DNA of 21,990 nt from Methanobacteriaceae archaeon (lineage in GTDB: Archaea > Methanobacteriota > Methanobacteria > Methanobacteriales > Methanobacteriaceae), in NCBI GenBank assembly GCA_003558085.1, contig PWMT01000070.1, positions 1-21,990 of the forward strand. The letters are read 5' to 3'. This document shows positions 1 through 21,990 of the stretch, piece after piece. The notes below the pieces were generated by a model. That model was not told the DNA's origin. It worked only from the letters and a program-made list of their open reading frames with translations, and made no database searches. Numbering within the stretch: position 1 is the stretch's first letter; the number at the start of each line of letters is the position of its first letter. The translations under genes and the position numbers were made by a program.

Positions 1-528
1 ATCTTCAATTTCTTCTCCCTGGATTATACCGTAGCGTTCTATTTTATGGGAGGGTACCTCTTCCACTGCCAGTACAGAAGCCTGGTACTTTTTATGCACT
101 TCCATTAATTGTTGAGTGCAAGGTATCTGAGAGCGGGTGATAGTATCCCCTAAAAGTACAGCGAAAGATTCACCATCGATGTGTTTACGGGCGCAGTAGA
201 TAGCATCACCTAAACCTTTCTGTTTTTTCTGCCGCACATAATATATATCTGCCAGTTCACTGATATATTCCACTTCTTGTAAAACATCTTTTTTCCCATT
301 TTCCCTGAGGAATGATTCCAATTCAAAGGCACGGTCAAAATGATCTTCAATGGAACGCTTACCTTTACCGGTGATGATCAAAATATCATCAATTCCAGAG
401 GCCACTGCTTCTTCCACCACGTATTGGATGGTGGGTTTATCAAATACTGGTAACATTTCCTTAGGTTGTGCTTTGGTTACTGGTAAAAAACGGGTTCCTA
501 AACCAGCTGCGGGTATTACTGCCTTCAT
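1..528 (-). CDS. galU: UTP-glucose-1-phosphate uridylyltransferase (3' end runs off the window)
   Basis: Manual translation from ATG at 528 gives [65 protein letters not shown], the GalU signature. GGTGA SD upstream. Absent from the ORF track, presumably because it is truncated by the window edge. Confidence 0.95.
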
Positions 529-788
529 AAATTCACCATGATAATCTAACTGAATAACTATTTAACTTAATTTCTATTATGATCTTATTTATAGGCTTTG
601 ATTTGTAACTAAACTGGAAATAAAAAGTAAGGATTTTAAACTAAACTAGCTTATAATTTCTATAATAGTAAAGCAGTCTACTACCTTAAAATTTTCTATG
701 ATAATTATATCATCCACTATAATACTAGCAATCTAGTTTATATGTTTACTACCCAAAGAGGCTCAACCCCAGGCCATACTAAAATCAG

Positions 789-1082
789 TTAAAGATTATT
801 TATAATTTGGCTTAAATCATTTTTAGTCATACCATAAATCTTGATAGTTTTCTCCCGGCTTTTAATACCCGAAACTATTTTCACCTCATGCTGAGTGAGA
901 GACGTGAATTCCTGAATAATCTCCTGATTAGCCTTACCCTTCTTTGGAGGAGACCTTACTGTTATTTTTATTCTCTTTCGCCATTGATTATAAGAGTTAA
1001 TGGAAAAACTTGACGCTCCAGTTGAAACCAGTATATCCACCAATACACCATCCTCAACTTCCTCAATAGCCTGCATAAACAT
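789..1082 (-). CDS. DUF167/YggU (UPF0235) family protein
   Basis: 97 aa with the motif 'ITVRSPPKKGKANQEII...IVSGIKSREK' typical of DUF167. Confidence 0.9.
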   Translation of the reverse strand: MFMQAIEEVEDGVLVDILVSTGASSFSINSYNQWRKRIKITVRSPPKKGKANQEIIQEFTSLTQHEVKIVSGIKSREKTIKIYGMTKNDLSQIINNL

Positions 1083-1266
1083 AAATCCATAAATAATCCT
1101 TTATAATATTTCCCCCAGACCCCCCTCAAAAAAAAAAATTAGTAAAAAATTGTTTACAGGATGTAGATTTATACCATTAGCAGTAATCACTGGGGAAAAA
1201 AATTAAGGGTAGAAAATATTATATAAAAATAAATAGATAGTCTATATGCCTAAAGGTGGTGAAATT

Positions 1267-1395
1267 ATGGTGGCTAAAAAAGGTGAAGAATACGTATGCG
1301 AAGTCTGTGGATTAGCAGTTAACATAGTAGACGAATGTGGCTGTGAAGAATGTGCCATAGTCTGCTGTGAAGTACCAATGAAGAAAAAAGAATAA
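1267..1395 (+). CDS. Small desulforedoxin-like Cys-rich protein (42 aa)
   Basis: MVAKKGEEYVCEVCGLAVNIVDECGCEECAIVCCEVPMKKKE has the desulforedoxin pattern YxCxxCG...V...VCC.xPM. SD GGTGGTGA at 1255-1262, TTATATAA at 1219-1226, T-tracts after the stop. In-frame alternative ATG at 1246. Confidence 0.85.
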   Translation: MVAKKGEEYVCEVCGLAVNIVDECGCEECAIVCCEVPMKKKE

Positions 1396-1510
1396 TTTAA
1401 CTATTTTTATTTATCTTTTTTCTTAGACTGCTTATAGGAGCAAAACTTAAATACTTGATACTAGTAAAGTCTGGAATACTCTAATTTTTTTTAAATAGTT
1501 TTTAGTGTTT

Positions 1511-1594
<84 letters not shown>

Positions 1595-1682
1595 CTTAAA
1601 TCAAATTATATCATTAACTATTCTAATCAAATAGAATTTAAACTATAATACTAATGCCCTTTTATAAAGAATTTTATCAGCA

Positions 1683-2099
1683 TTAATCCACCCTTATTTC
1701 CACTTTCAATTCTTTTTTAGCTTTTAAATCCTCTATTAAATCTGGATTTAAATCACAGGCGGCCTTATCTGCTTTTATCATTAAGGTGCGGCTACAGATA
1801 AACTCACTTTTACGGCAAACTATATCTGTGGGATGATCCAGGCTAAGTTTATGGTGGCCCTGTCCTTTGATTTCATCCCAATTATTATTGGTACTTAAAA
1901 TAACTCTTATTAGCGCATCATCCCTAGATATGGCTGATTTTAATTCCTCTGGAAAATCTAGCATGGTTCTATCAGCTTTAACACCCACGATACAATCTGC
2001 TTGCTTTCCAATTTCTTTATCCCAAGTTATCTCTAAGGTGGTGCGGTGTTGGGAACTAACATGGGGATGGCCCCAGGCTTTTAAGATGTAATTAATCAT
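1683..2099 (-). CDS. DUF371 family protein (archaeal conserved)
   Basis: Motifs 'GHPHVSSQHRTTLEIT', 'DCIVGVKAD', 'LSLDHPTDIVCRKSEF...RTLMIKADKAACDL'. GAGGT SD at 2110-2106. Confidence 0.9.
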   Translation of the reverse strand: MINYILKAWGHPHVSSQHRTTLEITWDKEIGKQADCIVGVKADRTMLDFPEELKSAISRDDALIRVILSTNNNWDEIKGQGHHKLSLDHPTDIVCRKSEFICSRTLMIKADKAACDLNPDLIEDLKAKKELKVEIRVD

Positions 2100-2157
2100 T
2101 ATAAAACCTCAAAATAAAAATATAATAGGATCTTATCCTTATAGTAGAGTATACTGT

Positions 2158-2380
2158 AGTTCCTATATGGCCCTTGTAAAAAAAAGCATTTTTTATAGAA
2201 AACGATTAGTTTTAACTGATAAAAGACCGGTATTAATTAAAAAATTACTGTCTCTCTGGTCTTAACGTATAATCTCTGAAAATTTAGGGTTTGTTAATGT
2301 AGAAAAATTGCCATGAATAATATCAATTAACCGTTTGCCTTTAAATCACCCCCATGGTAATGAAAGGCCATATAGAAACT
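2158..2380. repeat. Element of about 223 bp bounded by 18-bp imperfect inverted repeats (possible ncRNA, structured leader or MITE relic)
   Basis: 2158-2175 AGTTCCTATATGGCCCTT versus 2363-2380 AAAGGCCATATAGAAACT is 16/18 complementary. Internal inverted pairs include AAGACC (2223-2228)/GGTCTT (2258-2263). Confidence 0.55.
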
Positions 2381-2673
2381 CCACATGTAATATGAGTTTA
2401 TTTTTTTATATAAATCTTACTAAAACTAAAATTTAGATAAAAGTAGCTTATGGGATAAAACTAATTTAAAAACTCAAATAATATCTCTAGGAAATAGTTT
2501 TGCTTATAAAGATATTTTTTTTATCAGAAACATCTTACTATTCCCCATAGATTCTAGATGAATTATATCATTATGAACCTCTTAGTGGAGGATATTGGAT
2601 GATTTAAATGTTTATGATCATTGATGATCTAATTAAAGATATAATAATTTTATAAAAATAGAATGAAATTTGA

Positions 2674-2700
2674 TTTCCAGGATCACTGCTATCCTGGAAA
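2674..2700. repeat. Perfect 10-bp inverted repeat with 7-nt spacer (hairpin or operator)
   Basis: TTTCCAGGAT-CACTGCT-ATCCTGGAAA. Confidence 0.7.
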
Positions 2701-2929
2701 CTTTAGACCGTTTTAATTTAGATGAAGATTTAATCATCTCTTATTTGCACTTAATAGAAGTTGGTTAGTTACAAGGCTATATGTCTCAAGCATCCTTTTA
2801 GTCCCAGTGAAATTGTATTAAATTCCCCCTACTTCAAAAGAGCCTCTTATCCTAGTTCATTATTTTTGAGGTTTAGCAGTTATTTTGTTTACTTTCCCCG
2901 GCTCGATCCACTTCATTAAAATATTTTAG

Positions 2930-3355
2930 TTAATGCACGGTTAAAACCGGACATTTAGCACCCCTTACTACTTTCTCCGCCACGCTACCTAAAATGAAAC
3001 GTTCTAAGCGGTGTTTACCTGAGGCACCCATAACTATCATGTCGATATTTTCTTCTTCAGCTGTTTTAAGTATTTGTTGAGAGGCAGAACCTTCTTTAAT
3101 CATATAACTTTTTTCAATTTCAGTGGTAAAGGAGGTATCTTTTTCTAGATCTTTGAAGATTTGGGATATGTTTTCTAAAGCGACATCACTTTCTTTTCTT
3201 AAAACTTCAGTGGTTAAACCAGAAGTAGGTCTGGTTTCCATGACACTTAAAACGTAGATCATGGAATTAAATTTCCTAGCTATAACCAAAGCATGTTTAG
3301 CTGCGTTTTCACTACCTTCAGATCCATCAGTGGTTAATAATATTTTTTCATACAT
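2930..3355 (-). CDS. Universal stress protein (UspA family), copy 1
   Basis: N-terminal '[15 protein letters not shown]'. C-terminal '[37 protein letters not shown]' is the USP ATP-binding motif G-x2-G-x9-GS. Confidence 0.95.
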
Positions 3356-3637
3356 ACCAGTTCACCTGATTCTATTAAAATACCAATTTTAATTATTAAT
3401 GTTTTTGTTAAAAGTTATTTATAACTTAAGGGTATTTTATTATTATTCATTTTAATAGGGCATAAATAGTCAGTTCCTCTTTAACAATTGCTTCGCTTGA
3501 ACGTAAGTGTATGGAAGCTAAATTTGGTGCTTTTAATTAATATTGTGGTGTTACTAGTTAGGGCTTATTAGAAGACTGCATGCACAAATCTCATTTTTTA
3601 AAACCCTTAAAAATACTTTAATATTAATTCTATTTTT

Positions 3638-4744
3638 TTAATCATTTTTATTAGGCTTAACACCTGTTTTTTCCATCATTTTACAGATTTCTTTCATTCT
3701 TTCATTTTTAGGCATCATTTGCATCTTTTTGGAATTATTCATGGTTTCCATCATTTTCTGACACATCTGCCTCAAAACAGACTCATCCATATTCTCCATC
3801 ATCATCATACACATATCCTTCATCATGGAATCCATTTTATCACCCTTTAATTTAGCATTTATTTTATCAAATTTGTTTTTTATCTCCCCATATCCTTTTT
3901 TAACGAATGGACACTCTTCTATACAGAAGGTACATCCTTCACTACAGCCTATAAATTTATCTGCTATTAGATCTATTTCTTTATCTCCACAGCAACCTTC
4001 TTTTTCTAGCAGCGCTTTTTCTGGACAATTTTTGATACATTTAGCACATCGCTGACAGTAATCAGGTATCCAGTTATGTTCATTAACCTTTTTTAGGGGT
4101 AGGTTTGCTATACTAACAAATATGGTGGAAATCTTTACTCTGGAACCTAATTCCGGAGTTATTAAAAGACCATTTTTACCCCTACATCCTAATCCTGCTT
4201 TCTCCGCTAAGGCTGAGAAGTTGACAATGCCACTAAGAGGTGGTAAAACTTCGGTGGCAAAGCCATTTTTTCTAAGATAGTCCGATAGTTTATAAGTTAT
4301 TTTAGTTAATTTTTCATATGCTAAATCATTTAATCTCTGTGCTTCCTCACCAGGAGCGGTTTCAATGATTTCTTTACTCATTTCCATAGTTAGTACCATG
4401 GCATGGGGGTACTGGATAAATTTATCCACAATTAATAGTTCAGGAGTAAGATGTGCATATCCCATACTTTTAATACCAATTGATCGGGCGTAATTTTCAA
4501 ATTCCTGGATAAAATCACTATTTGCCCTATATTTGGGCTGAGGCGGATTATCTAGCCGTGATTGATCAGGATATTTAACTGCTCCACAGCCACAGCCACA
4601 CTCCGATTCTGCCTCTAAAATCAGATTATCTCCATTTTCTTCATCTTGGCCTGTCTCATTTTCATTAAATGATAAATTTTTATCTTTAATTACTTTTTTT
4701 GTGAATTCTACGTCTTCGCAGCAGTGAGTTTTATTATTTTCCAT
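3638..4744 (-). CDS. Reductive dehalogenase/epoxyqueuosine reductase (RdhA/QueG)-like 4Fe-4S protein with a Met-rich C-terminal extension
   Basis: '[31 protein letters not shown]' followed by '[12 protein letters not shown]' and '[14 protein letters not shown]' is the RdhA/QueG corrinoid + 2x[4Fe-4S] core. GGGAG SD upstream. Confidence 0.85.
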
Positions 4745-5024
4745 GTTTTTAACTCCCTAATAGATTTTTAGTTAGGATTTAATTAGCATATAACTTTATG
4801 AGATTATTAATCGATGATTTTTGCATTCTTCAATTATTTTCTATACTTTTAATCAGTGATTAAAGATTATTTTATCTGATGTAAAATTTAAGTGATATTA
4901 GATTTTTAGATGTCTTTAAACAATTTTTTTGATAAATTTTCTTTAATTTATTTTAATTATCAATGCGCAGGTGATGTTAACTGCAATAGATCATTTTTTA
5001 GGAGATCACTCTAATTACATATTA

Positions 5025-5048
5025 ATATATTCAAATATATAAATTTAA
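5025..5048. promoter_or_regulatory. Putative second ArsR-type operator overlapping a minus-strand TATA box
   Basis: ATATATTCAAATATATAAATTTAA matches the reverse complement of 7541-7564 at 21/24 positions. TTTATATA on the minus strand at 5043-5036. Very AT-rich, so tentative. Confidence 0.35.
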
Positions 5049-5169
5049 TGATGGGGGGGAGTTCAGATCAATGCATAAAAAAAAATCAATTAACTGCTAG
5101 GGACAAGTATGTACACCGGTGAATTTTTTTAATCATTTAAAATATCTAAAATAAATAGATTAAATATGA

Positions 5170-5595
5170 TTAATGAATAGTTAAAACAGGACATTTAGCA
5201 TCTCTAACCACTTTTTCAGCCACACTTCCCAGTACGAATCTCTCCAGACGGTGTTTACCAGACGCGCCCATAATAATAAGGTCTATTTCTTTTTCTTCAG
5301 CAGTTTTTAGAATCTCATCTGCTGGAGTGCCCTCCCTCATCAAGAAACATCTTTTTATACCTTCCCTAAAGCCTTCATTTTTTTCTAATTCTCTAAACAT
5401 CTTAGATACATCATCTAAGGCCAGTTCCCCCTCTCTTTTCAAAATATCAATGGTCACCCCGGAGGTGGGTCTGGTTTCCATGACATTTAAAACATAAATC
5501 GTGGAACCAAATTTATGGGCCATTAACAGGGCAGGTTTTACAGCATTTTTACTACCCTCTGAACCATCAGTAGGTAATAATATTTTATCGTACAT
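5170..5595 (-). CDS. Universal stress protein (UspA family), copy 2
   Basis: Same USP motifs as copy 1. 141 aa, 89/141 identical to 2930-3355 without gaps (hand count). Confidence 0.95.
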   Translation of the reverse strand: MYDKILLPTDGSEGSKNAVKPALLMAHKFGSTIYVLNVMETRPTSGVTIDILKREGELALDDVSKMFRELEKNEGFREGIKRCFLMREGTPADEILKTAEEKEIDLIIMGASGKHRLERFVLGSVAEKVVRDAKCPVLTIH

Positions 5596-5607
5596 AATAA
5601 TCGCTCC

Positions 5608-5868
5608 CTAAAATCTGATAATTTTTTCATTATCACTCATCAACTCTTCTAATCTACCTTCTTTAATAAGATCTAACTTAACTTTGCTCCATACGTTATA
5701 CTTTTTATAAAATTTCCTTATACTTTCCTTGTCAGAGAAGATAATTGCCTCATTCTTACACAATGTTGCGCAAGTTGCACATCCCCACTACACAATTATA
5801 TGGTTGGTTTACAATCGGGTCCATTATTAGTCCATTTATATACTTTTTTTTCCGCAGTTCATACACAT
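5608..5868 (-). pseudogene. Frameshifted, N-terminally truncated 4Fe-4S ferredoxin-family gene
   Basis: Removing one base from each of three homopolymer runs (A8, C3, G4 on the coding strand) gives MCMNCGKKVYKWTNNGPIVNQPYNCVVGCATCATLCKNEAIIFSDKESIRKFYKKYNVWSKVKLDLIKEGRLEELMSDNEKIIRF*, containing a CxxxCxxCxxxC ferredoxin motif. An in-frame TAG immediately precedes the ATG. Confidence 0.75.
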
Positions 5869-5913
5869 CTAATCCCTAATTATTTAAGTCGAATATAAAG
5901 CCCTGTATGATTA

Positions 5914-7101
5914 TCATCTATCCTCCATATCACAGGTTATTTCCTCTTCCTCTTCCTTACATATCCCCCCATCTTTTTTTTCTGCTTTTTCATCGCATGG
6001 AGGTAATCCCAACTTACATTCATCATATAATCCACAGTATCTTTTGGATACACGTACCAATATGAGCATCAAAGGCACTTCAATTAAAACCCCCACTACA
6101 GTGGCCAGTGCGGCACCAGAACCCACACCAAAAATGAGAGTGGTGGTGGCAATAGCCACCTCAAAATGATTAGAAGCTCCAATCAAGGAAGCAGGAGCAG
6201 CGTCTTCATAGGCAAGCTTAAGTTTTCTAGCCAAGAAAAAATAACTAAAAATATAAACCAATATTGCAGTAACAAAAATAGGTATAGCAATCCACAATAT
6301 AGTTAGGGGATTAGCTACAATTATCTCTCCCTGATAGGTAAAGAGTAATATCAGGGTACCTAATAAAGCAATTATGCTAACTGGTTGAATTAATCGCAAA
6401 AATTTTCTCTCAAACCATTCCCACCCTTTATTTTTAACAATCCATATTCGAGAATAGTATCCTGTAACCAAGGGGAAAACTACGTATATTGCTACTGAAA
6501 ATGCTATGGTCTGCCATGGTACTGGCACCTCCGCTATCCCCGTCAGTAAGGTGGCTAGAGGTGCATAAACTACTACCATGATTACAGAATTTATAGCAAT
6601 CATGATCAAAGTCAGCCCATCATTACCTCGGGCCAGATAATTCCACATTAAAACCATAGCTGTGCAGGGGGCTATACCCAAGATTATTGTCCCGGCTAGA
6701 TAACTACGCCAAAGTTCAATTTGCTGTCCAGTGGCAATTATCTCTGTTCCTGGTAAAAAACCTACAAATAAGAATCCTAAAAAAAATGAGGCGATAAGAA
6801 ACATGGCAAATGGTTCAATTAACCAATTGAGGAATAAGGTTAATAATACAGGACGGGGTGCTTTAGCTGCCTCTAAAACCTGCCCAAAATCGATTCTAAC
6901 CATAATAGGATAAACCATGAAAAATAAGGCAACGGCTATGGGTATAGATATATTGAAAACCGTGTACTGATCTAAAGTCACTGCTAAATCAGGGAAAGTT
7001 CTACCTAATAAAATCCCGGAGATAATGCAAATAAAAACAAATATTGTGAGATATTTTTCAAAAAAGGACAGATTCTTACTGGTTAAACGCCTGTTATCCA
7101 T
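5914..7101 (-). CDS. acr3: Acr3-family arsenite efflux transporter
   Basis: About 10 TM segments with 'APCTAMV', 'IGASNHFEVAIA' and 'LATVVGVLIEVP'. Start placed at ATG 7101 because the track's GTG at 7110 lies within the AGGTG SD. Confidence 0.95.
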   Translation of the reverse strand: MDNRRLTSKNLSFFEKYLTIFVFICIISGILLGRTFPDLAVTLDQYTVFNISIPIAVALFFMVYPIMVRIDFGQVLEAAKAPRPVLLTLFLNWLIEPFAMFLIASFFLGFLFVGFLPGTEIIATGQQIELWRSYLAGTIILGIAPCTAMVLMWNYLARGNDGLTLIMIAINSVIMVVVYAPLATLLTGIAEVPVPWQTIAFSVAIYVVFPLVTGYYSRIWIVKNKGWEWFERKFLRLIQPVSIIALLGTLILLFTYQGEIIVANPLTILWIAIPIFVTAILVYIFSYFFLARKLKLAYEDAAPASLIGASNHFEVAIATTTLIFGVGSGAALATVVGVLIEVPLMLILVRVSKRYCGLYDECKLGLPPCDEKAEKKDGGICKEEEEEITCDMEDR

Positions 7102-7176
7102 GGAAAACACCTTTAAACTTTTTTAAAGCTTAGGAGGATATTCACCTAATATAGTTCCACTCAAATTGAAAGGAGT

Positions 7177-7521
7177 TCATTTTTTGAGGAAATGGCCTAT
7201 TATCTCTATAATTTGAGGATCAGATAGTTGATAATGCATCCATATACCCTCTTTTCGCCATTTAAGCAATCCTACATTTTTTAGAATACTAAGGTGATGT
7301 GATACTGTTGGTTGGGGTTTTTCTAATACTGCGATGATTTCACAAGCACATAACTCACCATGTCTTAGTAAATAAATAATTTTAAGTCTAGTGGGATCTG
7401 AGATGGCCTTGAATATCCCTGCCATTGTGTATAACTCTTCATCAGAGGGTACTTTTTCTCTAAGTTTGTATATTTGTTCATTATCTAGAGTCTCTCCAGT
7501 AGCGGTGGGGCAAGTATTCAT
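7177..7521 (-). CDS. arsR: ArsR/SmtB-family metalloregulatory repressor
   Basis: 'FKAISDPTRLKIIYLL..GELCACEI...QPTVSHHLSILK' winged HTH with a CxC metal(loid) site. Directly upstream of acr3. Confidence 0.9.
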   Translation of the reverse strand: MNTCPTATGETLDNEQIYKLREKVPSDEELYTMAGIFKAISDPTRLKIIYLLRHGELCACEIIAVLEKPQPTVSHHLSILKNVGLLKWRKEGIWMHYQLSDPQIIEIIGHFLKK

Positions 7522-7540
7522 AAATCTACTATCAATAAGC

Positions 7541-7564
7541 TTATATTTAAATATTTGGATATAT
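7541..7564 (-). promoter_or_regulatory. arsR promoter/operator: imperfect palindrome over the TATA box; transcript probably leaderless
   Basis: ATATTTAAAT-ATTTGGATAT is an imperfect palindrome. Minus-strand TTTAAATA at 7551-7544 ends 22 nt before the ATG at 7521. No SD in front of arsR. Confidence 0.55.
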
Positions 7565-7589
7565 TGATTTAAATTAGAAAAAGTTATAT

Positions 7590-7644
7590 TTATACTAATA
7601 TCTACCAGATAAGAACTTATACTAATATCCTGACCAGATAAGAC
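7590..7644. repeat. Imperfect tandem duplication, two units of 27-28 bp
   Basis: TTATACTAATATCTACCAGATAAGAAC (7590-7616) followed by TTATACTAATATCCTGACCAGATAAGAC (7617-7644). Confidence 0.8.
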
Positions 7645-7702
7645 TTCACTCTCTAAATAAGTATTTTACATATAAAAAAAAAATTAAAAATTAGGATTTA
7701 GA

Positions 7703-8158
7703 ATGAAAGGAAGTTATTGTTTAATTATTCATAATAAGAGAGATTCTACCTTAACTATAGGTAAACAAGGAAAAATTGAATTTAAAACCGGCTTCTTTGT
7801 TTATATAGGATCTGCCCTTAATTCACTGGAAGGTAGAATAAAAAGACATATATCCTCCTCCAAGAAAATATTTTGGCATGTGGATTATCTTTTAGCTTCA
7901 CCCCACACCCACCTAAAGGAAGTAATCTATGGGATAAGTCCCCACAAGAGAGAATGTGCTATCTCCCAATTTTTATCCTTAAAAGCTAATAGTATAGCTA
8001 ACTTTGGATCATCTGATTGCCAGTGCCAGTCACATCTATTTTATTTTAAAGAACATGACCTGGCCCAACTAGCTTGCCAGGAATCCTTTAGTAAATTAAA
8101 TTTACACCCAAAATCCTTCAAAATTAGTGAAAATGAGTTTAGTTTTGAAATTTCCTGA
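7703..8158 (+). CDS. DUF123 / Uri-superfamily GIY-YIG nuclease
   Basis: 'KGSYCLII', 'GFFVYIGSA', 'RIKRH', 'WHVDYLL', 'FGSSDCQCQSHLFY'. Confidence 0.9.
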   Translation: MKGSYCLIIHNKRDSTLTIGKQGKIEFKTGFFVYIGSALNSLEGRIKRHISSSKKIFWHVDYLLASPHTHLKEVIYGISPHKRECAISQFLSLKANSIANFGSSDCQCQSHLFYFKEHDLAQLACQESFSKLNLHPKSFKISENEFSFEIS

Positions 8159-8939
8159 AAAACTGGTCAAATTCATCAACCTCCAGCGGTGAAGGTATGC
8201 TAAATTCAGAGTTTTCCCATATGTTCCGGGCAAGTTTACGATAATCTTCAGCTTGATCTGATTCTGGAAATTTCTCCAGGACGGTTTTAGCATCATATTC
8301 GCTTTTTAAAACCAATTCACTTCGGGGTATAACACCAATAACTTTACTACCAATTTTCTGGGCGAACTCTTCTACTATTTCTTCTTCTCTTTCCAACCCT
8401 CGACAATTACAGATTATGCCTCCTAGATTACTCTTTAATTTCTTAATACCTTTAGAAATATTATTAGCAGCGTAAAGGGCCATGTATTCACCAGAAGTGA
8501 CGATGTAAACTTCATCAGCATAATCCTCCCTTAAGGGTACGGCGAAACCTCCGCAAACCACATCGCCAAGTACATCGTATATAATTAGCTCTAAATCATC
8601 CCTAAATATATCAAGCCTTTCCAGAAGACTCATGGCCACGATTACTCCTCGACCAGCACATCCTACACCGGGTTCAGGACCACCACTTTCCACACACATT
8701 ACCCGATTGTAACCTTTAAATACCACGTCCTGGGCCTGGGCTTGTTTATTTTCTTTTAAAATATTCAAAATAGTGGGTAAACGGCCCCCATGAAGGGTGC
8801 GAGTGGTATCAGCCTTAGGGTCGCAGCCAATGACTAGAACCTTATGATGTTCCGTGTAGGCTGCGGCGATATTGGCCACGATAGTGGATTTACCAATACC
8901 GCCCTTACCATAAATGGCTATACTCTTGGTTTTATTCAT
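8139..8939 (-). CDS. cfbC: Ni-sirohydrochlorin a,c-diamide reductive cyclase, NifH-like ATPase subunit (coenzyme F430 biosynthesis)
   Basis: NifH-family motifs 'YGKGGIGKST', 'GCDPKADTT', 'ESGGPEPGVGCAGRG', 'DVLGDVVCGGF'. 266 aa, no nifI/nifDK neighbours, methanogen core context, so group IV NflH rather than nitrogenase NifH. Confidence 0.85.
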   Translation of the reverse strand: MNKTKSIAIYGKGGIGKSTIVANIAAAYTEHHKVLVIGCDPKADTTRTLHGGRLPTILNILKENKQAQAQDVVFKGYNRVMCVESGGPEPGVGCAGRGVIVAMSLLERLDIFRDDLELIIYDVLGDVVCGGFAVPLREDYADEVYIVTSGEYMALYAANNISKGIKKLKSNLGGIICNCRGLEREEEIVEEFAQKIGSKVIGVIPRSELVLKSEYDAKTVLEKFPESDQAEDYRKLARNIWENSEFSIPSPLEVDEFDQFFRKFQN

Positions 8940-9414
8940 CAGATTTCACCATAGCACCGATGATATCTCCTCGAGTAATGATACCCAATAATTTATCCTC
9001 CTCATCAACTACCGGCAGCCGGTTAATGTTATGTTTCTCCATTAGTTCAGCTGCATCCGAAATAGACTTCTCTGGAGTGATAGTTTTCACCTGCTTGGTC
9101 ATGATGGATTGCACCTTCTCTACCGCTGCTTTATTTATCCCTGCTGCGATTTCATCAAATTCATACTTCATACGCACTGGTAATTCAATTAAGTCAAAGG
9201 GTGCTGGTAGAATAAGGTTAAGATTAGGGGAGTGCACTTCCAGAAGCCTTATGATATCCCCTTCTGATAATATACCAATCACCTTATTCCCCTCATCCAC
9301 CACCGGTGCTCCGCTAATTTTATGATCTCTTAAAATTTTAGAAGCTTCACTAATTTTATCTGCACCGTTAAAGGTTATTACCTCTTTTTGCATGGCATTT
9401 CGAATTTGTATCAA
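8932..9414 (-). CDS. CBS-domain pair protein
   Basis: Two CBS repeats ('HKISGAPVVD..GILSEGDI', 'HNINRLPVVD..GIITRGDI'). GGAG SD before a TTG start. Confidence 0.92.
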   Translation of the reverse strand: MIQIRNAMQKEVITFNGADKISEASKILRDHKISGAPVVDEGNKVIGILSEGDIIRLLEVHSPNLNLILPAPFDLIELPVRMKYEFDEIAAGINKAAVEKVQSIMTKQVKTITPEKSISDAAELMEKHNINRLPVVDEEDKLLGIITRGDIIGAMVKSDE

Positions 9415-9574
9415 CTAATCAACTCCTTTTTATAAGATTTTAATAATCAAAGAAAAATTTATCTGAAAATATTTATTCTTTTCTTACTTTAATAAGTATA
9501 AACATTTTAATAGTTCCCAGGCTTCCCTTTAAAATATTAAAGTTTAGAGGAGGCTAACTTAAAAGCAGGATTTT

Positions 9575-10774
9575 TTAAGAGGGAAACCTTCTTTTAACCT
9601 TTTTATAGACTAAATCATGGTTACGAACCCTATCCTCTACCTTTAAACCAATGTTTTCTCCTCGGCTGGCTTTAGAAATAGGGGAACCCTGGATTTGCAT
9701 AGATTCTACTTTTTGGTTTATAGAACCAGTGGTGGGTCCTTGGATGATGATTTCATCATTAAGTTCTAATTGATCCCATAATCTAATCTCCGCGGCCTTC
9801 ACCTGGGGAAAATAATTCACCACTTCACCCACATCCTTTTTAACATATCTAGATTGAGGATGGGTGCTGGTTAAATATGGTTTTTGAAAATAAAAACCCT
9901 GATCAAAACCCCGATTAAATACTTGGCTTAGATCATCTAACCATTCCTCTTTAAAAATCCAATCACCCTTAATATAAGTATCTATGGCTTCTCTATAAAC
10001 CCGGGTTACCTCTCCCACATAATCTGCACCCCGAGCCCTGCCTTCAATTTTAAAGGCATCTACTTGGGCTTCCATCAACTGAGGGATATACTCTATCATG
10101 CACAGGTCCCGTGGACTTATAAAGTGACTTAAATCTTGCTGATCATTATTTAATATTAAAGATTTCCCTTCTTCACTCTCCAATTTCCAGGAATAACGGC
10201 AGGGTTGGATACATTCTCCACAATTAGCATTTTTCTGATAGAGATGATTGCTTAGAAAACAACGTCCAGATATAGCCATGCACTGAGCACCGTGAATGAA
10301 AATTTCTATTTCCAGGGGAGAGTCTTTACTTAAATCTTGGATTTCTCTTAAGGATAATTCTCGAGATAGAATAACCCGCTCCGCCCCTAATTTTTTAAGG
10401 GTGTGCATGGCCTTGCTATTGGAGATATTACCTTGTACTGAAAAATGAGCTTCCAATTGGTTTTCCCGGGCCAGTTCCAGTGCCCCTAAATCTGATACAA
10501 TCAAAGCATCCACTCCCAGCTCAGCAATAACAGGTAATATCTTCTCCAGATATTGCAGGTCCGGGTTTTTCATTAGAGTATTGGTGCACAGGTAAACTCG
10601 AGAATGATGATCATGGGCAATTTGCACTGCTCTTTCTAGATCAGTTAAAGAAAAATTATTGGCATGAGCCCGGAGATTACAACCCTCTACACCTATATAA
10701 ACCGCATCTGAACCATTTTTAAGAGCGGCGGTGAGGGCAATGAAATTACCAGCCGGGGATAAAAGTTCAACCAT
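9575..10774 (-). CDS. U32 peptidase-family Fe-S protein (TrhP/YegQ-like, possibly RNA hydroxylation)
   Basis: 'ELLSPAG', 'GSDAVYIG', 'ILSRELSL', 'EIFIHGAQCMAISGRC', 'GECIQPCR', 'FKIEGR', plus a C-terminal beta-barrel. Confidence 0.9.
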   Translation of the reverse strand: MVELLSPAGNFIALTAALKNGSDAVYIGVEGCNLRAHANNFSLTDLERAVQIAHDHHSRVYLCTNTLMKNPDLQYLEKILPVIAELGVDALIVSDLGALELARENQLEAHFSVQGNISNSKAMHTLKKLGAERVILSRELSLREIQDLSKDSPLEIEIFIHGAQCMAISGRCFLSNHLYQKNANCGECIQPCRYSWKLESEEGKSLILNNDQQDLSHFISPRDLCMIEYIPQLMEAQVDAFKIEGRARGADYVGEVTRVYREAIDTYIKGDWIFKEEWLDDLSQVFNRGFDQGFYFQKPYLTSTHPQSRYVKKDVGEVVNYFPQVKAAEIRLWDQLELNDEIIIQGPTTGSINQKVESMQIQGSPISKASRGENIGLKVEDRVRNHDLVYKKVKRRFPS

Positions 10775-10850
10775 AAAAAAATCAACCTTTACAACTTATC
10801 ACTAAAAAATTAATAAAACTAATTACAGTTCTCTATCCTAAATAGGGGTA

Positions 10851-12254
10851 TTATGCTTGATAAACCAAATCTTTAGGGAGTGTGGTGGGATATTCCTCAT
10901 TAAAACAGCCCGTGCAGAGCCTATCCTGGCCGATACCAATACACTTAACCAGAGAGTCCAGGGAAAGATAGCCTAGTGAATCCACCCCCAGGATCTTATG
11001 AATATCATTTAAGGTATTATTAGCCGCGATTAATTCTTTCTTAGTGGCCATGGCCACCCCATAATAACAGGGAGAAATAATAGGAGGACATCCAATTCTT
11101 AAATGTATTTCTTCCACTCCAGTTTCCTTTAAAACATCAATCAATGCTCTGGAAGTTGTTCCCCGAACAATACTATCATCTACCAACACGATCCGTTTAC
11201 CCTCTAACTCCGATTTTATAGGATTCATTTTAAGTTTAACAGAGGCTTCCCTTTCTCCCTGGGTAGGCATAATAAAAGTGCGGCCAATGTAACGGTTTTT
11301 GATCAATCCCTCCCCATAAGGCAAACCTGAACTACGTGAATATCCAATAGCAGCAGTTATAGCTGAATCCGGTATAGGCATCACTACATCAGCCTCTGCC
11401 GGGAATTGTTTATAAAGTTCCTGGCCAATGTTCAAACGAACCTGATAGACGTTTCTACCATCAATATAACTGTCTGGACGGGCAAAATAAACATATTCAA
11501 ACATACAATGTGCTCTTGGCATATTATGCACATTTTTCATTTTATAAGAATATGTTTTATTATTTAAAAGTATAATCTCTCCTGGTTCCACATCCCGGAT
11601 GAGTTGGGCTCCTATCACATCGAAAGCCACTGTTTCTGATGCAACCATTTTAATATCTCCCTTCTCACCTAAAGCTAAAGGTTTTAAACCCACCGGATCT
11701 CTAACCACATATAGATCATTGTTCACCAGTACCACTAGAGAATAAGAACCTATAAGTTTCTGGGATACTTCTTGAATACATTGAATCATGTCCTGATTCT
11801 TGATATATTCCCGGCTCAACATATGACAGATAACCTCAGAATCAGTGCTTGAACGAATATGATGTCCTTGAGCCTTTAATTCCTCACGTAACTCATGAGA
11901 ATTAATAATATCTCCATTATGGGCAATAGCAATACTTCCACCCTGAAATTCACTGTAAAATGGTTGTGAATTTTCTAAAAGTGACTTGCCTGTAGTGGAA
12001 TACCTTACATGTCCAATACCCACATTACCTTTTAACTTATCCAAGTTTCCATTATTAAAAACATCACAAACCAAACCCATCCCCTGATAGGTTTTCATGC
12101 GCTGGCCATTATGCAGGGAAATCCCAGCTGATTCTTGGCCACGATGTTGTAAAGCATACAGGCCATAATAGAGTGAGTAAGAAATGTTTTCAGAAGTGTT
12201 ATGAGAATATATTCCAACAATACCACATTTATCTTGCACTTTAGATTCTCCCAT
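10851..12254 (-). CDS. purF: Amidophosphoribosyltransferase (Fe-S, propeptide type)
   Basis: 'KCGIVG', '[10 protein letters not shown]', 'GHVRYST', PRPP motif '[13 protein letters not shown]', 'LCTGCF'. Alternative start GTG at 12239 after a GGAG SD. Confidence 0.97.
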
Positions 12255-12280
12255 ACTTCATAATAAATTATAAAAAAAGT

Positions 12281-13183
12281 TTATTCCCACATGTCCTGGA
12301 ATTTATCCAGTAAATTATCTTCTTCATCTAAATCTTCTTTAATTTCTCCGGATTTAGTTGAATCCATGAAAATTAAAGCAGTTTTAATTACTTTGAGCCA
12401 TTCCAGAGCATCATCCTTGGATTGGGCTGCGATCCATCCTTGCCCTACCATAATATTTGCTGGTTTGAATTGATTGGTGGCAAAGGTAAGCTGCTCATAA
12501 TCAGCTAACTCTTCATCAAAAAGTTCTACCCAGAGTTTTTTAATAGAAAAAACTTCACATAAATTCTTATCCTGCAGTCTATTGTAGAGAGATTCTAAAT
12601 GATTATATTCTGCTTGAATATTATCCAGTTCATCCTTTAATTTTTCAGTTTCTTGCTGTAATTGCTCGGATTGGAGAGAAAATTCTTCCATTTTATTTAA
12701 GAGGGACTGGTTTTCCTGTAACAGTTCTTGGTTTTCCTGGGATAAGGCTTCTAATTGATGATGAGATGTAATATATTGTTCTTCCAGTTCTTTATATTCT
12801 TTAATATTAGTAATGGATAACAGACCCGCTCTAATGATAGCATTTTTTATTTCTTCTGAAATTATGCCTGGTTCTATGTATTCCACATCATGTCCATAGG
12901 GTAAATTCATCCTTTCCAGGTGACCCACCACATCTTTTAGAGAATTTTGAAATTTTTCAGCTAATTCCCTACCAGGACTATCCACATCAGTGGCGATTAA
13001 AACCACATCCGCCCCTTGAACTGCTTTGCGTGCGATTTCAATGCTGGTGGTGGGTATTATGGAAGATATGGTAATATGGTACTCTGCACCTAGAGCCAGA
13101 TCTTGTAGAGCTCTGGAAACATTTTCCACATCAGAAGCGCCTTCTACAATTATTCTAACATCGATAGGTCTTTTATTATCCAT
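12281..13183 (-). CDS. Toprim-domain + coiled-coil protein (COG4026-like)
   Basis: 'DVRIIVEGASD' and 'LIATDVDSPGRELA' Toprim motifs, then a long E/Q/L-rich coiled coil. Confidence 0.85.
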   Translation of the reverse strand: MDNKRPIDVRIIVEGASDVENVSRALQDLALGAEYHITISSIIPTTSIEIARKAVQGADVVLIATDVDSPGRELAEKFQNSLKDVVGHLERMNLPYGHDVEYIEPGIISEEIKNAIIRAGLLSITNIKEYKELEEQYITSHHQLEALSQENQELLQENQSLLNKMEEFSLQSEQLQQETEKLKDELDNIQAEYNHLESLYNRLQDKNLCEVFSIKKLWVELFDEELADYEQLTFATNQFKPANIMVGQGWIAAQSKDDALEWLKVIKTALIFMDSTKSGEIKEDLDEEDNLLDKFQDMWE

Positions 13184-13366
13184 TTATTTCAACCTTTGAC
13201 CGCTTATCTTCTTGTTCTGCCAGCTGTATCTTCTCACTCGTTTTGATTTACCAAAACCACATGAAGAACATACTTTGCGGCTAACATGATAAGAATTACG
13301 ACCACATCTTCTACAGCGAATATGGGTCTTTTTATTTCTTTTACCAAATGAAGGTGTACCTTTCAT
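13184..13366 (-). CDS. rpl37e: 50S ribosomal protein L37e
   Basis: '[26 protein letters not shown]...CSSCGFG' zinc ribbon. GGAGG SD. Confidence 0.98.
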
Positions 13367-13503
13367 GATTCAATCCTCCTAAAAAAAGATATGAATGTTC
13401 TAATCTCTAATTTATAGACTCAAATTTTACTTAAAATAAGTTATAATTTTAGCTTAAAAAAATAAACTTATCCTCTTAATTTTCCTATCATTTTTGATTT
13501 TAT

Positions 13504-13839
<336 letters not shown>

Positions 13840-14359
13840 TTATATCCCTGAATTAAGATTATAATCTTACTTTCTAGGTTAAACATTATATTTTCTACTA
13901 AAAAAATAATAATTAATGAACGTTAATTAAAAAGTGCTGAGATTAAAAATCTCCCTAGAAAAAAATTGGTAAGACTAGAGATCAGTCTTTACAAGCATTC
14001 TTAGCAATCAAAAACTCCATAATACTTACAAGACAATTAAACATAGTTGGCGTTCAAATAGAAAGTTTTACTTTTCATAATTTCTAATTAAATCCGGAAA
14101 AGCTCAATATACAATTATTAAGGTTATAAATAAGTTTAAAATTAATTATGATGCAGTTTTCGCACTTAATGGTATGTTTAAGCGAGGGGAGATTAAATGT
14201 TCACCTTATATGATAAAAACTAACTTTTAGGGGGACATTGATTTAATAAACCAGGAGCAATAAAAATATGGCCAGAACCAAATTTTGGGCCATAAAATAA
14301 TAATAGCTAATACTCCCCCAATTAGGGGGAAGCGGATGATTAGATATCAGGTGTTATAG

Positions 14360-14833
14360 TTGAAGGTTAAGAAAAGATACTTTCTGCAGAAAAAGAAACT
14401 TAAAAAAATTGTGGAAGAATTAGGTGATTATTCGGTTTTAATACCTTCAGAGGCCAAAGTGGAGATGGTGGAAGCCGAACCCCACCCCCTGATAATGGTG
14501 GATGAGCAGCCCTTGGTTATGCTCATAGAGGATAAACCTTTTCCCACTTTAAAGGGTGCTCTGACTTTGGATTTAGATAAAAATTATGTGGTGGTGGACA
14601 TGGGGGCGGTGAAGTATATGGCTAATGGAGCCGACGTAATGAGTCCTGGAGTGGTGGATGCTGACCCCCATATTAAAGAAGGAGACACCGTGGTGGTGGT
14701 AGATGAAACACACCATAAACCATTAGCCATCGGTATAGGCCTCATCTCTGGTGTGGAAATGGTGGAGAAAACAAAGGGGAAAGCAGTTAGAACTATTCAC
14801 TATATCGGCGATAAAATTTGGGAAATAGAATAA
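14360..14833 (+). CDS. PUA-domain RNA-binding protein (archaeal MCT-1/Tma20-like)
   Basis: 'PFPTLKG', '[23 protein letters not shown]', 'IHYIGDKIW'. AGGTG SD before a TTG start. Confidence 0.92.
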
Positions 14834-14851
14834 TTTGAAGAGGTGCTTTTA

Positions 14852-15547
14852 ATGTTTAAACTACGTTATGAAGCAGGAGATATTATATCCTCTGCAGTAC
14901 ACCAAATCGGAATTCTGGCTCTAGGATCTCATCTGGAAAATCATGGCCCTGCCCTGCCCATCGATACTGATGCTAAAATTGCATCCTACGTTGCCTTAGA
15001 AGCCTCCCTGATTACTGGTGCTAAATTTTTAGGGATTTTATATGCAGCCACCGAGTATCCCTTCATACCCCATGGATTACATATGAATGTGGAGGAACTG
15101 GTGGAGCAGAGATTAAAGCCTACCTTGAACTCAGCTAAAAAATCTCTTAACTTAAAGCAGATAGTTTTAGTAAATGGTCACGGAGGAAATGTACAAATAA
15201 TAGAATACCTGGATAAAATAGAACAGGATTTAGAACTGGAAATTGTCTTTAACAATCATTTAGTCAAAATTGAAGGTCCCCATGCTAGTTCAGGAGAACT
15301 CTCCATAGGCAGCATACTGGGTATAACTAATACTTCCAAATTAGAGGAAAGTTGTGATCTAGCAAAATATCCTGAAGTAGGCATGTGCGGATTTAAAGAA
15401 GCTAGAGAGAAAGATGAAGGGATTGAAAAAGGTGCTCAGTTAGTGGAAGAGAAAGGAACTTCTATGGATCCTAATTTAGGCCGAGCCCTTTTAGATGAGG
15501 CTGTTAAAGACGTAGTTAAAGATGTAAAAAAATTTCTAGACCTATAA
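14852..15547 (+). CDS. arfB: 2-amino-5-formylamino-6-ribosylaminopyrimidin-4(3H)-one 5'-monophosphate deformylase (creatininase family)
   Basis: '[17 protein letters not shown]', 'VNGHGGN', 'EGPHA..GELS', 'YPEVGM'. Start ATG 14852 after a GAGGTG SD (track uses GTG 14843). Confidence 0.88.
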
Positions 15548-15724
15548 ACAGATTACTAAACATTAAACTATCCCTTATACCTAAATTTAAATTCATTTTC
15601 TATTATTTTTAACCTAGGTAGAGAAAAAAATGATTTTTTTTTATAAGAAAAGAAGTTTTTAAATATTATTTTTTTATAGCATCTGTAAAGATTATAGAAA
15701 GATAATATGGTAGGAGGTGATAAA

Positions 15725-15823
15725 ATGGACACCTACACCTACTACCATATTAAAGGGTTTATAGAACCCTTGGTAATCATATTAGTTAGAGGGGTTAATA
15801 AATCTTTATTTACTACCCAATAA
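15725..15823 (+). CDS. Putative 32-aa small protein with a sequestered SD
   Basis: AGGAGGTGAT (15712-15721) precedes the ATG. Product MDTYTYYHIKGFIEPLVIILVRGVNKSLFTTQ. Purine-rich BRE plus TTTAAATA at 15658-15665. No recognisable homology. Confidence 0.5.
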   Translation: MDTYTYYHIKGFIEPLVIILVRGVNKSLFTTQ

Positions 15824-15914
15824 GTATAGAATATTACACTCCCCCTAACTATTTAGAGGCCGATATACTATTTCTAAAACTTAATAAAGAAAGATTTAGA
15901 GATTAATTCAAAAT

Positions 15915-18419
15915 TTAACCTTCTATGGATTTAATCATTCTAGCACATTCTTTAGCCTTTTTAGGTTTACCGATAGCCTGTGCTATTCTTCTAACTGCAT
16001 CCAGCATCCGCACCACAGCATCCAGCCAAGAGAAAATATCGCCAGGGTAGGCCTGGATTTGATAATTACTCATCAATCTCCGACTAATATCCACCGGATC
16101 TAGGCCATTTAATCTACTTTTTATGATTTGTGAAGATAGTTTCTTCTCCATACAATAACAGAAAGGACTCTCCTTACATTTACAGGAGAGGAAATCTATT
16201 TGGATATTTAATACTGGTTCCTGCAAGCCAGGGTCTAGTTTGGCCAGGTTTTCCCCTGAAGAAATGATGTCCAGGGTGGAATCAGCCTGCAGTCTGGTGG
16301 AAAACTTAGTCTTTAAAATCTGAGTTAACTGTCGATGCAGCCTCATGGATAAATAGGCACTGGTGAATGGTTCTAAAAAAGAAGCCATATCCAAAACCCC
16401 TATTTTGGGTTTCTTTTGCAGGTTCTCTTGAATATAATAAGCATCTTCTATCTTGAGGAAAGACTTAGATACTGCTCGTCCTAAATTAGTAGGTTTTAGG
16501 TGATGATCATCTACTTGGATCCAACCATAAGCTTCTATATTTCGCAATGCTTGATCTAAATCCAAGGGTAAGGGTAGGTCTTGATAAAAGTCAGATAGAT
16601 GTTTAGAATCTTTAAGAGCATAAGCGCAGATATCAGCTAAAATTTGCTCCAATGCATCATCTTCAGAATAATAAACATTTACTGGATCAACATCACCCTC
16701 TAATAATTCCACCGCCTTTAAGTCTTCAGTTTCTTCTTCTAAGTTTAAACCAATTTCTGCTAGAAGATAAACCTTCCCCCGGTCATGATAAGTTGGCCTT
16801 CCAGAGCGACCAACCATCTGGGAGAATGCATTAGGGCTGAGCCATTTATTACCCATCAGCAGGGTTTCAAATAGCACCTGTGAGGCCGGAAAATCCACCC
16901 CCGCTGATAGTGCAGCGGTAGTGACCACGGTGGATAGTTCCTGTTTGCTGAAGGATTTCTCAATCCGCTCCTTTTGACTGTAAGATAGGCCCGCATGGTA
17001 GGCTGCTGCTTTGACTTTATGCCGGTTTAAATGTTGGGCAATAAGATGAGTCTTCCTCCGTGAATTAGTGAAGATTATGGTCTGCCCCTGGTATCCCTTG
17101 CTGGATTTTTTTTTAGATTCCTGACGAGATAATTTGCTAAGCAATAACTTTTTTTCCTCCTCACTGCGGGTGAAAATCAGATGACGTTCTAAGGGTACTG
17201 GCCGGTGTTCATATTCCACTAATTTCATTTGAAATTTACCTGCTATTTCTTGAGGATTTTTAATTGTAGCAGATAATCCAATAAGTTGTAGGTGAGGAAA
17301 AATAGTTTTAAGTCGTTTGATCAAACCATTTAGGCGTGGGCCGCGTTCTTCATACTCCAAGGAGTGTATCTCATCAATAACCACCACCCCTAAATCCTGC
17401 AGATGCTCTGATTTACCTGATCGGAGCAGATAATCTATTCCTTCGTAGGTACCCACTACCAGGTCTGTGGTTTTAACATGAACTTCCGGTATTTGGATTT
17501 CTTCCCGGGCCTTTATCCTGCTCCTTCCCACTTTAATCGCGGTTTTAAGGTTCAAGGATGAGTATTTTTTTTTAAAATCCCGGTATTTTTGGTTGGCCAA
17601 GGCTACCAGTGGGGTGAGGAAAATAAATTTCTGCCCTTTTAAGGCTGCTGGTATGCCTGCTAGTTCTCCGATTAAAGTTTTTCCACTGGCAGTGGCTGAA
17701 ACCACCAGCAAATTTTCATCTTCTAGCAAACCTTTTTGGAGGGCCAAGTATTGTACTGGTAATAATTTATCATTTCCCTGCTTCTTCAAGCTCTGTTTAA
17801 ATATTCTAGGAATTTTTAAAGAATTAATATCTATTTCCGGTATGGTTTTATCTTTTAAGGAGGATATGGTATCATATAGGGTGAGCTCTGCATTTTTTAG
17901 TGGATTGAATTTAGGATGCATCACCTCTAATACCTGATCCAGATTACCGGTTTTATGCAGTAAACGTTTAAAATTAATAAAAGTTTTTTTATCCAAACCC
18001 TGATATTCTAACTCTCTTTTTAACTCTTCTTCGGCACAAATACGGCATATTCTTTGCTTATGATGATAATATGAAGATTTAGAAGATATAATTGTAATGT
18101 ATCCTTCCAGGGTGCAGTGTGGGCAGATCTGGGTGCGACGATACTTTATATTCAGGGCATCTAGAAATTGTTCTGTTTGTGCATCCTTACCCACCACGAA
18201 TACGGCCTGCTTTCTTAGAAGTTTAACAGCCTCCTGTGGAGGCAATATATTTTCTTTTTGGTTTTTAACTATGAATCGATTGATCTTAGGTCCCTTAGGG
18301 GTTTCCTTGAACTTAATATAGCCATAAAATTCTGGTTTCCGGCGTGAATTAAGAGCACCCTGGGGACTGCCAATAGGATAAACTTCTCTGATTTTATTTT
18401 TCTTGGTAATAATTATCAT
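15915..18419 (-). CDS. Archaea-specific superfamily II DEAD/DEAH-box helicase (COG1202-like)
   Basis: 'SATASGKT', 'IDEIH', 'LSAT', 'YHAGL', 'TAALSAGVDFPA', 'QMVGRSGRP'. Cys clusters near both ends. Confidence 0.92.
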   Translation of the reverse strand: MIIITKKNKIREVYPIGSPQGALNSRRKPEFYGYIKFKETPKGPKINRFIVKNQKENILPPQEAVKLLRKQAVFVVGKDAQTEQFLDALNIKYRRTQICPHCTLEGYITIISSKSSYYHHKQRICRICAEEELKRELEYQGLDKKTFINFKRLLHKTGNLDQVLEVMHPKFNPLKNAELTLYDTISSLKDKTIPEIDINSLKIPRIFKQSLKKQGNDKLLPVQYLALQKGLLEDENLLVVSATASGKTLIGELAGIPAALKGQKFIFLTPLVALANQKYRDFKKKYSSLNLKTAIKVGRSRIKAREEIQIPEVHVKTTDLVVGTYEGIDYLLRSGKSEHLQDLGVVVIDEIHSLEYEERGPRLNGLIKRLKTIFPHLQLIGLSATIKNPQEIAGKFQMKLVEYEHRPVPLERHLIFTRSEEEKKLLLSKLSRQESKKKSSKGYQGQTIIFTNSRRKTHLIAQHLNRHKVKAAAYHAGLSYSQKERIEKSFSKQELSTVVTTAALSAGVDFPASQVLFETLLMGNKWLSPNAFSQMVGRSGRPTYHDRGKVYLLAEIGLNLEEETEDLKAVELLEGDVDPVNVYYSEDDALEQILADICAYALKDSKHLSDFYQDLPLPLDLDQALRNIEAYGWIQVDDHHLKPTNLGRAVSKSFLKIEDAYYIQENLQKKPKIGVLDMASFLEPFTSAYLSMRLHRQLTQILKTKFSTRLQADSTLDIISSGENLAKLDPGLQEPVLNIQIDFLSCKCKESPFCYCMEKKLSSQIIKSRLNGLDPVDISRRLMSNYQIQAYPGDIFSWLDAVVRMLDAVRRIAQAIGKPKKAKECARMIKSIEG

Positions 18420-18483
18420 AACATAAGGAATTTCACATACTTTTTTTAAAAAAAACTAAATAGACCTCCACTGGCTTAAATTC

Positions 18484-20145
18484 TTAATAAAGTTTTTCTT
18501 CCTTTTCTCCTTTTTGTTTTAATAATTCCAGTGCTAGTTCTCTCAGTTTAAATTTTTGTACCTTACCACTAGCTGTTAGAGGAAATTCATCCACCATGAA
18601 TACATGTTTAGGGACCTTGTAGCGTGCAATTCGAGGAATGGCATAATCTCTCACATCTGCCTCTTCTAAGTCATAATCTTCTTCAGGGATGATGAAAGCT
18701 CCTACTAGTTCACCATATTTTTCATCAGGAATGCCTACCACCTGCACATCTTTAACCCCGTCCATGGTGTAGAGAAATTCTTCAATCTCCCGAGGATAAA
18801 TATTTTCCCCACCCCTAATTATCATATCTTTGATACGACCCACAATAGAATAATATCCCTCCTCATCCATCACTGCTAAGTCTCCACTGTGCAACCATCC
18901 TTGAGAATCAATAGTTTCTTCGGTCATTTGTGGCATTTTATAGTAGCCTTTCATTACATTGTATCCCCGGCAACATATCTCACCAGGTTCATTTGCTCCT
19001 AAAGTTTCACCTGTTTCAGGATCCACGATTTTGACTTCTATATGGGGCATTTTAGTCCCCACCGTATTAACTTTTTTCTCCAGGGGATCGTCCACACTGG
19101 TCTGGGTGAATACAGGTGAGGCTTCAGTTAATCCATAGGCAATGGTAACTTCCTTCATGTGCATCTCTTCCATCACTCTTTTCATGGCCTCAATAGGGCA
19201 GGTGGAGCCAGCCATGATACCGGTGCGTAGAGAGGAAAGATTGAATAAATCGAACATGGGGTGGGTGAATTCAGCGATGAACATGGTGGGAACACCATAT
19301 ACTGCTGTGCAACGTTCTTTTTCAATAGCAGCTAAGACCATTAAAGGATCAAATAATTCTATCATTACCAGGGTACCTCCATGGGTTAAAATAGCCAAAA
19401 CACCCAATACAATTCCAAAGCAGTGGAATAAGGGGACTGGTAAGCATAGTTTATCCTGGGAGGTGAAATGCTGCCTTTGGCCAATATAATATCCGTTGTT
19501 GAGTATGTTTCGATGGGTTAACATCACCCCTTTAGGAAAACCCGTGGTTCCCGAGGTGTACTGCATATTGATAACTTCTTGGTTAGATAGGGAATTTTTA
19601 ATCTGGTCTAGAAGCTCTGAGGAAGTATGTTTTCCGAGTAACATTAACTCTCGAGTATTGTACATTCCCCGATGCTTTTCCGGTCCGATGTAAATCACGC
19701 TTTTTAGATGAGGAAATTCTTTACTCTTTAAATTACCTCTTGAATGAGTTTTAAGTTCACCCACCAATTGATATACTGTTTCAATATAATTTATATCCCT
19801 AAAACCATCTATTATGGCCAGCGCTTTCATATCAGATTGTTTCATAAGATAAGCTAATTCATGGCTCTTATAAGCGGTGTTAATTGTTACCAGCACAGCT
19901 CCTATCTTGGAAGTGGCGAACATGAAAGTGAGCCAGTCTGGAACATTCTTAGCCCATATTCCTACATGATCTCCTTTACCTATCCCGATAGCTAGAAGTC
20001 CTTTAGCCAGTAGATCCACTCGCTCATTAAACTCCTGATAGGTGAAACGTAAATTTCGATCAGGATAAATAATAAATTCTCGGTCTGGATGCTTTTCTAC
20101 TTCTTTCTCCAAAAAGTCTCCCATGGTATCTTCACTAAAAACCAT
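18484..20145 (-). CDS. AMP-binding acyl-CoA synthetase/ligase
   Basis: '[11 protein letters not shown]', 'YGLTE', 'GWLHSGDL', '[20 protein letters not shown]', 'SGKVQK'. Confidence 0.95.
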
Positions 20146-20332
20146 ATATTCACCTGAAATCTGATTTAATTAATATTATTCTATGATCATATTTTTAATC
20201 TGGATCTCCACATCTATATTACTAGCTTAGATTTTTTAAAATCTATATACTTAATTGGGAATCTTCTAAAAAAGTAGGGAAAATATAACTAAAAATATGT
20301 GTTCTATATCCCCCTTAAGGAAGTAATATGAA

Positions 20333-20911
20333 CTATAGGGGAGTATAAATCACCGCCAGTATCTGGGCTTTTTCATTATTTCGTGTGTGCAGATTATGAG
20401 GAACTATAGAATCATAGTAAATACTATCTCCCTCTTTAATCCGATATTTTTCCTCACCATAACAGAGTTCTACTTTCCCTTTTAATACGTAGATAAACTC
20501 TTCACCTTCATGGGAAGATAATTCGAATTCACTACCATTGTGCATCTCCACATCCACCAGGAATGGTTCCATGTGTCGGTCGGTTTTACCAGAGGCCAGG
20601 GAATAAAATTCCAAGGCACTTGCCTTGGTCTCTCCTTTTTCACCTGAAAAATAGATAACCTGATCACTTTTCCCCTTTTTAACCATCACCGGGCCTTTAT
20701 GAGGAACATCGTCCATGAAAGTTCCTAAGCGCACTCCCAGTGCCCGGGCTATTTTAATTAAAGGGGCTAATGAAGGCACTATATCCCCTTTTTCAATACT
20801 TTCCAGTAAATCCGGAGTGTTACCACTGGCCCTAGCCAGTTCTTCTAAACTCATTTCTCTTTCTTCTCTTAAATTAGTAATTTTCGCTCCGATGATGTTT
20901 TTTTCCCTCAA
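20333..20911 (-). CDS. XRE-family HTH + cupin transcriptional regulator
   Basis: HTH_3 'LREEREMSLEELA...IEKG..PSLAPLIKIARALGV' and cupin 'HEGEEFIYVL.G...GDSIYYDS.VPH'. GGTGA SD. Confidence 0.93.
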   Translation of the reverse strand: MREKNIIGAKITNLREEREMSLEELARASGNTPDLLESIEKGDIVPSLAPLIKIARALGVRLGTFMDDVPHKGPVMVKKGKSDQVIYFSGEKGETKASALEFYSLASGKTDRHMEPFLVDVEMHNGSEFELSSHEGEEFIYVLKGKVELCYGEEKYRIKEGDSIYYDSIVPHNLHTRNNEKAQILAVIYTPL

Positions 20912-21451
20912 GATATCACCTTAATCATTTTGTTAGTATAAACCCTAATCAACTATGAATAATCTTTACTTATATTATTGAAGTTTAATTATACTATCCA
21001 ACCTATATATGAACTTTAATACTTAACATCAACTTTCTCTAACTAGAGTTTAATTACTTATTTATCTCATACCTGAAAGAATACTATGATTTCTACAAGT
21101 CATAACATGAATTTCAGACCAATTAGTTGCACTAAAAGATTAAAATAGTATGAAAACAAATATAACAAGTAATACAGATCTTTAGATAAGAATCAACATT
21201 CAGTATACATTAACCTACCATTTGGTACTGGTTACAAAATACCGCAGACAGGTTCATAAATCAGAATATAGAGAGAAATTTTCCAGTCATGGTAGTTCAA
21301 TAAGTAACCTATTAGCAATAATAAACCCGAAAAATTGATAATTTTAGCTAAGTAATCTATTAGAGATAATCTAATCATTTAAATAAAAAAGTGAGAATCA
21401 AGCTCAACTAAATTAAATTTAAGTGTTCCGCTAAATAATCCTCTGAGTATA

Positions 21452-21760
21452 TTAATTATCCGGTCTAATGTTTCTAGTCTGGGTATAATTCACTGTTTGG
21501 TTGGTAACATTTCTGCTTCCATTGGTCTGATTAGTAGTCTCATTGGTCACATTCCTGATTATTCTCTGATTTAGATGGATTGGTTCGAAGTCTGGATTGG
21601 AGATAGTACTAATTTGGCCATTATCAGCAGCCATTATAGTGGGAACCTCCAGGGACATACTATCAGAAGCCATTAAATTTACTGAAGAACCACATCCATA
21701 GGCAAAAAGAGCAAGCATGAGCACCGCTATCAACTTACCTGATTTTTTAGGATTCAACAT
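21452..21760 (-). CDS. Hypothetical exported or lipoprotein-like protein with an N/T-rich tail
   Basis: Basic N-terminus, hydrophobic core, 'AYGC' lipobox-like site. GAGGGTG SD-like sequence upstream. Confidence 0.75.
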   Translation of the reverse strand: MLNPKKSGKLIAVLMLALFAYGCGSSVNLMASDSMSLEVPTIMAADNGQISTISNPDFEPIHLNQRIIRNVTNETTNQTNGSRNVTNQTVNYTQTRNIRPDN

Positions 21761-21990
21761 AACACCCTCATCTCAATACATCTATTATTGTTTATTATTG
21801 TGGTAAATATAAGTATATTAATTTAACTAAGTTCTTTTGATCCTAAGCTAAATTATATAGCCATCCCTAATTTTTAGGTAATCAATTAATTATTTTAAAG
21901 ACCTATTTAAGTTTTTCTAAGCATGATTTATATCCTGCTACTTATATTAATATTTAACAGCTTATCTAAACCAGGAAATAAATTTGAGTA

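Follow-up and report, generated by a model that had tools for sequence, protein, structure and literature searches.

To our knowledge, very few pairs of an archaeal small RNA (sRNA) and its target are known. Bacterial type I toxin mRNAs and RNA thermometers bury a sequence resembling a Shine-Dalgarno (SD) sequence in a stem. In the 'kissing' antisense RNAs CopA and RNAI, as in toehold-type switches, a loop contacts the target first and pairing then spreads into the stem. Among archaeal sRNAs, sRNA162 of Methanosarcina mazei masks a ribosome-binding site in trans (PMC3510493). sRNA132 of Haloferax volcanii is an intergenic sRNA that regulates pst operons positively, and both of them accumulate when phosphate is low (PMC6560208).

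The locus considered here lies between the convergent genes for arfB and a helicase in a 21,990-nt stretch of DNA from a Methanobacteriaceae archaeon (contig PWMT01000070.1), referred to below as the window (Table 1). From sequence comparison, its minus strand probably encodes an sRNA of ~85 nt (about 15772 to 15690), which would pair with the SD sequence and start codon of the pstS mRNA and repress its translation (estimated probability, about 0.6). CopA and RNAI are plasmid RNAs encoded in cis, whereas the window sRNA would be a chromosomal, trans-encoded RNA of an archaeon. A buried SD-like sequence is common to this locus, type I toxin mRNAs and RNA thermometers, but here there is no conserved ORF and no transmembrane (TM) peptide, and the sequence is best taken as complementary to an anti-SD carried by the opposite strand. 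The predicted RNA would resemble sRNA162 in masking a ribosome-binding site in trans; the experimentally demonstrated sRNA162 uses a single-stranded linker, whereas a hairpin loop and arm would be used here, and target and organism group are unrelated (PMC3510493; compared by description, not by sequence). With sRNA132 it would share an archaeal intergenic origin and a tie to operons for the phosphate-specific ABC transporter (pst), but, again by description, the role of sRNA132 is positive whereas repression is predicted here, and the two belong to different phyla (PMC6560208). The kind of regulator, a trans-acting antisense sRNA, is already known, and the predicted pstS-directed RNA would be a new member of it. 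In the literature and Rfam, with the supplementary sRNA tables of methanogen transcriptome papers outside the scope of the search, no description of the predicted RNA was found, and the same literature gave neither an sRNA-pstS pair nor any sRNA-target pair for Methanobacteriales. Such an RNA would bear on the post-transcriptional control of phosphate uptake in methanogens.

Table 1. Features of the locus (window coordinates)
Feature	Position	Strand	Remarks
arfB (archaeal riboflavin/F420 pathway deformylase)	14843..15547	+	NF033501 equivalog, E 8.5e-88
TATA-like box TTTAAATA	15658-15665	+	
Predicted sRNA, ~85 nt	15688..15773	-	Ends approximate; 5' hairpin (7 bp), 16-bp main hairpin, U-rich tail
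Hairpin 1 (main hairpin)	15703-15719 / 15736-15752		16 bp, single G15714/A15741 mismatch
Anti-pstS segment	15713..15733	-	Complement of pstS SD-spacer-start-GACACC
32-codon ORF, including FIEPLVIILV	15725-15823	+	Judged not a gene
Hairpin 2 (5' hairpin of predicted sRNA)	15753-15759 / 15765-15771	-	
Hairpin 3	15783-15851		TAGTTAG 15783-15789 / CTAACTA 15845-15851; folds on either strand
TATA-like box TTTATTAA	15802-15795	-	Near-consensus, 23 nt upstream of first hairpin (G000)
Ski2/Hel308-like helicase, DEAD/Helicase_C/DUF5814	15915..18419	-	Convergent neighbour

Direct reading of the sequence confirms the layout given in the initial annotation, namely three hairpins, a buried SD sequence, an ATG, a doubled CACCTA and a 32-codon ORF. 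The SD sequence AGGAGGTGAT is buried in the stem of hairpin 1, the ATG (15725-15727) lies in the loop, and CACCTA is repeated in tandem at 15730-15741. The annotation took this doubling as a means of forming two registers; the registers are conserved, and they are a trivial consequence of GGUG being present in the SD sequence (GGUGAU) as well as in the stretch complementary to codons 2-3 (GGUGUC). The fold is beyond chance, at about 5 sd below shuffles: the region 15690-15860 folds at -50.4 kcal/mol on the plus strand (z -5.36) and at -50.9 kcal/mol on the minus strand (z -4.46), and hairpin 1 alone gives z -5.28, with 0/200 shuffles as good in each case. The annotation had also allowed for a multi-copy palindromic repeat; the hairpin stretch is single-copy in its own 1.86-Mb genome (G000). 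T-runs (T9 and T7) separate the arfB stop codon from hairpin 1. Hairpin 3 overlies the predicted promoter directly past the helicase stop codon, could not be recognised in the three other g1 species (G001-G003) when these were aligned with it, and is possibly a helicase 3'-end structure.

Among known RNA families, tRNA-Leu (GAG; window 1511-1595, plus strand) is the sole Rfam 15 or ARAGORN match in the window. Over the hairpin locus no Rfam match reaches the gathering score, the best local one scoring 27.2 bits against a cut-off of 52.7 for an unrelated family. Inspection by eye found no CUGA or ACA boxes and no two-sided pocket, so K-turn/K-loop, C/D-box and H/ACA sRNA assignments were rejected, and an XerA dif or ORB site was dismissed for its wrong spacing.

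Among relatives, BLAST first recovered the hairpin only in the three other g1 species, always just 3' of arfB, and short matches near arfB in other genera led to homologs with a near-identical apex and different but complementary outer stems. The apex, comprising the SD sequence, spacer, start codon and GACACC, is almost invariant. In a set of 328 genomes of the order, 22 carry the exact core GGTGATAARA(N0-2)TGGACACC, at 31 places in total; the reversed pattern, used as a control, occurs in none of the 328. These 31 places divide into 16 hairpin elements and 15 pstS gene starts. Two more copies, both diverged (G325 and G326), emerged with a covariance model built on the core; in a family sample of 151 genomes it matched in four genera (g1, g11, g15 and g31), and in a phylum-level sample it added only known copies of genus g23 plus one match inside a 100-codon ORF (G204), which was dropped as chance. 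Overall, the element is present in 4/4 genomes of g1, 1/1 each of g9, g11 and g15, 4/6 of g31 and, by exact pattern, 7/9 of g23, which belongs to another family. Five g24 genomes gave no match better than E 0.02, the element was not found at the arfB flanks of 17 further genomes or in G324 and G329, and in g13 only pstS itself and generic start sites matched; the covariance model gave no convincing match in the other genera sampled. The search across relatives that the initial annotation proposed thus found the stem conserved in six genera of two families.

Every copy folds into the main hairpin in single-sequence folds, and in the model-fitted alignment five of the six pairs of the outer helix are changed on both sides and outer stems reach 15 bp. 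The covariation score is 0.245, as against 0.104 for shuffled alignments (0/500 reach the observed value) and at most 0.056 with slid partners, in an alignment that leans to the structure of the model to which it was fitted and in which 6 of 24 rows repeat loci already represented, matched on the reverse strand; pairs were counted separately on the 16 distinct forward rows. RNAalifold on MAFFT alignments found no covariation within the genus, where hairpin 1 is invariant, and across genera MAFFT misaligned the diverged 5' arms, so that single-sequence folds and the model-fitted alignment were used instead. The 5' hairpin stem is found in 10 of 12 copies of family f1, with differing sequences (AAGGGUU, GGGGG, GGGGA, GGGA and others); it is replaced by a longer AT-rich stem in G011, weak in G001 and absent in g23.

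In every copy the element is flanked by the 3' ends of two convergent genes, and the upstream gene varies, being arfB in g1, g11 and g15 and that for a class II ribonucleotide reductase (RNR) in g23. In G011 the element is inverted relative to its neighbours and thus lies behind the helicase gene. The changing neighbours and this inversion are the behaviour of an independent small gene. On its sequence features, the element is conserved, structured and functional-looking.

The 15 core places outside hairpins all represent one gene start, consisting of an SD sequence, an A-rich spacer and ATG GAC ACC AAA. The gene product (MDTK..IIGI..GSTSVQP) is a PstS-family phosphate-binding protein (TIGR02136, 234.6 bits; PF12849). 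Within the anti-pstS segment, part of the loop lies over the start codon and the 3' arm over the SD sequence. In G000, the segment is identical to the pstS initiation region (G000:C68:~55049) at 20 of its 21 nt, a single A being bulged, and a comparison of 15 genomes found 18-23 nt shared by element and pstS start in every one (without mismatch in the five g23 genomes; with one or two bulges of 1-2 nt in f1). When the minus-strand sequence was scanned for duplex partners in its own genome, scoring 2,472 candidate sites with an exact 8-mer seed, the pstS start was the best non-self partner at -42.8 kcal/mol, the next reaching -37.0 kcal/mol. At a looser threshold look-alikes are common: with two mismatches allowed, a 17-mer taken from a g13 pstS start matches another 0-7 sites in each genome.

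Read from the aligned sequences, there are two independent joint changes of element and pstS, one at the start codon (A/T in g1) and one in codon 2 (C/T in g31). In g1, G000 carries ...AAAATGGACACC in the element and ...AAAAATGGACACC at pstS, with ATG in both, and G001-G003 carry ...ATTTGGACACC and ...AATTTGGACACC, with (T)TTG in both and TTG as the pstS start codon. In g31, the G325 and G326 elements have GGATACC and their pstS has the synonymous change GAC>GAT (ATGGATACC), whereas G327 and G328 have GGACACC at both loci; GGACACC is invariant in all other examined copies of both. A joint change at a synonymous site is as expected for direct RNA-RNA pairing, and only a minus-strand transcript of the element could pair with pstS mRNA. 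Differences flanking the core are mostly pstS-G versus element-A or pstS-U versus element-C, which an antisense duplex would accommodate as G.U pairs; they occur in g23, in G031/G035, in G325/G326 and at 15718 (T>C) in a strain from DNA run X2. Genus g24 has the same pstS start sequence and no detected element, which indicates that conservation of the pstS start is independent of the element.

Computed thermodynamics support the pairing model without proving it. The net gain on duplex formation (cofold minus monomers) is -8 to -21 kcal/mol in 11 genomes but only -3.5 to -7.3 kcal/mol in g31. Of 14 genomes, 11 show a gain greater than that of any of 50 shuffles, the three others being G325, G326 and G328, and only three of the six rows of a cross matrix rank the cognate pair first.

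Some further features of pstS were recorded. In g1 and g31, pstS is tandemly duplicated, with copy 1 beginning MDTK... and copy 2 MDSK... (L093-L101, L117-L126), and the start sequence mirrored by the hairpin is carried by copy 1 only. In g1, an in-frame ATG lies 18 nt upstream of the start both at pstS (G000:C68 ~55041) and in the element (window 15707). Genera of both families share a pair of conserved boxes, (T)TCACTAAA ... GTACACTAAA(A)TAGTAAC in type, that precede the TATA box of pstS (TTTAAATA) (G000:C68 ~54950-55060 in L072; L093-L096, L117-L120, L078, L081 and L086); they look like an operator for a phosphate-responsive regulator.

Structure alone leaves the two strands of the element nearly balanced. 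The minimum free energies (MFEs) summed over 17 copies are -447.5 for the plus and -462.2 for the minus strand, and G.U and A.C counts are about equal (13 versus 15 cells), with a G.U in G001-G003 favouring the plus strand. Promoter positions are more informative. In the minus sense, an exact TTTATATA-type 8-mer occurs at a fixed distance in 12 of 18 copies (8/12 in f1 and 4/6 in g23): in f1 the exact boxes lie 59-71 nt upstream of the core, which is 21-23 nt ahead of the 5' hairpin, and in g23 they lie 42-44 nt upstream of the core. Near-consensus boxes occupy the same place in four more copies (G000, G001, G013 and G025), and G017 and G036/G037 have no good minus-sense TATA box. The four exact g23 boxes and the near-consensus one of G025 are all exactly 24 nt from the hairpin base, with differing spacer sequences. 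Chance would yield such a box in 1.1% of copies in f1 (13-nt window) and in 0.07% in g23 (3-nt window), and in the neighbourhoods of the copies no plus-strand gene follows that could own the minus-sense box. The plus-sense TATA box that the initial annotation reported at 15658-15665 does exist, but it has no fixed-position counterpart in relatives, where plus-sense boxes are sporadic and at varying distances. The minus strand is therefore, on promoter evidence and the logic of covariation, best read as the likely coding strand. A look-up of sequencing runs containing the stretch listed no RNA run; metatranscriptome X10 yielded no contig for it, and the DNA runs yielded strain variants only (four runs in all).

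These strand data also bear on a rather unlikely alternative in which the plus-strand RNA is the functional one. It would be a caged mimic of the pstS initiation region, either transcribed from a promoter of its own or forming the 3' UTR of the gene upstream, and would act as a decoy titrating a protein or RNA that acts on the pstS start. The equally good folding of the plus strand and the G.U pairs in G001-G003 and in the inner stem of G013 and G011 are compatible with this, as is the position of the g23 hairpin, which starts 8-35 nt past the RNR stop codon and probably within the 3' end of that mRNA. In f1, however, plus-strand runs of T7-T9 stand between the hairpin and the gene upstream of it; no plus-sense TATA box holds a fixed place, and the flipped orientation in G011 sets the element behind a different gene. 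In addition, the mirrored synonymous GAC>GAT change is expected for base pairing but not for a protein-binding decoy.

The RNA favoured here, the minus-strand sRNA, would be the product of a gene with its own TATA promoter, with a short hairpin at the 5' end, followed by a long one and then by a U-rich tail. Its 5' end was placed by TATA spacing and its 3' end by the U-rich tract; the RNA so delimited has a predicted MFE of -28.6 kcal/mol (z -5.92; 0/200 shuffles as good). In f1 the minus-sense hairpin is succeeded by U-rich tracts; g23 has none, and the transcript there would run antisense into the end of the RNR gene. We infer minus-strand transcription, pairing of the RNAs in the cell and a repressive effect alike. 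The loop and 3' arm of the long hairpin are complementary to the pstS mRNA 5' end from the SD sequence through codon 3, the loop holding the complement of the spacer, start codon and codons 2-3 and the 3' arm holding the anti-SD. The 14-16-nt loop might first pair with the start-codon region of pstS as a toehold; pairing would then spread into the stem and cover the SD sequence, so that ribosomes could not load and PstS synthesis would be repressed. Until this specific contact, the 5' arm would cage the otherwise generic anti-SD.

The 'SD and small gene' in the hairpin would then most likely be the mirror image of a regulatory RNA on the opposite strand. As a fallback, the initial annotation had offered a structured sRNA, possibly opposed by antisense read-through, which was the right direction; the SD sequence and ATG are now read instead as the complement of a minus-strand anti-pstS RNA. 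The finding is also a caution for small-ORF annotation, as what looks like a perfect SD sequence with a small ORF inside a hairpin can simply reflect an antisense regulator encoded on the opposite strand.

An origin of regulators by inverted duplication of their targets has been proposed for young plant miRNA genes. For the present element, the G000 element/pstS similarity extends to ~28 nt (TATGG..AGGTGAT...), as would fit an element that arose when the 5' end of pstS was duplicated. With odds that we place a little short of even, the element would be a self-caged anti-SD/anti-start riboregulator derived from an inverted duplication of the 5' end of its target gene and kept across two Methanobacteriales families. 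If so, this would be the first defined sRNA family of Methanobacteriales and the first riboregulator of phosphate uptake in methanogens, with a specific loop serving as the toehold that licenses an otherwise generic anti-SD. The locus offers a sharp, testable hypothesis, with one small RNA, a target site of ~20 nt and natural compensatory variants.

Two readings dispense with an sRNA altogether. A terminator or 3'-end stabiliser between convergent genes, resembling the pstS start by chance as ordinary SD-ATG contexts may, would suit the constant position of the element between convergent 3' ends and the frequency of start-site look-alikes at 15/17 nt. Yet the identity spans 18-23 nt, the reversed control gave no matches, pstS has changed jointly with the element twice, and a loop that is invariant across two families while the stems drift is not needed by a terminator, which makes this explanation improbable. 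Marginally less probable again is a DNA-level site, in which GGTG-N10-CACC would be an operator for a phosphate-responsive transcription factor at both pstS and the hairpin locus, and the hairpin would be incidental. The shared core is indeed a short dyad (GGTG...CACC) located at the predicted pstS transcription start, and two sites of one factor could co-vary. Such an operator would leave unexplained the covarying outer stems of up to 15 bp with five of six pairs doubly changed, the 5' hairpin and the fixed TATA box, and there are just two sites per genome.

The initial annotation favoured a type I toxin-like or otherwise translationally gated microprotein, and proposed ORF retention across relatives as a check. 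Across the 18 homologous copies the ORF is not kept: it ranges from 4 to 32 codons in differing frames, with Met-Asp-Thr alone common to all 18, and it stops after four codons in five copies and after 9-17 in six more. Within g1, G001 keeps 24 codons and G003 keeps 25, and G002 stops after nine; the start codon is TTG in all three. In L034, a metagenomic relative of G003, the ORF stops after 17 codons, and in the X2 strain (~87% identical) an additional T after 15749 ends it after nine. The in-frame ATG at 15707 would give a 38-aa product, and neither this nor the 32-aa product has an exact match among 15 billion catalogued proteins. The hydrophobic run FIEPLVIILV exists as annotated, but at 10-11 residues it falls short of TM length, and the 18 copies share no small hydrophobic TM peptide ORF of the kind expected in a type I toxin-antitoxin system. 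Nor does the thermometer or cis-acting SD-sequestering leader that the annotation also considered hold up, as no conserved ORF lies downstream and the gene that comes next is in convergent orientation. It is thus very improbable that the plus strand gives an mRNA for a gated microprotein, whether toxin-like or thermometer-controlled: all copies do combine a perfect SD sequence, a correctly spaced ATG or TTG and a sequestering stem, and three of four g1 species have a 24-32-codon frame with a hydrophobic end and one within-genus indel of 3 nt, but the ORF is short in many copies, differs in frame and is broken in G002, L034 and the X2 strain, the locus is single-copy, the product is absent from the protein catalogue, and a copy of the pstS start fully accounts for the start-site features.

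A few minor observations concern the neighbouring genes. A deletion variant is seen in one contig of DNA run X2, which jumps from 15841 to 15890 (48 nt) immediately beyond the stop codon of the helicase gene. The arfB match in G017 (L040, G017:C157:3004-3693) contains one in-frame TAA, which may reflect a sequencing error, a pseudogene or two ORFs. In G033, the RNR upstream of the element has an insertion ending ...VHNC, which reads as intein-like (L012 1-1453), and the G011 copy is without it. In the window, a universal archaeal PUA-domain protein (TIGR03684; 14360-14833, plus strand) and an 81-aa ORF that by eye resembles an archaeal Sm-like protein (13504-13749, minus strand) are encoded 1-2 kb from the predicted sRNA.
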